Counted from the stretch's first letter, positions 1 to 64,000 are shown. The stretch is 64,000 nt of DNA from Candidatus Hydrogenedentota bacterium (GCA_045863335.1 BTVY01000040.1:1-64000), one strand, 5' to 3'. The notes: a model not told the origin generated them from the letters alone. Program-made: numbers and translations.

Positions 1-53
1 AGAGGACATTTCTAACGAGTTAAGCCAGAGGACATTTCTAACGAGTCTTGACA
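1..53. mobile_element. Terminal end of an IS/transposon (TGT...ACA type, IS1202/IS481/IS21-like); element body lies left of the window
   Basis: Exact 20-bp direct repeat AGAGGACATTTCTAACGAGT at 1-20 and 27-46, then CTTGACA. The reverse complement reads TGTCAAG-repeat-repeat, the layout of DDE transposon ends with iterated transposase-binding sites. Confidence 0.65.
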
Positions 54-68
54 CATCTGCGCCAATCC

Positions 69-97
69 TTGACTTGGCCGGAATCCCCTCCTATATT
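69..97 (+). promoter_or_regulatory. Sigma-70-type promoter for the reductase/heme A synthase genes
   Basis: TTGACT(69-74)-17 nt-TATATT(92-97), 83 nt upstream of ATG 181. Confidence 0.6.
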
Positions 98-180
98 CAG
101 GCATTCAGCCGGGGGCAGGGCACCACACAACGCGACTTTCTTCCTCCGCGCGCGGCGAACGGCAAACGGGAAAGGACGAC

Positions 181-1560
181 ATGAGCGAACTGGGTACGGC
201 GGGAATGCCGTTGCGCGTGGCCATCGTGGGGAGTGGACCCAGCGGGTTCTACGCGGCGGAAGCATTGATCAAGGCGGAGCCGCAGATACACGTCGACATG
301 TTCGACCGCTTGCCGACGCCTTTCGGCTTGGTCCGCGGCGGCGTCGCGCCCGACCATCCCAAGATCAAGAGTGTTACTCGTGTCTACGACAAGATCGCCG
401 GGACGCCCGGGTTTGCTTTCTGGGGCAATGTCACGGTCGGCCGCGACGTGGCCATCGAGGAACTGGCACGCTTCTACGACGCCATCATCTTTGCCAGCGG
501 CGCGGAGACCGATAACCGCCTGAACATCCCCGGCGAGGATTTGAAAGGCAGCCATACCGCCACCGAGTTCGTGGGTTGGTACAACGGCCACCCCGACTAT
601 CGGGATCGCGAGTTCGATCTCTCCGCCGAAGTGGCCGTGGTTGTCGGCCAGGGCAATGTTGCGATGGACGTGAGCCGCATCCTCGCCAAGACCATTGACG
701 AATTGAAGGAGACGGATATTGCCGATCATGCGCTGGATGCGCTGGCGGAAAGCAAGGTGCGCGAGATTCATTTGATCGGCCGGCGAGGACCGGTACAGGC
801 CAAGTTCACGCAACCCGAGATCAAGGAGATCGGCGAGTTGTCGGATTGCGACCCCGTCCTGGAGCCGGGCGCGCTGGAACTGGACCCGTCGAGTCAGGCC
901 GAACTGGACGATCCCGACAACAAACACAGTCAGAAGAACTTTGCGGTGCTCCAATCCTTTGCCGGTCGTGGCGCGCCCGCGAAGAACCGGCAATACCACA
1001 TCCACTTCCTGAAGAGTCCCCGCGAGATCCGCGGTGAGTCCCATGTTGAATCGCTGATTCTTGAACGAAACCGCCTCGAAGGCGAACCCTTCCGCATGAA
1101 AGCCGTCGGCACCGGCGAGATGGAAGAACTAGCCTGCGGACTGGTGTTTCGTAGTGTGGGTTATCGCGGCGTGGCCTTGCAGGGTGTGCCCTTCGAAGAA
1201 AAGCGCGGAGTCATCCCCAATATCGATGGCCGTGTCGTGGCCGGCAGCGAAGTCGTCCCGGGATGGTACGTGGTCGGCTGGATCAAGCGCGGCCCCAGCG
1301 GTGTCATCGGCACCAACAAGCCGGACAGCCAAGCCACTGCGGCGGCGTTGCTCGACGACATTCCGAAGTTGAAACCCTGCGCGCATCGCGACGGCGTCGA
1401 ACTGATGGACCTCCTTCGTTCGCGCGGCGTGCGGTTCGTATCGTTCGCGGACTGGCAGCGGATCGATGCCGCGGAAATCGAGCGCGGCAAACTAAAAGGC
1501 AAGCCGCGCGAAAAGTTTACACGCATCCAGGAGATGCTGGATATCCTGGACTTGAAGTAG
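181..1560 (+). CDS. fprA: Ferredoxin-NADP+ reductase, adrenodoxin-reductase/FprA type
   Basis: FAD motif [33 protein letters not shown] motif [24 protein letters not shown]-terminal PREKF; RBS AAAGGA. Confidence 0.92.
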
Positions 1561-1584
1561 CCCCTATCCTTCGAGGCAACCATC

Positions 1585-2592
1585 ATGAGCAGTATGTTTC
1601 TTACGCCGCGCGCCTTCCGCGTCGTCGGCATCACCACCATCGCCGCGGTTTACTTTCTGATTCTCGTGGGCGGCATCGTCCGCGCTTCCGGCGCGGGGAT
1701 GGGCTGTCCCGACTGGCCCAAGTGTTTCGGCCAATGGATCCCGCCGACGCATGAATCGCAGCTTCCCGAGGATTACCAGGAGATTTACGCCCACCGAGGC
1801 TACGCCGATACCACGTTCAACGTGGTGAAGACGTGGACGGAGTATGTGAACCGGCTCACCGGGGTGACGATCGGATTTCTCATCTTCCTCACGCTGATCT
1901 TTTCGTTTGCCTATACGCGCACCGACAAGGTCGTTCCCGTGTTGAGTTTCGTATCGTTTCTGCTTGTTGGGTTCCAGGGGTGGCTCGGGGCGGTCGTCGT
2001 CGCGTCAAACCTTACGCCTTACTTGATTACCCTGCACATGATCGTCGCCCTCGTGCTGGTGGCTCTACTCATCTACGCCATTGCGCGGTCCCAGTGCGAC
2101 CAGTTGGCCGTTATCGAAACAAAATCAAGACCGGCGCTCATGCCGCTTCTCATTATCGTGTTGGCCCTGTCACTCGTTCAGGTCGTCCTCGGCACCCGCG
2201 TGCGGGAACACGTCGACGAACTCGCCGTCCTCTCCGCGAACCGCGCGTACTGGATGGAATCCCTCGGGATCGGTTTCTACATCCACCGATCGTTCTCGAT
2301 CGTCATGCTCGCGCTCAACGCGGCTGCGGCCGCAGTCATCTGGAAGGATGGTGGCGCATCCACCCTACTGAGCCGGTGCGCCCTTGCATTGCTCGGGCTC
2401 ATCGCCATCGAGATCGCCACGGGCGCGATCATGTATTACTTCGCGATCCCGCCCATCCTTCAGCCTGTCCACCTGGTCCTGGCCTCGCTCGTGTTCGGCC
2501 TGCAATTCTTCATGATCATCGCCTACCGCTACGGCCGCGCCACCGCTCTGCTGAAAAACACGGCGGCAGGAACCTCGGCGAGAGCTGTATAG
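1585..2592 (+). CDS. ctaA: Heme A synthase (COX15/CtaA family, Cys-pair type)
   Basis: GGIVRASGAGMGCPDWPKC, about 8 TM helices, FQGWLG, conserved His in ITLHM, YIHRS and QPVHL. Confidence 0.88.
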   Translation: MSSMFLTPRAFRVVGITTIAAVYFLILVGGIVRASGAGMGCPDWPKCFGQWIPPTHESQLPEDYQEIYAHRGYADTTFNVVKTWTEYVNRLTGVTIGFLIFLTLIFSFAYTRTDKVVPVLSFVSFLLVGFQGWLGAVVVASNLTPYLITLHMIVALVLVALLIYAIARSQCDQLAVIETKSRPALMPLLIIVLALSLVQVVLGTRVREHVDELAVLSANRAYWMESLGIGFYIHRSFSIVMLALNAAAAAVIWKDGGASTLLSRCALALLGLIAIEIATGAIMYYFAIPPILQPVHLVLASLVFGLQFFMIIAYRYGRATALLKNTAAGTSARAV

Positions 2593-2900
2593 GCACTAGG
2601 GGCATATACTCGGGCCACACTTTTTTTGTCCGTCTGTCGGACGTTACAAAGTAGCTCTCGTGCGCGGTTCCTGCCGCTGATATCAAGATATCACCAAGCC
2701 CGCAATTTTGCAATTCTATTTTTGCATTAAAGGAATTTGAAATGCTGGTTTAGTGGATTCGAGCGGTCCTGGGTTCCTCCAAACGGACCAGCCCGGACGA
2801 ACACGCCCGTCGTGCTACCCGGCACCTTTTGCCCCTTCCGGCAGGTTTTTCCGCCTCATGCCATTCCATCCCAGCCATTTACGTGCATTTCAGGCCCAAA

Positions 2901-2929
2901 CTAAAGGCCTTCGCCGGCCCCGCCGATAA
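2901..2929 (+). promoter_or_regulatory. Sigma-28 (FliA/SigD) promoter
   Basis: CTAAA(2901-2905)-16 nt-GCCGATAA(2922-2929), matching the sigma-28 consensus, about 100 nt upstream of flgK. Confidence 0.85.
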
Positions 2930-3025
2930 TGGGTATGCGGGTTGCTCTCCCCTTGGGCAAGGACGAACCTGTCCGAAGGCATGGCCCAGCGTTTTGGGGC
3001 CCGCACAGGCAACGAGGAGGTTGGC

Positions 3026-4720
3026 GTGGGAACGCTATTCAGTGCGCTCAGTATCGGAACGTCGGGGTTGCGGACGGCGCAAATCCAGCTCGACGTCACG
3101 GGCAACAACATTGCCAACGTCAATACCCCCGGCTTTTCCCGGCAGCGCGCGGAACTGATCGAACTGTTTCCCATTCAGACGACCGTCGGCGAGATCGGGC
3201 GCGGCGTCGGGATCGCGCAGATCACGCGCCTCCGCGACATCTTTCTGGACGTCGCCTACGTCCGGCAGGTGGCTGGACTGGGCAGCGCCGAAGTCCAAGC
3301 CCAGTATTACAACCTCATCGAAGACGCTTATCTCGAACCCGGCGAAGCCGGCTTTGGCACCCGGCTCGATCGCTTTTTTGATGCCCTCAACGACTACGCG
3401 AACAATGTGGAATCGCTCCCCGTACGGGAGGCGTTTCTCGCCGAAGCGGACGCGGTGGCCACAGACCTGAATCAGCTCGTAAGGCGGTTTGACGAACTGC
3501 GCACAAATGCCAACGAAGAAGTGCGCAATCTGGTGCCGGAAGTCAACACGCTGGCCCAGCGCATTTACGAATTAAACGGACAGATTCAACAGATCGAAGG
3601 GTCCGGCCGGTCTGCGAACGCCCTGCGCGACCAGCGGGGTTTGCTCCTCGATCAATTGGGCCAACTCATCAACATCTCGTATCAAGAGAACGCCCAAGGC
3701 CAGGTGCAAGTCCAGATCGGCAGCGCCATTCTGGTCGACACGACGCGCGCCCGCGAGATCACCGCGTTCCGCAACCCGGCCCTCGATCCCGAGCGCGGCG
3801 ACCTGGTGGAACTCCGGTTTGTGGACGATAACTCGCTGGTCGATGTGCGCGACGGGGAAATCTTCGGTGCGCTTACCATCCGCGATACGGTGATTCCGGA
3901 GCAGGACGCCCGCATCGACGAGATCGCCCGCGCCCTGATCCTGGAACTCAATGCGATTCACAGTCAGGGCCGGGGCCTGGAAGGCATTTCGGGCACGCTT
4001 ATCAGCACGAACGAAGTGAGCGCGCCAACCGATCCGCTCACGGCGGCGGGGCTGCCGTTCACCGTCACGCCCGGCACTTTCGACGTGGTGGTCTATGACT
4101 CGGCGGGTAATCCGGCGACGACCAGCATTACGATTAATCCCGGCACAACGCTCAACGATCTCGCGACCGATCTCAATGCGGTTGCCAATTTGAATGCCGT
4201 GGTCAACGGGAATCAGATCGAGATCACGCCGGACGCCACGTTCTCGTTCTCTTTCGCGAACGACTCGACGGGCATTTTGCCGGCGCTTGGGCTCAACAAC
4301 CTGTTCAACGGAACGGACGCGCGTTCAATCACACTGAATCCGGATCTCCAAGCCAACCCCGCGCTTCTCACCTCGGGTTTCAGCACCGACCTCACGGAAA
4401 CAGGCGACAACTCCGCGGCGCTGGCGCTTGCGAACTTGCGCACCGCCCAGGTCCTCGACAGTGGCGCATCGACCATTTCCGACTTTTACCAGTCCACCGT
4501 CGCGACGCTCGGTATCGATGCCCGTGCGAACAACGACATACTTCTCACAGAAAACGAGTTCATTCAGGACCTCAACGCGCGCCGCCAGGAAGTGTCCGGC
4601 GTCAACCTCGACGAGGAGGTTACCTCGCTGCTCCTCTTCCAGCGTGCCTACGAAGCCTCCGCCCGCGTCATCACCATCGCCGACCGCATGCTGGAAACGC
4701 TGCTGAACGTCGCACGGTAG
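3026..4720 (+). CDS. flgK: Flagellar hook-associated protein 1
   Basis: N-terminal LSIGTSGL...VTGNNIANVNTPGFSRQ; C-terminal SGVNLDEEVTSLLLFQRAYEASARVI. GTG start at 3026 follows RBS GAGGAGG (ORF track starts at 2942). Confidence 0.93.
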   Translation: MGTLFSALSIGTSGLRTAQIQLDVTGNNIANVNTPGFSRQRAELIELFPIQTTVGEIGRGVGIAQITRLRDIFLDVAYVRQVAGLGSAEVQAQYYNLIEDAYLEPGEAGFGTRLDRFFDALNDYANNVESLPVREAFLAEADAVATDLNQLVRRFDELRTNANEEVRNLVPEVNTLAQRIYELNGQIQQIEGSGRSANALRDQRGLLLDQLGQLINISYQENAQGQVQVQIGSAILVDTTRAREITAFRNPALDPERGDLVELRFVDDNSLVDVRDGEIFGALTIRDTVIPEQDARIDEIARALILELNAIHSQGRGLEGISGTLISTNEVSAPTDPLTAAGLPFTVTPGTFDVVVYDSAGNPATTSITINPGTTLNDLATDLNAVANLNAVVNGNQIEITPDATFSFSFANDSTGILPALGLNNLFNGTDARSITLNPDLQANPALLTSGFSTDLTETGDNSAALALANLRTAQVLDSGASTISDFYQSTVATLGIDARANNDILLTENEFIQDLNARRQEVSGVNLDEEVTSLLLFQRAYEASARVITIADRMLETLLNVAR

Positions 4721-4863
4721 GAGGGCGGGTTTTCTAACCCGCCTCGCCAAAGCCGCCTATCCGACGCGTTGGCTTTCCCACTGAGATAGGCGCGACAGGA
4801 CTTATCGAAGGATTTCTCATGAAGTCGCCATCGGACATGGCGGGTTGGAAAACCCGCCCTCCT
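4717..4863. repeat. Inverted pair of REP-like palindromes, family A (GTAGGAGGGCGGGTTTTCYAACCCGCC)
   Basis: 4717-4743 and its inverse at 4839-4863, between convergent genes; another copy at 20947-20973. Confidence 0.75.
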
Positions 4864-4893
4864 TGGAAGCTACTCTCTTTCTGAATCCTATGT

Positions 4894-6024
4894 TCAGCTT
4901 AACGTCTTCCGAAATCTTGCCACGGCGAGCGTCACAAACGAAATCGTCAACCCCGTTTGCCACAGGATCGCGGGCCACAAGGTCGCGATTCCTTCCCCTT
5001 TCAACACGATCCCGCGCAGGATCACGAGGAACCAGCGCAGGGGATTCAGCGCCGTCGCGTGCTGCACGATTTCCGGCATGTTGCGGATAGGAAACATAAA
5101 CCCGCTCAGCAACACGCCGGGCATGAGCACGAAGAAGGCCGTTAACAGGGCCTGTTGTTGCGTGGAGGCGCTTACGCTGATGAAGAGCGCCAGCCCGAGG
5201 TTGCCGGCCACGTAGACTCCCGCCAGCGTGTACAAGAGCACCCAGCTTCCCTCGATACGCACGCCGAAGATCAGCATGGCGATGACGAACATGATCGTCA
5301 TCGTGATGTAACCCGTGATGAGGTAGGGGACGGTCTTGCCGATGATGAACTCGAACCGGCGGATGGGCGTCACCATGACCTGCTCGATGGTGCCAATCTC
5401 TTTCTCGCGCACGATGGCGATGCTGGTAAGCAGCGTACTCACGACCATCAACATAACCGCGATCAAACCCGGAACATAGTAGTAGGCGCTTTCCAGGTTC
5501 GGGTTAAACCAGGCCCGCGTGGTGAAGTCGACTGGCGGCGGGATGGCGTTCGGTCCCAGCAACACTTCCATCTGCTCCAACCGCTTCGTTTGCGCAAACT
5601 GCGACGCGATTTGGTTCGCATACGAAAGAGTCACGGCGGCGTTATTTGTTTCCGTACCGTCCACGAGGAGTTGCGCGTGAGCCGTGCGTCCGCCGAGCAG
5701 GTCGCTTTCGAATTCGTAGGGGATCTCGAGCGCCGCCTGCGCGTGTCCCGAGTCCAGCATGGTACGGAAATCGTCCGGCGAATCCGCGACCGACACGATT
5801 TCAAAGTAATCGCTGGCGGTGAAGGCGTCGATCAACTCGCGCGACAGGGGCGTACGATCGCGATCGAGGATGACGGTTCGGATATTCGTGACATCCGTGG
5901 TCAGGGCGAAGGCGAAGACGGTCATCTGCAGCACGGGTGCGACGAACACGATGAGCCGCATGCGGACATCGCGAAACATCTGCAGGAACTCTTTGATCAG
6001 CATGCGTTGGATGCGTTCGAGCAT
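4894..6024 (-). CDS. ABC-2 transporter permease (YbhR-like)
   Basis: KEFLQMFRD, WFNPNL, IVREKEIGTIEQVMVTP, LSGFMFPIRNMP. Confidence 0.92.
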   Translation of the reverse strand: MLERIQRMLIKEFLQMFRDVRMRLIVFVAPVLQMTVFAFALTTDVTNIRTVILDRDRTPLSRELIDAFTASDYFEIVSVADSPDDFRTMLDSGHAQAALEIPYEFESDLLGGRTAHAQLLVDGTETNNAAVTLSYANQIASQFAQTKRLEQMEVLLGPNAIPPPVDFTTRAWFNPNLESAYYYVPGLIAVMLMVVSTLLTSIAIVREKEIGTIEQVMVTPIRRFEFIIGKTVPYLITGYITMTIMFVIAMLIFGVRIEGSWVLLYTLAGVYVAGNLGLALFISVSASTQQQALLTAFFVLMPGVLLSGFMFPIRNMPEIVQHATALNPLRWFLVILRGIVLKGEGIATLWPAILWQTGLTISFVTLAVARFRKTLS

Positions 6025-6026
6025 GG

Positions 6027-7163
6027 CTACTCCAGTTTCAGCCGCATGCGTTTGTGCGCGAGGAAGACCATGATGGCCGCGTAGAGCGTCAGCAACATGG
6101 CGTTGAGCCAGAGCACTTCAAGACCGATGCCCTTGAGGTAGATACCACGCAGCAGCGCAATGAAGTAACGCGCGGGAATGATGTACGTGAGTATCTGGAG
6201 AGGCTTCGGCATGTTGGCGATCGCAAAAACAAACCCGCTCAGCAGCAGCGTGGGAAGGTAACTTGCAAAGAGCGCCATCTGGTTCGCGAGCACCTGTTTC
6301 TTGACCGTGATGCTCAGCATCATCCCAAAGAAGAGCGCGCCCATGAGGAAAATCGCGCCGGACAGAAATACCAGCCCGGGGTTGCCGCGCAAGGGCACGT
6401 GAAACAGACCTTGCCCCAGTATCATGGCGATGACGACGTCTATCATGCCGATGGCGAAATACGGGACGACCTTGCCCAGCACGATTTCGGGCACACGGAT
6501 GGGCGTGCTGATGAGCTGCTCCATGGTGCCCATCTCCCACTCGCGCGCGACGGTAACGCTGGTGAGCATAGCGGCGATAACGACCAGCACGATGGCGATA
6601 ATCCCGGGGATGATGTCATTCTCGCTGCGCAGGTCGGGGTTGTACCAGGCGCGGGACTCCAGCACCATGGGCTCGACGAGGGGCCCGCGGCCCATCAGTG
6701 CGATGCGCTCGACGAGCAGTCGCTGGTTGTAGATCATGCCAACGCCGTTCGCGTACCCCACCGCCAGACGCGCCGTGCTCGCGTCGCTTCCGTCCGCGAT
6801 GACTTGTATCGACGCGGCTTCGCGCGCATGGACCTTGTCCGCAAAATCGCCAGGGATAACGATGGCAATCATAACCTGCCCGGCGACGAGGGCGGTTTGG
6901 AGTGGCTCGTAGCCTTCCACGTAACCCTCGACGGCGAAATAGGGCGACCCGTCAAACAGGGCCAGCAGGTCGCGGCTTTCCGGAGTGCGCGATTGGTCCC
7001 AAACGAGCGTTGGCACATTCTCCAGGTCCATGTTCAGCGCGTAGCCGAAGAGAAGGATCAGCACGATCGGAATGGCGATCGCGAGAAACAGGCTCCGCCA
7101 GTCGCGGATAACGTGGATGGTTTCTTTGCGGGCAATAGCGATGAGCCGCCGGGCGCTAATCAT
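6027..7163 (-). CDS. ABC-2 transporter permease (YbhS-like)
   Basis: ARKETIHVIRD, WYNPDL, AREWEMGTMEQLISTP; ATG 7163 overlaps the upstream stop (ATGA). Confidence 0.92.
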   Translation of the reverse strand: MISARRLIAIARKETIHVIRDWRSLFLAIAIPIVLILLFGYALNMDLENVPTLVWDQSRTPESRDLLALFDGSPYFAVEGYVEGYEPLQTALVAGQVMIAIVIPGDFADKVHAREAASIQVIADGSDASTARLAVGYANGVGMIYNQRLLVERIALMGRGPLVEPMVLESRAWYNPDLRSENDIIPGIIAIVLVVIAAMLTSVTVAREWEMGTMEQLISTPIRVPEIVLGKVVPYFAIGMIDVVIAMILGQGLFHVPLRGNPGLVFLSGAIFLMGALFFGMMLSITVKKQVLANQMALFASYLPTLLLSGFVFAIANMPKPLQILTYIIPARYFIALLRGIYLKGIGLEVLWLNAMLLTLYAAIMVFLAHKRMRLKLE

Positions 7164-9109
7164 GATGCCGCCTTCGCATTCGTTTCCTTCCGCTCTTCCG
7201 CTTCGATGAGCGACACGAACACGTCTTCCATGCTCGGCGTGATTTGTTCGATGTGTTGCAGGTTGAGTCCGCGCCGCTTGCACTCCGCTTCGATGGCCTT
7301 CTTCGCGACTTCGGCGTCGGCAACGACCACATGCAGGCCCGCGCCGAACAGGGCTACTTCGCGCACTTCGGGCAGTGCCGCGAGATCATCCATCACCTCG
7401 TGGGGCCGCGGGCACTGAATGTCCAGGATCTGGTCCGCCATCATGTTGGTCTTCAGTTCTTGGGGCGTGCCGAGCGCGATGATCTTGCCCCGGTACATAA
7501 GGGCCATGCGGTCGCAGTACTCGGCCTCTTCCATGTAGTGCGTGCTGACGAACACGGTAACGCCGTCGTCGGCCATGCTGTAGATGAGGTCCCAGAATCG
7601 CCGGCGGCTGATCGGGTCCACTCCGCTGGTGGGTTCGTCGAGAAAGACGATGGGCGGCTCATGGAGGATCGCGCAGGCGAGCGCAAGCCGCTGTTTCCAG
7701 CCGCCACTCAGGAGCGCGGTAAGACTATCCGTGCGATCGTTCAGTCCCGACATCGCTATGGCCCATTCTTTGCGCGGCGCGAGTTTCTCGCGGCTCAGGC
7801 CGTAGATGCCGCCGTAGAAATCGATGTTCTCCTCCACGGTCAGATCTTCGTACAGCGAGAACTTCTGGCTCATGTACCCGATGTGCTTTTTGATTTGCTC
7901 CGGTTCGCGGGCAACATCGAATCCGGATACGCTGGCTTTCCCACCGGTCGGTTCGAGCAGTCCGCACAATATGCGGATCGTCGTGCTCTTGCCCGCGCCG
8001 TTGGGCCCAAGAAACCCGAAGATTTGGCCACGGGGCACTTCGAAGGAGACGTTGTCGACCGCGGTAAAGTCGCCGAAGCGCCGGGTCAGGTCGGTCGCAG
8101 AGACCGCGGGACCGTTTCTTGCCCGGTCCCGCGGGACCGGTGGTCCGGCGGGTCCGACCGATCCGACTGATCGGTCCGATGCGTTGCCGTCCTCCTCATT
8201 CAAGACGCTCACGAATACATCTTCCAGCGAAGCTTCCTGGCGGCGAACACCCTCCGCGCGGAACCCTTCCGCTTCGAGAAACCGCTGGATCGCTCCTTCC
8301 GTTTCCTCCGGTCTTTTCGTGACGACATGAACCGTGTCGCCGAAGACGTTCACACTTTGGCAATCGAGCCGGTCGCGAACGAGCTTGCTGATATCGCGCG
8401 CCTTCGTACTCTGTACCGCGAGGATGGTTCCCTTCATCAACTCCTTGACGTCGTCGGGCGTGCCCGAGGCCAACAGTTTGCCATGGTGCATCAGGGCCAC
8501 CCGATTGCAGCGTTCCGCTTCGTCGAGATAGGCCGTCGTGACGAGGATCGCTACCTCGTCCTTGAGGAGGCGGTACAGAATGCGCCAGAAATCGCGGCGG
8601 CTCACGGGATCGACCCCGTTCGTCGGCTCGTCCAACAGGAGTACGCGCGGCGTGTGCACAAGGGCGCACACAAGTTGCAGCTTCTGTTTCATGCCGCCCG
8701 ACAAGGCCCCCGCCCGGCGTTTCTTGAAGGGTCGCATGTTGCTGAAGTCGAGGAGTTCGTCGAATCGCTCCGCCCGTCCTTTTCGCGGCACACCATAGAG
8801 GTCCGCGTAGAAGTGAATGTTCTCCTCCACCGTGAGGTCGGTATAGAGCCCAAAGCGCTGGCTCATGTAGGCGATGTTTTCTTTGACCCGGTCCGATTCC
8901 GTCGCCGCGTGATGGCCCTCGATCCACGCGTCGCCTTCGGTTGGATCGAGAATGCCTGCCATCATGCGAAGCGTGGTCGTCTTGCCGGCGCCGTCCGGCC
9001 CGACGAGACCCACAATCTCGCCGGAGTGGACTTCCAGATCGATACCCTCGACCGCGACGAGATCATCGAAGCGGCGCGTGAGGCCTTTGGCTCGGATGGC
9101 GGCTGGCAT
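7160..9109 (-). CDS. ABC transporter ATP-binding protein with two ABC domains (YbhF-like)
   Basis: Two Walker A motifs (GPDGAGKT, GPNGAGKS), two LSGG signatures, two LDEP Walker B motifs. Confidence 0.95.
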   Translation of the reverse strand: MPAAIRAKGLTRRFDDLVAVEGIDLEVHSGEIVGLVGPDGAGKTTTLRMMAGILDPTEGDAWIEGHHAATESDRVKENIAYMSQRFGLYTDLTVEENIHFYADLYGVPRKGRAERFDELLDFSNMRPFKKRRAGALSGGMKQKLQLVCALVHTPRVLLLDEPTNGVDPVSRRDFWRILYRLLKDEVAILVTTAYLDEAERCNRVALMHHGKLLASGTPDDVKELMKGTILAVQSTKARDISKLVRDRLDCQSVNVFGDTVHVVTKRPEETEGAIQRFLEAEGFRAEGVRRQEASLEDVFVSVLNEEDGNASDRSVGSVGPAGPPVPRDRARNGPAVSATDLTRRFGDFTAVDNVSFEVPRGQIFGFLGPNGAGKSTTIRILCGLLEPTGGKASVSGFDVAREPEQIKKHIGYMSQKFSLYEDLTVEENIDFYGGIYGLSREKLAPRKEWAIAMSGLNDRTDSLTALLSGGWKQRLALACAILHEPPIVFLDEPTSGVDPISRRRFWDLIYSMADDGVTVFVSTHYMEEAEYCDRMALMYRGKIIALGTPQELKTNMMADQILDIQCPRPHEVMDDLAALPEVREVALFGAGLHVVVADAEVAKKAIEAECKRRGLNLQHIEQITPSMEDVFVSLIEAEERKETNAKAAS

Positions 9110-9122
9110 CGGTGAACGGCCT

Positions 9123-10265
9123 TCAGGGCGCCACGTCAATCACGGCGTCGGCGGGCATCCCTACTTTGAGTTCATGGTTGGGGTTTTCGAGATCGACTTT
9201 GATGCGGTACATGAGCTTGACGCGCTCTTCGTGCGTCTGCACGGTCTTCGGCGTGAACTCTGCCTGACTGCTGATGAAGGCGATTCGGCCCGGGTAGGTT
9301 TTGCCAGGGTACGAATCCGTGATGACTTGCACCTCTTGCCCCAAATGCACGCGGCCCAAGTCGGTCTCGTTGATATACGCGCGCAACCAGACCCGGTCCA
9401 TCTCGCCAGCGGTCACTACCGGTGTACCCGGATTGAGGTATTCGCCCGGTTCCGCAGACTTGCTGAGGACCACGCCGTTGAACGGTGCGACGAGTTCTGT
9501 GTATTCGAGTTGCTGTTGCGCTTGCCGAAGACTCTCCTCGGCGACGGCCACCTTGGCGCGCGCCTGCTCGATGGATTCCTTGCGCGGGCCTTCCTGCACG
9601 AGGGCGTATCGTTCTTCGGCTTGCGCCAGCGCCGCGCGGGCTTGCTCGATTCTCTCTTGGCGCGGCCCTTCTACAACAAGGTTCAGGGTCTCCTGGGCGG
9701 AGTCGTATTGTTCCGACGCCACAATCGCGGCTGTGCGTACAGCGTCGTATTGCTGCTCGCTGACCGCGCCTTGCGCGTACAACTGTTCAAGACGCCTGCG
9801 ATCGGCCGCGAGCCGATCCGCTTCCGCTTTGGCCTGTGCCAGCATGTCCTCGGCCGTCGCCACTTCCTGCGGACGCGACCCGCGCTCCAGTTCGTCAAGC
9901 ATGGCCCTGGCCTGTTCGACGGCCGCCTTGGCTTGACGGATCTCCTGTTCCCGCGAGCCTGCTTCGAGTTCCGCCAGCACGGATTTCGCATACGCAAGAT
10001 TCGCCTCGGCCTGCCCGACCATGAGCTGCTGGTCCTTCGGGTCGAGGCGGGCCACGATGGCCCCTTTCTCGACGCTCTCGCCTTCATCCACCAGACGTTC
10101 TTCCAGGCGGCCGGGGATTTTGAAACTCAGTTGGGCATCCGTGAGTTCAATGTTGCCGGAAACGGTGACCAAACCCCCGTCCCCATTCGAGGCGTAAGCG
10201 AAGTAATAGACCCCCGCTCCGGTGGCTGCAACAACCAGGATGATGAAGACAATACGCTTTTTCAT
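9123..10265 (-). CDS. HlyD-family periplasmic adaptor (YbhG-like)
   Basis: N-terminal TM, VSGNIE, long coiled coil, AEFTPKTVQT motif. Confidence 0.92.
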   Translation of the reverse strand: MKKRIVFIILVVAATGAGVYYFAYASNGDGGLVTVSGNIELTDAQLSFKIPGRLEERLVDEGESVEKGAIVARLDPKDQQLMVGQAEANLAYAKSVLAELEAGSREQEIRQAKAAVEQARAMLDELERGSRPQEVATAEDMLAQAKAEADRLAADRRRLEQLYAQGAVSEQQYDAVRTAAIVASEQYDSAQETLNLVVEGPRQERIEQARAALAQAEERYALVQEGPRKESIEQARAKVAVAEESLRQAQQQLEYTELVAPFNGVVLSKSAEPGEYLNPGTPVVTAGEMDRVWLRAYINETDLGRVHLGQEVQVITDSYPGKTYPGRIAFISSQAEFTPKTVQTHEERVKLMYRIKVDLENPNHELKVGMPADAVIDVAP

Positions 10266-10915
10266 GGCCGCTTCGCTCCTGCGTGTGGGCGGTTATGTGA
10301 ATGAGGCGTCACTTTTGAGGACGATGGCGCGATCCCCTCGCAGAACGCGCCCCACGCGCGATCGATGTGCCGCGCGGCATCGAACCCGCCATCGCTCATG
10401 AACATCAGAATCGCCGCGGGTTGGAACAGGCCCAGGTACATCACCGCCACCGTGTCTGCATCCACATCGTCGCGCACCGAGCCGTCGGCCTGGCCCTGAC
10501 GGACGAGGCCGGCCACGGCTTCCAAATACCGGGAAATCGTTTCGTAGATACGCGCCTTCCGCGCCGGGTTCCCCACGCAGACTTCGTCGGAGAACAAGAG
10601 TCTCGGAATGGCTTGAAAATGCTGGACCAAGGTAAGGTGTTGCCGCAATAAATGCCGGAGCCGCTCCATTGGCGGCAGCGGTTCCTCGGATGCCGCCGCG
10701 ACGATTCCTTCCAGTTTACCGCGAATCAGATCGAGCATGGCGTCGATGACGGCCTGCTTCCCGGAAAAATGCCGATACAACGCGGACGGCACAATCCCAA
10801 CCCGCTGCGCCACCCGTTCCATTCGGAGCCCGCGCAATCCATGGGCATGGACCACGCCAAGGGCGGCCTCTGCAATCTGTTCTTTCCGGATTTCGGTCTG
10901 AAGCTTTCGCGCCAT
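10262..10915 (-). CDS. TetR/AcrR family transcriptional regulator
   Basis: HTH VAQRVGIVPSALYRHFSGK; first gene of the efflux operon; ATG 10915. Confidence 0.9.
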   Translation of the reverse strand: MARKLQTEIRKEQIAEAALGVVHAHGLRGLRMERVAQRVGIVPSALYRHFSGKQAVIDAMLDLIRGKLEGIVAAASEEPLPPMERLRHLLRQHLTLVQHFQAIPRLLFSDEVCVGNPARKARIYETISRYLEAVAGLVRQGQADGSVRDDVDADTVAVMYLGLFQPAAILMFMSDGGFDAARHIDRAWGAFCEGIAPSSSKVTPHSHNRPHAGAKRP

Positions 10916-10926
10916 TTCGTTCACCA

Positions 10927-10948
10927 AATGTGAATGTATATTCACATT
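10927..10948. promoter_or_regulatory. Probable TetR operator palindrome
   Basis: AATGTGAAT-GTAT-ATTCACATT, perfect 9-bp arms, 11 nt upstream of the tetR start. Confidence 0.75.
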
Positions 10949-11113
10949 ATCGCAGCAAATGGCCTTTCCGTCAAGAGGGTTTTGCAAGAGATACGGGAGC
11001 GCGCCCGCCAGGACCTGCCGCATCCTGCCGCGTCAAATCGTTCCAAATCACTGCTGTGTATCGGGTAACGACGAAGGCCCCTTATAAAGGAAGCCCGGTG
11101 GACGTTTGCCCGA

Positions 11114-11872
11114 TCAGGGGCGGTTCGCGATGCGGTTGATCATCGAGGCCAGCATGCCCGCGCCGAAACCGTTGTCGATATTCACGACGGACACACCGGA
11201 GGCACAGGAGTTCAGCATGGCCAGGAGCGCAGCGATCCCGCCGAAGTTCGCGCCATAACCGATGCTCGTGGGCACGGCGATGACGGGCACGTCAACCAGC
11301 CCCGCCACAACACTCGGCAACGCGCCTTCCATCCCGGCGCAGACGATGATGGCGTTCGCACTCTGAAAGAGTTCGTGGTGTCCAAGGAGTCGATGAATGC
11401 CCGCCACCCCCACGTCGTACACGCGCTTGATGGGGCACCCGTAGGCTTCACAAGTTACGGCAGCTTCTTCGGCCACCGGCAAGTCAGACGTCCCGGCACA
11501 TCCCACGACCACAAACCCGGTCTGCGGCTCTGGCGGTGTGACGGTGACCGTGATAGCCCGTGCCAGATCGTGGTGCACGGCGTCCGGATGTTCCGCCAAT
11601 ACCGCAGTGACCACTTCCGGGGAACATCGCGTCGCCAGCACGTTGCTCCCGTGCGCGCGGATGCGCCCGACAATTTCCGAGACCTGCTTCGGGGTCTTGC
11701 CCGCGGCAAAGATGGCTTCCGGATAGCCCTGCCGGATGCCGCGATGATGGTCCACCTTCGCGAATCCGAGGTCTTCGAACGGCATGCCGCGCAACCGTTC
11801 CAACGCGGCAGCGGGCGGCACGGCGCCCGTGGAAACTTCTTCCAGCAATGCGAGTAGTTTTGTTCGATCCAT
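11114..11872 (-). CDS. larB: Nickel-pincer cofactor biosynthesis protein LarB (PurE-like)
   Basis: FAKVDHHR...GYPEAIF, AGTSDLPVAEEA, DVGVAGIHRL, AGMEGALPSVV, PTSIGYG, VVNIDNGFGA. Confidence 0.93.
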   Translation of the reverse strand: MDRTKLLALLEEVSTGAVPPAAALERLRGMPFEDLGFAKVDHHRGIRQGYPEAIFAAGKTPKQVSEIVGRIRAHGSNVLATRCSPEVVTAVLAEHPDAVHHDLARAITVTVTPPEPQTGFVVVGCAGTSDLPVAEEAAVTCEAYGCPIKRVYDVGVAGIHRLLGHHELFQSANAIIVCAGMEGALPSVVAGLVDVPVIAVPTSIGYGANFGGIAALLAMLNSCASGVSVVNIDNGFGAGMLASMINRIANRP

Positions 11873-11930
11873 GATGATTCCAGGTCCAGCATCCGTCGGG
11901 CGGAATTGCCCGCGGGAGGGTTATCCTAAA

Positions 11931-12023
11931 AGAAAAAAGGGGACAGTTACCATTTTCCTTTTAGATTGCTGAGCAAGTGGCAAGGGCGCCGGGAAGGAAA
12001 ATGGAAACTGTCCCCATTTTTCT
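11931..12023. repeat. Long inverted repeat, REP-like family B (GGGGACAG...CTGTCCCC)
   Basis: 30-bp arms at 11931-11960 and 11994-12023 with 2 mismatches; related element at 51077-51159. Confidence 0.7.
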
Positions 12024-15000
12024 TACTGCGGCCGCGGGGGGCCTGCTTTCGCCATGGGAGACGGCGCTTGCGTGCGCAAGGCCGCAGGTCCAAGCACAGC
12101 GTAGATGCGCGGTTTGGAATCCGGCGCGGTGAACTGGCGGCGGGCGGGATCACGCTTGAGTTCCCCTAACGGCGTCCAGGTTCCGTTCGCATCCAACGCG
12201 TACAGGGACAACTGATCGAGCGCGTCGGCGGAACAGACTTCGGGCGCGACGCGGAGGTGTATTTTCAGATTCACGCTCTCCTCCGGCGATTGACAGTCGG
12301 CTGCGACGAATTCGGTAAACGCTGCAACACCGTCCGGCAACGGCGCGGGCGGATTCTGGTAGGCCACCAGACGAACCCCGAACGGTGCATCGGACCGCAG
12401 TTCAATCAGACCGTCCATATCCGGCGGTTGCAACTTCACGCTCGAACCCCAGGTGATTGCCCCCTGCCGGATCGTGGGATCGGCCTTGGCGGCTGCCACC
12501 GCGAGGGGCGGCGGATCGGCCGCGGACACGGATGGCTCCGGAGCGGGCGGACGGGCGGCGGGTTCGGAAGGAACCAGCGGCGATGAAACTTGACTCTTCT
12601 TCGGCTCCGCAGGAACCAACGGGGCAGACACTGGGGTCGGGGCCGGTTGCTCGGGCACCTTGGGCGCTTCCGGCATGAACGGGACAGCGGGCTGCTCCGG
12701 CACGACTTCGGCCACGCGCATGCGCGATTCCGCGTTGGGACCGGGACGATAGTCTTCGGGCCCCAACACAGCGTAGGTGCGCGGGCTGCGGTCGCGGGCC
12801 GTGAACGTGCGGGTCTGGTAGTTGACCTCCTGCGCTTCGAGGGGCGCCCACCCGTTCGTGGAATCGTAGGCAAAGATCGCCAGGTACGGCAGGGATTCCT
12901 GCGCAACCAGTTCCGGCGCGAGCGTAACGCGCAGATCCACGGCGGAAGGCACGGTAATGGGGTCCTGCACGATGTGCGCATAGACCGAGTACGTGGCCAA
13001 ACCTGACGGCAATGGCGCAGGCGGATCGGTGAAAATCTCGGTCGTGACGTGGACCGGATCGCGTGCACTGATAACGCATTCCGCGTCCATTCCCGGCGGC
13101 GCAACGCGCACCTTCGATCCGTAGGCGCTCTCCGCAAGCCGCGTCACTTCCGCCGGATCGAAGTACGCGGTTTTCAATCGGCGATCCTGGATGAGCGCCA
13201 TCTGATCCGCGAAATGCGGCGAGTCCGGATCTTCAGAAGCGCCAAAGGGAACCATGCTCGCCGCGCGGACGCGGTCCGCGCCGAAGGCAACGACCATCCC
13301 GAATCCGTAACCGTAGTTCACCTTCCAACTGCCGTCCTGAAACGCGTCATCCGATGCCACAAACAAGGGCTGCCCCGAAGATCCGCCCGGCGCGGGCAAT
13401 ATCGTGTCCCCGCGCACAAAGGTGTGCACGTCGCCCCACGGCACGTGGAGGGTCTGAAATTCGCTGCGCAACAGCATGGCCGCTTCCTCGGCGGCGCGCA
13501 ATCCCGCTTCCTGGATCTCCGGCGAATTTCCACCCATGGCCGCCACGAGGTCCACATCATTGAACTGCCCCGTCAACCGGCGCAGGGCCGTCCACCAGAG
13601 GTGGTAGTAGGTCATGCCCGCGCTGTCCGGTTCGGCCACGTAGTTCCAGCCGTGCAAACCGTCGATACACGGCGCAAGATCGGGATGGGCCTTCAGCACG
13701 CGGTCGGCATGAGCCTCCGCAGTCTGCTTGAGCCACGGCACGGCGTACATGGCGGCGGGCGCGACGACGTCGTAGAGCATGGATTGCACGTCTTCGAAGG
13801 ATCGAGTGCCCAGGGCTAGCAGGCGCCGGGCCCGTTGCGCACGAAAGGTGTCAGCCTCGGGAGCAAACCAGCCGGGCCACTGATCGCGCGACAGGTCCGT
13901 GCGTTCCGACGCGCCCCAGGGCGGGTTGCCGCAGGCCTGAATATACCCGGCGGCCGGATTCGTCAAAGACGGCAATGCCGAGGGCGGCAGAATAGGTCCC
14001 CATTCGAATACCGAACTGCCGCCAGGTACCGGCAATGCCCAGTTGACGGTGCGCGGCGACGAGTTTGGTTCGCCCGACTCGGCGGCCTCGGCGGGGGTCA
14101 GCATGTTGACGGGACCGGGCCAGTATTTGCTTCCGACCTTGGTGTTGTACAGGTAGAAGATATTGCCTTGCCGGTCCGCGTAGGTCACGTGAAAGCAGGG
14201 AAGCTGATGCAATTCAAGGGCCGACTGAAACTGCGGCAAGCTTTGCGCGGCGCCCATGAGATGCAACTGCCGCAAGGCACCGAAATCGCGATAGCCGCCG
14301 ATGTGGTACGAGGCAAACTTCCCCTTGTGCTTTCCGATGATGGGGCCGCGTTCGGTATCGAGGTAGGGAATCTGCCGCTCTTCCATCCCTCCGGCTTGGC
14401 GCACAAAGTAGGTGCGCGAATTGGCCACCATCTGCATGTACCGCACCGAATCGCGGTTCGCGAAGATGGATGCGGGGTTGGACGGGTCCACCTCGCCCGC
14501 CGACCCCGGTTCCAGGTAAACATCGGCGAAGTCATTAAAGTTCGGCGTCAAGGCCCAGCCCAACGCGCCGTTGTGTCCTTGCATGATGACCGGGATGCCG
14601 AACAGGGTTGCCCCTGAGACATTGAAGTCGCCGACGGTGAGCTGCGCTTCGTACCACTGGAACGGCCCGCGGTAGTCTGTATGGGGATTGATGGCGATCA
14701 TGGTTTCGCCCGTGGTCGTGCGGGAGGGGCCCAATGCCCAAGCGTTCCCCGTGGTCGCTGCGGGTGAACGGCCCCATGCCTCGGGCAGGTCGAAAGGCGC
14801 GAAGCTCATCAGGTAGCAGTGAAAAAGCGCGAGGATTTCTTCGGGGCGCACACCGTCGGCCCAATCCGGCGCATCGCCCGGATGCTCCACGAGCCACGTG
14901 TTGACGCCCAGGGCGAACCCGGCGCAGAGGTCGCGCGTAATCTCATCCGCATAGGGGAAGACGGATTGCGCCGCCTCGAGATGGCCCAATTGCAGGGCGA

Positions 15001-15346
15001 ACTGATCGGAGTTTGCGTACTCCTCGCCGTAGACTTCCGCCGCGCGTCCGCAGGCCACGCGATAGGCGAAGAGCATGCGCTCGATGTGGTCGTCGGCCTG
15101 GGCATACCCAAAGGCAAAAGCCATGGCGAAGAAGTTGTCGGCCTGGATGTGGGGCACGCCCCATTCGTCGCGGTAGAGGGTAGCCTGCTCCCACAACGCG
15201 CGGGGGTCCTGCACGGGTTGCGCCGTGGCGGACGGGCTGTCAAGCAGCGCGACAACGCATACGACACCCGCGAATACGGCCCGCACCGCCATTCGGAATC
15301 GCGGATTTATCGTCGCCAGGTCTCTTGGAAATTGCAGATTCTTCAC
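12023..15346 (-). CDS. Penicillin acylase/AHL-acylase family (Ntn hydrolase S45) protein with duplicated C-terminal domain and Pro-rich linker
   Basis: Signal peptide, RDEWGVPHI, FGYAQADD, NAWALGPSRT, INPH, WYEAQL, YADRQGNIFY, DPDSPHFADQ. Confidence 0.85.
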   Translation of the reverse strand: MKNLQFPRDLATINPRFRMAVRAVFAGVVCVVALLDSPSATAQPVQDPRALWEQATLYRDEWGVPHIQADNFFAMAFAFGYAQADDHIERMLFAYRVACGRAAEVYGEEYANSDQFALQLGHLEAAQSVFPYADEITRDLCAGFALGVNTWLVEHPGDAPDWADGVRPEEILALFHCYLMSFAPFDLPEAWGRSPAATTGNAWALGPSRTTTGETMIAINPHTDYRGPFQWYEAQLTVGDFNVSGATLFGIPVIMQGHNGALGWALTPNFNDFADVYLEPGSAGEVDPSNPASIFANRDSVRYMQMVANSRTYFVRQAGGMEERQIPYLDTERGPIIGKHKGKFASYHIGGYRDFGALRQLHLMGAAQSLPQFQSALELHQLPCFHVTYADRQGNIFYLYNTKVGSKYWPGPVNMLTPAEAAESGEPNSSPRTVNWALPVPGGSSVFEWGPILPPSALPSLTNPAAGYIQACGNPPWGASERTDLSRDQWPGWFAPEADTFRAQRARRLLALGTRSFEDVQSMLYDVVAPAAMYAVPWLKQTAEAHADRVLKAHPDLAPCIDGLHGWNYVAEPDSAGMTYYHLWWTALRRLTGQFNDVDLVAAMGGNSPEIQEAGLRAAEEAAMLLRSEFQTLHVPWGDVHTFVRGDTILPAPGGSSGQPLFVASDDAFQDGSWKVNYGYGFGMVVAFGADRVRAASMVPFGASEDPDSPHFADQMALIQDRRLKTAYFDPAEVTRLAESAYGSKVRVAPPGMDAECVISARDPVHVTTEIFTDPPAPLPSGLATYSVYAHIVQDPITVPSAVDLRVTLAPELVAQESLPYLAIFAYDSTNGWAPLEAQEVNYQTRTFTARDRSPRTYAVLGPEDYRPGPNAESRMRVAEVVPEQPAVPFMPEAPKVPEQPAPTPVSAPLVPAEPKKSQVSSPLVPSEPAARPPAPEPSVSAADPPPLAVAAAKADPTIRQGAITWGSSVKLQPPDMDGLIELRSDAPFGVRLVAYQNPPAPLPDGVAAFTEFVAADCQSPEESVNLKIHLRVAPEVCSADALDQLSLYALDANGTWTPLGELKRDPARRQFTAPDSKPRIYAVLGPAALRTQAPSPMAKAGPPRPQ

Positions 15347-15403
15347 GCCTCGGATCGTCTACTTTGCGGCGGGGGCTTGTCAATTATTTCCGGGATTCGA
15401 GGC

Positions 15404-16237
15404 CTACACAAAGGCTACTACGACGCCGGTACCGTCAACGGCCGCGCCTGCCATGTGGGGAGTGTTGTGGGCGTAGCCTATCCGGCCTTGTGCGTCCAGA
15501 CAGATAAGACCGCCTTGCCCGCGTATTTCGTCGAGCAGCGCAACTCCCGCCTCGGCAGCGGCTTGGGCTTTGCCGAACCGCGTGACCGCGTCCGCCACGC
15601 TCCGCGCCATGAGTACGCGCATGAGGTCCTCGCCCACGCCAGTCGCCGAAACACCGCAAATGTGGTCCGCATACCCTCCGCATCCGATGAGGGGCGAGTC
15701 GCCGACGCGTCCGGGCATCTTGTTGCACGTGCCTCCGGTGGACGTAGCCGATGCGATTCTGCCCTGCACATCGAGCGCGACGGCGCCGACGGTATCCTGT
15801 GCAGGGTTCGCACCGGAACGTACGATGAGTCGCTCCGTTGCGAAGAACTCGAACCCGTTGGCGTGGGCAAACTGCGTCGCGCCATCCGCCACGAGAAACC
15901 GGTGCGGCGTGGACTCCATTACCTTCCGCGCCACCGATATCGGATGCTGGACGTTGCGAATCCCCGCGACCGCGCCGAAGTCGCGCGCGGCGCCGTCGAC
16001 GATTAGCGCGTCCATCTCCACCTCGCCGGCAGTAGTTGGATGCGAGCCCGTGCCCGAGTTGAACAGGGGATTGTCTTCCAACATCCGCACCGCACACTCG
16101 ACGGCATCCAGGGCGGATGCGCCGTCCTGCAACAAGCGGTACGCCGCGTCCCGGGCGGCTTCGCACCCCTTCTTTGCGTCCGCGTACTTTGCCTCCGGCC
16201 ACTTCCCCGCGCCACCGTGTACGATGATTGCGATCAT
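15404..16237 (-). CDS. iaaA: Isoaspartyl peptidase/L-asparaginase (Ntn, plant type)
   Basis: IIVHGGAG, LEDNPLFNSG, catalytic DTVGAVALD, TSTGG, GRVGDSP, SATGVGE. Confidence 0.92.
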   Translation of the reverse strand: MIAIIVHGGAGKWPEAKYADAKKGCEAARDAAYRLLQDGASALDAVECAVRMLEDNPLFNSGTGSHPTTAGEVEMDALIVDGAARDFGAVAGIRNVQHPISVARKVMESTPHRFLVADGATQFAHANGFEFFATERLIVRSGANPAQDTVGAVALDVQGRIASATSTGGTCNKMPGRVGDSPLIGCGGYADHICGVSATGVGEDLMRVLMARSVADAVTRFGKAQAAAEAGVALLDEIRGQGGLICLDAQGRIGYAHNTPHMAGAAVDGTGVVVAFV

Positions 16238-16294
16238 GAAGGGATCCTCCAGCTTCCCCGGGTCGTAATCCTACCAAAGCGATCTCGTCGCAAA

Positions 16295-16373
16295 GTAACG
16301 CAGACGTCCCCGCCTGCTATCTTCAATCCCACGGGTATCTGCTTATCGTGCAGGCGGGGACGCCTGCGCTACA
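16295..16373. repeat. Inverted pair of REP-like palindromes, family C (GTAGCGCAGGCGTCCCGCCTGC)
   Basis: Arms at 16295-16317 and 16350-16372; second pair at 47715-47795. Confidence 0.7.
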
Positions 16374-16446
16374 TTGTGACGCCTTCTTCCGGATTGCGTT
16401 CATCGCAGGGTCGCATTCTCCGCGTCTAATCTCGTAGGCTACGTGT

Positions 16447-17538
16447 ATGAGTACCATTCAGAGACCCGTGCACATCGATCGCCGGACCTTCCTGCTCGGC
16501 GCAACCACCAGTGTTGTGGGCGCAGGCCTTTGGACCGCTTCCGCACAGAAACCGGCGCCCATGCCCAGCCACCTCCCCCGTTGGCGCGGATTCAATCTTC
16601 AGGAGAAGTTCATCGCCGAAAACAAGGGGCCGTTCAAGGAGCAGGATTTCGACTGGATCGCGGAATGGGGATTCGATTTCGTCCGGCTGCCTTTGGACTA
16701 CCGTTGCTGGTCAACCCAGGACGACTGGTTCACCATCAACGACGCCGAGTTGGCGGAGATTGACCAGGCCGTCGACTTCGGACGCCAGCGCGGTATCCAC
16801 GTATGCCTGAACTTCCACCGTGCGCCGGGCTATTCCGTCAATCCAAATCCGCCGGAGCCGGTACTCCTTTGGGACGACGCCAAGGCTCAGGAAGCTTTCG
16901 CCTTTCAGTGGGCCCAATTCGCCGAACGATTCAAAGGGGTGCCAAACGCGACTCTCAGCTTCGATCTCGTGAACGAACCTGCCAAGGTTCCCACCGAGAA
17001 ATACGTCGCCGTAGCGCGCCGAATTATCGATGCCATCCGCGCCGTGGATCCGGACCGGCTCATCATCTCCGACGGCATGCAGTGGGGACGCCAGCCCATA
17101 CACGAACTTGCCGGCGCGGGCGTTGCGCAGAGTACACGCGGCTATGATCCATTTCGTTTGACGCATTACAAAGCCTCCTGGGTCGAAGGGGCGGATACCT
17201 GGGATGAGCCGGATTGGCCCTTTACGTTCGGCGGCGAGGTTTGGGATAAGCAACGCCTTTATGAAACGGCCATCGAACCCTGGAAAGCGTTGGAAGCCAA
17301 AGGTGTAGGCGTCCACGTGGGCGAGTGGGGCGCCTTCAACCAGACGCCCCGCGAAGTGACGCTTGCGTGGATGCGGGACATGCTGGCACTCTGGCGAGAT
17401 GCAGGATGGGGCTGGGCCTTGTGGAACCTCCGTGGCGGCTTCGGACCAGTCGATTCGCAGCGCAGCGACGTTCCGTATGAAGACTTCCGCGGCCATCAAT
17501 TGGATCGCGCCATGCTGGACTTGTTGCAGAACAATTGA
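16447..17538 (+). CDS. Glycoside hydrolase family 5, Tat-exported
   Basis: Tat RRTFLLG; RGFNL, GFDFVRLP, acid/base NEP, nucleophile VGEWG, WALWN. Confidence 0.9.
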   Translation: MSTIQRPVHIDRRTFLLGATTSVVGAGLWTASAQKPAPMPSHLPRWRGFNLQEKFIAENKGPFKEQDFDWIAEWGFDFVRLPLDYRCWSTQDDWFTINDAELAEIDQAVDFGRQRGIHVCLNFHRAPGYSVNPNPPEPVLLWDDAKAQEAFAFQWAQFAERFKGVPNATLSFDLVNEPAKVPTEKYVAVARRIIDAIRAVDPDRLIISDGMQWGRQPIHELAGAGVAQSTRGYDPFRLTHYKASWVEGADTWDEPDWPFTFGGEVWDKQRLYETAIEPWKALEAKGVGVHVGEWGAFNQTPREVTLAWMRDMLALWRDAGWGWALWNLRGGFGPVDSQRSDVPYEDFRGHQLDRAMLDLLQNN

Positions 17539-17735
17539 CTCTTGCGTTAACACCCTGTAATTGATAGAGTTATAAACGCAAAACCCAATCGCGGCATATT
17601 CGAATATTCCCGCAAGGTCTCGCTGTTCCGGGTACAATAGCCTTACGACGGTTCGCGTCAAGGCCGTCGTGCAGGGGTCGGTCGAATAAAGTTCGTACCG
17701 CCGCGTCCGATATACCAAGTGGGATAGAACGCTCG

Positions 17736-19337
17736 ATGACGCTCCGGACATTGGCACTGGGTTTTCTCGTCAGCGGAATGATGGGATTCGCCGCACACGC
17801 GGAGGAACCGCGTCCGCACCTGGGACCCGTGTATGTCGTCGAAATCACCCTTTCCGATCCGGCCGCCGACGTGGATCACCTGTCGGACGCCGGGTTTTCC
17901 ATCAGCAGCCTGAAGGATAATATCGCCACGGTGCACGCCTCGCTCGACGAGTTGTTGTGGCTGAAGGTGGACGGATACGACTTCGACGTCGTCGAGCAGC
18001 AGCCCAGTCCCAGCGCGCCCAAGGGCGGCGCGAAGGCCCTCGGCGAATACCACTCCTACGCGGACATGACGACCCTTCTCCAGACCTACGCGGCCGCGTA
18101 CGGGTCCAATCAAGCCGTCAATCCCGATATCTGCCGGCTCGTCTCCCTCGGCCAGTCGGTGCAAGGACGCGAACTCTGGGCCATGCTGATCACCGACAAT
18201 CCGGACGTGGAAGAATTCGAGCCGGAGTTCAAATACGTGTCGACCATCCACGGCGACGAAACGGTGGGCACGGAACTGTGCCTGTATTTCATCGATCACC
18301 TCCTGAGTCAATACACGGTCTCGAACCGGATTAAACGTCTCGTCAACCGCACGGCCATCTGGGTCGTGCCCTTGATGAATCCCGACGGACACGCATTGGG
18401 GACGCGGTTCAACGCGAACGGGTACGACCTGAACCGCTCGTTCCCCTCCTGGCCCGGCGATATCACAGGCACACAGTTCGACGGAGCGCCGTTGGATCTG
18501 ATGGGACGCCAATTGGAAGTGCAGCACGTAATGCAGTGGACGGCGGACAACAGCTTTACCTTGTCGGCAAATCTGCACACGGGCGCGCTGTTGGTGAATT
18601 ATCCCTTCGACGACGACGGGAAAGGGTCGGGCAACGACGCGCCCACGCCGGATGACGCCCTGTTCGAGTACGTGTCGGAGACCTACTCCATGTTCAACAC
18701 GCCCATGTACACGGACTCGGTGCCGTCGTTTCCGAAAGGCATTACGAATGGTTCGGCGTGGTATCAAATCGACGGCGGGATGCAGGACTGGAACTACCGG
18801 TACGTGGCGTGCAACGAAGTGACCATCGAGCTTTCCGAGGTAAAGAACCCGAATGCCTCGACATTGCCAACCTTCTGGGAAGACAACCGCGACTCCATGA
18901 TCGCCTACGCCGAGATGGCGGACATCGGTGTGCGAGGCCGCGTGCGCGACAAGGAGACGGGGGAACCCGTCTATGCCAAGGTGGAAGTCATCGGCAACAG
19001 TCAACCGGTGTTTACCGACCCCGACTACGGCGATTACCACCGAATGCTCCTGCCGGGGACGTACACGCTCAAGTTCTCCGCGCCGGGATACAAGAACAAA
19101 CGCAAACGCGATATCGTCGTCACGGATGGCCGCGCCGTACGGGTAAACCTGAAACTCAAGCCCCTGGTGATTAAGACGGACATCAACGACGACGGCGAAA
19201 CGAACGCCTCCGACGTGCAGCTTGTCGTCCTCGCCATCCTCGGAAAGTCGATAAGCCACGATCCAGACGCCAACGGAGACGGCGCCACCGACACGGTGGA
19301 TCTGCAGCTCGTCGTAAACGCCATCAGCCAAGGCTGA
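17736..19337 (+). CDS. M14 zinc carboxypeptidase with regulatory beta domain and C-terminal dockerin-like domain
   Basis: Signal peptide; HGDE, NPDG, DLNRSF, ANLHTG, GGMQDWNY, TIELS; YHRMLLPGTYTL; paired DINDDG...D and DANGDG...D repeats. Confidence 0.9.
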   Translation: MTLRTLALGFLVSGMMGFAAHAEEPRPHLGPVYVVEITLSDPAADVDHLSDAGFSISSLKDNIATVHASLDELLWLKVDGYDFDVVEQQPSPSAPKGGAKALGEYHSYADMTTLLQTYAAAYGSNQAVNPDICRLVSLGQSVQGRELWAMLITDNPDVEEFEPEFKYVSTIHGDETVGTELCLYFIDHLLSQYTVSNRIKRLVNRTAIWVVPLMNPDGHALGTRFNANGYDLNRSFPSWPGDITGTQFDGAPLDLMGRQLEVQHVMQWTADNSFTLSANLHTGALLVNYPFDDDGKGSGNDAPTPDDALFEYVSETYSMFNTPMYTDSVPSFPKGITNGSAWYQIDGGMQDWNYRYVACNEVTIELSEVKNPNASTLPTFWEDNRDSMIAYAEMADIGVRGRVRDKETGEPVYAKVEVIGNSQPVFTDPDYGDYHRMLLPGTYTLKFSAPGYKNKRKRDIVVTDGRAVRVNLKLKPLVIKTDINDDGETNASDVQLVVLAILGKSISHDPDANGDGATDTVDLQLVVNAISQG

Positions 19338-19443
19338 GGATCGGCACCTTGCCACTCCCTCTTTGGCGGGACTTATGCGTTTGTCTGTGACCGTCCGTGT
19401 CTGTCCGTGTTCCACGCAAGCTTGTGCGTTATAATTCCTCGCC

Positions 19444-20949
19444 GTGAGCGAGTCACTAATACAACGCCAGACCAATCGCTGGATCGCGCTGTTGCCGGCG
19501 CTGATTATCCTGCTTGGCATTGCACTCCGCACTGCGGAATATCTCCACAACAAGGCCATTTGGCTCGATGAGGCGCAACTCGCCGTCAGCATCGTGCAGC
19601 GCGGCTATGTCGAGCTTCTGAATCCTCTCGAATACAAACAAACCGCGCCGTACGCCTTTCTGGTCGCTGAGCGGTGGGCGGTTGACCAGTTCGGTCCGGG
19701 CGAGTACGCGCTGCGGTTGGCACCATGGCTTGCGTCCATCCTGGCGCTGCCGTTGCTGTGGGTATTTCTGAGGCGCTTTCTCCGTTTCGATGGCGCGGTC
19801 GTTGCGCTTGCGCTCTTCGCCTTGTCGCCCGGCGTCATTCGCTACGCTTCCGAAGTAAAACCCTATGCGCTGGATGTGGTCGTCACGATACTGCTCCTGG
19901 TACTCGCGCAGCGCTCCCTTTCCGCATTGAACAGCGGCACGTGGCTCCTTGCGCTTGCCATCGCTGGTGCGGTCGCGGTGTGGTGTTCGATCCCTGCGAT
20001 CTTCGTTCTGGCTGGAATCGGAGCGACGTTGGCCACCGAGGCAGCACTGGATCGGCGCGGGGGAAGGTTCGCCGCTACGGTCGTAGCCGGAATCCTGTGG
20101 CTACTGAGTTTCGGCACGTATTACCAGACGGTGATCCGGTACACCGGCGACGATGCCATCCTGCGCAGTTGGTGGACCGACACGTTCATGCCCCTTCCGC
20201 CGCGTTCGCTGACCGATCTGAACTGGTTCGTCCGCACCTTCTTCGATCTCTTCCGCGATCCCATCGGTACGTCCGCCATCGGCATGGGCGCTTTTTTGTT
20301 CCTGCTTGGCGTGCTGTCATTCCTGTTCCGCGACCGGCGCGCCTTGCTTCTGCTGCTCGCGCCCATGGCGTTCGCCTTGCTGGCGAGCGGGCTCCAGCGC
20401 TATCCATTTACCGGGCGGTTCCTGCTGTTTGCGACGCCCCTCGTACTGGTATTGATTGGCGAAGGATTTCAGCTGCTGCGCGCGCGTTCGCGGACCGCGC
20501 TGATCCCGGCACTCATTGCGGTCATCCTGTTTACCCAACCCGCAATCGCCGGCGTACGCACACTCGTGAAGTCCGATGTACCGCAAGGGGTGCGACCCGC
20601 CTACGCGCATTTGATGGAGCACTACCAGGAGGGCGATAGGGTCTACGTCTACCACTGGGCGATTGCGCCGCTCCGCTATTGCATGCTGCGTGACGGCGTC
20701 GACTTCCCGTTTGTCGCCGGGATTACCGCTCGCGCGGATTGGCAGTATTACATCCGGGACATGGAAGCGCTGTACGGCAACGAGCGCATTTGGTTAATAT
20801 TCGTCAACACACCAAAGCCCCTGGTGGGCGAGGAAGAAAAATTCTTCACGACCTGGCTGGACACTCAGGGCGAACGCCTCGACACCCTTCGCGCTCCTGA
20901 ATCCAGCGTCTATCTCTACGACTTGTCCGCCGCGAAGACCTCGTCTTAG
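19444..20949 (+). CDS. GT-C fold membrane glycosyltransferase (GT39/PMT_2-like)
   Basis: WLDEA motif after TM1, EYALRL, YASEVKPY, many TM helices. Confidence 0.8.
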   Translation: MSESLIQRQTNRWIALLPALIILLGIALRTAEYLHNKAIWLDEAQLAVSIVQRGYVELLNPLEYKQTAPYAFLVAERWAVDQFGPGEYALRLAPWLASILALPLLWVFLRRFLRFDGAVVALALFALSPGVIRYASEVKPYALDVVVTILLLVLAQRSLSALNSGTWLLALAIAGAVAVWCSIPAIFVLAGIGATLATEAALDRRGGRFAATVVAGILWLLSFGTYYQTVIRYTGDDAILRSWWTDTFMPLPPRSLTDLNWFVRTFFDLFRDPIGTSAIGMGAFLFLLGVLSFLFRDRRALLLLLAPMAFALLASGLQRYPFTGRFLLFATPLVLVLIGEGFQLLRARSRTALIPALIAVILFTQPAIAGVRTLVKSDVPQGVRPAYAHLMEHYQEGDRVYVYHWAIAPLRYCMLRDGVDFPFVAGITARADWQYYIRDMEALYGNERIWLIFVNTPKPLVGEEEKFFTTWLDTQGERLDTLRAPESSVYLYDLSAAKTSS

Positions 20950-20973
20950 GAGGGGCGGGTTTTCCAACCCGCC
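20947..20973. repeat. REP-like palindrome, family A
   Basis: TAGGAGGGGCGGGTTTTCCAACCCGCC; its TAG is the stop codon of the upstream gene. Confidence 0.7.
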
Positions 20974-21042
20974 GCGCCGATGAAGTCGCTCTTTGAAGTG
21001 AACTTGCCTCGTCGCCGTCCGCTGCGGCATGCTGCGGGTCCC

Positions 21043-22674
21043 ATGACGCCCGAAGAAACTGCCATCGCCTATCACGAGGCGACGAAACACCATTTTCACC
21101 GCTCTGCGCGCTCACTGGGGTATATGGATTGGGCGAATCAACCCGATCCCTTCCGCCGGTATCCCGGTGCGCCGCTGGTTCGATTGCCGTTGCACGACGC
21201 CGACAACACGCCGCCGTATGAGTCCCTTTACACGTATGGCTCCCCGCCACGCGCCGTAACCGCTGAATCGATGGGCCTGTTCTTCGAATGCAGCCTGGCG
21301 ATTTCGGCGTGGAAAGAGTTTCAGGGGAACCGTTGGGCGTTGCGCTGCAATCCATCGAGCGGAAACCTGCATCCTACGGAAGGCTATCTTGTCGCGGGAC
21401 CAGTGGACGGTCTCTCCGGCCGGCCGGCCGTCTATCACTACGCGCCGAAGGAACACGCGCTCGAGCAGCGTACAACATTTGAGGCGACGGTTTGGGAGGA
21501 CTTGCGCGGCGACTTTCCGGCACAAGCATTCTTCGCGGGCCTTGCGTCCATTCACTGGCGCGAAGCGTGGAAGTACGGCGAACGCGCTTACCGCTACGGT
21601 CAGCACGACGTGGGGCATGCGCTGGCGGCGCTGAGGCTGGCGGCGTCGATGCTGGGTTGGAATGCGGTCCTGCTGGACGCGCTCGCGGACAAGACCATCG
21701 CGCGGCTCCTGGGTGTGGACCGCGACGACGGATATCACGAAATGGAGCGCGAGTCTCCCGATGCAATTCTCGCGGTGTTTCCCGCGAACACGGCGGCGCC
21801 TTTCATCGACGTTCCGTCATTCACGCACGCTGTCGATCGGATCGCCCAGGGCGTATGGCTCGGAAAGGCCAACCGTCTAAGCCAAGACCACGTTGATTGG
21901 AAGATCATCCGCGGCGTGGAGGAGGTCTGCGAAAAACCGGAATCCGATCCCGTTCAAGTCAAGGTTGTGGCAGTGCCCGATCGAACAGGCGAACACCCCT
22001 GTGGCCATTCGGCGCTTCGCATCATCCAACAACGTCGTAGCGCCGTCGCCATGGATGGCGTTACAAGCATTGGTCGCGACACGTTCTATCGCATGCTGCA
22101 CCGCGTTGTCCCCACGTGCACTGCTGTGCCGTGGGACGCGATGCCGGGGCGGCCGTATGTTCATCTCGGGATATTCGTGCATCGCGTTGAGGGGATTGCG
22201 CCGGGTCTCTACGCCTTGGTACGGGATCCTGCGTCGTTGAGTTCCCTTAAAGCAGCCATGAACGCCGGGTTCTCTTGGGTCAAACCCCAGGATTGCCCGC
22301 CAGGCCTCCCCCTGTATTTCCTGGAAAAAGCCGACTACCGCCAGGTTGCCATGGCGGTGAGCTGCGGACAGGATATCGCGAGCGAAAGCGCCTTCAGCCT
22401 TGGCATGATTGCAGAATTTGAGCCGGTGATACGCGAATGCGGCGCCTGGATGTATCGCCGCCTCTTCTGGGAAACCGGCCTGATCGGGCAGGTGCTCTAC
22501 CTGGAAGCAGAAGCGGCGGGGATCCGCGCAACGGGAATTGGGTGTTTCTTCGACGACCCCGTTCATGAAGTGTTCGGGATGACCGGGAGCGCGTTTCAGT
22601 CCCTCTACCATTTCACGGTCGGTGGACCCGTCGACGACCTCCGTTTGACCAGCCTGCCCGCGTATTCTCGCTAG
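21043..22674 (+). CDS. SagB/ThcOx-family double-domain nitroreductase
   Basis: YHEATKH, LRCNPSSGNLHPTE, WREAWKYGERAYRY, IQQRRSA, GIGCFFDD. Confidence 0.87.
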   Translation: MTPEETAIAYHEATKHHFHRSARSLGYMDWANQPDPFRRYPGAPLVRLPLHDADNTPPYESLYTYGSPPRAVTAESMGLFFECSLAISAWKEFQGNRWALRCNPSSGNLHPTEGYLVAGPVDGLSGRPAVYHYAPKEHALEQRTTFEATVWEDLRGDFPAQAFFAGLASIHWREAWKYGERAYRYGQHDVGHALAALRLAASMLGWNAVLLDALADKTIARLLGVDRDDGYHEMERESPDAILAVFPANTAAPFIDVPSFTHAVDRIAQGVWLGKANRLSQDHVDWKIIRGVEEVCEKPESDPVQVKVVAVPDRTGEHPCGHSALRIIQQRRSAVAMDGVTSIGRDTFYRMLHRVVPTCTAVPWDAMPGRPYVHLGIFVHRVEGIAPGLYALVRDPASLSSLKAAMNAGFSWVKPQDCPPGLPLYFLEKADYRQVAMAVSCGQDIASESAFSLGMIAEFEPVIRECGAWMYRRLFWETGLIGQVLYLEAEAAGIRATGIGCFFDDPVHEVFGMTGSAFQSLYHFTVGGPVDDLRLTSLPAYSR

Positions 22675-22743
22675 TCGCCAACGCCTCATGTGCTAGAATC
22701 GCGCGGGCGTAAACAAGAATTCTTGGTGAGGGGAGATCCGAAC

Positions 22744-23802
22744 ATGCGAACGAAGTGGTGTGCCAGTGTGCTTCTTGCGATGGTGCTGGCCTGCGCGGCG
22801 GCGACGGCGCAGGAGGAACCGCGACCATTAATCGCGGGCAAGGAATTCGTCTACGTGTGCCGCGATGCGGGCGCCGGCGCGTATGAAGCGTTTCCCGATG
22901 TGTGCCGGCTGGCGGATGGGCGGCTGTTCGCCGTGTTCTACGCGGGCTACGGACATGTGGCGTTGCCGAATGAGAACCTGCCGCGCGGTGGACGCGTCAG
23001 CGGATGTTATTCCTCGGATGAAGGCAAAACCTGGACTGATGCTCAGGTCGTGTTTGACGGACCCGACGACGACCGCGATCCCTCCGTGACGCAGCTCAGC
23101 GACGGCCGTTTGCTTTGCGTCTTCTTCACTTTGCGGCCCAAGGGCGGAGGCTATCGCGGTATCGGGACCTGGATGGTGGAGTCAACCGACGCAGGGCAGA
23201 CCTGGACCGGATTGCGGCCCGTCAGCCCGTACTACGCGAGCACACCGGTACGCGAACTCGCCGATGGACGGCTCATTCTGGGCCTCTATCAGGAGACAGG
23301 GGACGACGCCTTCGGTGCGGTAGCCATCTCAATGGACAAGGGCGCCACGTGGAGTCCGCCAGTGGACATCCCCAACGGCGGACTGCGCCTCGATGCGGAA
23401 ACTGACGTCATCGCGCTGAAGGACGGCCGCCTCTACGCCGCACAGCGCACGGAGAAGGAGAGCATGCGGTTCTCGACGTCGTCCGACGGTGGCCAGACCT
23501 GGGCAGTTTCCGAGCCGATGGGGTTCCCCGGCCACTGCCCTTACCTGTACCGTTCGCCGGAAGACATCATCGTGGTGGCGCACCGGCTGCCAAACACGAG
23601 CATTCACTATTCCTTGGACGAATGCGCGACGTGGAGTGAAAACGTGCAGGTGGATTCGGTGGGCGGCGCCTATCCCAGCATGGTGACCCTGAACGACGGC
23701 TCCACCCTGATTGTCTATTACGAAGAAGGGGAAGGCTCGAGCATCCGCGCGCGCAAGTTTCGCGCGACGCCGAACGGCATTGAATGGCTGGAGTGGGAAT
23801 AA
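22744..23802 (+). CDS. Secreted sialidase-like BNR/Asp-box protein
   Basis: Signal peptide; Asp-boxes SSDEGKTW, STDAGQTW, SMDKGATW, SSDGGQTW, SLDECATW; AYPS. Confidence 0.85.
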   Translation: MRTKWCASVLLAMVLACAAATAQEEPRPLIAGKEFVYVCRDAGAGAYEAFPDVCRLADGRLFAVFYAGYGHVALPNENLPRGGRVSGCYSSDEGKTWTDAQVVFDGPDDDRDPSVTQLSDGRLLCVFFTLRPKGGGYRGIGTWMVESTDAGQTWTGLRPVSPYYASTPVRELADGRLILGLYQETGDDAFGAVAISMDKGATWSPPVDIPNGGLRLDAETDVIALKDGRLYAAQRTEKESMRFSTSSDGGQTWAVSEPMGFPGHCPYLYRSPEDIIVVAHRLPNTSIHYSLDECATWSENVQVDSVGGAYPSMVTLNDGSTLIVYYEEGEGSSIRARKFRATPNGIEWLEWE

Positions 23803-23805
23803 GCG

Positions 23806-24864
23806 GTGACTGCGGACAAGAGTAAGCCACGCACGCGGGTCATCAACGCCATGGCGCCCATCCGGGTCTGCGATCTCGGCGGCTGGACGGATACCTGGTT
23901 TGCGGAAACGGGCGCGGTGTTCAACATCGGCGTGTACCCTTACGCGGAAGTGCAAGTTGCCGTCTCGGAGGACGGTTTGCAGGACAAGCGAATCGTCATC
24001 AACGCGGAGAACTTCGGCGACCGGTATACCCTCGCGCCCGGTCACATCACGTACGATCGCCATCCCCTCATCGAAGCGTCCATCGACATCATGGAACTGC
24101 CGGAGTCGCTTTGTTTCGAAGTCGACCTGTATTCAACCGCGCCGGCCGGCGCATCGACCGGTACGTCGGCCGCCGTTACCGTCGCGCTGTTGGGCGCGCT
24201 CGATCTCTTGACGCCGGGCCGTCGCACGCCCCACGAGATCGCGTCGCTGGCGCACCGGGTGGAGACTGAGAAACTGAAACTGCAGTGCGGCATTCAGGAC
24301 CAATTGTGCTCGGCCTATGGCGGCGTGTGCTTCATCGAGATGTTCGACTATCCCCACGCCTCCGTCTCGCAGATTGCGGTTTCCAACGACCTCTGGTGGG
24401 AACTCGAACGGCGGCTCGTCCTGGTTTACCTGGGCCATTCCCATTCGTCCAGCGATGTGCACGGACAGGTTATCCATCGGCTCGAACAGGAAAACGCCGA
24501 CAAGTCCGCCTTGGCGCCCTTGCGGGCCGCGGCCCACGCCGGGAAGAACGCCCTTTTCGCCGGAGACTTCGATGCCCTCGGGCAATGCATGATTGCCAAC
24601 ACGGAAGGCCAGGCGGCATTGCATCCGGCACTCGTGTCGGTGGATGCCCGCGCGGTGATCGATCTCGCGAAGAAACACCATGCCGTGGGTTGGAAGGTAA
24701 ACGGCGCGGGCGGGGAGGGCGGTTCGCTGACCATTCTCTGCGACGCCGATGCCGAGCACAAGCGGGCCTTCCTCGCTGCCCTGCCGGAGCTGAATCCGCG
24801 CTACCAAGTCATCCCCACGTATTTGTCGCGCACGGGTTTGCGCCGGTGGGAAGTAAGGCACTGA
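23806..24864 (+). CDS. GHMP kinase (HddA/heptose-7-phosphate kinase-like)
   Basis: APIRVCDLGGWTD, PAGASTGTSAA, GIQDQ, KVNGAGGEGG. Confidence 0.87.
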   Translation: MTADKSKPRTRVINAMAPIRVCDLGGWTDTWFAETGAVFNIGVYPYAEVQVAVSEDGLQDKRIVINAENFGDRYTLAPGHITYDRHPLIEASIDIMELPESLCFEVDLYSTAPAGASTGTSAAVTVALLGALDLLTPGRRTPHEIASLAHRVETEKLKLQCGIQDQLCSAYGGVCFIEMFDYPHASVSQIAVSNDLWWELERRLVLVYLGHSHSSSDVHGQVIHRLEQENADKSALAPLRAAAHAGKNALFAGDFDALGQCMIANTEGQAALHPALVSVDARAVIDLAKKHHAVGWKVNGAGGEGGSLTILCDADAEHKRAFLAALPELNPRYQVIPTYLSRTGLRRWEVRH

Positions 24865-24944
24865 CTCCACAGCACCGCACGATGCAAGAATGGCCTCCGT
24901 CCGCATGGCAGACGAAGGCCATTTGATTGGCAACTACGATCGTG

Positions 24945-25124
24945 CTACTGCGCAGCTTCTTCGGCAGCTTCCTTGAGGGCTTCGGCGGTATCTTCCATGG
25001 AATCGCCCGCCTCTTCCGCAGCGTCTTCTACCGCGTCAGCAGGACCTTCGGATTTGGGCTCACAGCCGACTCCCAATACACTCGCGGACACGATACCCAG
25101 AACAAGCAGCAGTCTCTTAATCAT
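24945..25124 (-). CDS. Small acidic lipoprotein (59 aa)
   Basis: RBS GAAAGGAG; signal MIKRLLLVLGIVSASVLGVG-C lipobox; Ala/Glu-rich tail. Confidence 0.7.
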   Translation of the reverse strand: MIKRLLLVLGIVSASVLGVGCEPKSEGPADAVEDAAEEAGDSMEDTAEALKEAAEEAAQ

Positions 25125-25291
25125 TCTACCTCTCCTTTCATGGGTCACCTGGGTGACTTCAAAACTCGGGTGAACGGACAAGACAATGGTAAGGCGGACG
25201 CACGGCAAGAATCCGCCGCCCCACACGCGCCTTTACTATACACGGTATTTGAAAAGAAATCTCCCCATGGCAGACTTCGCAGGCTCTCGCC

Positions 25292-26707
25292 TCAGGTTCC
25301 CATTTCCAGCAGGGTCCGCGCAATCTTGCCAATGGCCACGACAAAGGCCGCCGTGCGGAGGTCCGCCACCTCCTTCCGGCTGAGGTACACGTCGCGAATC
25401 TCGTTGTATGCCCTCCGCATGGTGTCGTCCAACCCGGAACGCACCAGGTCCACCTCGTCCGCGCCGTGTGTGATGCGCGCCTTCAGATGGGGCGGCGCAG
25501 ACGTGCCGGTCATTTCCTCGATGAGCTGAATGATGTGTTCTCCGCGCATGGCTTCCAATCGGTTTTCGATGCGTCCCAAGCGGATGTGCTGGAGGTTTTT
25601 GATCCACTCGAAGTAGGAGACCGTGACCCCGCCCGCGTTCAGGTACAGGTCCGGGATAACAAAGATCCCGTTCCTGCGCAAGATCTCGTCGCCCTTGTAC
25701 GTCACGGGACCGTTCGCCGCCTCGGCCACAACCCGCGCACGGATGCGTCCCGCGTTCTCGGCCGTAATCTGATTCTCCATGGCCGCGGGGATCAACACGT
25801 CGCACTCCATTTCAAGGATGGAGCGCCCTTCAACGACATGCTTGCCGGCGCTACAACCTTTGAGGCCGCCGGTTTCGCGCAAATGCTGGTAGACCGCTTC
25901 TACGTCCACGCCTTCGTCGTTGAGAAGGGCGCCGTCGCGCTCCACGATGGCGACGATGCGTGCGTCGTCCTCTTCGTGGAGGAACTTCGCAGCGTGGTAA
26001 CCGACGTTTCCGAGACCCTGGACGACGATTCGCTTCCCGGCGAGGTGCCCCTCCAAACCGGCGCGCTTCAGATCTTCAGGGTTCCGGAAAAACTCCCGCA
26101 ACCCGTATTGCACGCCGCGGCCCGTGGCTTCGAGCCGGCCGGCGATGCCGCCCTGGGTAACCGGTTTACCCGTGACGCAGGCGATGGCGTTGATGTCATG
26201 GGGATGGAGCCGCCGGTAGGTGTCGGCAATCCAGGCCATCTCGCGCGGGCCCGTGCCCATGTCCGGCGCCGGTACGTTCAGGCTCGGGCTGACGTAGCCT
26301 TTCTTCGTCAACTCCTCGGCAAACCGGCGCGTGATCCGTTCCAGCTCGCGTTCGTCGTACTCCTTGGGGTTGATGCACAACGCGCCCTTGGAACCCCCAA
26401 ATGGCACATCCACCAACGCGCACTTGTACGACATGAGAGCCGCCAGCGCCTCCACCTCGGCCTGGTCGGCGTGAGGCGCATAGCGAATGCCGCCTTTGGC
26501 GGGCAGGCGGTGTTCGCTGTGGACCGCGCGCCAACCGGTGAAGACTCGAAACCCGTTGCGAAATCCGATGGGGAAGCGCACTTGATAGACGTTGTTGCAC
26601 GTCTTGATCTGTTCGCCCAAACCCGGCGGAAGATCCATCGTTGCGACCGCGCGGTCGTACATGAGGTTGACGTTCTCAAGAAAGGACAGCTCGTTGCCGG
26701 CAGCCAT
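25292..26707 (-). CDS. gdhA: Glutamate dehydrogenase (Glu/Leu/Phe/Val DH family)
   Basis: PAKGGIRY, VPFGGSKG, VPAPDMGT, QGLGNVG, EAANGP, NAGGVTVSYFEW. Confidence 0.95.
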   Translation of the reverse strand: MAAGNELSFLENVNLMYDRAVATMDLPPGLGEQIKTCNNVYQVRFPIGFRNGFRVFTGWRAVHSEHRLPAKGGIRYAPHADQAEVEALAALMSYKCALVDVPFGGSKGALCINPKEYDERELERITRRFAEELTKKGYVSPSLNVPAPDMGTGPREMAWIADTYRRLHPHDINAIACVTGKPVTQGGIAGRLEATGRGVQYGLREFFRNPEDLKRAGLEGHLAGKRIVVQGLGNVGYHAAKFLHEEDDARIVAIVERDGALLNDEGVDVEAVYQHLRETGGLKGCSAGKHVVEGRSILEMECDVLIPAAMENQITAENAGRIRARVVAEAANGPVTYKGDEILRRNGIFVIPDLYLNAGGVTVSYFEWIKNLQHIRLGRIENRLEAMRGEHIIQLIEEMTGTSAPPHLKARITHGADEVDLVRSGLDDTMRRAYNEIRDVYLSRKEVADLRTAAFVVAIGKIARTLLEMGT

Positions 26708-26762
26708 CGACCCTCCAGCTTTGATGATTGCGATTGTGCCCGCGCGTCACCGCGAAAGGGAA

Positions 26763-29700
26763 CTATCCCTTCCCGCCTGCGATCAGCCTCCGCAGCTCCA
26801 CCGGCAGGTCCAGCGCCGCCCGGGCGTCTCCTTGTTTTATCCTCGCCACCGTGTCCGCCATGGTCAACACGAGCGTCGCCTCCGCGTCGTCATCGAATAT
26901 CCCGCGAAGCGTGTGGAGGCGCCGTTCGGTGCCGCGGATATCCATCTCGCTCACGCCTAGCTGCCGTTGCGTCCAAAGAATCAACCCGTGCAACAAGGAA
27001 GTGCGGTCCCGCCCGAAAATCGCGGCGGCCACCTGGACAGTGGCTTCCGTTCCCGTCATCCGCTCGAACAGTCCCGCAGCCAGTATCGCGCGCTCGGCCT
27101 GTGCCGGCTCGGTAGCGGTCACTGCCGCTTCCACCGCGCGGAAAAGTTCGCCTTCCACGCCGGCCTGACTCAGGAACAGCGCCCGCATCACCAGTGCGCG
27201 CGAGTGTCCGGGGCGAATGACCAGGGCGTCATCGCAAGCGGCCACGGCTTCCTCAAGTTGCCCGAGCCGCTCCAGCAGCGCTGCCTTCGCGACTCGCGCG
27301 GTCGCAGCAACGAATCGCAGGTTTCCGTGGACGGCGCGCCGGTATTGTTCGCTGACCAGATCGAGCGCCGCCATGGCTTCCGCGAACCGGTTTAGCCGTT
27401 CTAACGCGGCCGCGCGATTGAGCAGGGCGGCCGCAATCATCTCGGGCAACTGCACCGGGTTGCATTGCTGCACAACCTCGTCAAACGCGGTCGCGGCATC
27501 GTCGAACCGGGCCAGCTTCAGGTACGCAACGCCCTGATTGATCCGGGTCATCGCGAGGCACTCTCGAACCGCCGGGGTATCCGGCAGGCCGGTCAAGCGC
27601 AACACGGATTCGGCGGCCGCCGCGGCACCGTCGTACCGCCCTAGCATGAGCAACGCGTACACGCGCATCGCATGAGCCATCATCTGATTGGTGGCCGTCA
27701 TTTTCGCCGCGGCGGAGGATCGAAGCCAATCATCCAGCGCTGCCAGTCCGTCGTAGTTGCGATCTTGCGCGAACAGTCCCCCAGCTCGGAAGATCATGGC
27801 GAACCCGGTCTCCGTCTCCTCTCCGAGCGCGCAGATTTGCCGTTCCATTTCGGAATTCCGGAGCTCCGGGCTGCCGAGCGAAAGCTGGCGCGATGCGATT
27901 CGCTCACACCGCTTCTCCACCTGCTGGCCGGCATCCGGAACGAGCGCTACGACTGCCGCAGGGCTGTCGTCGGATGCGCCCATCGCGAAGGTGACGTCCA
28001 CCAGGCTCTCGAATCGAAACGCTTCCACGAACGGAAACCCGCGATCCTCGGACCGGCCCAGGCGGTCGACCTCGCACCAGCGGCGCGTTACACGCACCAG
28101 CAGCGGTAGCGCGGTGTCGCGGCCGTGCTTGAAATCCAGGACAAAGCGAATCAAGGGATCGCTGAGTTCATAGCAGATCTCGCGCCCGACTTGGGTACGA
28201 ACGAGAAACCCCGCGCGGAACAACTCCTGGAGCTGGCGAGAAACCGCCTGGGGCGTGAGAAACATATACCGGGCGAGTTCCGTCACGTTGACGGCCCGCC
28301 CTTGATGCTCCGCGAGGGCCTGCAAAATCTTGTATTGCTGCGGCGGCCGGTCGCCGATGCGGCGCTCGTAGGCGGGCGCAAGATCGCCGCGGGTCATCTG
28401 CAACACGGGCTCGACCAACGCGCTCAACCCTTTGACGGAAAGACACCGATCTAGCGAGGCGAGGACTCGGCAGTTTCCTCCGCTCAAGGTGTGGATGGTT
28501 TGTACCACGCCGGTCCGCTGCGGTTCGCGTAAGGCGGCGGCCAAGCCGCGATCTCCCCGTGCCGTCGCCAGGGAACACAGCAGATCGCGCGACGACTCCG
28601 CGGCCAACGCCGGCATGACGCAAGACCGAAAACGCTCGCGGAGCCAGCCGTGGAATCGCCCGGTGTCCAGCGGTTCCGATCCCGTGGTGCCCAGGAGAAT
28701 CACGGAAGGGTGCCTATCGAGAAACAACCGCAGGCTCTCAAGGGCGGCCTTGTTCCAGTTGCGAAGTAGCGTGCCCAGTCCTTCCAGGGCCACCACCGTG
28801 CACTGATTGCCAAAGCGTTCGCGGAACGCAGCCATCAATTCGTCAAAGCGATTCTCCGGTGCCGCCGCATCCAGCCGCGCCCGCAGCCTCTCGTTGGCGC
28901 TGTTCTCGGCTTGCATGCACGCGAGCAGTAGATCGAAGGGCGAATCCGCCACCTGTTCGGACCCCGTGAGATAGATAATCTTGCGGGGACGGCCGCTCAG
29001 GCCGAGCCCTTTTGCAAACCCCTTGGCCAGAACGGCAAGCGTATGGCTCTTGCCGCTACCTGCCGGACCCGCCAGAATGATGTGGTGCGGCGCGCCGGAC
29101 TGAACGCCCCGGGCTAGGGCCGTGCGCACGTCCATGACGACCTTCCGGTGCGGTGCGCTCAAGGTAGCTTCGAGCCAGTCGAACGACCGATTTGCCGGGT
29201 CAAGCGGATCGCCGGTTCCGCGTTCGGCCAAGGGCCCCGCGACAATCGAACGGTTCTCTGGATCGTTCAGCGGCTCGCCGGTCAAACGGTGTCGCACCAA
29301 CGCGGATTCGTCCGCGACCGCGTCCAGGGAAAAGGGAAACAGCGTCGCAAAGCCTCGATTGGCCAGATGGTCAGACGCGCTGCCAAGCGCCGGAGCCGAA
29401 TCCGGCTCCGGTTGGACCAAGTCTTCCGGGCCGAATAGCGAGATGTGTTCTTCCAACGTTCCCGGCTCGGCCCGATCGTCTTCTTCCAAGTCGCGGGTCG
29501 AGGGGATCTCGCTGACCCGGTCTGGCGACCACGGGGATTCCGCGAATCGTGCCATCCAATCCACGGTATTGCGAATCGCCGACGGGACGCTCTTGCATGC
29601 TTCCGCGACCGCCCCGGCTACAGCATGGATGTCGGTGCAGGGCACCTGTTCGCCCAGCAACAAGCAGCCGGCGAGGTATCGCGCGTCCGCAGGCGACAAT

Positions 29701-30383
29701 GCGGGCAATTCAAATGGCGGCAAGTCTTCCAGGGGCTGGCCTTGAAATCCTCCCCGACGCAACTTGTCGAGGATGCGCTGCAATCCCTGGGCGTCGCTCA
29801 GGATCATGCGCAACGCGGGATACTGGACGCGCAACTTGTGCAATGCTTCGAGGAGCCGGCCGGCTTCGTCTTCGGCCCACTCGCCCATGAGCGTATCCAG
29901 GAACGCCGGCAACTCGTCGATCATCAGCACCGGACAATCCGCCGCCCCCTTCTCCATGAGAATCCCGCAGGTCTTCGTGAGCACGGCTTCCCAGTCCGCT
30001 TCCAAACCCAGCTCGGCGCTACTTGCGACAGTAGCCGGACGCTGCGTATACCAGCGCCGCACTTGCTCTTCCCAAGAATCAGGAACGAAGCTGTGTTTGT
30101 GCAAGTGGCGGGTAAGCTCCCAGACGAATTCGCGCAGACTGCGGCACGCGCCCGCGTTGAACAGGGTGGGGCCTGCCCATTCCGGCCGCATGGCCAAAGC
30201 CAGGTTCAGGAACCAAGTTTTGCCGATGCGGCGGGGAGCAGACAGACGGGTGCTCCCCGATTTCACCTGCACCCACAGCGCCTCAACGAGTTCGTCCCGG
30301 CCAATTACCTGCGCGGGCGCGGAGCTTTCGTCGACGGCGCCCGCCTTGACGCTGAGTTCCCTAAATTCTTGAGAGGTAGGCAT
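26763..30383 (-). CDS. Double P-loop NTPase (STAND-like) with winged HTH and TPR repeats
   Basis: NTPase 1: IGRD, APRRIGKT, LMIDE. NTPase 2: GPAGSGKS, VVALEG, SGGNCR. wHTH VTELARYMFLTPQAVSRQLQEL...YELSDPL; C-terminal TPRs. Confidence 0.78.
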   Translation of the reverse strand: MPTSQEFRELSVKAGAVDESSAPAQVIGRDELVEALWVQVKSGSTRLSAPRRIGKTWFLNLALAMRPEWAGPTLFNAGACRSLREFVWELTRHLHKHSFVPDSWEEQVRRWYTQRPATVASSAELGLEADWEAVLTKTCGILMEKGAADCPVLMIDELPAFLDTLMGEWAEDEAGRLLEALHKLRVQYPALRMILSDAQGLQRILDKLRRGGFQGQPLEDLPPFELPALSPADARYLAGCLLLGEQVPCTDIHAVAGAVAEACKSVPSAIRNTVDWMARFAESPWSPDRVSEIPSTRDLEEDDRAEPGTLEEHISLFGPEDLVQPEPDSAPALGSASDHLANRGFATLFPFSLDAVADESALVRHRLTGEPLNDPENRSIVAGPLAERGTGDPLDPANRSFDWLEATLSAPHRKVVMDVRTALARGVQSGAPHHIILAGPAGSGKSHTLAVLAKGFAKGLGLSGRPRKIIYLTGSEQVADSPFDLLLACMQAENSANERLRARLDAAAPENRFDELMAAFRERFGNQCTVVALEGLGTLLRNWNKAALESLRLFLDRHPSVILLGTTGSEPLDTGRFHGWLRERFRSCVMPALAAESSRDLLCSLATARGDRGLAAALREPQRTGVVQTIHTLSGGNCRVLASLDRCLSVKGLSALVEPVLQMTRGDLAPAYERRIGDRPPQQYKILQALAEHQGRAVNVTELARYMFLTPQAVSRQLQELFRAGFLVRTQVGREICYELSDPLIRFVLDFKHGRDTALPLLVRVTRRWCEVDRLGRSEDRGFPFVEAFRFESLVDVTFAMGASDDSPAAVVALVPDAGQQVEKRCERIASRQLSLGSPELRNSEMERQICALGEETETGFAMIFRAGGLFAQDRNYDGLAALDDWLRSSAAAKMTATNQMMAHAMRVYALLMLGRYDGAAAAAESVLRLTGLPDTPAVRECLAMTRINQGVAYLKLARFDDAATAFDEVVQQCNPVQLPEMIAAALLNRAAALERLNRFAEAMAALDLVSEQYRRAVHGNLRFVAATARVAKAALLERLGQLEEAVAACDDALVIRPGHSRALVMRALFLSQAGVEGELFRAVEAAVTATEPAQAERAILAAGLFERMTGTEATVQVAAAIFGRDRTSLLHGLILWTQRQLGVSEMDIRGTERRLHTLRGIFDDDAEATLVLTMADTVARIKQGDARAALDLPVELRRLIAGGKG

Positions 30384-30687
30384 GCCATTCTTTCCCCGCA
30401 GTCAGCCCAAGTCATCGCCCAGAGAAAGACTTCAAAATTTGCCCCGATTCTCACGCAAGCCCTTGGAGAATCTAGGGTAAATGCCCCTTTCGAGGCGCGG
30501 CATGGTAGCAACCGTTTACAGGTTCGTCAAGAACAAAACGAGGGTGTAATTCATTGATAGAGCACAAAATAGATGACAGTTGAAATGGTGCACCACCATC
30601 TATTGGGGAGGCGAAGTTCAACTCGGTCAGTCGAGTCGGGCGAGCACCAGACGGATCGGACCGATCGGTCCGGTCCGTTCGATCCCT

Positions 30688-31269
30688 TCAAAACCACTTG
30701 GTTCCCGCCGGGGTCGGTTCCCATCGCTCCAAGACATCCAGCACATCTTGGGGCTCGTCAACGAAACGGTACAACCCACGGGATATGGGTTTCGCAAAAT
30801 GGTGCTCGTACAGATATTCGAAGAATGCGCGAAGGTGTGCGTAGAATCCAGCCGTGTTCAGAAATACAAGCGGTTTGTCGTGGAAGCGAAGTTGCTTAAG
30901 TGTAAGCACTTCAATAATTTCCTCCACCGTTCCGTAGCCGCCCGGCAGGGCTACGAAAGCGTCGGCATAGGATTCCATGATCGCCTTGCGCTCGCGGAGA
31001 TCCTTGGTCACGATCATCTCGTCGGCTTCCGTGTAGGCGAGTTCCAGATCGCGGAGCGCCGACGGGATTACGCCGATGACTTTGCTGCCGCCGTCGTGGA
31101 CCGATCGCGCCAGGGCGCCCATGAGCCCCACGTTCCCGCCGCCGTAGACGAGGGTCAAGCGCTGGCTCGCCATCAGCCTGCCCAACTCACGGGCGGCATC
31201 GAAATACACCGGCGCGACGGCGTCGCTCGATGAGCAGAATACGCAGATTGAACGGTATGAAATGGTCAC
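30688..31269 (-). CDS. LOG family nucleotide phosphoribohydrolase (TIGR00730)
   Basis: ICVFCSS, LVYGGGNVGLMG, RERK, LPGGYGTVEE; GTG 31269 with RBS GGAGA. Confidence 0.92.
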   Translation of the reverse strand: MTISYRSICVFCSSSDAVAPVYFDAARELGRLMASQRLTLVYGGGNVGLMGALARSVHDGGSKVIGVIPSALRDLELAYTEADEMIVTKDLRERKAIMESYADAFVALPGGYGTVEEIIEVLTLKQLRFHDKPLVFLNTAGFYAHLRAFFEYLYEHHFAKPISRGLYRFVDEPQDVLDVLERWEPTPAGTKWF

Positions 31270-31286
31270 TACGATGTCTCCGAAAT

Positions 31287-32249
31287 TCAAGACTTCTTCA
31301 TGAGATCTTCCAGTTGGCGCGGCGTGATGCGCCGGTGTGACTGGATGTGCGCCCGGGCCGCAATTGTTGACGGTAACGCGGCCCCAAGCGACAATCCCGC
31401 GCCAATGAGCACTCCGAAGGCTCGCGCCAGGCCGAATTCCGCACGTGCTGAAGAAAGCAGGCGGCGGGTCTGGTTGATGCGCTCCCCAACAATCGCCCCA
31501 AGGTGCCGCCGGATGAGCGACGCAGGGAAGTTCCGCAACACGAGCAAGGCGTGGTTGCGCCAGCACTGCCGCGACCGCCACCACGTCTTGCCGCCGAGGC
31601 TAGCCGAACCCACATGCCAGGCCAGGGCTTCCGGCACCAATTGCGCGTCGAATCCCGCGAGCCGCGCGCGCAGGTTCAGGTCGCTGTCTTCGAAATATGC
31701 GACGAAGCGTTCCTCCAGAAGCCCCACGCGATCAAATACCGCGCGCCGGTACAACCCGGCTCCCGCTGAGACGCCAAATATGCGCAGCGGCAGTTCGAAG
31801 GCGTCGCGCCTGCACCGGAACCCGATGCTTTCGGGCCGGCCATTTACGCGCTGGAGGTCGCCCGCGCCGTACACGATGTCCGGGTCGTCCCGGAAAAAGA
31901 CCAGGGGAGCGAACAAGGCGGCATCGCTCGATGCGGCCGCCGCACAGAGTTTCTCCAGACAGTCCGGCGCGAGCGTCATGTCATTGTTGAGTAGAAAGAT
32001 CAGATCGCCTTTCGCTGCGCGAATACCCGCGTTCACGGCCACACAAAAACCGGAGTTGCAGTCCAATCGGATGACGCGTACGCCGGGATGATCGTTCGCG
32101 AGGAAGGCAGTCGTCTCATCGGTCGAGCCGTCGTCGACCACGACGATCTCGTCTGCGGGGCGCGTCTGCCGGCGCAACGACGCAAGGCACTCCGCAAGTA
32201 TCTCGCGGCCGTTCCACGTAGGGATCACGATGGACAGCGTGGCGCTCAT
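31287..32249 (-). CDS. Glycosyltransferase family 2
   Basis: SIVIPTWNG, VVDDGSTD, LLNND, YFEDSDL. Confidence 0.92.
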   Translation of the reverse strand: MSATLSIVIPTWNGREILAECLASLRRQTRPADEIVVVDDGSTDETTAFLANDHPGVRVIRLDCNSGFCVAVNAGIRAAKGDLIFLLNNDMTLAPDCLEKLCAAAASSDAALFAPLVFFRDDPDIVYGAGDLQRVNGRPESIGFRCRRDAFELPLRIFGVSAGAGLYRRAVFDRVGLLEERFVAYFEDSDLNLRARLAGFDAQLVPEALAWHVGSASLGGKTWWRSRQCWRNHALLVLRNFPASLIRRHLGAIVGERINQTRRLLSSARAEFGLARAFGVLIGAGLSLGAALPSTIAARAHIQSHRRITPRQLEDLMKKS

Positions 32250-32992
32250 CGGTTTGGCTCCACCCATACGATCGCCCGGTAGCACGGACCGAAATGCATG
32301 CGGCACAACAGCGGCGTCATCCAGCGCAACAGCACTTGGAACGCGGCATTGCCCCGGCCCGGCCAGCCGCACATCAACACGCGCCACGTCCAGGTCCACG
32401 TACGCAGATTGGCGTTCTTCCGGATCGCGACTGCGTATTCTTCACCGCAGGATTCGGAAAACCGTTGCGCGATCGACTCGGCATCGGGCAGAGCATTCGC
32501 GGTATGCTCCTCGAGCCATTTAATTGTACGCCCGCAGAAGCGACGGTAGTCTTCGCGGATCCGCGCCTCCGCGCAGGCGGACTCGGCGCCCGATGGAAAG
32601 CCGACGGCCATCGCGCCGGAGGTCACGCGGACGATTTCACGCACGGCCGCATCACGCGATTGCCCATCCACGTGTTCAAAGGTGTCCATGCACACGGTGG
32701 CCGCAAACGCGTCCGGCGCGAAAGGCAGCGCCGTACAGTCGGCAAGCACGGGCAGCACGTCTTGCGTCGCGCGCGCCGCCACGACGTGATCCCGTGCGAT
32801 GTCCACGACAACAGTACGCCTGTGCGCAAATCGCGCGAGTCCGTTTTCGTTGGCGCCGATCTCGAGCACGGGTTTCGCGGTGTGCAGATATGGCTGTAAC
32901 CAGCGCACGACCGGCACGTAACGCACCGCCCAATCGGGATACCCCCGGCCGTCCTTTTCCGCGTACGCGCGTAGTCGTTCTCCGAAGGTCAT
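32246..32992 (-). CDS. Class I SAM-dependent methyltransferase
   Basis: VLEIGANENG, ADCTALPFAPDAF, DTFEHV; overlaps the GT2 start. Confidence 0.82.
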   Translation of the reverse strand: MTFGERLRAYAEKDGRGYPDWAVRYVPVVRWLQPYLHTAKPVLEIGANENGLARFAHRRTVVVDIARDHVVAARATQDVLPVLADCTALPFAPDAFAATVCMDTFEHVDGQSRDAAVREIVRVTSGAMAVGFPSGAESACAEARIREDYRRFCGRTIKWLEEHTANALPDAESIAQRFSESCGEEYAVAIRKNANLRTWTWTWRVLMCGWPGRGNAAFQVLLRWMTPLLCRMHFGPCYRAIVWVEPNR

Positions 32993-32996
32993 AGCT

Positions 32997-34790
32997 TCAT
33001 CGCTCCGGCACCCCGACTTCATAGATCTCGACAACTTCTGCACCTTCGGCACGCGGGCGGTCGATTTCCATGCGGGTGAGTAGCGTGAAGTGCCTGGCAT
33101 CGGCTCGCCACTCGTTCAGCACTTCGAGCAGACCCGTCTCGCGAAACGCCGGCGATTCGATCACGTAGGCTTCCGGGTAGAAGAGATAGCGGATGTCATG
33201 GGCGCGAAGCCAATCCAAACGTTCGTCAGCGTCCATGCCTACCAGTGGCTTCAGGGCCTCGAAGTTCACGAACGTTGAATTGTCCAGATAGTACCCGCGC
33301 GGGTCGAGAGTCAAGACAGTGCCTTCCGTATCGAGGTGCTCGTTCGCCCACACGAAGGCCGGGTAACGCTCGATACGCTCTGAAAGAAATGCGTCGCGCG
33401 ATGCCATCCCCACGGCGGCAGGAATCCGAATGACCGTCATGGCCGCACCGGGCGCGAGGCCGATCCCGTAGCCAAGCAGCAAGATAATCAGGAGCACTGG
33501 GTGAAACCGTTTCGCACGAACGACGGCGAGGGCCGCGACCACCGCCATCGGAGCGAAGAAAGGAAGCAAATAGCGCGCGAAGCGGCGGAAGAAATACATG
33601 GCGGAGATACCGAGCCCGCTGAACAGACCCAAACGGCGCGCCTCCCGGCCTCCAACAAACAAACCGGGGACGCCCAGCACGAGAACCAGAATCCCGGGGG
33701 AACTCGTCCATCCACCATACCGGAGCGGATCGAGGATGACACGAAACGGAAACAGCACAAGACCGAGGAGTGTCGTTCCCTGAATGGACGAGTGCGACAG
33801 GAGCGACGCGGGATCGACGTCGGGCAAGTCCCCCGTGCCGAAGAGGGACGCGAAGAACGGGTAGAGCGGATTGCCCGTCACGAAGGCGCTCCGCATGGCC
33901 CAAGGCATGGCGGCGACAACCGCCGCGCATGCGAACGTAAACGCCGCCCGAAAACGCCGTTCATGTGCGCCGGCGAGGATGAAGGGGAGAAGCAGTGCAA
34001 CTACCAAATACCCCGTGTGGCGGATCCCGCATCCGGCCCCGGCCGCGATACCCGCAAGCAGCAGCCATCCGGTGTCTTCTTGTTTTCGCCACGCCGTCAG
34101 GGCGTGCCACGCGGCGAGCACGGTGACGGTAAACGCCAGGTCAAGCGACGGCGCTCCCGCCTGGTCCGTAAATATGGGAGTAGTCGCAATGATCGCTGCG
34201 GCGACAAGGCCGCACTTGCGGCCGGCCAGTCGCGCGCCCAGGGCGTACGCCATTCCACAGGCGAGGACGCCGAAGGTCCAACTAACCAGCGATACGTCCC
34301 GTTCCCCGCCGAGGTAGGCGACGGCGTATAGGGCGTGCATCAAATGCGGATACGCGGCGTAGTTGTTACCGGCTATCAACCCGATGCGGCCGTTGCGCAC
34401 GTAGTCCGCGGGCAACGCGATGTGAGCGACCCCGGCATCCCAACCGGTCACCGGGGCGAGGGCGCAAATGAAGGCGAATCCGCAACCGGCAAGAGTTGCG
34501 GCCCAGGACACCCATTCCACCCAATCCAACGGCTCGGAGCCGGGAGAGCGAAACCTCCACGCGCGCGCATCCCGCCCGGAGAGCGCAGCACCGCCGACCG
34601 CGGCAATGGCCACCACCCACCACGCGGCGGAAAGCGACACGCATCCGATAATCAGTGTTAGCAAAGCAACCGTCACGAGGCCCAGCAGCATCCGGTACAG
34701 GGCCGACTCGAAAAGCGTCCGCATAGGCGCGAGCCATGGAGCCCACGTGCCCAATGCATAGGCGGCGAACAGAAGCAGCAGTGTGGTCAT
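32997..34790 (-). CDS. GT-C fold membrane glycosyltransferase (ArnT/GT39-like)
   Basis: More than 12 TM helices, PVTGWDAGVAH, TGNPLYPF, RYLLP. Confidence 0.78.
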   Translation of the reverse strand: MTTLLLLFAAYALGTWAPWLAPMRTLFESALYRMLLGLVTVALLTLIIGCVSLSAAWWVVAIAAVGGAALSGRDARAWRFRSPGSEPLDWVEWVSWAATLAGCGFAFICALAPVTGWDAGVAHIALPADYVRNGRIGLIAGNNYAAYPHLMHALYAVAYLGGERDVSLVSWTFGVLACGMAYALGARLAGRKCGLVAAAIIATTPIFTDQAGAPSLDLAFTVTVLAAWHALTAWRKQEDTGWLLLAGIAAGAGCGIRHTGYLVVALLLPFILAGAHERRFRAAFTFACAAVVAAMPWAMRSAFVTGNPLYPFFASLFGTGDLPDVDPASLLSHSSIQGTTLLGLVLFPFRVILDPLRYGGWTSSPGILVLVLGVPGLFVGGREARRLGLFSGLGISAMYFFRRFARYLLPFFAPMAVVAALAVVRAKRFHPVLLIILLLGYGIGLAPGAAMTVIRIPAAVGMASRDAFLSERIERYPAFVWANEHLDTEGTVLTLDPRGYYLDNSTFVNFEALKPLVGMDADERLDWLRAHDIRYLFYPEAYVIESPAFRETGLLEVLNEWRADARHFTLLTRMEIDRPRAEGAEVVEIYEVGVPER

Positions 34791-34884
34791 GAACGGCGCG
34801 GATTTCCCCGGTTAACCTTCGGCTTGCCGCTGACAATACCACGGGAAATCAGGGAATGAAACTGAGACACCGGAAACGCGCGTG

Positions 34885-34943
34885 CAATTGTGGTGCAGGC
34901 TTCCAGCCTGCGAACCGGGCAGGCTGGGACCCTGCACCACAAT
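34885..34943. repeat. REP-like hairpin, family D (ATTGTGGTGCAGGCTTCCAGCCTGC...GCAGGCTGG..CCTGCACCACAAT)
   Basis: Nearly identical copy at 44683-44742. Confidence 0.8.
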
Positions 34944-34971
34944 AGACAGTCACGAGTTTCTCGGAGAGTGT

Positions 34972-35661
34972 TTACGGCACGTCGATACCGGAGATGCCGC
35001 CTTTGGTAAGGTTCGGATTGGGCAAGCCATCGTTGGCGGTGTTCAGTTCAGTCCAGTCGAGATACTCGACGTGTCCGTCAGCGAAGAGGTACAGCCGCTT
35101 ACCGCCTTCCGCGAACCAGCCTTCATCGGTTCCGAATGCGGCATGGTTGGCGTACCATTCGCCGACGAGAATCTTCTGGCTCGGATAGCGCACGGCGGAT
35201 TTCCGCTGGGGTATGGTTTCGACGGCGTTGGAGAAATTGTCGGATATATCGTCCATGACATCGATTTGCTCCGGCGAGTGGTAGAAGGCCATGGAATACG
35301 CGTACGAGGTGCTTTCGAAACTGGTCTCCGACCGCGGGTCGGTGGGACACCAGAAGACGCCCGGGTTTTCCTTGTCGCCGGGAATGTACTCGACGAGTTT
35401 CGTCCGCCAGCCACGGCCCATCCACAGCCAATAGAATGGGGAGAGACTAACGGGATCCTGCGCTGCCGGGTAGGTCTCGCGATTCTCCTGCACGTAGAGT
35501 TCGAAGGCAATCCCGATCTGGCGCAGGTTATTCGTGCACGAGGCGCGTTGCGCCGCTTCCCGCGCGCGCGACAGCGCAGGCAGCAAGAGGGCGGCCAGCA
35601 CGCCGATAATGCCGATGACCACCAATAGTTCGACCAATGTGAAACCGCAAGTTTTTCGCAT
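34972..35661 (-). CDS. Prepilin-type N-terminal methylation / DUF1559-type protein
   Basis: [46 protein letters not shown]. Confidence 0.9.
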
Positions 35662-35801
35662 GGTGTGCGTGTCAGAATTCGGGAAAAGTTTAGTGCCCGC
35701 TACAGATTGCTTGTTGGAGTTGCACCGGAAAGACCACGACCCGGCAGGTGAACGGATTCTATGGGCTAGGCGGGGGGAATAGCAAGTCCGGTCCCGGGCG
35801 G

Positions 35802-37448
35802 TCAGCTGGACTCGTCCGGAACGGGCAACCCGTAGACCTCGACCTCAACGTAGTGGTTAGTCTCGTCTGACGTGTTGCCGTTGCTGTAGAGCCGGACATA
35901 ACGTCCCGTGATGTTCTGGTCCAGCAAGGGGATCAACCGTCCTTCGTAAGTCTCTACGTATTCCTTGTCTTTCCCGGCACCCAGGCCGGACGAATCGTCA
36001 TGGTCGTTGTTGTAGACGGTCTGCACGTTCTCGGTGAACGCGGCATCGTCCGCGGTTTTCACGACCACGTCAAAATAAATGCGCTCGGCCGCGTGGAAGT
36101 GCCACACCACGATGGCATAAATGTCCGATACCTGTTCGAGGTCGATCTGCACCAACTGCACGCCGGTGTCGAGTTCGACGAGATAGTCCTGTTGGTACCC
36201 CTTTTCACCGTCCGTGACAAAGGCAAGCTTGCCATAGTCCGGATCGGGATCACTGCTCGTAACGTTCATATTCAGCGCCAGATTGAATGTGCCTGCAGGC
36301 ACCATCAAGGGTTCGCGGGGCTTGTAACTGCGTTCCTCTAGGTTTTCGCCGAAGTAGTCCAATGGCGTGCCGCCGAAATACGGTTGCGGCAACTCGAGCG
36401 GCAGGGGTATCTGCGGCCCATTCGGATCGACGACGCGGACGCGGTACTGATCCGCGCTGGGTGTCGCGCCTGAAGCGCCGCTCAACATGGGTTGCGCCGG
36501 CTTTTCTGCAGGTGTTTCGACTTCTTCGACGACAGGTGGCGGCGCGGGTTCCGGCTCCGGTTCCGGGTCGGGAACAGGAGCAGCTGCCTCGGGTTCAGGC
36601 AGGGGCTCCGGAACGACCGATTGCGGCTCGGGGCGCGACGGGGCGGGTGCCGGAGCCAAAACCTCCCGCACCATTGGGGCCTCACTCATCGGTTCCGCCA
36701 CCTCGCGCCGGACGAATGCGCCAGATACCAAGTAGCCCGCATAACCGATAGCGCAGACGGACAAACCGAGCACGGCGTATTTCACCGCCATGGCGCCCGC
36801 CACTGCGGTACCTGCCGGCACACCGGAGACGGCCATCTTGCCCGCGGAAGCGACCAGCGTGGCCGGCGCAGCCTCGGCGAGGTTCGCGGCAAGATCGGCC
36901 ACAAGCGCGGTGATCGCAATCGGGAATCCCCGCTGGCGCAGCACCTCGCGAACGCGTTCGACGCCTTTGCCTACACGGTGTGTGACGGTCTGGCGCGACA
37001 CGCCCAACCGCTCCGCCACGGACGCCTGGCTCTCGCCCAACATGAAATGGGCGACGACAACCTCGCGCAACTCGACCGGTAAATCCGCTATGGCCTCATC
37101 TACCAATGCTTCGATCTCGCGCCATTGAGTGACGGTTTCCGTGGGCTGAGTCTTGATGTAGCGCTGTTCACGGTCCCGGCGGCGACTCGACGCCTTAACC
37201 CGGTCGCGAGACTTGTTCACGGCGACGCGGTGAAGCCAGGCGGCAAGATTTGTGTGAGGCGGTACCTGCGTCTGGGCAAGGGTCAAGAGGCATTCCTGCG
37301 CGGCGTCCTCGGCATCGCCGCTGTCGCCGAGGACGCGGCGGCACGCGCCGTAGATCACACCCGCGTAACGCGCCGCGAGTTCCGCAAAGGCCTCCGCGTC
37401 GCGCTCGCGCGACCAACGCTCCAGCAAGGTCCAATCGTTCACAGCCAA
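35802..37448 (-). CDS. ECF sigma factor with TM helix, Pro/Glu linker and C-terminal discoidin-like domain
   Basis: [23 protein letters not shown], region 4 [12 protein letters not shown]; [19 protein letters not shown]; C-terminal VQIDL...GRYVRLY...EVEVYG. Confidence 0.85.
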
Positions 37449-37535
37449 AGCCGGGGGATTCCTTATCGTGTACTCACCCGGTTACCGCGAGGGCACGCCC
37501 TCGCACTCCATACTGTATTGTAATCGCTCGCGGGT

Positions 37536-38228
37536 CTATTCCTCGACAACGGGTATTCCGTAGACCTCGACTTCGCCGTAGTGATTGCGGTCGTCGACCG
37601 CGTTCCCGTTGGAATAGAGCCGGACATAGCGGGCCTGAACGCCCTTCGCGTCGATCAAACGCCCTTCGTTCGACTCGTAATACTCTTTGTCCTTTCCGAT
37701 GCCCAACCCGGCGGAATTGTCGAAGTCGTTGTTGTAGATGGTTTCCACGCCCGTCGCGAATTCCGCGTCATCCGAGGTCTTCACAACCACGTCAAAGTAC
37801 ACGTTCTCCCGGCTGTATTGGTGCCAAATCACGATGGCATAGATCGCACATACCTGGCCAAGATCGATCTGGACCCATTGCACCCCTGGATCGAGTTCCA
37901 CAGAGTCGCCGGGCTGGGGCCCCTTTTTGCCGTCTGTAATTTGCGTGAGCTTACCGTAGGTTGGGCTAACACAACTACTGCTTACCGGTTTACCCTCCGC
38001 CAGATTGGCCGCACCCGCGGGAGCCATGAACGGCGGACGCGGGGTGTAGACCCGCTCCTCGAGAAAGTCGGAGAAGTAGGTGATGGGCGTCCCGCCAAAA
38101 CTCGGTTCGGGTAGTTCGATGGGCAACGCCGACACGCCCGGCTCGGCTTCATCCGCTGTAGCCGCCGCTCCGTAAACCGCGAACGTGGCTATACCGAGCG
38201 CGAATCCAACAACTGCAAAGTTACGCAT
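37536..38228 (-). CDS. Secreted discoidin/F5-8-type-C-like protein, paralogue of the neighbouring ECF C-terminal domain
   Basis: Signal peptide from ATG 38228; NLAEGKPVSSS, ITDG, WVQIDLG, ARYVRLY, EVEVYG. Confidence 0.75.
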   Translation of the reverse strand: MRNFAVVGFALGIATFAVYGAAATADEAEPGVSALPIELPEPSFGGTPITYFSDFLEERVYTPRPPFMAPAGAANLAEGKPVSSSCVSPTYGKLTQITDGKKGPQPGDSVELDPGVQWVQIDLGQVCAIYAIVIWHQYSRENVYFDVVVKTSDDAEFATGVETIYNNDFDNSAGLGIGKDKEYYESNEGRLIDAKGVQARYVRLYSNGNAVDDRNHYGEVEVYGIPVVEE

Positions 38229-38348
38229 GATCGTGATCTCCAATGCTGGGACCGCCAGGTTGGTCATCCTCGCGGAAGGCGGGGACAGCCCGGCGCGTCT
38301 CACCCCATAGACGACGCCATGAACGATTCGGCCAATGTCGGTCACGCG

Positions 38349-39485
38349 CTACGTAGGAGGGTGCAACCGCGTGTCAAGCAGAAGCGACTGAAACGCAGGG
38401 AGATGGTGGGGGTCGGATTCGAAGTGGAACCAACCTTTTCGGCTACTCATCGAGAAGACTTTCGAGAACGTCTTCATCATGGTTGCCTGAATGCAGCCTG
38501 AACCGCGCACGGGATACACGGCAACCGCATCAGCGGCTGCGCAGACCCGCTCCGTCTCCGACATAGGACGCTTCAGACCGGGGCGCAGTCGCCGCAGGTG
38601 GGTGGTGAGGTCGTCTACGTGCGGACTTGCCGTGATGTACCAGCCTGGCGTGAGTTTGCGGTTTTGTCGATCCGACCGATCTGACTGATCGGTCCGATCG
38701 CTCCATGCACGCCTAAAGCGCGCGACAACCAGGTAGTTTCCTCGGTCCCGCGCTTCGGCATCGATGTATTCCCAGGGAATGGTCAAGAGCCTCGGTTTCC
38801 CTCGCAGCGCGATCGACTCCGACCACCGCAATGCCACCGGGAGGATGCGCAGGTCCTCGCGCACGGCGAGGAGCGTTCGGCTGAAGGCGAGGTCCGTGTG
38901 GTAATCGGGCATGAACCAGCGCGCCTTGGGCGAATGGACCAGAAACAAAACAACCGGCTTCGCCTCGGGTTGCGCGCGGCCGATGGCGGCAAGTTCCAGG
39001 AGATGACGGCGGCCGCGCTCCGTAACGGCATCGGGAAACATGGCGACGCGGTTGTGAAACAGCGTAACCGACTTCACTTCGGCCAACACGTCGCGGCCCT
39101 CCTCGCGCAGGAGAAAATCGAAGCGGCTGTGCCCTGCGCGGACTTCGCTGCGGACGACCTCCGCCTGCTCCAATCCCGGGATGCGACCCGCGCGCAACAG
39201 ATGCTCCGCGACGGCGTTGTTGACGTGGGTGTGCAGGAAGATCGAAGCGCCGTCGCGGTCCACGGCGAGGCAGGTGTAGCGCGTTTTGCGCGCGGTGTCG
39301 CGCCCATGATCAGTGAGATGGAGGCGCACGCCGGCCAACATAAGTTCCCCCATGCGCCCCGGATTCGGCATGAAGGCCTCGACCTTCCGCCCGTTTTCCA
39401 ACCGGCAGCGCACGAGGAAGCGATTGGGCCGCTCCAGGAAGGTCGCATGGATGACCGGTCCAAAGTTGAGCGGCTTCACGGTCAT
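38349..39485 (-). CDS. sfsA: DNA/RNA nuclease SfsA with C-terminal extension
   Basis: FLERPNRF, MPNPGRMGEL, SRFDFLL, EVKSVTL, FPDAVTERGRRHL. Confidence 0.9.
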   Translation of the reverse strand: MTVKPLNFGPVIHATFLERPNRFLVRCRLENGRKVEAFMPNPGRMGELMLAGVRLHLTDHGRDTARKTRYTCLAVDRDGASIFLHTHVNNAVAEHLLRAGRIPGLEQAEVVRSEVRAGHSRFDFLLREEGRDVLAEVKSVTLFHNRVAMFPDAVTERGRRHLLELAAIGRAQPEAKPVVLFLVHSPKARWFMPDYHTDLAFSRTLLAVREDLRILPVALRWSESIALRGKPRLLTIPWEYIDAEARDRGNYLVVARFRRAWSDRTDQSDRSDRQNRKLTPGWYITASPHVDDLTTHLRRLRPGLKRPMSETERVCAAADAVAVYPVRGSGCIQATMMKTFSKVFSMSSRKGWFHFESDPHHLPAFQSLLLDTRLHPPT

Positions 39486-39542
39486 GGCCTATTGTTTCCG
39501 GCGAGAGTGCGCACGACGCGCGCGACACACCGGGAGCGATCC

Positions 39543-42107
39543 ATGAGATATCCATTTCGATTCACCTTCATCGCGGGGATTATGACACTTGCCGCCGCGC
39601 TGCCGCTACGCGCGCAGGAAAACGCGGACGCATATGCCATCCCCCGTGTTGATGGTGTCGCGATTGACGGCAACCACGACGATTGGGGCAAGGACGGGTT
39701 CCACGTGTCTCTCTTGCTGCCGGTGGACGGCAAGCCCTATGACCTCTCCGATATTGGCGCGTCGGCGCGGCTCGGGTGGGATGAGCGCGGTCTTCTGGTG
39801 CTGGTTCAAGCAAACGACGATGCGCATTTTGAAAGTGCAGACGCGAACGCGCTGGCGAATGGCGATTCCATCGAACTCTTCGTCGCGACTGAGCGCGGCT
39901 CAAAAGATCGCTATCAGATCGTGGTTGCACCGGGCGTCGCGGGTGACCAACCTGCCTTGCGATCGCAGCAGATAGACCTGCGGCAGATGGAACCGCGCGG
40001 CGACCTGCAAATCGAAACCGCGCGCTTACAAACCCCAAACGGCTACGCCATCGAAGCGCTTCTTCCATGGGCCAATCTCAACATCACGCCGGAATTGGAT
40101 GGCCAATGCGCGTTCCAACTCTACGTCAACGACGTCGACGGTCCGGATGACCGGCGTCAATTGGTGTGGTATCCGGAGGCGAACTCGCAGAACAACACCA
40201 ACGCCATGTATACCCTTCGCCTCGCGAAGAAGGAGAGCCCGCCCGTCGTGGCGCGCGTTACGGGCGAATACGACGAGGGGTTGCGGACGCACGTGCACGT
40301 CATCGCGACGGGTGACTACGCCGACAAATCGGTCGTCGTTCGCGATGACGGGACGAAATCGGCGAAGGGTACTTTTCACGCGGACGGAGGTTTCGCGATT
40401 GCGGATCTGCTGTTCGACATGCCGGAGCGCGGTCTCGGTCCGCGCACGTTTGAGATCCGGTCGAGCGGCGACGAACTGGGCACGCTGGCCTTGCCCGATG
40501 CGGATGTCATCCGTGCGCAGCGCCTCCTGTTTCTGCCCATCATCCTGAAACCGTCCATCATGCACCGGGACACGTTCTCTGAACCGACCTTGGTTCAGCC
40601 GCTGCTGGCCGAGAAACTGCTGGGCGCCGCCACCATTAAGACAACCTACTACGACAAGAATTACAACGTCGTCGACCGCCCTGCGAACCCGGGCCGCTAC
40701 GGCGCCGTGGTCGAAATCGCACCGGAGTTCGGCCCGACGGTGACGCGGACCTTCACGCTGTTTCGCGCGCCGGAGGGGTACAACCCCACGTTCCAGTGGT
40801 GGTTCCAGCGGAAAGGGGCCAGGCTGGATCTGCCGCCGACGCTGCAGATCGATCCGTCGATACAAGACGCGCAGGCCGACGCCATCGGCAAGTTTGTCGG
40901 CAACCTGGTCGAGGAAAGCGTCGCCGAAGACTCGAAGAGCGCCATACTTCTCGCGGGCCTCTATGAATCCGAACCTGGAATGGCGCCGGCAACCGTGGCA
41001 AACGACGCGTGGGCCATGGACCGGCAATGGTGGGTCGGCCTCAAGCGAAAACTGACGGGCATGGACCAGTTCTACCCGAACGCCTTTGTGTGCCCGTATC
41101 AGAATGAGGGTGATCCCGCCCCGACGCTCCGGCCCGGCACGCCGGAGGAAGCTGGCATGAATCCCGAAGTGATTGGTCAACTCGACGCGCTCCTGAACGA
41201 GTGGGTCGAAGCCAGCGGCGAACCCTTCGCGGTATGCCTCACGCGACACGGCGTGGTCTATTACCACAAGGCCTTCGGCACGCGCGACGGACAGCCGATT
41301 ACCGTCGATACGAAGAGCTGGATGGCGTCCATTTCAAAGTTCCTGTCCGGCACCTTGATGATGACGCTCGTCGATCAGGGGTTCGTCGATCTCGACGCGC
41401 CGATCGATACGTACCTCCCGCAGTTTCGCGGCATCGAGGTGGAAACGCCGTTGACCATCCGCCATCTCTACAACCACACCAACGGCTTTCAGTTAAATCT
41501 GCGTCCGCCGCGCGATTTCGTCGATCACTGGGGCGACGACCACAACGACCTCGAATACGTCCTTGCGGAGTACTATCCCTACCTCGAGGTCGGCACGCGC
41601 CACGGCTACAACGGCGTCGGGTTTGCGCTCGGCGGGAAAGTCATGGAGACTATCACGGGCGAGGCCTTGCCGCAGCTGTTCCGCAAGCATCTGTGGGGCC
41701 CTCTCGGATGCAACGGCACGGACGCGGTCGACGGCAGCGCGCGGACCTTCAGCACACCCATGGACATGGCCATTTTCGGCCAGATGATGTTGAACAAAGG
41801 CGCTTACGGCCACATGCGCTTCTTCAGCGAAGAAAGCTACGAGAAGTTGCTGCCGGTCAACCTCGCCCCCTACGTGAAATTCGATACGTCCATTGCATGG
41901 GGCGTCGGCGGCGTGTGGATGCGCGGCGGCGGGCTCAGCGACCAGACCTTCGGTCACGGCGCGGCATCGGCGGCGACCTTGCGAATCGATCCCGTTAATG
42001 ACCTTGTGGTCGTGATGACGCGCAACTCGGCCGGTTCGCAGTTCGGTGAGTATCATGAGCGTTTCCTGCAAACGATCAGCGGGGCCATCGCAAAGCAAAA
42101 TGAATAA
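39543..42107 (+). CDS. Secreted serine hydrolase (beta-lactamase family) with N-terminal CBM9/DOMON-like domain
   Basis: Signal peptide; IDGNHDDW, GDSIELF, YAIEALLPW, VNDVD; SxxK (ASISK), LTIRHLYNHTNG, FGHG. Confidence 0.83.
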   Translation: MRYPFRFTFIAGIMTLAAALPLRAQENADAYAIPRVDGVAIDGNHDDWGKDGFHVSLLLPVDGKPYDLSDIGASARLGWDERGLLVLVQANDDAHFESADANALANGDSIELFVATERGSKDRYQIVVAPGVAGDQPALRSQQIDLRQMEPRGDLQIETARLQTPNGYAIEALLPWANLNITPELDGQCAFQLYVNDVDGPDDRRQLVWYPEANSQNNTNAMYTLRLAKKESPPVVARVTGEYDEGLRTHVHVIATGDYADKSVVVRDDGTKSAKGTFHADGGFAIADLLFDMPERGLGPRTFEIRSSGDELGTLALPDADVIRAQRLLFLPIILKPSIMHRDTFSEPTLVQPLLAEKLLGAATIKTTYYDKNYNVVDRPANPGRYGAVVEIAPEFGPTVTRTFTLFRAPEGYNPTFQWWFQRKGARLDLPPTLQIDPSIQDAQADAIGKFVGNLVEESVAEDSKSAILLAGLYESEPGMAPATVANDAWAMDRQWWVGLKRKLTGMDQFYPNAFVCPYQNEGDPAPTLRPGTPEEAGMNPEVIGQLDALLNEWVEASGEPFAVCLTRHGVVYYHKAFGTRDGQPITVDTKSWMASISKFLSGTLMMTLVDQGFVDLDAPIDTYLPQFRGIEVETPLTIRHLYNHTNGFQLNLRPPRDFVDHWGDDHNDLEYVLAEYYPYLEVGTRHGYNGVGFALGGKVMETITGEALPQLFRKHLWGPLGCNGTDAVDGSARTFSTPMDMAIFGQMMLNKGAYGHMRFFSEESYEKLLPVNLAPYVKFDTSIAWGVGGVWMRGGGLSDQTFGHGAASAATLRIDPVNDLVVVMTRNSAGSQFGEYHERFLQTISGAIAKQNE

Positions 42108-42204
42108 AAGGAGGGCACTGTCCGTTTTTGCTGGTATGAAGAGCGGTCGGCGGCGAATAGACCCTGCGAAAGCCCCCGCGTCCTGGCAACGAGGAATACA
42201 TGTC

Positions 42205-42921
42205 ATGAAGTACGTTTTCTCCGGACTGCTGCTTACCATTGTCCTGAGTTGGGCCAGCCCTGTCGCGGCCGCCCCAGTTTCGTATGCGGTCGATCCCGCC
42301 GAAAGCGTCTTCGCGGTGATTACGCATAAGGCGGGCGTGGCCTCGCGACTTGCGCACAATCATCTCATCGCCCCCAGAACCTACTCGTGTGAAATCGGGA
42401 ACGCTCAGGATTCCATCAAAAGTCTTAACTTTACGATGTCTTTTCCAGTCAAGGAACTGGCCGCCGATCTGCCGGAGTCCCAAAAGAAGTGGTACCCCGC
42501 CGTTAAGGCGCTGGCCATTCTGGACACACCGTTCAGTGAAATTGACGAGTCCGATCGGACGACCATCGAGGAACACATGCTCGCCGAGGGTCAGCTCGAC
42601 GCGGAACAGTTCCCCGAGATCAAAGTGGAACTGGTGTCTATCGAGTCCGCCCAGTCTATCCACGGCGAAAAGACCTTTAACCACGCGGCCACCATTCGCT
42701 TCACCGTTCACGGCAAGACAGTCGAACGAGCCATGCCCGCCAACATTGAGCTGACCGAGGATACCTTACGGGTCGAAGCCATTGGCCAGTTCCGGTTCAC
42801 GGAGTTCGGGATCGAACCCTACTCGGCCTTTCTCGGCGCCGTAAAGAACAAGGACGAATTTGACGTATACGTCCACATTCAGGCGAAAGCAGACGTCGAT
42901 TCGGCGCCGGCCGACCAGTGA
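42205..42921 (+). CDS. YceI family protein
   Basis: Signal peptide, YAVDPAES, LDAEQFPEI, FTVHGKT, FGIEPYSA. Confidence 0.85.
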   Translation: MKYVFSGLLLTIVLSWASPVAAAPVSYAVDPAESVFAVITHKAGVASRLAHNHLIAPRTYSCEIGNAQDSIKSLNFTMSFPVKELAADLPESQKKWYPAVKALAILDTPFSEIDESDRTTIEEHMLAEGQLDAEQFPEIKVELVSIESAQSIHGEKTFNHAATIRFTVHGKTVERAMPANIELTEDTLRVEAIGQFRFTEFGIEPYSAFLGAVKNKDEFDVYVHIQAKADVDSAPADQ

Positions 42922-42970
42922 CAATATGGCGAGCAGTAGTCGGGCTCTCTCGAAAGCGTGCGGAAGAAAC

Positions 42971-43147
42971 GAAGAAACATCCCCCTTTTTCCCCCCTTCA
43001 AAGTTCAAAGGGGGAATTCGTTGCAGCGCTTTGCGTCGCAGCGGAAAAGCCGGAAAGCGTTTCCCGCCACGCGATCGACCAGACCAACCGTGCGACGACG
43101 CCATCGCACAATTCCCCCTTTGAAAGGGGAGCAAGGGGATGTTCTTC
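42971..43147. repeat. Inverted-pair repeat element, family E (ACATCCCCCTT..CCCCCTTCAAAGGGGGAATT)
   Basis: Arms at 42971-43018 and 43110-43147; further copies at 45053-45214 and 55593-55745. Confidence 0.8.
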
Positions 43148-43231
43148 AGCACTCGGCCAGGCGTGGCGAGATCCTACCTTCGTCCAACGGACGGCGCTGG
43201 CGCGGAGCTGCATGAGCGCGTGCGCGTCTGC

Positions 43232-44551
43232 CTACAGGCGCCAGGGATCACGCATGGGCCGGGTCAGGCGCGCGTTGGCTTCGTCGTCGTCGATGAAGCG
43301 CTCGGCGAGGGTGTCCCAGCGGACCTTGCGTTGCAGGCGGATGGCGATGTCGGAGATGTGACAGGCGATGTCGCTCTGCACGGACGGTTCGATGTTGCTG
43401 ACGGGATCCTTGCGGGACTTTACGGAGTCGACGAAGTTCCGGATGTGGTGGGTGCTCTCGGGAAGGCGGATCATGCCGGTGTTGGCGTAGTCGCGAGCGA
43501 TGGCTTCGGGCCCCGAGGCAACGTGACGCCGGTCGACGATCACCCAACCGTCGGTGCCTTCGAAGGCGGTTCCGTGGGACGTGATTTCGCCGTAGCGTTG
43601 GGCCCATTCGGGTGGGGCGGGTTCCGAGCGGTAATCGATGGTGAGACCGCTGTCGTAAGCGAGCATGATCTGCCAGGCGATGGCCGTATTGGATACGCCC
43701 TCCGTGGGGAAGGTGCCCGTGCCTTCCACGTTCACCGGCGTCAGCGCCATGCTGCCCGCGCCCCAGAGGGCGATGTCCATGGGGTGAATGCCCCACCCAG
43801 CGATGAAGCCGAGGGCGTAATCGGAGATGAACCACCACCACTGATTCGTTTCGCGGTCGCGCGTGTAGGGTACGTACGGTGAAGGCCCGAGCCAGCGCTC
43901 GTAGTCGAGGGTCTCGGGGATGGGCGCTTCTTCCGTGGGTCCGCCCGCGACGCTGGGCGGCGACCATACGTTGATGGTGTGAAGCTTGCCGATGCCGCCG
44001 TTGCGAACGATCTCGCAGCCCTTCCGGAAGTTTTCGTCGGAGCGCTGCTGCGTGCCGAACTGGAAGATGCGCTGGTGTTCGCGCACCGCCTTGCGCAGGG
44101 CCTGGTCTTCCTCCACCGTGACGCCGAGGGGTTTCTCCACGTACACATCCTTGCCGGAACGCACGACAGCGAGGGCATGCAGCACGTGCCAGTGATCGCA
44201 GGATGCCACGACCACCGCGTCGATGTCGTCGCGCGCGACGAGCTCTTGAAAGTCGAGGTAGGCCGCGCAATCCTGGTTGCCATAGGTGTCGTTGATGAGC
44301 TTCACCGCGGCGTCGCGCCGATTGCTCTTCACGTCCGACATGGCGACGACCTGCGTGTCCGGTTGTTGCAGCGTCGCACCGAGGAGGTAGGTGCCGCGGT
44401 CGCCGACGCCGATGCATCCCACCACGACACGTTCACTGGGCGGTGTTTGCCCGTTCAACCCCAGCACCGACGACGGCACTATCATAGGCGCCGCGACGGC
44501 CAGTGAAGTTTTCAGGAATCCACGACGGTTGATGGTGTGATGCGCTCTCAT
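43232..44551 (-). CDS. Gfo/Idh/MocA oxidoreductase, Tat-exported
   Basis: RRGFLK, GCIGVGDRG, DHWH, YVEKP, GTQQRS, WGIHPMD. Confidence 0.92.
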   Translation of the reverse strand: MRAHHTINRRGFLKTSLAVAAPMIVPSSVLGLNGQTPPSERVVVGCIGVGDRGTYLLGATLQQPDTQVVAMSDVKSNRRDAAVKLINDTYGNQDCAAYLDFQELVARDDIDAVVVASCDHWHVLHALAVVRSGKDVYVEKPLGVTVEEDQALRKAVREHQRIFQFGTQQRSDENFRKGCEIVRNGGIGKLHTINVWSPPSVAGGPTEEAPIPETLDYERWLGPSPYVPYTRDRETNQWWWFISDYALGFIAGWGIHPMDIALWGAGSMALTPVNVEGTGTFPTEGVSNTAIAWQIMLAYDSGLTIDYRSEPAPPEWAQRYGEITSHGTAFEGTDGWVIVDRRHVASGPEAIARDYANTGMIRLPESTHHIRNFVDSVKSRKDPVSNIEPSVQSDIACHISDIAIRLQRKVRWDTLAERFIDDDEANARLTRPMRDPWRL

Positions 44552-44682
44552 CTCTTAGTTCCCCCCGGATCGCTGCAAATGGACTCGCCGCGCCAAACGC
44601 GGCACGTCCCCCATCCACTATGATACCCTGAACCCTGCAAGAAAAGCTTCCCCCCTGCGAAGAGAACATGAGAAGCGGAGTT

Positions 44683-44742
44683 CAATTGTGGTGCAGGCTT
44701 CCAGCCTGCGAACGGAAGCAGGCTGGAAGCCTGCACCACAAT
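44683..44742. repeat. REP-like hairpin, family D
   Basis: Near-perfect hairpin with a copy at 34885-34943. Confidence 0.8.
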
Positions 44743-44789
44743 GGACTGGCACTCAAGTGATTCGGAAACCGCGAAAGGAGAATTCCCCC

Positions 44790-44984
44790 ATGGCCAATGC
44801 AAGCGACAAAGGCAAGACCCTCGCGGGCATCACCGTGCTGCTGAGCCTGTTCACCGGCGTGACGGCCTACATCGTCGGCCTCCTCGCCGTCTTCTACGAC
44901 CTCAACTTCGGCGGCGCGGGTGCCTGTTTCATCGCCTCCGCGCTCAGCTTCGGCCTGGCCGCGAATGCCGTGTTGCGAGGGTAG
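44790..44984 (+). CDS. Small two-TM membrane protein (64 aa)
   Basis: RBS AAAGGAG, strong GC3 codon bias, two hydrophobic helices. Confidence 0.7.
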   Translation: MANASDKGKTLAGITVLLSLFTGVTAYIVGLLAVFYDLNFGGAGACFIASALSFGLAANAVLRG

Positions 44985-45052
44985 CGCTGATTTCATCTTG
45001 TTACGATGCAACGCCGAATTTGATTTGCGTTGACGGTCGGTGAGACAGAAGT

Positions 45053-45214
45053 ACATCCCCCTTGATCCCCCTTCAAAGGGGGAATTTGCTTACTCGCGGT
45101 TTCGGTCATACATGCTGCGCGGTGCAGCTAACGAAAGTTGGTTGCGAAACCTCGATCCATGCAACGCGAAGCGTTGCGATCATTCCCCCTTTGAAGGGGG
45201 ACTAAGGGGGATGT
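45053..45214. repeat. Inverted-pair repeat element, family E
   Basis: Arms at 45053-45086 and 45182-45214, between convergent genes. Confidence 0.8.
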
Positions 45215-45296
45215 TTCTCCTCTGACCTTGTTCAGCCACGTAGCATCGTTTTGGGTAGGCAAACTTTCAGCCTCGACACACGTCTAGCGAGTATTC

Positions 45297-47642
45297 CTAC
45301 TCCCCTTCAAACCGCGCCTTTGCCGTTTCCTCGTCGATGAAGCCGTACCACATGCCGCGCCAGAAGGCGTCGACGAATGCGGCGCCGCCGAGTTCGCGGC
45401 GGGTGTTCTTCTCGAACTGGAGCACGAGGTGGGCGGACTCCCAGGTCGCGCCGTGGTCTTTGGAGACGTAGAGACCGGCGGGGGTGCCGGTAAACAGCGA
45501 ATCGGTATTGCGCGGGGCGAAGAGGGTCCGCGCGAGGGGGATGTCGAGTCCGGCAGTGTGTTCCTTCCACGTGCCGTCGCCGGTACGAACGAGGACACCG
45601 CGATCGCTCCCAGCGGTGAGTGCGCCGTCGGCGAAGACAGGTTTCGTGATCTCACCGCGAACGAACAGACTCATGATGCCAAGCATGCCGCCTTCGGAAT
45701 ACTTCGCGTAAAGCGTCTCCATGGTGTTCGTCCACGTCGCGCCCGCGTCGGTGGACTCCTGGATGAGCGAGTTCACGCCCATGCCGCCGAACTCGGACCG
45801 CACGCCCGCGACGACGTGATCCGGATTGGCCGGGTCCGCAACGAGCCAGGGGTAGGTGCGCGCGTATTCGCCGTAACCGAAGCGACCGGCGCGCGCCCAG
45901 ACGTCCTCGTTCAAGCGGCGCGTGAAGAGGGCGTTACCGGCGAGGGCGTAGATGCGGTCGCGCCGTTCCGTAGCGGGCGCGTCCGGCGAAGATGTATCGA
46001 AGGCGAGCGTGAACTGGATGGCGCCCGCGTTGGGCAACCCTTCCGTGACCGGTTCCCAGGTTTTCCCGAGAAATTCTTCGCCGAAGTCTATGCTGCGATA
46101 CACGGCCCGTTCCGCCACCGCATAGATGACGTTTGGATTCGCGGGATCGGTCAAGATATCGACCGGCGCGCCGCCGTCAGCGGGTACGGGCAGGCGCTCC
46201 CAACGGCTGCCCGCGGTAACGGAGAGATAGAACCCGTCGTGGGCGGCGACGTAGAGCATGCGCGAACGCCGGCCCACTTCGACGGCCTTCGCCGGGCTGG
46301 GGAGATCTTGATCGATGGGACGCCAGTTCGCGTCCGTGGCCGCGCCGTCGCGGGATTGGTAGAGCGAGCCGTCCTGATCGACGGCGTAGATCACGAGCGG
46401 GTCCTCCGGCGACACGGCCACGTCCTGCACGATGCGGCTAACCCAGCCGTCGGCGCGGAGGAGGTTGCCTTTCCAGAGGTACTCGTTATCCCAGGCGGCC
46501 GCGTAGACGGGATAGGGCGGTTTCGCGTCTTTCCGGATGCTGTTCATGCGGGGTTGCACGGTCATGTCGGTCGGGAAGGTCTGGAGCGAGTACAGCGCTT
46601 CTTGCAGTGCCTTCTCCTTGCCGGGCGCGTCGGGCGCGATGCCGAAGTAAATGTAGGTGAAGAGGCTCTGCGCGTCGTTCACGTGGTTTTTCCAGATGGC
46701 GTCGGCGACCACGCGGTAGGCGGCGAGCAGTTCGGGATCGTCCTCGATGCGGAAGAGGTTTTCGAGATGGCATATGACGTGTTCGGCGTCGTCGAAATCT
46801 TTCTCCGTTTCGAGCGTCTTCAAGCTGCGCACGCCGTACTGGTCGATGAGTTGATCGTAAACGGCCTTGAACTTCGGATCGCCCGTGGCATGATGGGCGA
46901 CCTTCGCGCCGGCGATGGCCATCATGATCCGCATGTTCAACGTCTTGCCGTCGGTCATTCCGAGGATGGGAACCGCGCGCCCGTCGTAATTGCGGATGAT
47001 GAGATCGTTGTCCACCCAATAACTCACGAGCGCGTCGATGGCGTCGCGGCAGCGCTCCTTCTGTTCGCCTTCCGCGGCGAGGTCGTAGTATTGGCCGAGG
47101 CCATGAATGGAGTCGCTGTAGTTGTGGTGGCTCGGGTCGGCAACCCAGCGGAAGTCCTGCCCGTCGGCCGTGCCCTGGTGCCACTCGTCGCGCTTGCTGC
47201 CCGCGCGGCGTTCTTCATAGGTTTCGCCGTGGCCGAGGAAATAGCCGCGCGCCTGAAGACCGCGCGTGCCGGTGATGCGCTGGCAGCGGTAGACCGCTTC
47301 AAACAGTTCATCCGCCCGTTGTTTCGCCGCGGCGATCTGCTCGGCAGATGCGCCGGTCTTTTTGAGGTACGCGTAGCGGTAGGACGCGCCCGCGAGATGG
47401 TTCGAAGTCCAACACACCGCGTGGACCACGTCCGCGAAGGGGTTGGTCGTCGTCAGGTCGAATTCCTGCCCCGGCTCCGGGATCTGTACGAGGGACGGGT
47501 AGAGTCCGAGGATGTTGTGCTTCGCGACGATGCCTTCCTCGATGATGCGGTCCTTATCGAGCAGCGGCTGTCGCCAGGTCTCTTCAGCGTGGAGGTTGGA
47601 AGTCAGGAAAGCGCACAACAGCAGGGCAGGGACGAATCGCAT
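45297..47642 (-). CDS. Secreted protein: helical (possibly glycosidase-like) N-domain plus BNR/VPS10-like beta-propeller
   Basis: RBS AAAGGAG, signal peptide; Asp-boxes SRDG, SIDFG, STDAGATW, SKDHGATW. Confidence 0.7.
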   Translation of the reverse strand: MRFVPALLLCAFLTSNLHAEETWRQPLLDKDRIIEEGIVAKHNILGLYPSLVQIPEPGQEFDLTTTNPFADVVHAVCWTSNHLAGASYRYAYLKKTGASAEQIAAAKQRADELFEAVYRCQRITGTRGLQARGYFLGHGETYEERRAGSKRDEWHQGTADGQDFRWVADPSHHNYSDSIHGLGQYYDLAAEGEQKERCRDAIDALVSYWVDNDLIIRNYDGRAVPILGMTDGKTLNMRIMMAIAGAKVAHHATGDPKFKAVYDQLIDQYGVRSLKTLETEKDFDDAEHVICHLENLFRIEDDPELLAAYRVVADAIWKNHVNDAQSLFTYIYFGIAPDAPGKEKALQEALYSLQTFPTDMTVQPRMNSIRKDAKPPYPVYAAAWDNEYLWKGNLLRADGWVSRIVQDVAVSPEDPLVIYAVDQDGSLYQSRDGAATDANWRPIDQDLPSPAKAVEVGRRSRMLYVAAHDGFYLSVTAGSRWERLPVPADGGAPVDILTDPANPNVIYAVAERAVYRSIDFGEEFLGKTWEPVTEGLPNAGAIQFTLAFDTSSPDAPATERRDRIYALAGNALFTRRLNEDVWARAGRFGYGEYARTYPWLVADPANPDHVVAGVRSEFGGMGVNSLIQESTDAGATWTNTMETLYAKYSEGGMLGIMSLFVRGEITKPVFADGALTAGSDRGVLVRTGDGTWKEHTAGLDIPLARTLFAPRNTDSLFTGTPAGLYVSKDHGATWESAHLVLQFEKNTRRELGGAAFVDAFWRGMWYGFIDEETAKARFEGE

Positions 47643-47714
47643 GACGAAAACTCCTTTCTTGGCAGTCTCGTTCATGGTACGCCCTCGCGGGGCGTCAGGC
47701 AAAGGGGGATTCCC

Positions 47715-47795
47715 ATGTAGCGCAGGCGTCTCGCATGCAATGTTGACGGATGGGGCCGAGGGCAAAAGAATGCAGGCGGGACGCCTGCGCTACAT
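47715..47795. repeat. Inverted pair of REP-like palindromes, family C
   Basis: ATGTAGCGCAGGCGTCTCGCATGCA and TGCAGGCGGGACGCCTGCGCTACAT; the right arm contains the stop of 47790-48308. Confidence 0.7.
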
Positions 47796-48308
47796 TCCGT
47801 GCGTTTTCGCGTACTGCTCGCGGGCGCGGGCGATGGCTTCGGCGAGCGGTTCGGGGTTCTGCGAACCAACGAGGATCGGCCGGGTGTCCATTTCGAGCAG
47901 GACGCCACGGTCGCCGCGCGCGTTGAAGAAGGTCGTTGGCTTGCTTTCGAACATCCCCATGCGCATGCCCCATCCGCCGGCGTTTCGCAGCGGGTTGTAC
48001 TTGACGACACGCTGATTCTGGATGGAGGCAATGCGGACGCGACGCCACATCATGGGGAACAAGACCCCCAGCGAAACGTAGATGTCCTCTTCACGGACAC
48101 GCACGCGGAGGACCATGAGGTTGCATACGAGCAACAAGCCGGCCATGGTGAGCCCCACGATGCCCGTGGGGATAGGTTCGCTTTCGGGGTTGCCGGGGTC
48201 TTTGCCGACGCCCACCATGACGGCGAGGGTTCCGAAGACCATCACAAACATGAGGATGTATACCCAGAGGGCGAAACGCTGGGTCTCTTCGTAGAGGGTT
48301 CGGTTCAT
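47790..48308 (-). CDS. Membrane protein with two TM helices and a bacterial PH-like domain
   Basis: YEETQRF, GGWGMR, GDRGVLL, GSQNPEPLAEAI. Confidence 0.72.
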   Translation of the reverse strand: MNRTLYEETQRFALWVYILMFVMVFGTLAVMVGVGKDPGNPESEPIPTGIVGLTMAGLLLVCNLMVLRVRVREEDIYVSLGVLFPMMWRRVRIASIQNQRVVKYNPLRNAGGWGMRMGMFESKPTTFFNARGDRGVLLEMDTRPILVGSQNPEPLAEAIARAREQYAKTHGM

Positions 48309-48369
48309 GGCGTGGGCTCCTGATTCACACGGACCTGCACGGACGCGCCGGCAGAGCCTTCGGCGGGGC

Positions 48370-49947
48370 CTACCGTATCGCGTGCAATTGTTCGAGCACG
48401 GCCAGGGATTCCTGATGAATCACCGGGGCCACCTTTGAGCCGCCGGAGTTTTCTTCGCCGTATTGCGGTTTGTCGGTGCGGCCGTAGGCGTAGGGCGGAT
48501 CGACGTCCCACTGCGTGCGGGGGATGATGTAGCCGATCTCGTCGTTGGCGAGACCGATCACCATATTGACCTTACCCTTCATCTGGGGTCGCAACGGCGG
48601 CACTTCAACCGGCGCGCCGGGGAAGTCGCCGCCTTCGGGCGATTCGATGCCACCTTCCACAATCTCGGGATAGATCTCGCCGGGGATCGTCAGGATTTCC
48701 AGGTCGCCGATGCGAATCGCGTTGATCTCCGTCTTGGCCTTGCCCCAGTACCAGCCGGGATGAATCAGGCCGAGCATGCAGGCGTAGCCGAACAGGCCTT
48801 CCATGGGAACGAAAATGGTCTTCGCCACCACCGCGACCTGCGGATTCTCCACGCGGGTAGCGCCGTCGCCAAGCTGGGACTTCACGACTTCGATGGCCAC
48901 GTTCTCGCCGAGGGCCTCGGCCTTCGGGAAGCTGTCCTCCTCGAACTTCTGCATGCCGTCGCGATGGGGCACGGTTGTGTGCAACTGGGTCATGAGACCA
49001 CCAACCATCCCCTGAAAGTAGAGGCACATGCCGCCCAGGGGCTCGACCCCGTTCGGGTCGCTGACGCCTGTCTCGACACCCTGACGCAGCCAATGGGGGA
49101 AGTCGGACGTAAGCAGCGAATTGCCGCCGCCCAGGGTTTCCACATGGTTCCCCCAGGAGACCATCGTCCCGATGGTCTCGTCCGTGCCATGTTTGACGAA
49201 GCGGGCGCTGCAAATATTGAGGTCGTAGACGATGGGCTTCCGGCTGTCGTCGACGAAGCCTTCGGGTTCGATGATCTTTTCCGCGAGGATCATGTCCGCC
49301 GGTTCGAGGTTGCGCACGGACTCCTCGATGGCCTCTTTGCAGGCCTGCTGGATCTGCTTCATGTACCCGTGGTCGAACTTGGGCCGAAACGGCGAGTAAC
49401 TCCAGATGCCCATGGTATCCGGCGCTTCGTGGTTGTGGCTCGTGGAAAACATGACGTGGTCGATGCCGAGCGCGGGGTCCAGCGACTTGCGCACGGCGAT
49501 AAACTTCTCGTGAAGAATCCCGATGCTATCGATGGTGACCATGGCGAGGGTGACGCCGTTGTTGCGCACCGCGATGGACCGGACCCAGAGCGGATCGTTC
49601 ACGCCTTTCGCCGGGCGGTTGTTCGAGAATCCCGCCATCCAGACCAGGTCCATCTTGCCGTTGCCGTTTGTGTCCTCCCAGGTGTCGCCCTTGTTTTCGT
49701 TGTACTTGCCATCGCCGTCGGCGTCCGTCCAGGAGTCGTACAGGGAGAGGTTGGGGGTGATATCCCGTTTGGCGACACCGACTTCCAGCACGCCCGGCGT
49801 GGCGGTGCTTCCGGCGGCCGGCTTGACAAGATCGGCGCGGTAGAACCGGTACGGCCCTTTCATCCGGTAGCCGAGGAAGGCAACCAGCAGCAGGACGATC
49901 AGGGCGATGGCAGACAGGATCTTGTGATTGGTGATAAACGCAGGCAT
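48370..49947 (-). CDS. Neutral/alkaline ceramidase-like hydrolase, membrane anchored
   Basis: VGVAKRDITP, MAGF, DPLWVR, SHNHEAPD, IPGEIYPE, GLANDEIGYI; ATG 49947. Confidence 0.75.
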   Translation of the reverse strand: MPAFITNHKILSAIALIVLLLVAFLGYRMKGPYRFYRADLVKPAAGSTATPGVLEVGVAKRDITPNLSLYDSWTDADGDGKYNENKGDTWEDTNGNGKMDLVWMAGFSNNRPAKGVNDPLWVRSIAVRNNGVTLAMVTIDSIGILHEKFIAVRKSLDPALGIDHVMFSTSHNHEAPDTMGIWSYSPFRPKFDHGYMKQIQQACKEAIEESVRNLEPADMILAEKIIEPEGFVDDSRKPIVYDLNICSARFVKHGTDETIGTMVSWGNHVETLGGGNSLLTSDFPHWLRQGVETGVSDPNGVEPLGGMCLYFQGMVGGLMTQLHTTVPHRDGMQKFEEDSFPKAEALGENVAIEVVKSQLGDGATRVENPQVAVVAKTIFVPMEGLFGYACMLGLIHPGWYWGKAKTEINAIRIGDLEILTIPGEIYPEIVEGGIESPEGGDFPGAPVEVPPLRPQMKGKVNMVIGLANDEIGYIIPRTQWDVDPPYAYGRTDKPQYGEENSGGSKVAPVIHQESLAVLEQLHAIR

Positions 49948-50152
49948 TTGGATACTTCTCCTATTCGGCCAGACTACCCGATTCCCGGCAAAGTTTGCAA
50001 AGCCCCCATCCCCAACAGGTTGGCCCGAAAAGGGGTTTAATTGGCGCTGAAAATGCGGTATAGTGAATACGTTACGCGAATCAGCGTCTGGTTTTGAGAG
50101 GAACAGATAGACGCCGAAGGGGGTTCGCCGGGCGTCCAGAGGTAAGCGTATC

Positions 50153-50395
50153 ATGATGGCTTCACAGAAGAAAGATTGGTTGGGTTTGGCGGTCAGCATC
50201 GGGCTGGCGGTCGTGTTGTCCGTGGGCGCGATCGCGACCTTCGGCGGCGCCGGCAACGCAGAGCGCGCGGATGGCGCATCCAGCATCGAAGTGCAAACAC
50301 CCGACCAAACCGGCACGATCGGCACCGACAAGGGCGTCAAGAAGTTCCAAACTACCGACGCCTACTCCCTGATGCCGGAGCACCGCGCCGAATAG
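50153..50395 (+). CDS. Small exported or membrane-anchored protein (80 aa)
   Basis: RBS GAGGT, N-terminal hydrophobic helix, terminator directly downstream. Confidence 0.6.
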   Translation: MMASQKKDWLGLAVSIGLAVVLSVGAIATFGGAGNAERADGASSIEVQTPDQTGTIGTDKGVKKFQTTDAYSLMPEHRAE

Positions 50396-50412
50396 TCTCC
50401 ATGTAACCTTTC

Positions 50413-50459
50413 ACTCCGGCAGTTCGCTTAAGAGAGTGCGCTGCCGGAGTTTTCTTTTT
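50413..50459 (+). terminator. Rho-independent terminator
   Basis: ACTCCGGCAG...CTGCCGGAGT stem followed by TTTCTTTTT. Confidence 0.7.
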
Positions 50460-50552
50460 GGGTCCATCGCGATCTACCATGCCCCGTTGCTTCACGACTT
50501 CAAAAAAACATCACCCTACACCTGCGTTGCGTGTTTTCGGAGGAATGAACAG

Positions 50553-51065
50553 ATGCCCAGGATGCAGATTGCGTTGCTTGTCGCCGGCGTTGCGGTTGTG
50601 GGAGCGGCGAGCGGATTCATGGCCTCGTGGATGTTTGGCGGTGTGGTGGTTGCCGCACCCGCCTACCTGGAAGCAAACGAATTCCGGCTGGTCGATACTT
50701 CCGGCGCGGTGCGTGGAAGCTTTGGCACCGACCCCGATGGCACGACGCGGCTGGTCGTTTCCGACGAAGACGGCGTTCCCCGGTTGTGGAGCGGCGTCAT
50801 GCCGGACGGCACGGCCATGATCAACTTGAACGACGATACCGGGAGTCCGCGCGTGTTTGTCCAAGTGAGCGGCACGGGTCCGCTGGTGGCCATGCGGGAC
50901 TCGCAGAACACGGGACGAATTTACCTGCAAGTCAGCGAGGACGAGCCGCTCGTCAACCTTCGCGACGCGAACAATCAGGGGCGTATCTTCATCAAGGTGG
51001 GCGAAGAAGGGCCGGCCATCTGGTTTAACGACGATCAAGGGCGCACCGTCTTCACGCAACGGTAG
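50553..51065 (+). CDS. Hypothetical membrane-anchored beta-repeat protein
   Basis: RBS GGAGG, N-terminal TM, about 22-aa repeats of the form L-x-D-x-x-G-x-x-R. Confidence 0.7.
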   Translation: MPRMQIALLVAGVAVVGAASGFMASWMFGGVVVAAPAYLEANEFRLVDTSGAVRGSFGTDPDGTTRLVVSDEDGVPRLWSGVMPDGTAMINLNDDTGSPRVFVQVSGTGPLVAMRDSQNTGRIYLQVSEDEPLVNLRDANNQGRIFIKVGEEGPAIWFNDDQGRTVFTQR

Positions 51066-51076
51066 CGGAGAAGAAG

Positions 51077-51159
51077 AATGGAGACAGGCACCAATTTCCT
51101 TCTCCGCGCCTGTACTTTCTACGCGGCGATTCAAAAGGAAATTGGCGCCTGTCCCCATT
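51077..51159. repeat. Long inverted repeat, REP-like family B
   Basis: AATGGAGACAGGCACCAATTTCCTT and AAGGAAATTGGCGCCTGTCCCCATT. Confidence 0.7.
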
Positions 51160-51217
51160 TTTCCTTTGTTCCCGCGCAGCGATTGACGGATCGCCGGAAG
51201 AGGTCTAAGCTGAAGTT

Positions 51218-52291
51218 ATGAACCCTCGCTGCTTCTATAGCTTATCGGCGATTGCATTCCTTGTTTATTCGCTACCCGTCTATTCTGCCGAACCAGATCC
51301 TGCGCAACTGGAGCGCAATCATGCCGTGACGGACATCATCCCGGAGGGGTACTTCCAGGAATCCTATGTCCACAGCGCTATGGCGACCTATTTCGAGATC
51401 GTGGTCTACGGCGATCGCGAAAAGGACTCGCCCGACCAGTTCGCCCGCGCGGCGGAGGAGGCCTTCAAAACCATCGACAGCCTGGAGGCGCGCATGAGCA
51501 GTTGGGTGCGCAGCAGCCAGACGTCGCGGGTAAATCGAGAGGCGGCGGAACGCCCCATCCGCGTCGCGCCGGATGTATTCGCCATGTATGAGGCATCGCG
51601 AAAGCTTTACGAGGAAACGAACGGGGCCTTCGACGTCACCGTCGGCCCCCTCATCGATCTCTGGCGAACCTGCCGCGAGGAAAAACGATTGCCCACCGAG
51701 TCCGAACTTGCGGCCGCCCGCGGTGTCACAGGGTTTGACAAGGTCACCCTTGATGCCGAAGAGCGAACGGTGTCCTTTTCTAAGCCCGGTCTGCGGATGA
51801 ACTTCGGCGGGATCGGCAAAGGGTTCGCCCTCGACCGGGCGGCGGAGGTGCTGCGCGGTTACGGCATCCGGATGGCCATACTCCACGGCGGTTCGAGCAC
51901 GATCCTGGCCATGGGTGCGCCGCCGGACAAACCGGGGTGGACCGTTCGCGTGAGTCACCCGGTGAACGAAGAGGAAGACATCGCGACCTTCACCCTGTGC
52001 AACGAGTCCTTGTCCACGTCGGGTCACCTGATCGACGTGGTGGAAATAGACGGCAAGGAGTACGGCCATATCATCAACCCGGCAACGGGAATGCCCGTGC
52101 AGGGAATCGCGATGACCATGGCCATCGCCCCGACAGGAACGGAAACGGATGGACTGAGCACGGCCTTCTTCGTGATGGGCTTGGAGGGGACCGAGCGCTA
52201 CTGCCGGGATCACCCCGGGGTGCGCGCGGTCCTGATTCCCGATTCCGAAACCGGGAAGTTCGAACTCATCCGGATTGGCTTCAGCGAATGA
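51218..52291 (+). CDS. apbE: FAD:protein FMN transferase
   Basis: AMAT, GAFDVTVGPLIDLW, FGGIGKGFALD, STSG, YGHIINPATG, DGLSTAFFVMG. Confidence 0.92.
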   Translation: MNPRCFYSLSAIAFLVYSLPVYSAEPDPAQLERNHAVTDIIPEGYFQESYVHSAMATYFEIVVYGDREKDSPDQFARAAEEAFKTIDSLEARMSSWVRSSQTSRVNREAAERPIRVAPDVFAMYEASRKLYEETNGAFDVTVGPLIDLWRTCREEKRLPTESELAAARGVTGFDKVTLDAEERTVSFSKPGLRMNFGGIGKGFALDRAAEVLRGYGIRMAILHGGSSTILAMGAPPDKPGWTVRVSHPVNEEEDIATFTLCNESLSTSGHLIDVVEIDGKEYGHIINPATGMPVQGIAMTMAIAPTGTETDGLSTAFFVMGLEGTERYCRDHPGVRAVLIPDSETGKFELIRIGFSE

Positions 52292-52390
52292 GAGGAGCCG
52301 AAAGGGACTGACGCCATCTTTCGCGAAGGCTTCGCGAAGCGAAACATGGCGTTTTCCCCTCTCCCAGGCCTGGGAGGAAAGGAGCCGGAC

Positions 52391-53863
52391 ATGGGTACGA
52401 AACTCTCGCGACGCAATTTTTTCAAGGCCACAGGCGCGACGGCGGGGGTGGCCGTTGCCGCCGGCTGGTCTCCCTTCTCCTACGCGCAGAACGAAAAAGT
52501 GCGCGTGGCCCTCATCGGAACCGGCAGCCAGAACTGCCTCCACATCGAGGACGGACTCACCGGCGCGCAGGACATTGAGATCGTCGCGCTCGCCGACTGT
52601 CTGCTCTACAACCTCGGGCTGGGATGGACGACCGCTGGGAAAGATCCCGAACTCAAGAATCACCTCTACATCGATTACCCGGAGATGTTGGAGAAGGAAG
52701 CGGACAACATCGACGCGGTGATCATCGCGACTCCCTTCAAGACGCACTACCAAATCGTGATGGACTGTCTCGACGCGGGCTTTCCGGTCTTCTGCGAAAA
52801 GACTATGGCGCACACTTATGAGTGTTGCCGGAATATCGTGACGAAATGTCACGAAACCGGACTGTTCGTACAGGTCGGCCACCAGCGCCGGTTCAACCCC
52901 GAATACAACTATGCGGCCACCCAGATGTTGCAGCAGAGAAAACTCGGTCGCGTGGGGTTCATCGAAGCCCAGTGGCACCGGAACGATGCCTGGCGACGTC
53001 CGCTGCCGATGCGAAAAGATGGTTCACCGTACGAACTGAACGCCGCCGAAAAAAGATGGATCCCCGATCTTGAGAAGCACGTTAACTGGCGGATCTACGA
53101 AGAGTACTCGTCTGGACTGCTCAGCGAACTGGCCACGCACCATCTCGAAGTCGTGAACTTTCTGCTCGGCACGATGCCCTCGCGCGTCTGGGGTACGGGG
53201 GGACTCGACTACTGGCGTGACGGCCGCGACACCTTCGACAACCTCACGGTCACCTACGAATACGACATGTCGAAACGGGATCATGGATTCGGGACGGTCG
53301 ATGCCAAGATCGAAGAGCAGGACCCGCGCAAGGTCAACCAGCCGTATTCCGTGCGCGTTACCTGGTCGGGGATGCTGCAGAGCGCCAAGAAGGGCGCTTC
53401 CATGCTCGTCGTCGGCGACGAGGGAACCTACGAATTGCGCGAACGGTGGACCCTGGAAACGCCCGGTTGTGTCTTCTTCCCGGAACCGGTGAAGGTTTGG
53501 CTGGACCCGGAAACGCTGCAACCCACCACCGACAAACAAATCATCGAATGGATCAAGGCCACGCGACAATCGCAGAAGTACTCGCGCTGGGACGAACAGG
53601 ACCCCGTGCCGTTCGAAAAGCTTATGGATGCGTCCTGGTTCGACATCACCCCCGACACGCGCCAGTTCCAGGCCTTCGCGAAACACATCAAGGAAGGCGG
53701 CAAACCGCGCACCAACGAGATGGTCGGCCTTATGGCGTCCGTGTGCGACATCGCCGGCCACGAAGCGGTCACCACGAAGCAACTGGTGGAGATCGATCCG
53801 GCGGTGTACACGTTTGATTTCGAGACGCCCAATCCGTTCGAGTACGAGACGATCGAAGCGTAA
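52391..53863 (+). CDS. Gfo/Idh/MocA oxidoreductase, Tat-exported
   Basis: SRRNFFK, IGTGSQ, FCEKT, GHQRR, NWRIY, ELATH. Confidence 0.9.
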   Translation: MGTKLSRRNFFKATGATAGVAVAAGWSPFSYAQNEKVRVALIGTGSQNCLHIEDGLTGAQDIEIVALADCLLYNLGLGWTTAGKDPELKNHLYIDYPEMLEKEADNIDAVIIATPFKTHYQIVMDCLDAGFPVFCEKTMAHTYECCRNIVTKCHETGLFVQVGHQRRFNPEYNYAATQMLQQRKLGRVGFIEAQWHRNDAWRRPLPMRKDGSPYELNAAEKRWIPDLEKHVNWRIYEEYSSGLLSELATHHLEVVNFLLGTMPSRVWGTGGLDYWRDGRDTFDNLTVTYEYDMSKRDHGFGTVDAKIEEQDPRKVNQPYSVRVTWSGMLQSAKKGASMLVVGDEGTYELRERWTLETPGCVFFPEPVKVWLDPETLQPTTDKQIIEWIKATRQSQKYSRWDEQDPVPFEKLMDASWFDITPDTRQFQAFAKHIKEGGKPRTNEMVGLMASVCDIAGHEAVTTKQLVEIDPAVYTFDFETPNPFEYETIEA

Positions 53864-54128
53864 GGCGGACCGGGTTTCGGACTCGATTCAAGATGGGATT
53901 CAAACGTATTTCAGATCTCGAATTTGAAATCTGAAATGCATTTGGGTGCGGAAAAGAGTCGTTAGCACCATTGCAGGGTTATCACGATTAACGGTTAGTC
54001 TCGGCCGGGCCGCTCAACGTTTGTCAATGGTACCAACCCTCCCGTACCTATTTCGCAATTCGCACCCAACCGTGTACTCTGTTCGGGCAGTCTATTTGAC
54101 GAATGATACCTGGACGGAGGCGCACCCA

Positions 54129-55541
54129 ATGAAACCGACACGCCGGGAGTTTTTGCAGACCGCAGGAATTGCGGCCGCCGGACTGGCGGCGGGCGCGTGC
54201 GCAAGCACGACCACAACATCCACCGCCAAACCGCCGAACATCCTGTTCTTCTTCCCGGACCAGCACCGGTACGACTGGGTGGGGGCGAACAGTGCCATTG
54301 GCGTGCCCACGCCGCACCTGGATGCTCTGGGCGCGCGCGGCGTCCGGTTCGAGCGGGCCTACTGCGCATCGCCCTTGTGCGCGCCGTCGCGGGCCTGTCT
54401 CGCGCTGGGCGTCGAGTACGACCGCTGCGGCGTGCCATCCAACAAAGAGGACCTCGCGCGCGGCGCGGATACCTTCTACACCCGCCTCCGCGCGGCGGGG
54501 TATCACGTCACGGGCTGCGGCAAGTTCGACCTGAACAAGGGCGAGCAGAAATGGGGCTTGGACGGCGCGTACCGGGTCGACGAGTGGGGATTCTCGAAGG
54601 GTGTCAACAGCGCGGGGAAATGGGATGCCATCCGGGCGGGGTCGAATCTACCGGCCGACCCGTACATGAAGTACCTGCACGACCACGATCTGGCGGCGAC
54701 GCACGTGGCCGATTTCCAGAACCGTCGCGGCGATCCGAACCGGGCATACTCGTTCACCGATCCGACGCCGCTGCCCGAAAATGCCTATTGCGACAATTGG
54801 ATCGCGCAGAACGGGCTCGATCTCATTGCGGTGGCGCCGGAGGATCGGCCGTGGTTCCTGCAAATCAATTTTGCGGGACCCCATGCGCCAATGGACATCA
54901 CGGCGCGCATGGAGGCCGCCTGCCGGGGCGTCACGCATCCGCAGCCCAACCGCAACACGGAGTTTCCGCAGGATATTCACAATGCGATCCGCCAGAACTA
55001 CTCGGCCATGGTCACCAACATCGACCGCTGGCTCGGCGTCTATATCGATGCGTTGCGGGATCGGGGCGAACTCGACAATACGCTCATCGTCTTCAGCAGC
55101 GACCACGGCGAGATGCTCGGCGACCACGATCTCTGGGGCAAATCGAAACCCCATGAGCCGTCCGTGGGCGTACCCCTGGTCATCGCCGGGCCGGGCGTAC
55201 GAGAAGGGGTGGAGAGCAACGCGCTGGTAAGCATCATGGATCTCGCGGCGACGTTTCTCGACTGTGGACAGGTCTCCGTGCCGGAAACGATGGACAGCCA
55301 GTCGCTGCTGCCGCTGTTGCGCGGGGAGACCGCATCCCACCGCGATCATCTGCTGTCCGGGCTCGGTTCGTTCCGCGTCGTTCGAGACGGCCGGTACAAA
55401 CTGGTGACCGGGTATCCCGACGCCGATTCGGTCGCGCTCTACGATTTGGAGAACGACCCGCTGGAGAACGAAAACATCGCCGCGGACGCGCCCGGCCAGG
55501 TGGAACGGTTGCGGCAATTGCTGGCAGCGGCCTGGGCTTAG
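54129..55541 (+). CDS. Formylglycine-dependent sulfatase, Tat-exported
   Basis: TRREFL, PNILFFFPDQHR, LCAPSRA (CxPxR), GPHAP, SSDHGEMLGDH, LYDLENDPLE. Confidence 0.92.
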   Translation: MKPTRREFLQTAGIAAAGLAAGACASTTTTSTAKPPNILFFFPDQHRYDWVGANSAIGVPTPHLDALGARGVRFERAYCASPLCAPSRACLALGVEYDRCGVPSNKEDLARGADTFYTRLRAAGYHVTGCGKFDLNKGEQKWGLDGAYRVDEWGFSKGVNSAGKWDAIRAGSNLPADPYMKYLHDHDLAATHVADFQNRRGDPNRAYSFTDPTPLPENAYCDNWIAQNGLDLIAVAPEDRPWFLQINFAGPHAPMDITARMEAACRGVTHPQPNRNTEFPQDIHNAIRQNYSAMVTNIDRWLGVYIDALRDRGELDNTLIVFSSDHGEMLGDHDLWGKSKPHEPSVGVPLVIAGPGVREGVESNALVSIMDLAATFLDCGQVSVPETMDSQSLLPLLRGETASHRDHLLSGLGSFRVVRDGRYKLVTGYPDADSVALYDLENDPLENENIAADAPGQVERLRQLLAAAWA

Positions 55542-55592
55542 ATATCGACAATCCTACGTCCAGGATACGTGCGAAGAGCTTGGCACAAGCAA

Positions 55593-55745
55593 ACATCCCC
55601 CTTCGAAGGGGGAGTGCTAAGCAACGCTTCGCGCTGCTAAGAACCAGATCCGTATCCTTGGGTACGTATCCAGCATGGTGCGCCCACTCAGAGACAGCTT
55701 TCGGCAAATTCCCCCTTTGAAGGGGGACCGAGGGGGATGTTCTTC
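55593..55745. repeat. Inverted-pair repeat element, family E
   Basis: Arms at 55593-55615 and 55707-55745, between convergent genes. Confidence 0.78.
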
Positions 55746-55796
55746 AGGTGGGAAAGCAGGATTTGAAACGGTCTCCGTAATCGCGGAGCGTTGTAC

Positions 55797-57815
55797 TTAG
55801 CCCGACAACTTCTGCTCGCAATAGGCTTTCAGTTTCTGCGTCGCTTCGTCTTGCGGCGCGAGGGCGATGGCTTGCTCGAACTGGTCCAGCGCTTTCCGGT
55901 ATTGGCCATCGCGCAGATACACCTTGCCCAGGTTCCGGCGCGCCACGACAAAATGCGGGTCCACGTCGCACGCGGCGCTGAAGTATTCGATTGCCTTTGC
56001 GGTGAGGCCGTACTCCGCCGCTGCGCTGCCGAGATTGTTGAGCCCGAAGGCATCGGCGCGTGAGAAGTGCGCGGCGAGATCGAAAGCCTCGATGCCCTCC
56101 TCGCGCTGCCCCTCGTCCAGAAGCGTGCGACCTCGCGCAAAATGGACGTCAAAGAGAATCAGTTCCGCCGTCCAATCGCCGTGGATGTCCGTTTCGTCCA
56201 GGGAATGCCACTTGTAGGCATTCCAAGTGGGCGGTTGGGTAACTTCCATGCCGGGAGGGGTGTATCGATACAACAACCCGGTGTTCGCGGTGACCGCATC
56301 CTCTACCGATCGCTTTGCGGTTGAGTACACGGGCCGCCCGCTCTCGTGAACGAGCCAATGAAGAATGACGGCCTCGTCCGCTTCGGTCGGGCGTTTGGAA
56401 AAGGTCCGCTTGACGTTTTCGGGCATGGCGCTGTAGACCTTTTCGACGGGATAGCCGTAGGGATTGGCGATGGTGACGTCCGGGCGAAGATCTTCGACGA
56501 TCTGCAAATACATGGCGGAGAACAGGGCGTGGTCGCTGTCTCCGAAAAAGATGGCGCCGGGTGCCAGCGTGTTCATGACATTGTGGGCGTAGTCGTCTAC
56601 GAAGTAATACCGGCTCTTGTCGTTCTGCTGGAAGTGGGTGGCCAAGGGAAGGGCCGACGCGGTGAGGGTCAGCGTGACGGCGAGCACCCGTTGCAGAACG
56701 CGGCTGGCCGGCAGCGATGTGACCGCCGCAATGATGGCGCCGAGGAAGATGGCTGCGATGAGATATGCGGGAATCCAGTAGGTCGTGTTGATCCAGATTG
56801 CCATGCGATCGAACCCGAAGTTCGGGATGAGAATGGCCCCGATCGCGAACGCGAGAAACAATAGAGTCAGTAGAATGGCCGGACCGGGCCGTTTGCGCGC
56901 GAGTAGCACGATCCCCACTGGCACGAGCCAACCGATGCCGGTTGTGAATTGTTGCGAATAGATCCCCGCAAAGACTTGGAGTTGCTCCATGAACCGGGGC
57001 AGCGAGCGCGGTCCGTCGGTCATGATAAACGTGTACTGCGCGCGCGTCACCACGTCCCAGAAGTTGCTGAGCGTTTCCGGGTTTCCCCAATCCATGGGCG
57101 GGTTCGCCATGGAGCGGATGGGCAGGTAGAGATGGACCAGAAGTAGCCCGGCGCAAGACGCGGCGAAGGCGCGCGTGTACGTCCACAGGCTCTCTCGCGA
57201 AATGCCGCCGATGACCAGCGCGTAGAGCGCGATCACCGGCACGGCCAGCGCGATGATGCTGTGGTTGCCGATGCCGAGGCCGAGGCACAATCCGCAGACA
57301 ATGAGCAAGCCCGGCCGGCGTTCGTCCTGCCAGCGAAGCGCGAGCAGGATGCAAAGCGCGATTAGGTATGCATTCAGCGAGTAGACTTCCGCGATAACGC
57401 TCTGCTCCCAGAACTCGAAGGAGAACGCAAGCGCAAGCGCGCCTGCTACCGCCGCCCAACGATTGCGTGTGAGCTTGATGATGATAAGCGTGACGACGTA
57501 GACGGTTGCTGCCGAGAAGAAGGCCGACATGAATGCGACACGCCAGGCGACGCTGTTGAACGGCAACAACTCGATGAAAAGTTTGCCCAGAACGCACCAG
57601 AGGGGATAGCCCGTCGGGTGGGGGATTCCCAGGGTGTAGGCGGCCGCGATGAGTTCGCCGCTGTCCTCTCCGGTGACTGTCGGCGCAAGCGTCCGTAAGT
57701 ACACGGCCAGTGCGGCCACGGCCGTGAATGCCGCCACCGTATAATCATCGAGATCGAATGGCCGGTTCGGACGCCGGTCTTCTTCGCTTTCATCGACTTC
57801 CTGTATGACGTCCAT
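55797..57815 (-). CDS. DUF2723/TMEM260-like GT-C protein O-glycosyltransferase with C-terminal TPRs
   Basis: TLAPTVTGEDSGEL, GIPHPTGYPLW, AEVYSLN, YLPIRS..P.DWGNP, TPR tail. Confidence 0.88.
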   Translation of the reverse strand: MDVIQEVDESEEDRRPNRPFDLDDYTVAAFTAVAALAVYLRTLAPTVTGEDSGELIAAAYTLGIPHPTGYPLWCVLGKLFIELLPFNSVAWRVAFMSAFFSAATVYVVTLIIIKLTRNRWAAVAGALALAFSFEFWEQSVIAEVYSLNAYLIALCILLALRWQDERRPGLLIVCGLCLGLGIGNHSIIALAVPVIALYALVIGGISRESLWTYTRAFAASCAGLLLVHLYLPIRSMANPPMDWGNPETLSNFWDVVTRAQYTFIMTDGPRSLPRFMEQLQVFAGIYSQQFTTGIGWLVPVGIVLLARKRPGPAILLTLLFLAFAIGAILIPNFGFDRMAIWINTTYWIPAYLIAAIFLGAIIAAVTSLPASRVLQRVLAVTLTLTASALPLATHFQQNDKSRYYFVDDYAHNVMNTLAPGAIFFGDSDHALFSAMYLQIVEDLRPDVTIANPYGYPVEKVYSAMPENVKRTFSKRPTEADEAVILHWLVHESGRPVYSTAKRSVEDAVTANTGLLYRYTPPGMEVTQPPTWNAYKWHSLDETDIHGDWTAELILFDVHFARGRTLLDEGQREEGIEAFDLAAHFSRADAFGLNNLGSAAAEYGLTAKAIEYFSAACDVDPHFVVARRNLGKVYLRDGQYRKALDQFEQAIALAPQDEATQKLKAYCEQKLSG

Positions 57816-57834
57816 CTCCCGTGCCCGCGAGCCG

Positions 57835-58239
57835 TCAATCTTGCTTGACCCATTGCACGAACTCGATCACGTTGTTGTCAGGATCGCTCAGATAAACCCA
57901 CTTCACCAGCCCCGGCGTGTCGAAGGGTCCGTCGACCACAGGGACTCCGGCTGCCTTGGCCTTCGCCAGCAACCCGTCGAGGTCGTCGGTACCCAGCGCA
58001 AGATGCGGCGTGTAGGGCGGCTCGATGTCGCGTTGTTCCATGGGTACAGGATTCCCGTGCGCGTCGAGAAGTTGCAGGAGTTCCAGGTTGCCGCCTTCGA
58101 GTTCGAGATATGCGAAGGCCTCGCGCATCTCCGGGTCCACCTTCTTGAACATAAACGGGAGTCCGAGTTTCTCGGTATAGAACGCGATGGACGCATCCAG
58201 ATCCGAGACGCGAAAGGCAAAGTGATCCGAACGAAACAT
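57835..58239 (-). CDS. VOC/glyoxalase family protein
   Basis: DHFAFRVSDLDASIAFY, LELL, HLALGTDD, DPDNNVIEF. Confidence 0.9.
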   Translation of the reverse strand: MFRSDHFAFRVSDLDASIAFYTEKLGLPFMFKKVDPEMREAFAYLELEGGNLELLQLLDAHGNPVPMEQRDIEPPYTPHLALGTDDLDGLLAKAKAAGVPVVDGPFDTPGLVKWVYLSDPDNNVIEFVQWVKQD

Positions 58240-58333
58240 GGGCCATACTCCTGAAAAGGTCTAGCGCTACGGAGTCGAAGCGCGATCAATGTACCGCATG
58301 CGTGAGAAGGATGGAAGTTCGCGCGCATTTGCG

Positions 58334-59212
58334 TCAAGGGCTGACTGCGTTGACGATCTCCGCCCAGGCGCGGCTTACCGGAAACGTGCCGGGATACCGC
58401 ACAAATTCCACGTGGCCGTCCAGGTAGAGCACGTTGCCGCCGCCGGGGAGGTGGTTGAACTCCGTGGGATCGAGATCGACCCGGTCGAACATCATAGGGA
58501 TTTCGCTTTGCGCTTTGCTCGTCGCGGATGGGTTGTTGATGTCTTCGATATAAAACCGCTCGACACCTTCCCGCAGTCGCAGAATCTTTTGCGTGACTCC
58601 ATTGTCATCGACAAATTCCCAGTCGGTCTCGAATGCCTCGACGGGCTTATTGCGGAGCAGGTCATCGAAGGCCGCATAGAACGCCGGCGACATGTCCTGC
58701 GTCGCCGGGTCGGCGAGGTAGTCGTTCTCAAAGTTCCAACCGAGATACAGGTAGGAGAGTTGGTCGAACAAACACGGATTCGTGGAGCCTTGCGCCTGCG
58801 AGCCGCCCGGACCGTCAGGACGATTCCACCGGCCCAAGTCGTATTGTTGACGCCCATTCGAATCCGACGGGCACACCAGGACCCGCGCGTCGGAGAGATA
58901 CTCCGGGTACATGGCCAGGCCCTGAAACATCAGGAAGCTCTCGTTCCGGATGTCGCAGTTCTGCCCAATGAAGCGCTGGATGGTGGGATAGTTTTCATTG
59001 CTCTCGCCGGCGTACATCTTCAGGGAGAGCCCCACCTGGCGCAGGTTGTTCACACAACTCACGCGGCGCGCGGATTCGCGCGCCCGGGAGAGCGCCGGCA
59101 ACAACATGCCCGCCAGAATGCTGATGATGGCGATCACGACCAGCAACTCGATCAGCGTGAAGGCGCGGCGCTCGGCCCAACGTTTTCCCAAGAGCGTGTC
59201 CATTGCGTTCAC
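58334..59212 (-). CDS. Prepilin-type N-terminal methylation / DUF1559 protein with H-X9-DG motif
   Basis: [60 protein letters not shown]. Confidence 0.9.
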
Positions 59213-59278
59213 CCTACGCTAAATCCCGATCTTGGGCAAGTAGGACGCCCAAGCCACATAGGTGGAAGTGCTGGAAGA

Positions 59279-59707
59279 TCACGGTTTCGCAGGCAACACT
59301 GCCATGGTGAGCCGGCAGACGCAGACGGGCCGATCCCGATTGTCGCGGATGCGGATGTCCCACACATGGGTCGACCGTCCGACGTGAATCGGCGTGACCC
59401 GTCCGGTTACGACGCCGTCGCGAACGGCCCGAATGTGGTTTGCATTGACTTCGAGGCCCACACAGTAGTGGGTGTCGGTATCGATGCACAGCACGGATGC
59501 GACGCTGCCCAGGGATTCCGCCAGCACCACGCTGGCGCCGCCGTGGAGCAATCCCATGGGCTGCACCGTTCGCGTGTCGACCGGCATGGTCGCTTCGAGG
59601 TAGTCATCGCCTGCCTTGGTGAAATGAATATCAAGCGATTCGAGAATCGATCGCGGCCGCAGGGCGTTGAGTTGCTCGATATCGGGTTGTCCAGAACGCC
59701 AGATCAC
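59279..59707 (-). CDS. Hotdog-fold thioesterase (MenI/YdiI-like)
   Basis: QPMGLLHGGASVVLAES, VGLEVNANHIR, HVGRSTHVW. Confidence 0.9.
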   Translation of the reverse strand: MIWRSGQPDIEQLNALRPRSILESLDIHFTKAGDDYLEATMPVDTRTVQPMGLLHGGASVVLAESLGSVASVLCIDTDTHYCVGLEVNANHIRAVRDGVVTGRVTPIHVGRSTHVWDIRIRDNRDRPVCVCRLTMAVLPAKP

Positions 59708-59968
59708 GGGTTGCTCCTATTTCAGCGCCGCCTACGGTGTGAAGGGAGACTCACGGGCCGTAGGATCGCAAAGCTTCGGAAACTTGGCAAGGGTACGGGG
59801 CGTGTAGTATAGCATTCCAAGGATGGCTTTTGGGGAGGATGCATTGAACGCACAATTGCTGACGCATCACGATCGCCTTCGCCGGCGTGATCGTGTACTG
59901 CTAATCGGCGCTTGGTTTTCTTGGCCCGTCCGCCGTCGCATGACCCGGAGTACTCGGAGGAGACGCAC

Positions 59969-60784
59969 ATGAGCGGTCGAAAAACGGTGCTTGTCGTTGT
60001 TGCCCACGCCGACGATATGGAGTTTCTTGCTGCGGGTACCGTGGCCCGCTTCGTTCAGGAGAAAGGATACGACGTTTACGAGTACATTCTGACCGACAAC
60101 GGCAAGGGTTCTTACCGTCTGCAACCGGAGGAACTGGTGGCAACCTCGGCCCGGGAAGCGGTCGAGGCAGGGCAGATACTCGGGCTGCGCGAGGTCCGTC
60201 TCGAAGGCTACACCGACGGAAATCTCAACGAAGTGCATCCCGTCATCTTGCGGGACAAAGTCATGGCGATGATTCGGGAGATCAAGGCCGATATCGTGAT
60301 GAGCTGGGATCCCTTCGCGCCCTACGAAGATCATCCCGATCACCGGATGGTGGCAATGGCCACGCTGGATGCCGCCAGCTTCAGCGGGAATCCGCTGTTT
60401 CACCCTGAACACACGCATCCGCCTCATCCGGTGACGGAAGCCTACTGGTTTGCAAAGCACCCATGGAACGCGGAACTTTTCGTCGATATCGCGACGACCA
60501 TCGACAAGAAGATTGAAGCGTTGCTCACGCACGACTGCCAGATGATCTTGACCGTGGACATGCTTGTCCAGGAAGCCAAGGCGCTGGGTGTCGAGGTGCC
60601 GGCCTTGGAGGACTTGGATGCCGAGGGACACCGCGCGGTCATTGCCGCCGGGGTCCGGGCGTACTGTGAAACCACGGGGTTGAAAGCGGGCATGAGCTAC
60701 GCGGAGCAGTTCCGTTACGAGAAACTGGGTATGCTGGACAAACTGCTCGGTACGTCTTTCGTCGCTCTCGATTTTCCCCTCTGA
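59969..60784 (+). CDS. PIG-L/LmbE family deacetylase
   Basis: AHADDME, TDNGKG, HPDH, KKIEALLTHDCQ; RBS GGAGG. Confidence 0.9.
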   Translation: MSGRKTVLVVVAHADDMEFLAAGTVARFVQEKGYDVYEYILTDNGKGSYRLQPEELVATSAREAVEAGQILGLREVRLEGYTDGNLNEVHPVILRDKVMAMIREIKADIVMSWDPFAPYEDHPDHRMVAMATLDAASFSGNPLFHPEHTHPPHPVTEAYWFAKHPWNAELFVDIATTIDKKIEALLTHDCQMILTVDMLVQEAKALGVEVPALEDLDAEGHRAVIAAGVRAYCETTGLKAGMSYAEQFRYEKLGMLDKLLGTSFVALDFPL

Positions 60785-60827
60785 AAGGGCCTGCCGGAAA
60801 CGCCGGGTACCCATTGTGCGAATCGCA

Positions 60828-61337
60828 TCAGTTTTCCTTCCGCCCTCGGTGCACACACTTCTCCGGTTGGCTAAGCCCCGCTTCTCGGGCGGCCTCCCCC
60901 TGCCCCGACGCAAACGGACAAGGACCGCGGAAGATCACCTGCGCCTCGTCCGTCTGGATGCCTTTAATCGGGGGCTCCAGGCATGGTTTCATACCCACCG
61001 CGCAGGGCACATCCCACAATGCGCCGCACTCGCGGCAGACCAGGTGGTGGTGCCATTCCCCGGCGACTTCATACCGCGCCGTGCCGGGCCCGGCGTCCGC
61101 CACCGTCAAGACGCCGCTCTGCGCGAGTGTCTGCAAGACTTTGTAGACGGAGGCCCGTGAAAAGGTTGATCCGCGTTCACGCAAAACCGCCAGCAAATCT
61201 TCCGCCGAACGGTGTCCCCCCAATTCCTGCAGCAGCTCAAGCAAGATAAGGCGGGGCCGCGTGACCCGCAGCCCCGCCTTGGTGAGTTGCTCCGCCCATT
61301 CACGTTCACTTAGGACTCTTGCGCCTGAACCATCCAC
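60828..61337 (-). CDS. Fur-family regulator (FurA/PerR-like)
   Basis: GLRVTRPR, SRASVY, HHHLVCRECG, VPCAVG..PCL; GTG start overlaps the end of dps. Confidence 0.88.
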   Translation of the reverse strand: MDGSGARVLSEREWAEQLTKAGLRVTRPRLILLELLQELGGHRSAEDLLAVLRERGSTFSRASVYKVLQTLAQSGVLTVADAGPGTARYEVAGEWHHHLVCRECGALWDVPCAVGMKPCLEPPIKGIQTDEAQVIFRGPCPFASGQGEAAREAGLSQPEKCVHRGRKEN

Positions 61338-61816
61338 AATTGCTTCTCCATGGTCCCGATGATACCGATCAGCAGATCTTCCGTGATGGCATCGAGGTCT
61401 CCGATTTCTGCCTGGTGTTCGCGAAGGCGCGAGATCGTCTTGGCCATATGGTTTGCCATCGTCGACAACACGCCCTCAACCGTCATCGCGCCTTGCGGAA
61501 ACGTGGGCAAACCGCTGTTCGACGCAACGGTCGCCGCGCGACCATCCGGCACGCCGTTCAGCGCGGTCATTCGTTCCGCGACATCGTCGATGGCGGACAG
61601 GTAGAACGCGTGCAATTCATCGAGCTGTTCGTGTACCGGCAGGAAACGGGGCCCCGTCAGGCACCAATGCGCCTGCTTCGTTTGCAGGGAAAGGTCGATG
61701 AGATTTGTCAACGTGGTTTGCAGCGCGCCGTTGATCTTCGCGCGTACGTCTTCGGGCAAGGTCTTCCGCCGCAGGCTCAAGCTGGGAACCGGGGCAGGAC
61801 TGAGTACGGTACTCAT
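61310..61816 (-). CDS. dps: DNA-binding ferritin-like protein Dps
   Basis: TKQAHW, HEQLDE, DDVAER, EKQLWM; RBS AAGGAG. Confidence 0.93.
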   Translation of the reverse strand: MSTVLSPAPVPSLSLRRKTLPEDVRAKINGALQTTLTNLIDLSLQTKQAHWCLTGPRFLPVHEQLDELHAFYLSAIDDVAERMTALNGVPDGRAATVASNSGLPTFPQGAMTVEGVLSTMANHMAKTISRLREHQAEIGDLDAITEDLLIGIIGTMEKQLWMVQAQES

Positions 61817-61861
61817 AAGGAGGTCTCCTTATTGGTTGGATTCTTTATTTCGACTATGTCT

Positions 61862-61890
61862 ATTTTACAATATAATCCAGAAAAAAGCAA
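61862..61890 (-). promoter_or_regulatory. Sigma-70-type promoter of dps-fur in an AT-rich segment
   Basis: Minus strand TTGCTT-17 nt-TAAAAT. Confidence 0.55.
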
Positions 61891-62137
61891 ACGAAACGCA
61901 CAAGAAAGGCAAGGCTCCGGCAAGCTCTTTTCATATAATAACTTACAAAAATACCACGCACTGCATTGGTTGGAACTTCCCGCCAGAAGCCGCAGCCGAT
62001 TCAGACCATTCCACCACGTGCATTCCACCCCACCCAAGGTGCATAATAGAGAGAGCTGTCTAAAGCGTCGCGCCTGACGCGCGTAGGTTTCGCCATTGAA
62101 TCTCCATGGCGTTTACACTGATAAATGGCTTGTAAAT

Positions 62138-63268
62138 ATGAGTTTAGAACTTCTGACAGAACTGAACCATTGGCCCGCCGGCCGCGTGCGGGAGATGGCC
62201 GCTAAAGCCTCCCTCGCAGATATCGACCGCGCCTTGAAGCGTGAGGAGCGCACCCCGGCCGATCTCTGCGCTCTGCTTTCTCCCGCTGCCGTTTCGCGAC
62301 TGGAAGACATGGCGCGCGAAGCCCAGCGGCTGACCCGTTGGCATTTCGGCCGTACCATTGGCATGTACGTGCCCCTTTATATTTCCAATGTGTGCGGCGC
62401 GGACTGCACCTACTGCGGGTATGCGGTGCGGTCCGGCAACAAGGAAAAGCGGCGGACCCTGACGGAAATCGAAATCCGGCGAGAGTGCGAAGCCCTGGCC
62501 GCCGAGGGTTTCCAGAGCGTGCTCCTCCTGACAGGCGAGGCGCGACGCGCGGTGCCGCCTTCGGTGATCGCGGACGCGGTATCCATCGCGCGGGAGTACT
62601 TCCCTTCGGTCGCGGTCGAGGTGTACTCGCTCGATCAGTCCGATTACGAAGAGCTGTACCGGCGTGGCGCTGACGGCGTCACCATCTACATGGAGACCTA
62701 CGATCGCGAAACCTACAGCCGCGTTCACCTCATCGGTGAGAAGATGGACTACGATTACCGGCTCGGCGCGAGCGAACGCGCGGGGAAAGCGGGAATCCGG
62801 CGCTTGAGCGTGGGCGCCTTGCTCGGCTTGTTCGACTGGCGCGTCGACGGGTTCTGGACGGCCCTGCACGCCCGGCACCTACAACGGGCCTGCTGGCAAA
62901 GTTCGGTTTCTATCTCGTTTCCAAGATTGCAGCACGTTCCGGAACGTTTCGATATCCCCGCGCTGGTGACGGATAAGGAACTGGTGCAGCTCATGCTCGC
63001 CATGCGGCTGTTCTTGCCGGAAGCGGGCTTCAATCTTTCCACCCGCGAACGGCCCGCGTTCCGCGACAAACTGATTCCGCTCGGCGTCACCACCATGAGC
63101 GCGGGTTCATCGACCCGCCCCGGCGGCTACACGACCTACGGCGAAGAGACGCTGGAACAATTCGAGATCGAAGACGCCCGGCCGCCGAGGGAAGTGGCGG
63201 AAGCCATCCGCGCCGCCGGCTATGAACCCGTCTGGAAAGACTACGACTACGCCTTCGATCGCGAATGA
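62138..63268 (+). CDS. thiH: 2-iminoacetate synthase (radical SAM)
   Basis: PLYISNVCGADCTYCG (CxxxCxxC), LLLTGE, METY, LSTRE, SAGSSTRPGGY, EQFEIED.R, PVWKD. Confidence 0.93.
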   Translation: MSLELLTELNHWPAGRVREMAAKASLADIDRALKREERTPADLCALLSPAAVSRLEDMAREAQRLTRWHFGRTIGMYVPLYISNVCGADCTYCGYAVRSGNKEKRRTLTEIEIRRECEALAAEGFQSVLLLTGEARRAVPPSVIADAVSIAREYFPSVAVEVYSLDQSDYEELYRRGADGVTIYMETYDRETYSRVHLIGEKMDYDYRLGASERAGKAGIRRLSVGALLGLFDWRVDGFWTALHARHLQRACWQSSVSISFPRLQHVPERFDIPALVTDKELVQLMLAMRLFLPEAGFNLSTRERPAFRDKLIPLGVTTMSAGSSTRPGGYTTYGEETLEQFEIEDARPPREVAEAIRAAGYEPVWKDYDYAFDRE

Positions 63269-63395
63269 GGGTAAAAAGAAACTGAGCCGTCTCTAAGCCA
63301 CGGATCGGACCGATCCGACCGATCGGACTGATCCGACCGACCAGTTCTCTCGGTATATCGAGGGTGCCGCGAACACAAGGAGAACCACAACTCCA

Positions 63396-63596
63396 ATGAA
63401 GATCTCTATAAACGGCGAGACAAAAAACATCCCTGACGGTTCCACCGTCGCCGCCTTGCTCGACGAACTCGGCTTCGATCCCAAAGCCACCGTGGTTGAA
63501 CGCAACGCGGAGATCCTGGAGCGCGCCAATTACGCCGACACGACCCTCGCCGAGGGCGATGCGCTGGAACTCGTGCGCTTCGTCGGAGGCGGGTGA
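63396..63596 (+). CDS. thiS: Sulfur carrier protein ThiS
   Basis: MKISINGE...VVERN...LELVRFVGGG with C-terminal diglycine. Confidence 0.95.
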   Translation: MKISINGETKNIPDGSTVAALLDELGFDPKATVVERNAEILERANYADTTLAEGDALELVRFVGGG

Positions 63597-64000
63597 TGGA
63601 CCTCGCCCAACGGCTGGCGCGCTTTGAAGCTGCCGACCTCTATGTCGTCATCACGGAACAATTCTGCGCGGGACGTTCTTCGCTGGACGTACTCGACGCG
63701 GTGCTCGACGCGGGCGTCAAGCTGGTCCAGCTTCGCGAAAAAGAATTGGACGACCGCAGTCTCTTCGAACGCGCAATCCAGTTTCGCGAACGCACGCGGG
63801 ACGTGGGCGCATTGCTGATCGTCGATGACCGGGTCGATATTGCCCTTGCTGTCGATGCCGACGGCGTACACCTTGGCGAATCCGATTTGCCTGTAGATGT
63901 CGCGCGCAGCATCGCGCCCGATCTCATTGTCGGCGCGTCATCCCACAGTCTCGACGAGGCCCTCGCCGCGCAACAGGCCGGCGCCGGGTACGTGAACATC
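63596..64000 (+). CDS. thiE: Thiamine-phosphate synthase, truncated by the window edge
   Basis: Not in the ORF track. ATG overlaps the thiS TGA; manual translation gives LYVVIT, GVKLVQLREK, LIVDDRVDIALAVDADGVHLG, VGASSH. Confidence 0.9.
   Translation, partial: MDLAQRLARFEAADLYVVITEQFCAGRSSLDVLDAVLDAGVKLVQLREKELDDRSLFERAIQFRERTRDVGALLIVDDRVDIALAVDADGVHLGESDLPVDVARSIAPDLIVGASSHSLDEALAAQQAGAGYVNI

Follow-up and report, generated by a model that had tools for sequence, protein, structure and literature searches.

A fused protein with two AAA+ ATPases, a winged helix and a TPR array in a Hydrogenedentota bacterium, derived from a two-gene module found across bacterial phyla

The protein of 1206 amino acids described here, which is encoded in a 64,000-nucleotide stretch of DNA from Candidatus Hydrogenedentota bacterium (GCA_045863335.1 BTVY01000040.1:1-64000; hereafter, the window), is a fused derivative of two genes, A and B, which are found side by side and are widespread across bacterial phyla. 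This two-gene AAA+ module had no name, and is defined in the present analysis. The upstream gene, A, encodes an AAA+ ATPase of approximately 390 aa with its own winged helix, and the downstream gene, B, encodes a protein of approximately 800-1250 aa, in which a core formed by an AAA+ domain, a lid, and a winged helix precedes a TPR array and a conserved C-terminal domain. The fused gene has been passed on vertically in its genus, where it is present as a single copy, has a promoter of its own, and is subject to purifying selection. In the reading preferred here, which is held with middling confidence, the product would be a heteromeric AAA+ switch, driven by ATP and gated by a ligand, whose output is probably DNA binding.

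The gene is a single continuous frame with an ATG start (Table 1), and the frame itself and every motif listed in an earlier, sequence-only reading were recovered when the residues of the translation were mapped. A search of five further genomes of the genus recovered a full-length homolog in each, in one case divided between two contigs, and the dN/dS of the gene is approximately 0.1, indicating purifying selection, from which it follows that the frame is a real coding sequence. The neighbors are also those originally named, with gdhA at 25292-26707 and a LOG gene at 30688-31584, both on the minus strand. The LOG gene adjoins the locus in 5/5 of the other genomes of the genus, and gdhA in two (G005 and G004). 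The upstream region of lower GC content exists as described (0.53 at 30500-30999 against 0.60-0.67 around it), and corresponds to an intergenic region of 304 bp. The scan for a promoter consensus gave one match, where shuffled sequences average 0.6, and the upstream alignment shows it to be kept in all six genomes of the genus. Profile searches of the genome recovered each half only once. Parts of the gene are covered by contigs of two RNA-seq libraries, produced by different studies, which indicates its presence only, and not its transcription.

Table 1. Features of the fused gene and its upstream region, with coordinates counted from the first nucleotide of the window.
Feature	Residues	Coordinates	Strand	Basis
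Whole CDS (1206 aa and stop)		26763..30383	-	ORF call; full-length homologs
Module A, AAA+ ATPase and lid, PF01637/Cdc6-like	1-300	29484..30383	-	AF2 model, VIA-align, family search
Walker A of module A, APRRIGKT	49-56	30216..30239	-	Residue mapping, alignments
Walker B of module A, LMIDE	153-157	29913..29927	-	Residue mapping, alignments
Acidic, poorly conserved linker	301-403	29175..29483	-	AF2, alignments
Module B, AAA+ and lid	404-670	28374..29174	-	B-family HMM, AF2 model, VIA-align
Walker A of module B, GPAGSGKS	439-446	29046..29069	-	Residue mapping, alignment
Walker B of module B, VVALEG, single acidic residue E534	530-535	28779..28796	-	Residue mapping, alignments
GGNCR lid motif	635-639	28467..28481	-	Alignments
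ArsR/MarR-like winged helix (HTH core 682-740)	671-778	28050..28373	-	Pfam, family profile, VIA-align
Helical region and TPR array	779-1075	27159..28049	-	TPR_2, TPR_1, TPR_14, TPR_16 matches
Conserved C-terminal domain, ending in GDARAALDLPVELRRL	1076-1206	26766..27158	-	Region HMM
Sigma-70-like promoter, TTGACG-17-TACCAT with extended TG, ~120 nt upstream of the start codon		30502..30530	-	Consensus scan

The suggestion that the two halves resemble a two-gene module of an ATPase and an ATPase-TPR protein, made in the sequence-only reading, is borne out, given that both halves are homologous to A and B, and that split gene pairs were found when they were sought, with B downstream of A and an architecture of AAA_16, wHTH, and TPR. 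Among 80 genome loci, B lies at most 600 nt downstream of A in 76, and further downstream in two more (L056 and L089), while the remaining two end at a contig edge. A is followed by B in 61 of 80 metagenome loci, and the other 19 have no downstream sequence, so that none of those with room for it lacks B; overall, B follows A in all 139 loci that have downstream sequence. The estimated gap between the stop of A and the start of B has a median of -1 nt, with 73 of 135 pairs overlapping or abutting. None of these 160 split-family loci contains the fused form, and the window protein departs from the canonical form of two adjacent genes, in which A carries its own winged helix. The fusion, together with this tight coupling in an operon, leads us to infer that A and B probably form a heteromeric complex. 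Profile comparison of A with B by hhalign (probability 96.6%, E 6.7e-10, 312 columns) indicates that the two are distant paralogs.

In the tree, a clade of 16 fused or derived rows (support 100/99) is nested within a split clade of 22 rows (support 100/99), so the fusion arose once. It is common to two genera of Hydrogenedentota, and the gene is present in 6/6 genomes of the genus of the window.

The first NTPase claimed for the protein is present with both of its motifs, and has an AAA+ fold in the AF2 model (pLDDT 87.6), although it returned no family when scanned alone against Pfam. Its Walker residues are invariant in 9/9 full-length homologs (G54, K55, and T56; D156 and E157), and 78 members of the A family retain R51, R52, G54, K55, and D156 without exception, with E157 in at least 90%. 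The N-terminal 330 aa recovered 430 representative clusters by phmmer (E<=1e-3), mostly 380-410 aa long, and the A2 profile of this family matches the window at an E of 1.1e-79. The module thus has the AAA+ domain and lid of the A family, with its xRRxGKT and hhhhDE motifs.

The linker that follows had been described as acidic, and residues 296-400 do hold 22 D/E against 8 K/R in 105 residues. It is the least conserved part of alignment A1, and the AF2 model has a pLDDT below 50 at residues 305-327. The linker stands where stand-alone A proteins carry their C-terminal winged helix; in the split forms of 408 aa, this is a domain with the pattern DDHY..RFK..RRWW, which is absent from the fused protein in the alignment.

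The second NTPase is likewise present with the GPAGSGKS and VVALEG motifs assigned to it. Pfam AAA_16 barely passes at residues 422-557 (32.7 bits, cut-off 32.6), while an HMM built from the N-termini of 56 split B proteins matches residues 404-778 with an E of 4.6e-47, and the A5 profile of the B family, which includes the window sequence itself, matches at an E of 3.4e-114. An alignment of 45 B-family sequences keeps G439, G442, G444, and K445 without exception. E534 is also invariant in these sequences, where the consensus is LLLLxEN, and the Walker B that had seemed atypical is thus a trait of the family. The GGNCR motif is invariant in 9/9 full-length homologs, and its G and R in the 45 sequences, with a consensus of GGNHR; R639 is a candidate sensor-2-like arginine, an equivalence that we assume from the motifs of Cdc6 and STAND proteins. 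The core of module B therefore combines the LLLLxEN Walker B and the GGNHR lid motif of the B family with an ArsR-like winged helix.

This winged helix, also predicted from the outset, is matched by Pfam MarR_2 at residues 680-731 (38.5 bits, cut-off 27, E 1.3e-9) and by Pfam MarR (29.4 bits, cut-off 24.6), while the NCBIfam model of ArsR/SmtB reaches 39.4 bits, under its cut-off of 55. The B-family profile matches NmtR, AspA, and SmtB in the PDB, and SmtB aligns with half B at a VIA-align Z of 11.9. The dN/dS of the winged helix is 0.04-0.06, the lowest of all the segments in two of three pairs. Public records name the homologs “MarR family transcriptional regulator”, a label that describes one domain only. 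The protein shares with MarR/ArsR transcription factors a winged HTH that passes the MarR_2 threshold, and a likeness to the ArsR/SmtB repressors, but unlike these small, stand-alone, dimeric repressors, its wHTH occupies approximately 60 of 1206 residues, and is set between the AAA+ lid and the TPRs. The winged helix could also act mainly in the structure of the nucleotide switch, as the WHD does in STAND proteins, rather than in reading DNA.

The TPR array was also correctly anticipated, with Pfam TPR repeats falling between residues 950 and 1068 and a dN/dS of 0.10-0.21 for this segment. It is followed by a C-terminal domain with an LLxLPxExR tail. An HMM of this domain also recovers split B proteins at their C-terminal ends (L100 at 1e-17), and among 55 listed B proteins, most have a related tail of the LLELPxEER type.

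In the preferred reading, A and B would work together as a heteromeric, ATP-driven switch. Module A would probably be the hydrolyzing partner, given its complete Walker A and hhhhDE Walker B, and module B probably a slow or binding-only switch, given the single acidic residue of its Walker B. The TPR array and C-terminal domain may bind a protein or peptide ligand, and thereby gate the nucleotide state or the assembly. The output would most likely be DNA binding through the strongly constrained ArsR-like winged helix, in the regulation of transcription or another DNA transaction, rather than in abortive-infection immunity, following a logic like that of the MalT/AfsR-type STAND regulators or the archaeal Orc1/Cdc6 heterodimers. 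A search for a conserved target gene or operator beside the module found none, and the neighbors vary between phyla.

The sister genus bears on the nature of this output. In four of its five genomes, the protein has lost the ATPase and winged helix of module B, and what remains is module A followed by the TPR array and C-terminal domain; given that the fused forms also lack the winged helix of A, these proteins at least are unable to act through a winged helix, and the conserved core of the fused lineage is the ATPase and the TPR. This is what might be expected of a factor for protein remodeling or assembly, in which a client protein would be bound by the TPR array and C-terminal domain and acted on by the two AAA+ domains as chaperone, loader, or scaffold, with DNA binding being inessential. 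TPR arrays are generic protein-binding scaffolds, and TnsC, MuB, RFC, and the clamp loaders are among the structural neighbors (Z 12-15). However, the winged helix belongs to the consensus of the 45-sequence B alignment, and no other segment is as constrained in two of the three pairs, while in the sister-genus forms the Walker B of module A is degenerate (ILDG), and these forms may be decaying or changed in function. A remodeling role is thus considered unlikely.

A role in the initiation or partition of a replicon or mobile element, in the manner of Orc1/Cdc6, is suggested by the top Foldseek match of both halves, the DNA-bound Cdc6/Orc1 heterodimer 2qby_A (E 5.6e-6 for A and 4.6e-11 for B), by the resemblance of the winged helix of the family to the plasmid partition protein AspA, and by an A/B pair on a plasmid of Clostridium tagluense, approximately 2.8 kb from a replication initiation gene. 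The copies are nearly all chromosomal, however, with only four distant matches in 72,556 plasmids and none in 50,697 phage records; they sit among housekeeping genes, with no integrase or transposase consistently near, and chromosome initiation in bacteria is the task of DnaA. Such a role is therefore regarded as most improbable.

The sequence-only reading had put forward a candidate defense protein or NLR-like sensor, and referred to the Avs proteins. On such a reading, the TPR array would detect an invader protein, the ATPases would oligomerize, and module A or the winged helix would provide an unconventional output without a classical effector. Half B does align closely with plant NLR resistosomes (9h2l_A at Z 19.1 and 9qlv_A at Z 18.8, against a best match of 20.7), Avs3 aligns with half A (Z 14.2), and residues 25-107 have a weak PADLOC match to the candidate PDC-S27 (E 5.8e-5). 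The patchy distribution, in 8 of the 66 genera of the phylum and in many phyla overall, and the variable length of the TPR array would fit a conflict system, and AAA+ proteins of the ORC/Cdc6 clade with a wHTH are known in defense, for example BrxC (PMC12839542). A few split loci lie beside genes of a defense type, which include type II restriction-modification (L021), a TIR gene (L070), a GajA-like fragment (L064), and a PtuB-like HNH and a HEC-01A/AriA-like ATPase (L068). As first stated, no nuclease or TIR effector is visible in Pfam, and SIR2 and protease domains are also absent, which counts against a defense sensor, as does the lack of any fitting PADLOC family for the fused protein, in which the best Avs match is Avs2 at an E of 0.017 and other matches cover only the HTH or the P-loop, or for 11 A and 14 B proteins.

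The genomic context shows no clear link to defense either. PADLOC matches (E<=1e-5) were found in 16 of 148 neighbor representatives, taken within two genes on either side, a count without a matched control in which few matches are convincing and several come from proteins of a housekeeping type that only resemble defense components, for example RsmB, a histidine kinase, and a TnpB-like protein. Pfam assigned a family to 36 of 52 neighbors, of which 33 are metabolic, transport, translation, or regulatory, and no conserved third gene was found beside the split pairs. The syntenic, single-copy presence in every genome of the genus, the constraint on the TPR array (dN/dS 0.10-0.21), and the scarcity in phage and plasmid records weigh on the same side. 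The relationship of the halves to STAND/ORC NTPases therefore stood, while the homologs have no clear defense context; the defense proposal is not supported, and a defense role is considered doubtful.

A further reading is proposed as a tentative possibility. The module might be a two-subunit AAA+ sensor of an undescribed class, in which ligand sensing falls to a slow-hydrolyzing, Cdc6/STAND-like subunit bearing TPRs, which recruits or gates a hydrolysis-competent, PF01637-like paralog on DNA. The pair would then be a heterodimer of bacteria resembling ORC, repurposed either as a DNA switch under the control of a signal or for DNA surveillance or immunity without an effector. If this is true, the large PF01637/AAA_35 group of “ATP-binding proteins” would gain a first point of entry to its function.

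Among known systems, the closest in fold are the archaeal ATPases of the PF01637 type, PABY2304 (2qen) and SSO1545 (2fna), with which the module shares the AAA+ domain, the helical lid, and the C-terminal winged helix, the latter being absent from half A in the fused form. In VIA-align, both halves match 2qen_A best (Z 18.7 for A and 20.7 for B), followed by 2qby_A (16.8) and 2fna (16.2) for half A, and by Cdc6/Orc1 and 2fna (19.2) for half B, with Z values of 16-21 to 2qen, 2fna, 2qby, and 1w5s for both. The relationship in sequence is marginal, with the A-family profile reaching an E of 0.0087 against 2fna and 0.056 against 2qen, and PF01637 had no match in the Pfam scan of the window protein, although the xRRxGKT variant of Walker A in module A resembles what we take to be the motif of that family. 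The archaeal proteins are encoded by single genes and have no TPR, unlike the A/B module, and their likeness explains nothing about its role.

The archaeal Orc1/Cdc6 proteins, such as Cdc6-1/Cdc6-3 on origin DNA (2qby), are also a pair of cooperating paralogs, and like A and B they have a winged helix, in their case one that reads DNA, behind the AAA+ domain and lid. The window protein falls outside TIGR02928 (E 0.0055, 15.6 bits, cut-off 181.3), and the module differs in the TPR array and conserved C-terminal domain of one partner, in the single acidic residue of the Walker B of B, and in its context, which is bacterial and chromosomal, and not at an origin.

The STAND proteins with TPR arms (MalT, AfsR/LAL, Avs, and the plant NLRs) share with the module a P-loop NTPase, a helical domain, a winged helix, and a C-terminal TPR sensor, and in the protein, an NBD, a helical domain, and a WHD do precede a repeat sensor. 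NLR, Apaf-1, CED-4, and Avs5 are among the structural matches of half B (AF2 model, residues 400-830), and MalT (8bob_D) aligns with half A at a Z of 15.8. The STAND label originally given stood in part, since plant NLRs lie within approximately 1-2 Z units for half B, but the best matches are the PF01637-type ATPases, and then Cdc6/Orc1. The AAA_16-type NTPase with a TPR sensor recalls MalT, LAL, and AfsR, but Pfam found no LuxR/GerE or BTAD/SARP DNA-binding domain (Trans_reg_C at E 0.0099, below threshold), and no membership of NACHT (E 0.04) or NB-ARC. To our knowledge, the MalT, AfsR, Avs, and NLR families are not characterized by a second, paralogous ATPase as an obligatory partner.

In the BREX system, as described in PMC12839542, BrxC has an AAA+ domain of the ORC/Cdc6 clade followed by a wHTH, and works with an inactive, STAND-like partner, BrxB. 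BrxC is among the structural matches of both halves (Z 14.1 for B and 12.8 for A), but the A/B pair has no conserved neighbor from BREX, such as PglZ or a methyltransferase, and there is no PADLOC BREX match. In contrast with BrxC and BrxB, both A and B keep their P-loops, and the TPR arm takes the place of the C-terminal domains of BrxC.

The protein of 1206 residues joins two families otherwise found as adjacent genes, referred to here as A, a stand-alone ATPase of approximately 390 residues, and B, the gene downstream of A, which encodes an AAA+ domain, an ArsR-like winged helix, TPR repeats, and a C-terminal domain. The open reading frame begins with ATG, and the features proposed by the sequence-only reading were found in place: four P-loop motifs, an acidic linker (22 D/E vs 8 K/R), a winged HTH and TPR repeats (both Pfam), the gdhA (downstream) and LOG (upstream) neighbours, all three genes being on the minus strand, and a lower-GC upstream stretch, which is the 304-bp intergenic region. 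Pfam also recovered AAA_16, only just at threshold, and the further neighbours encode a glycosyltransferase, a methyltransferase, a GHMP kinase, a BNR-repeat protein, and a nitroreductase-domain protein.

The Pfam scan of residues 1-330 alone returned no family. The exhaustive phmmer search with the N-terminal half, against 1.84 billion representatives, recovered 430 proteins at E<=1e-3, of which 189 reached E<=1e-10 and 12 reached E<=1e-30. These A-family proteins, mostly 380-410 residues long and annotated, where named, as "hypothetical", share the invariant residues R29, R51, R52, G54, K55, D156, R192, and G200 (78-member alignment). For the second half, 56 B proteins were cut to their first 470 residues and built into an HMM, which matched residues 404-778 (E 4.6e-47, with the database size nominally set at one million sequences). 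The aligned part takes in the Walker A motif and the single-acid Walker B, as well as the lid motif (GGNHR/GGNCR) and winged helix. An HMM of the last 131 residues matched the C-terminal ends of those split B proteins that are closest (1e-17 at locus L100), and a related tail, ..GD.RVLLELPiEER.LL, can be seen in a majority of the 55 listed B proteins, with the form GDARAALDLPVELRRL in the window protein. The proposed two-gene ATPase and ATPase-TPR module, here fused, is thus borne out by the homology of the N-terminal half, the B core, and the C-terminus. The Walker B VVALEG, which had been called atypical, is therefore a family trait, given the single-acid LLLLxEN consensus of the B proteins. 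Word-index searches with the whole protein or its C-terminal half recovered only fused Hydrogenedentes proteins, two partial, and one TPR protein; by themselves, they would lead to a C-terminal half devoid of stand-alone relatives, which is wrong, as split B proteins exist.

The profile-profile comparison of A and B (probability 96.6%, E 6.7e-10, 312 columns) extends over the AAA+ domain and lid into the winged helix, and shows the two families to be paralogues. The AF2 model of module A (residues 1-300; pLDDT 87.6) is an AAA+ domain with a lid, aligned by VIA-align with 2qen_A (Z 18.7), Cdc6/Orc1 2qby_A (Z 16.8; also first in Foldseek), 2fna_B (Z 16.2), MalT (Z 15.8), and TnsC (Z 15.4). The model of residues 400-830 (pLDDT 75.6) was aligned with 2qen_A (Z 20.7), 2fna_B (Z 19.2), wheat/Arabidopsis NLRs (Z 19.1 and 18.8), Cdc6/Orc1 (Z 18.2 and 17.6), and BrxC (Z 14.1), and its winged helix alone with SmtB (Z 11.9), the first rank in Foldseek being a DNA-bound Cdc6/Orc1 heterodimer (E 4.6e-11). 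Among the PDB sequences, the B-family profile had significant matches only to ArsR/SmtB-type repressors and AspA, and the N-terminal half alone only chance-level matches to chromate reductase; the ESM Atlas gave generic names only for one A protein, and no match for the C-terminal domain. Both modules sit at the meeting point of the ORC/Cdc6, PF01637, and STAND branches, with no assignment to a single branch.

Coordinates of the features of the fused gene, its surroundings, and related loci
Feature	Position	Strand	Remarks
Fused gene	26763-30383	minus	1206 residues
P-loop motifs	residues 49-56, 153-157, 439-446, 530-535		
Acidic linker	residues 296-400		
AAA_16	residues 422-557		Pfam
Winged HTH	residues 680-731		MarR_2-type, Pfam
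TPR repeats	residues 950-1068		Pfam
Gap between the fused gene and gdhA	26708-26762		55 nt
Region of the RNA-library contig over the junction with gdhA	25936-27515		
Promoter	30530-30502	minus	TTGACG-17-TACCAT, in the intergenic region
Conserved block upstream of the -35 box	~30540-30600	minus	CTGTCATC.ATTT.G.G.C..ATC
LOG ORF	30688-31584	minus	LOG/SLOG domain at residues 113-283 (Pfam)
Reduced sister-genus proteins	L007:1396-3924 (genome G015); L183-L185		module A, linker, TPRs, C-terminal domain
A/B pair, Clostridium tagluense plasmid pCM008-C	L172:5890-8650		
Ser/Thr kinase fused to AAA_16, cyanobacterial locus	L057:11144-13144		

A single peptide pattern located the pair in at least 263 species-level genomes, which spread through the Planctomycetota, Cyanobacteria, Gammaproteobacteria, Verrucomicrobiota, Binatia, Acidobacteriota, Hydrogenedentota, and others. 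Among the cultured organisms with a split pair are Anabaena azotica FACHB-119, Fischerella muscicola, Thiorhodococcus drewsii AZ1, and Methylolobus aquaticus. Eighty of the 263 confirmed genome loci were fetched and their surrounding ORFs clustered, and a single cluster (median 835 aa) lies directly downstream of A, on the same strand, in 78 of them, the remaining two being at a contig edge. In the Pfam scan of 14 of these 78 proteins, TPR arrays were found in all 14, and an N-terminal AAA_16 or AAA_22 and a MarR/ArsR-type wHTH at approximately 300-360 in 13 each, which is exactly the architecture of the second half of the window protein. When HMMs were run on six-frame translations, B was found no more than 600 nt after A in 76 of the 80 genome loci (further away in two, no downstream sequence in two) and in 61 of 80 metagenome loci (further away in none, no downstream sequence in 19), and no locus of either set had room for B and lacked it. 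None of these 160 loci contains a fused A-B frame. With B starts picked heuristically, the gap estimated between the end of A and the beginning of B has a median of -1 nt, the genes overlapping or abutting in 73 of 135 pairs, with a 4-nt overlap in 55. A and B are always found together, translational coupling is frequent, and the two can fuse; this combination provides strong indirect evidence that the two proteins would act in one complex.

Some individual loci depart from this pattern or extend it. One Calothrix metagenome-assembled genome has two A/B loci (L054 and L055), the sole double among the 80 genome loci. On the Clostridium tagluense plasmid, A (392 aa, "ATP-binding protein") overlaps a B of approximately 530 aa (530-531), which has the AAA+ and winged-helix core without the long TPR array, so that members of the wider family can do without the TPR arm; a gene for a replication initiation protein lies approximately 2.8 kb upstream of this pair. 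At some cyanobacterial loci, an AAA_16 NTPase with a fused Ser/Thr kinase is encoded one or two genes downstream of A/B, and represents a second STAND-like signalling gene of that neighbourhood.

An A-family gene (E<=1e-10) is present in 18 of 135 Hydrogenedentota genomes, from 8 of 66 genera. Six of these 18 carriers have ordinary split pairs, and a seventh copy is at a contig end. The full fusion is found in all six genomes of the window's genus, and fused or derived forms in all five of the sister genus, where four have open frames of approximately 807-887 aa with A, linker, TPR, and C-terminal domain, without the module B ATPase and winged helix, and one has a 1265-residue open frame with a weak B-core match (E 5e-5). 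The Walker B of module A is degenerate in the sister genus (ILDG), and the reduced proteins may be either decaying or newly functional. In the fused forms, the C-terminal winged helix of A itself has gone, and the acidic linker is in its place. In the maximum-likelihood tree of 47 A-domain sequences, which were hand-chosen and not exhaustive, and in which the midpoint root is for drawing only, all the fused and derived forms group in a single clade (ultrafast bootstrap/SH-aLRT 100/99), which falls within a larger clade of split A proteins of approximately 408 aa (100/99); the two fusion genera are sisters, and in the second, the reduced forms branch as the sister group of the fully fused ones.

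Within the window's genus, a full-length orthologue is found in all five other genomes (46-98% identity, one spread over two contigs), adjoined by LOG in all five and by gdhA in two (G005 and G004), and the window's genome has one copy of each half. The dN/dS (Nei-Gojobori) is 0.10 in the closest complete pair and 0.14-0.16 in two other pairs, the distant pair having a saturated dS. In two of the three pairs, constraint is strongest on the winged helix (0.04-0.06), and the TPR region has values of 0.10-0.21. The promoter has been kept in all six genomes, even at 47% protein identity. A second block, common to all six, could be an operator or UP-like element, and the remainder of the intergenic region has diverged; no palindromic operator was seen in the promoter region or this block in an informal inspection, by eye, of the six-genome alignment. 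Parts of the gene are covered by contigs of two RNA-seq libraries from different studies, which record presence only, and neither transcription, strand, nor level; DNA carry-over is possible, and the coverage counts as no more than a hint. One such contig spans the junction with gdhA, the short gap between the two genes showed no terminator-like site on its minus strand, and transcriptional read-through into gdhA is possible. In the LOG ORF, approximately 105 residues precede the LOG/SLOG domain, and the tblastn matches in more distant members of the genus start only at residue 105-108, so that the true start may lie downstream, or the close relatives may have an N-terminal extension.

The sequence-only reading had proposed a candidate NLR-like sensor or defence protein. 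With PADLOC, the fused protein yielded nothing specific (best Avs2, E 0.017; a weak PDC-S27 match, 5.8e-5, at residues 25-107), as did 11 A-family proteins and 14 B proteins, the latter with generic HTH and TPR matches only. Neighbours no more than two genes from a split pair formed 179 clusters, of which 148 were given to PADLOC; 16 representatives had matches at E<=1e-5, a raw, uncontrolled count, and several of these proved to be housekeeping look-alikes in the Pfam cross-check. Not counted as defence were "mad2" beside the Microcoleus loci (an RsmB rRNA methyltransferase), "PDC-M43B" (a histidine kinase), and the PD-T4-6 neighbours (a Ser/Thr kinase fused to AAA_16). Convincing defence neighbours are limited to a handful of loci: type II restriction-modification (L021), TIR (L070), a PtuB-like HNH with a HEC-01A-like ATPase (L068), and Uma2 (PDC-S03), PLD, and patatin matches. 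Pfam assigned a family (E<=1e-8) to 36 of the 52 neighbour representatives scanned, and 33 of the 36 are metabolic, transport, translation, or regulatory, such as glutaminase, RsmB, PanC-Cmk, RibBA, DHFR, LexA, MutS2, catalase, AcrB, and H+-PPase. Nothing here supports defence positively, and a gene that is stable, syntenic, single-copy, and constrained in the window's genus argues against it; a conflict sensor of the NLR type, for all the structural likeness to plant NLRs, is unlikely. The family has no member in 50,697 phage records and distant ones on four of 72,556 plasmids, one of these in Clostridium tagluense; a replicon initiator or partition factor, for all the Cdc6/Orc1 matches, is highly improbable.

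The gene product may instead be a DNA-binding switch that is driven by ATP and gated by a ligand, most probably a regulator, a reading with about an even chance of being correct. The labour would be divided, with A competent for hydrolysis (AxxxxGKT, hhhhDE) and B having one acidic Walker B residue, while the TPR array and C-terminal domain would form a ligand-binding, gating arm, and the ArsR-like winged helix would be the output. Alternatively, the wHTH might serve only as the structural WHD of a STAND module, against which stand its ArsR-like sequence signal and strong constraint, and a role in DNA binding would, on these grounds, be somewhat more likely. The main fact against the DNA-switch reading is that the sister genus does without every winged helix. 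With this loss on one side and the constrained helix on the other, a protein-remodelling or scaffold ATPase is quite unlikely.

The window protein is rated as an NTPase switch, STAND/ORC-like and equipped with a TPR arm, whose paralogous ATPase partner is obligatory; here the two partners form a Rosetta-stone fusion. This is a textbook case of such a fusion, joining families labelled in the databases only as "ATP-binding protein" and as "tetratricopeptide repeat protein" or "MarR family regulator". The public homologues of the fused protein, labelled Candidatus Hydrogenedentes, are named "MarR family transcriptional regulator", which misleads for proteins of 1200 residues, just as an NLR-like architecture is, by itself, no sign of defence. 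There is no curated Pfam, NCBIfam, or PADLOC model specific to A or B; in NCBIfam, five A proteins had no matches, three B proteins had generic sub-threshold matches only, and the short Clostridium B protein had none. In the part of the literature that was searched, no description of the A/B pair was found. If a heteromeric AAA+ switch with a DNA output is the true reading, it would represent a new STAND/ORC wiring, in which two paralogous NTPases divide the labour, and a starting point for the function of the PF01637-like ATPases. The nearest described concept is BrxC, an AAA+ protein of the ORC/Cdc6 clade with a wHTH, whose partner, BrxB, is an inactive STAND protein (PMC12839542).
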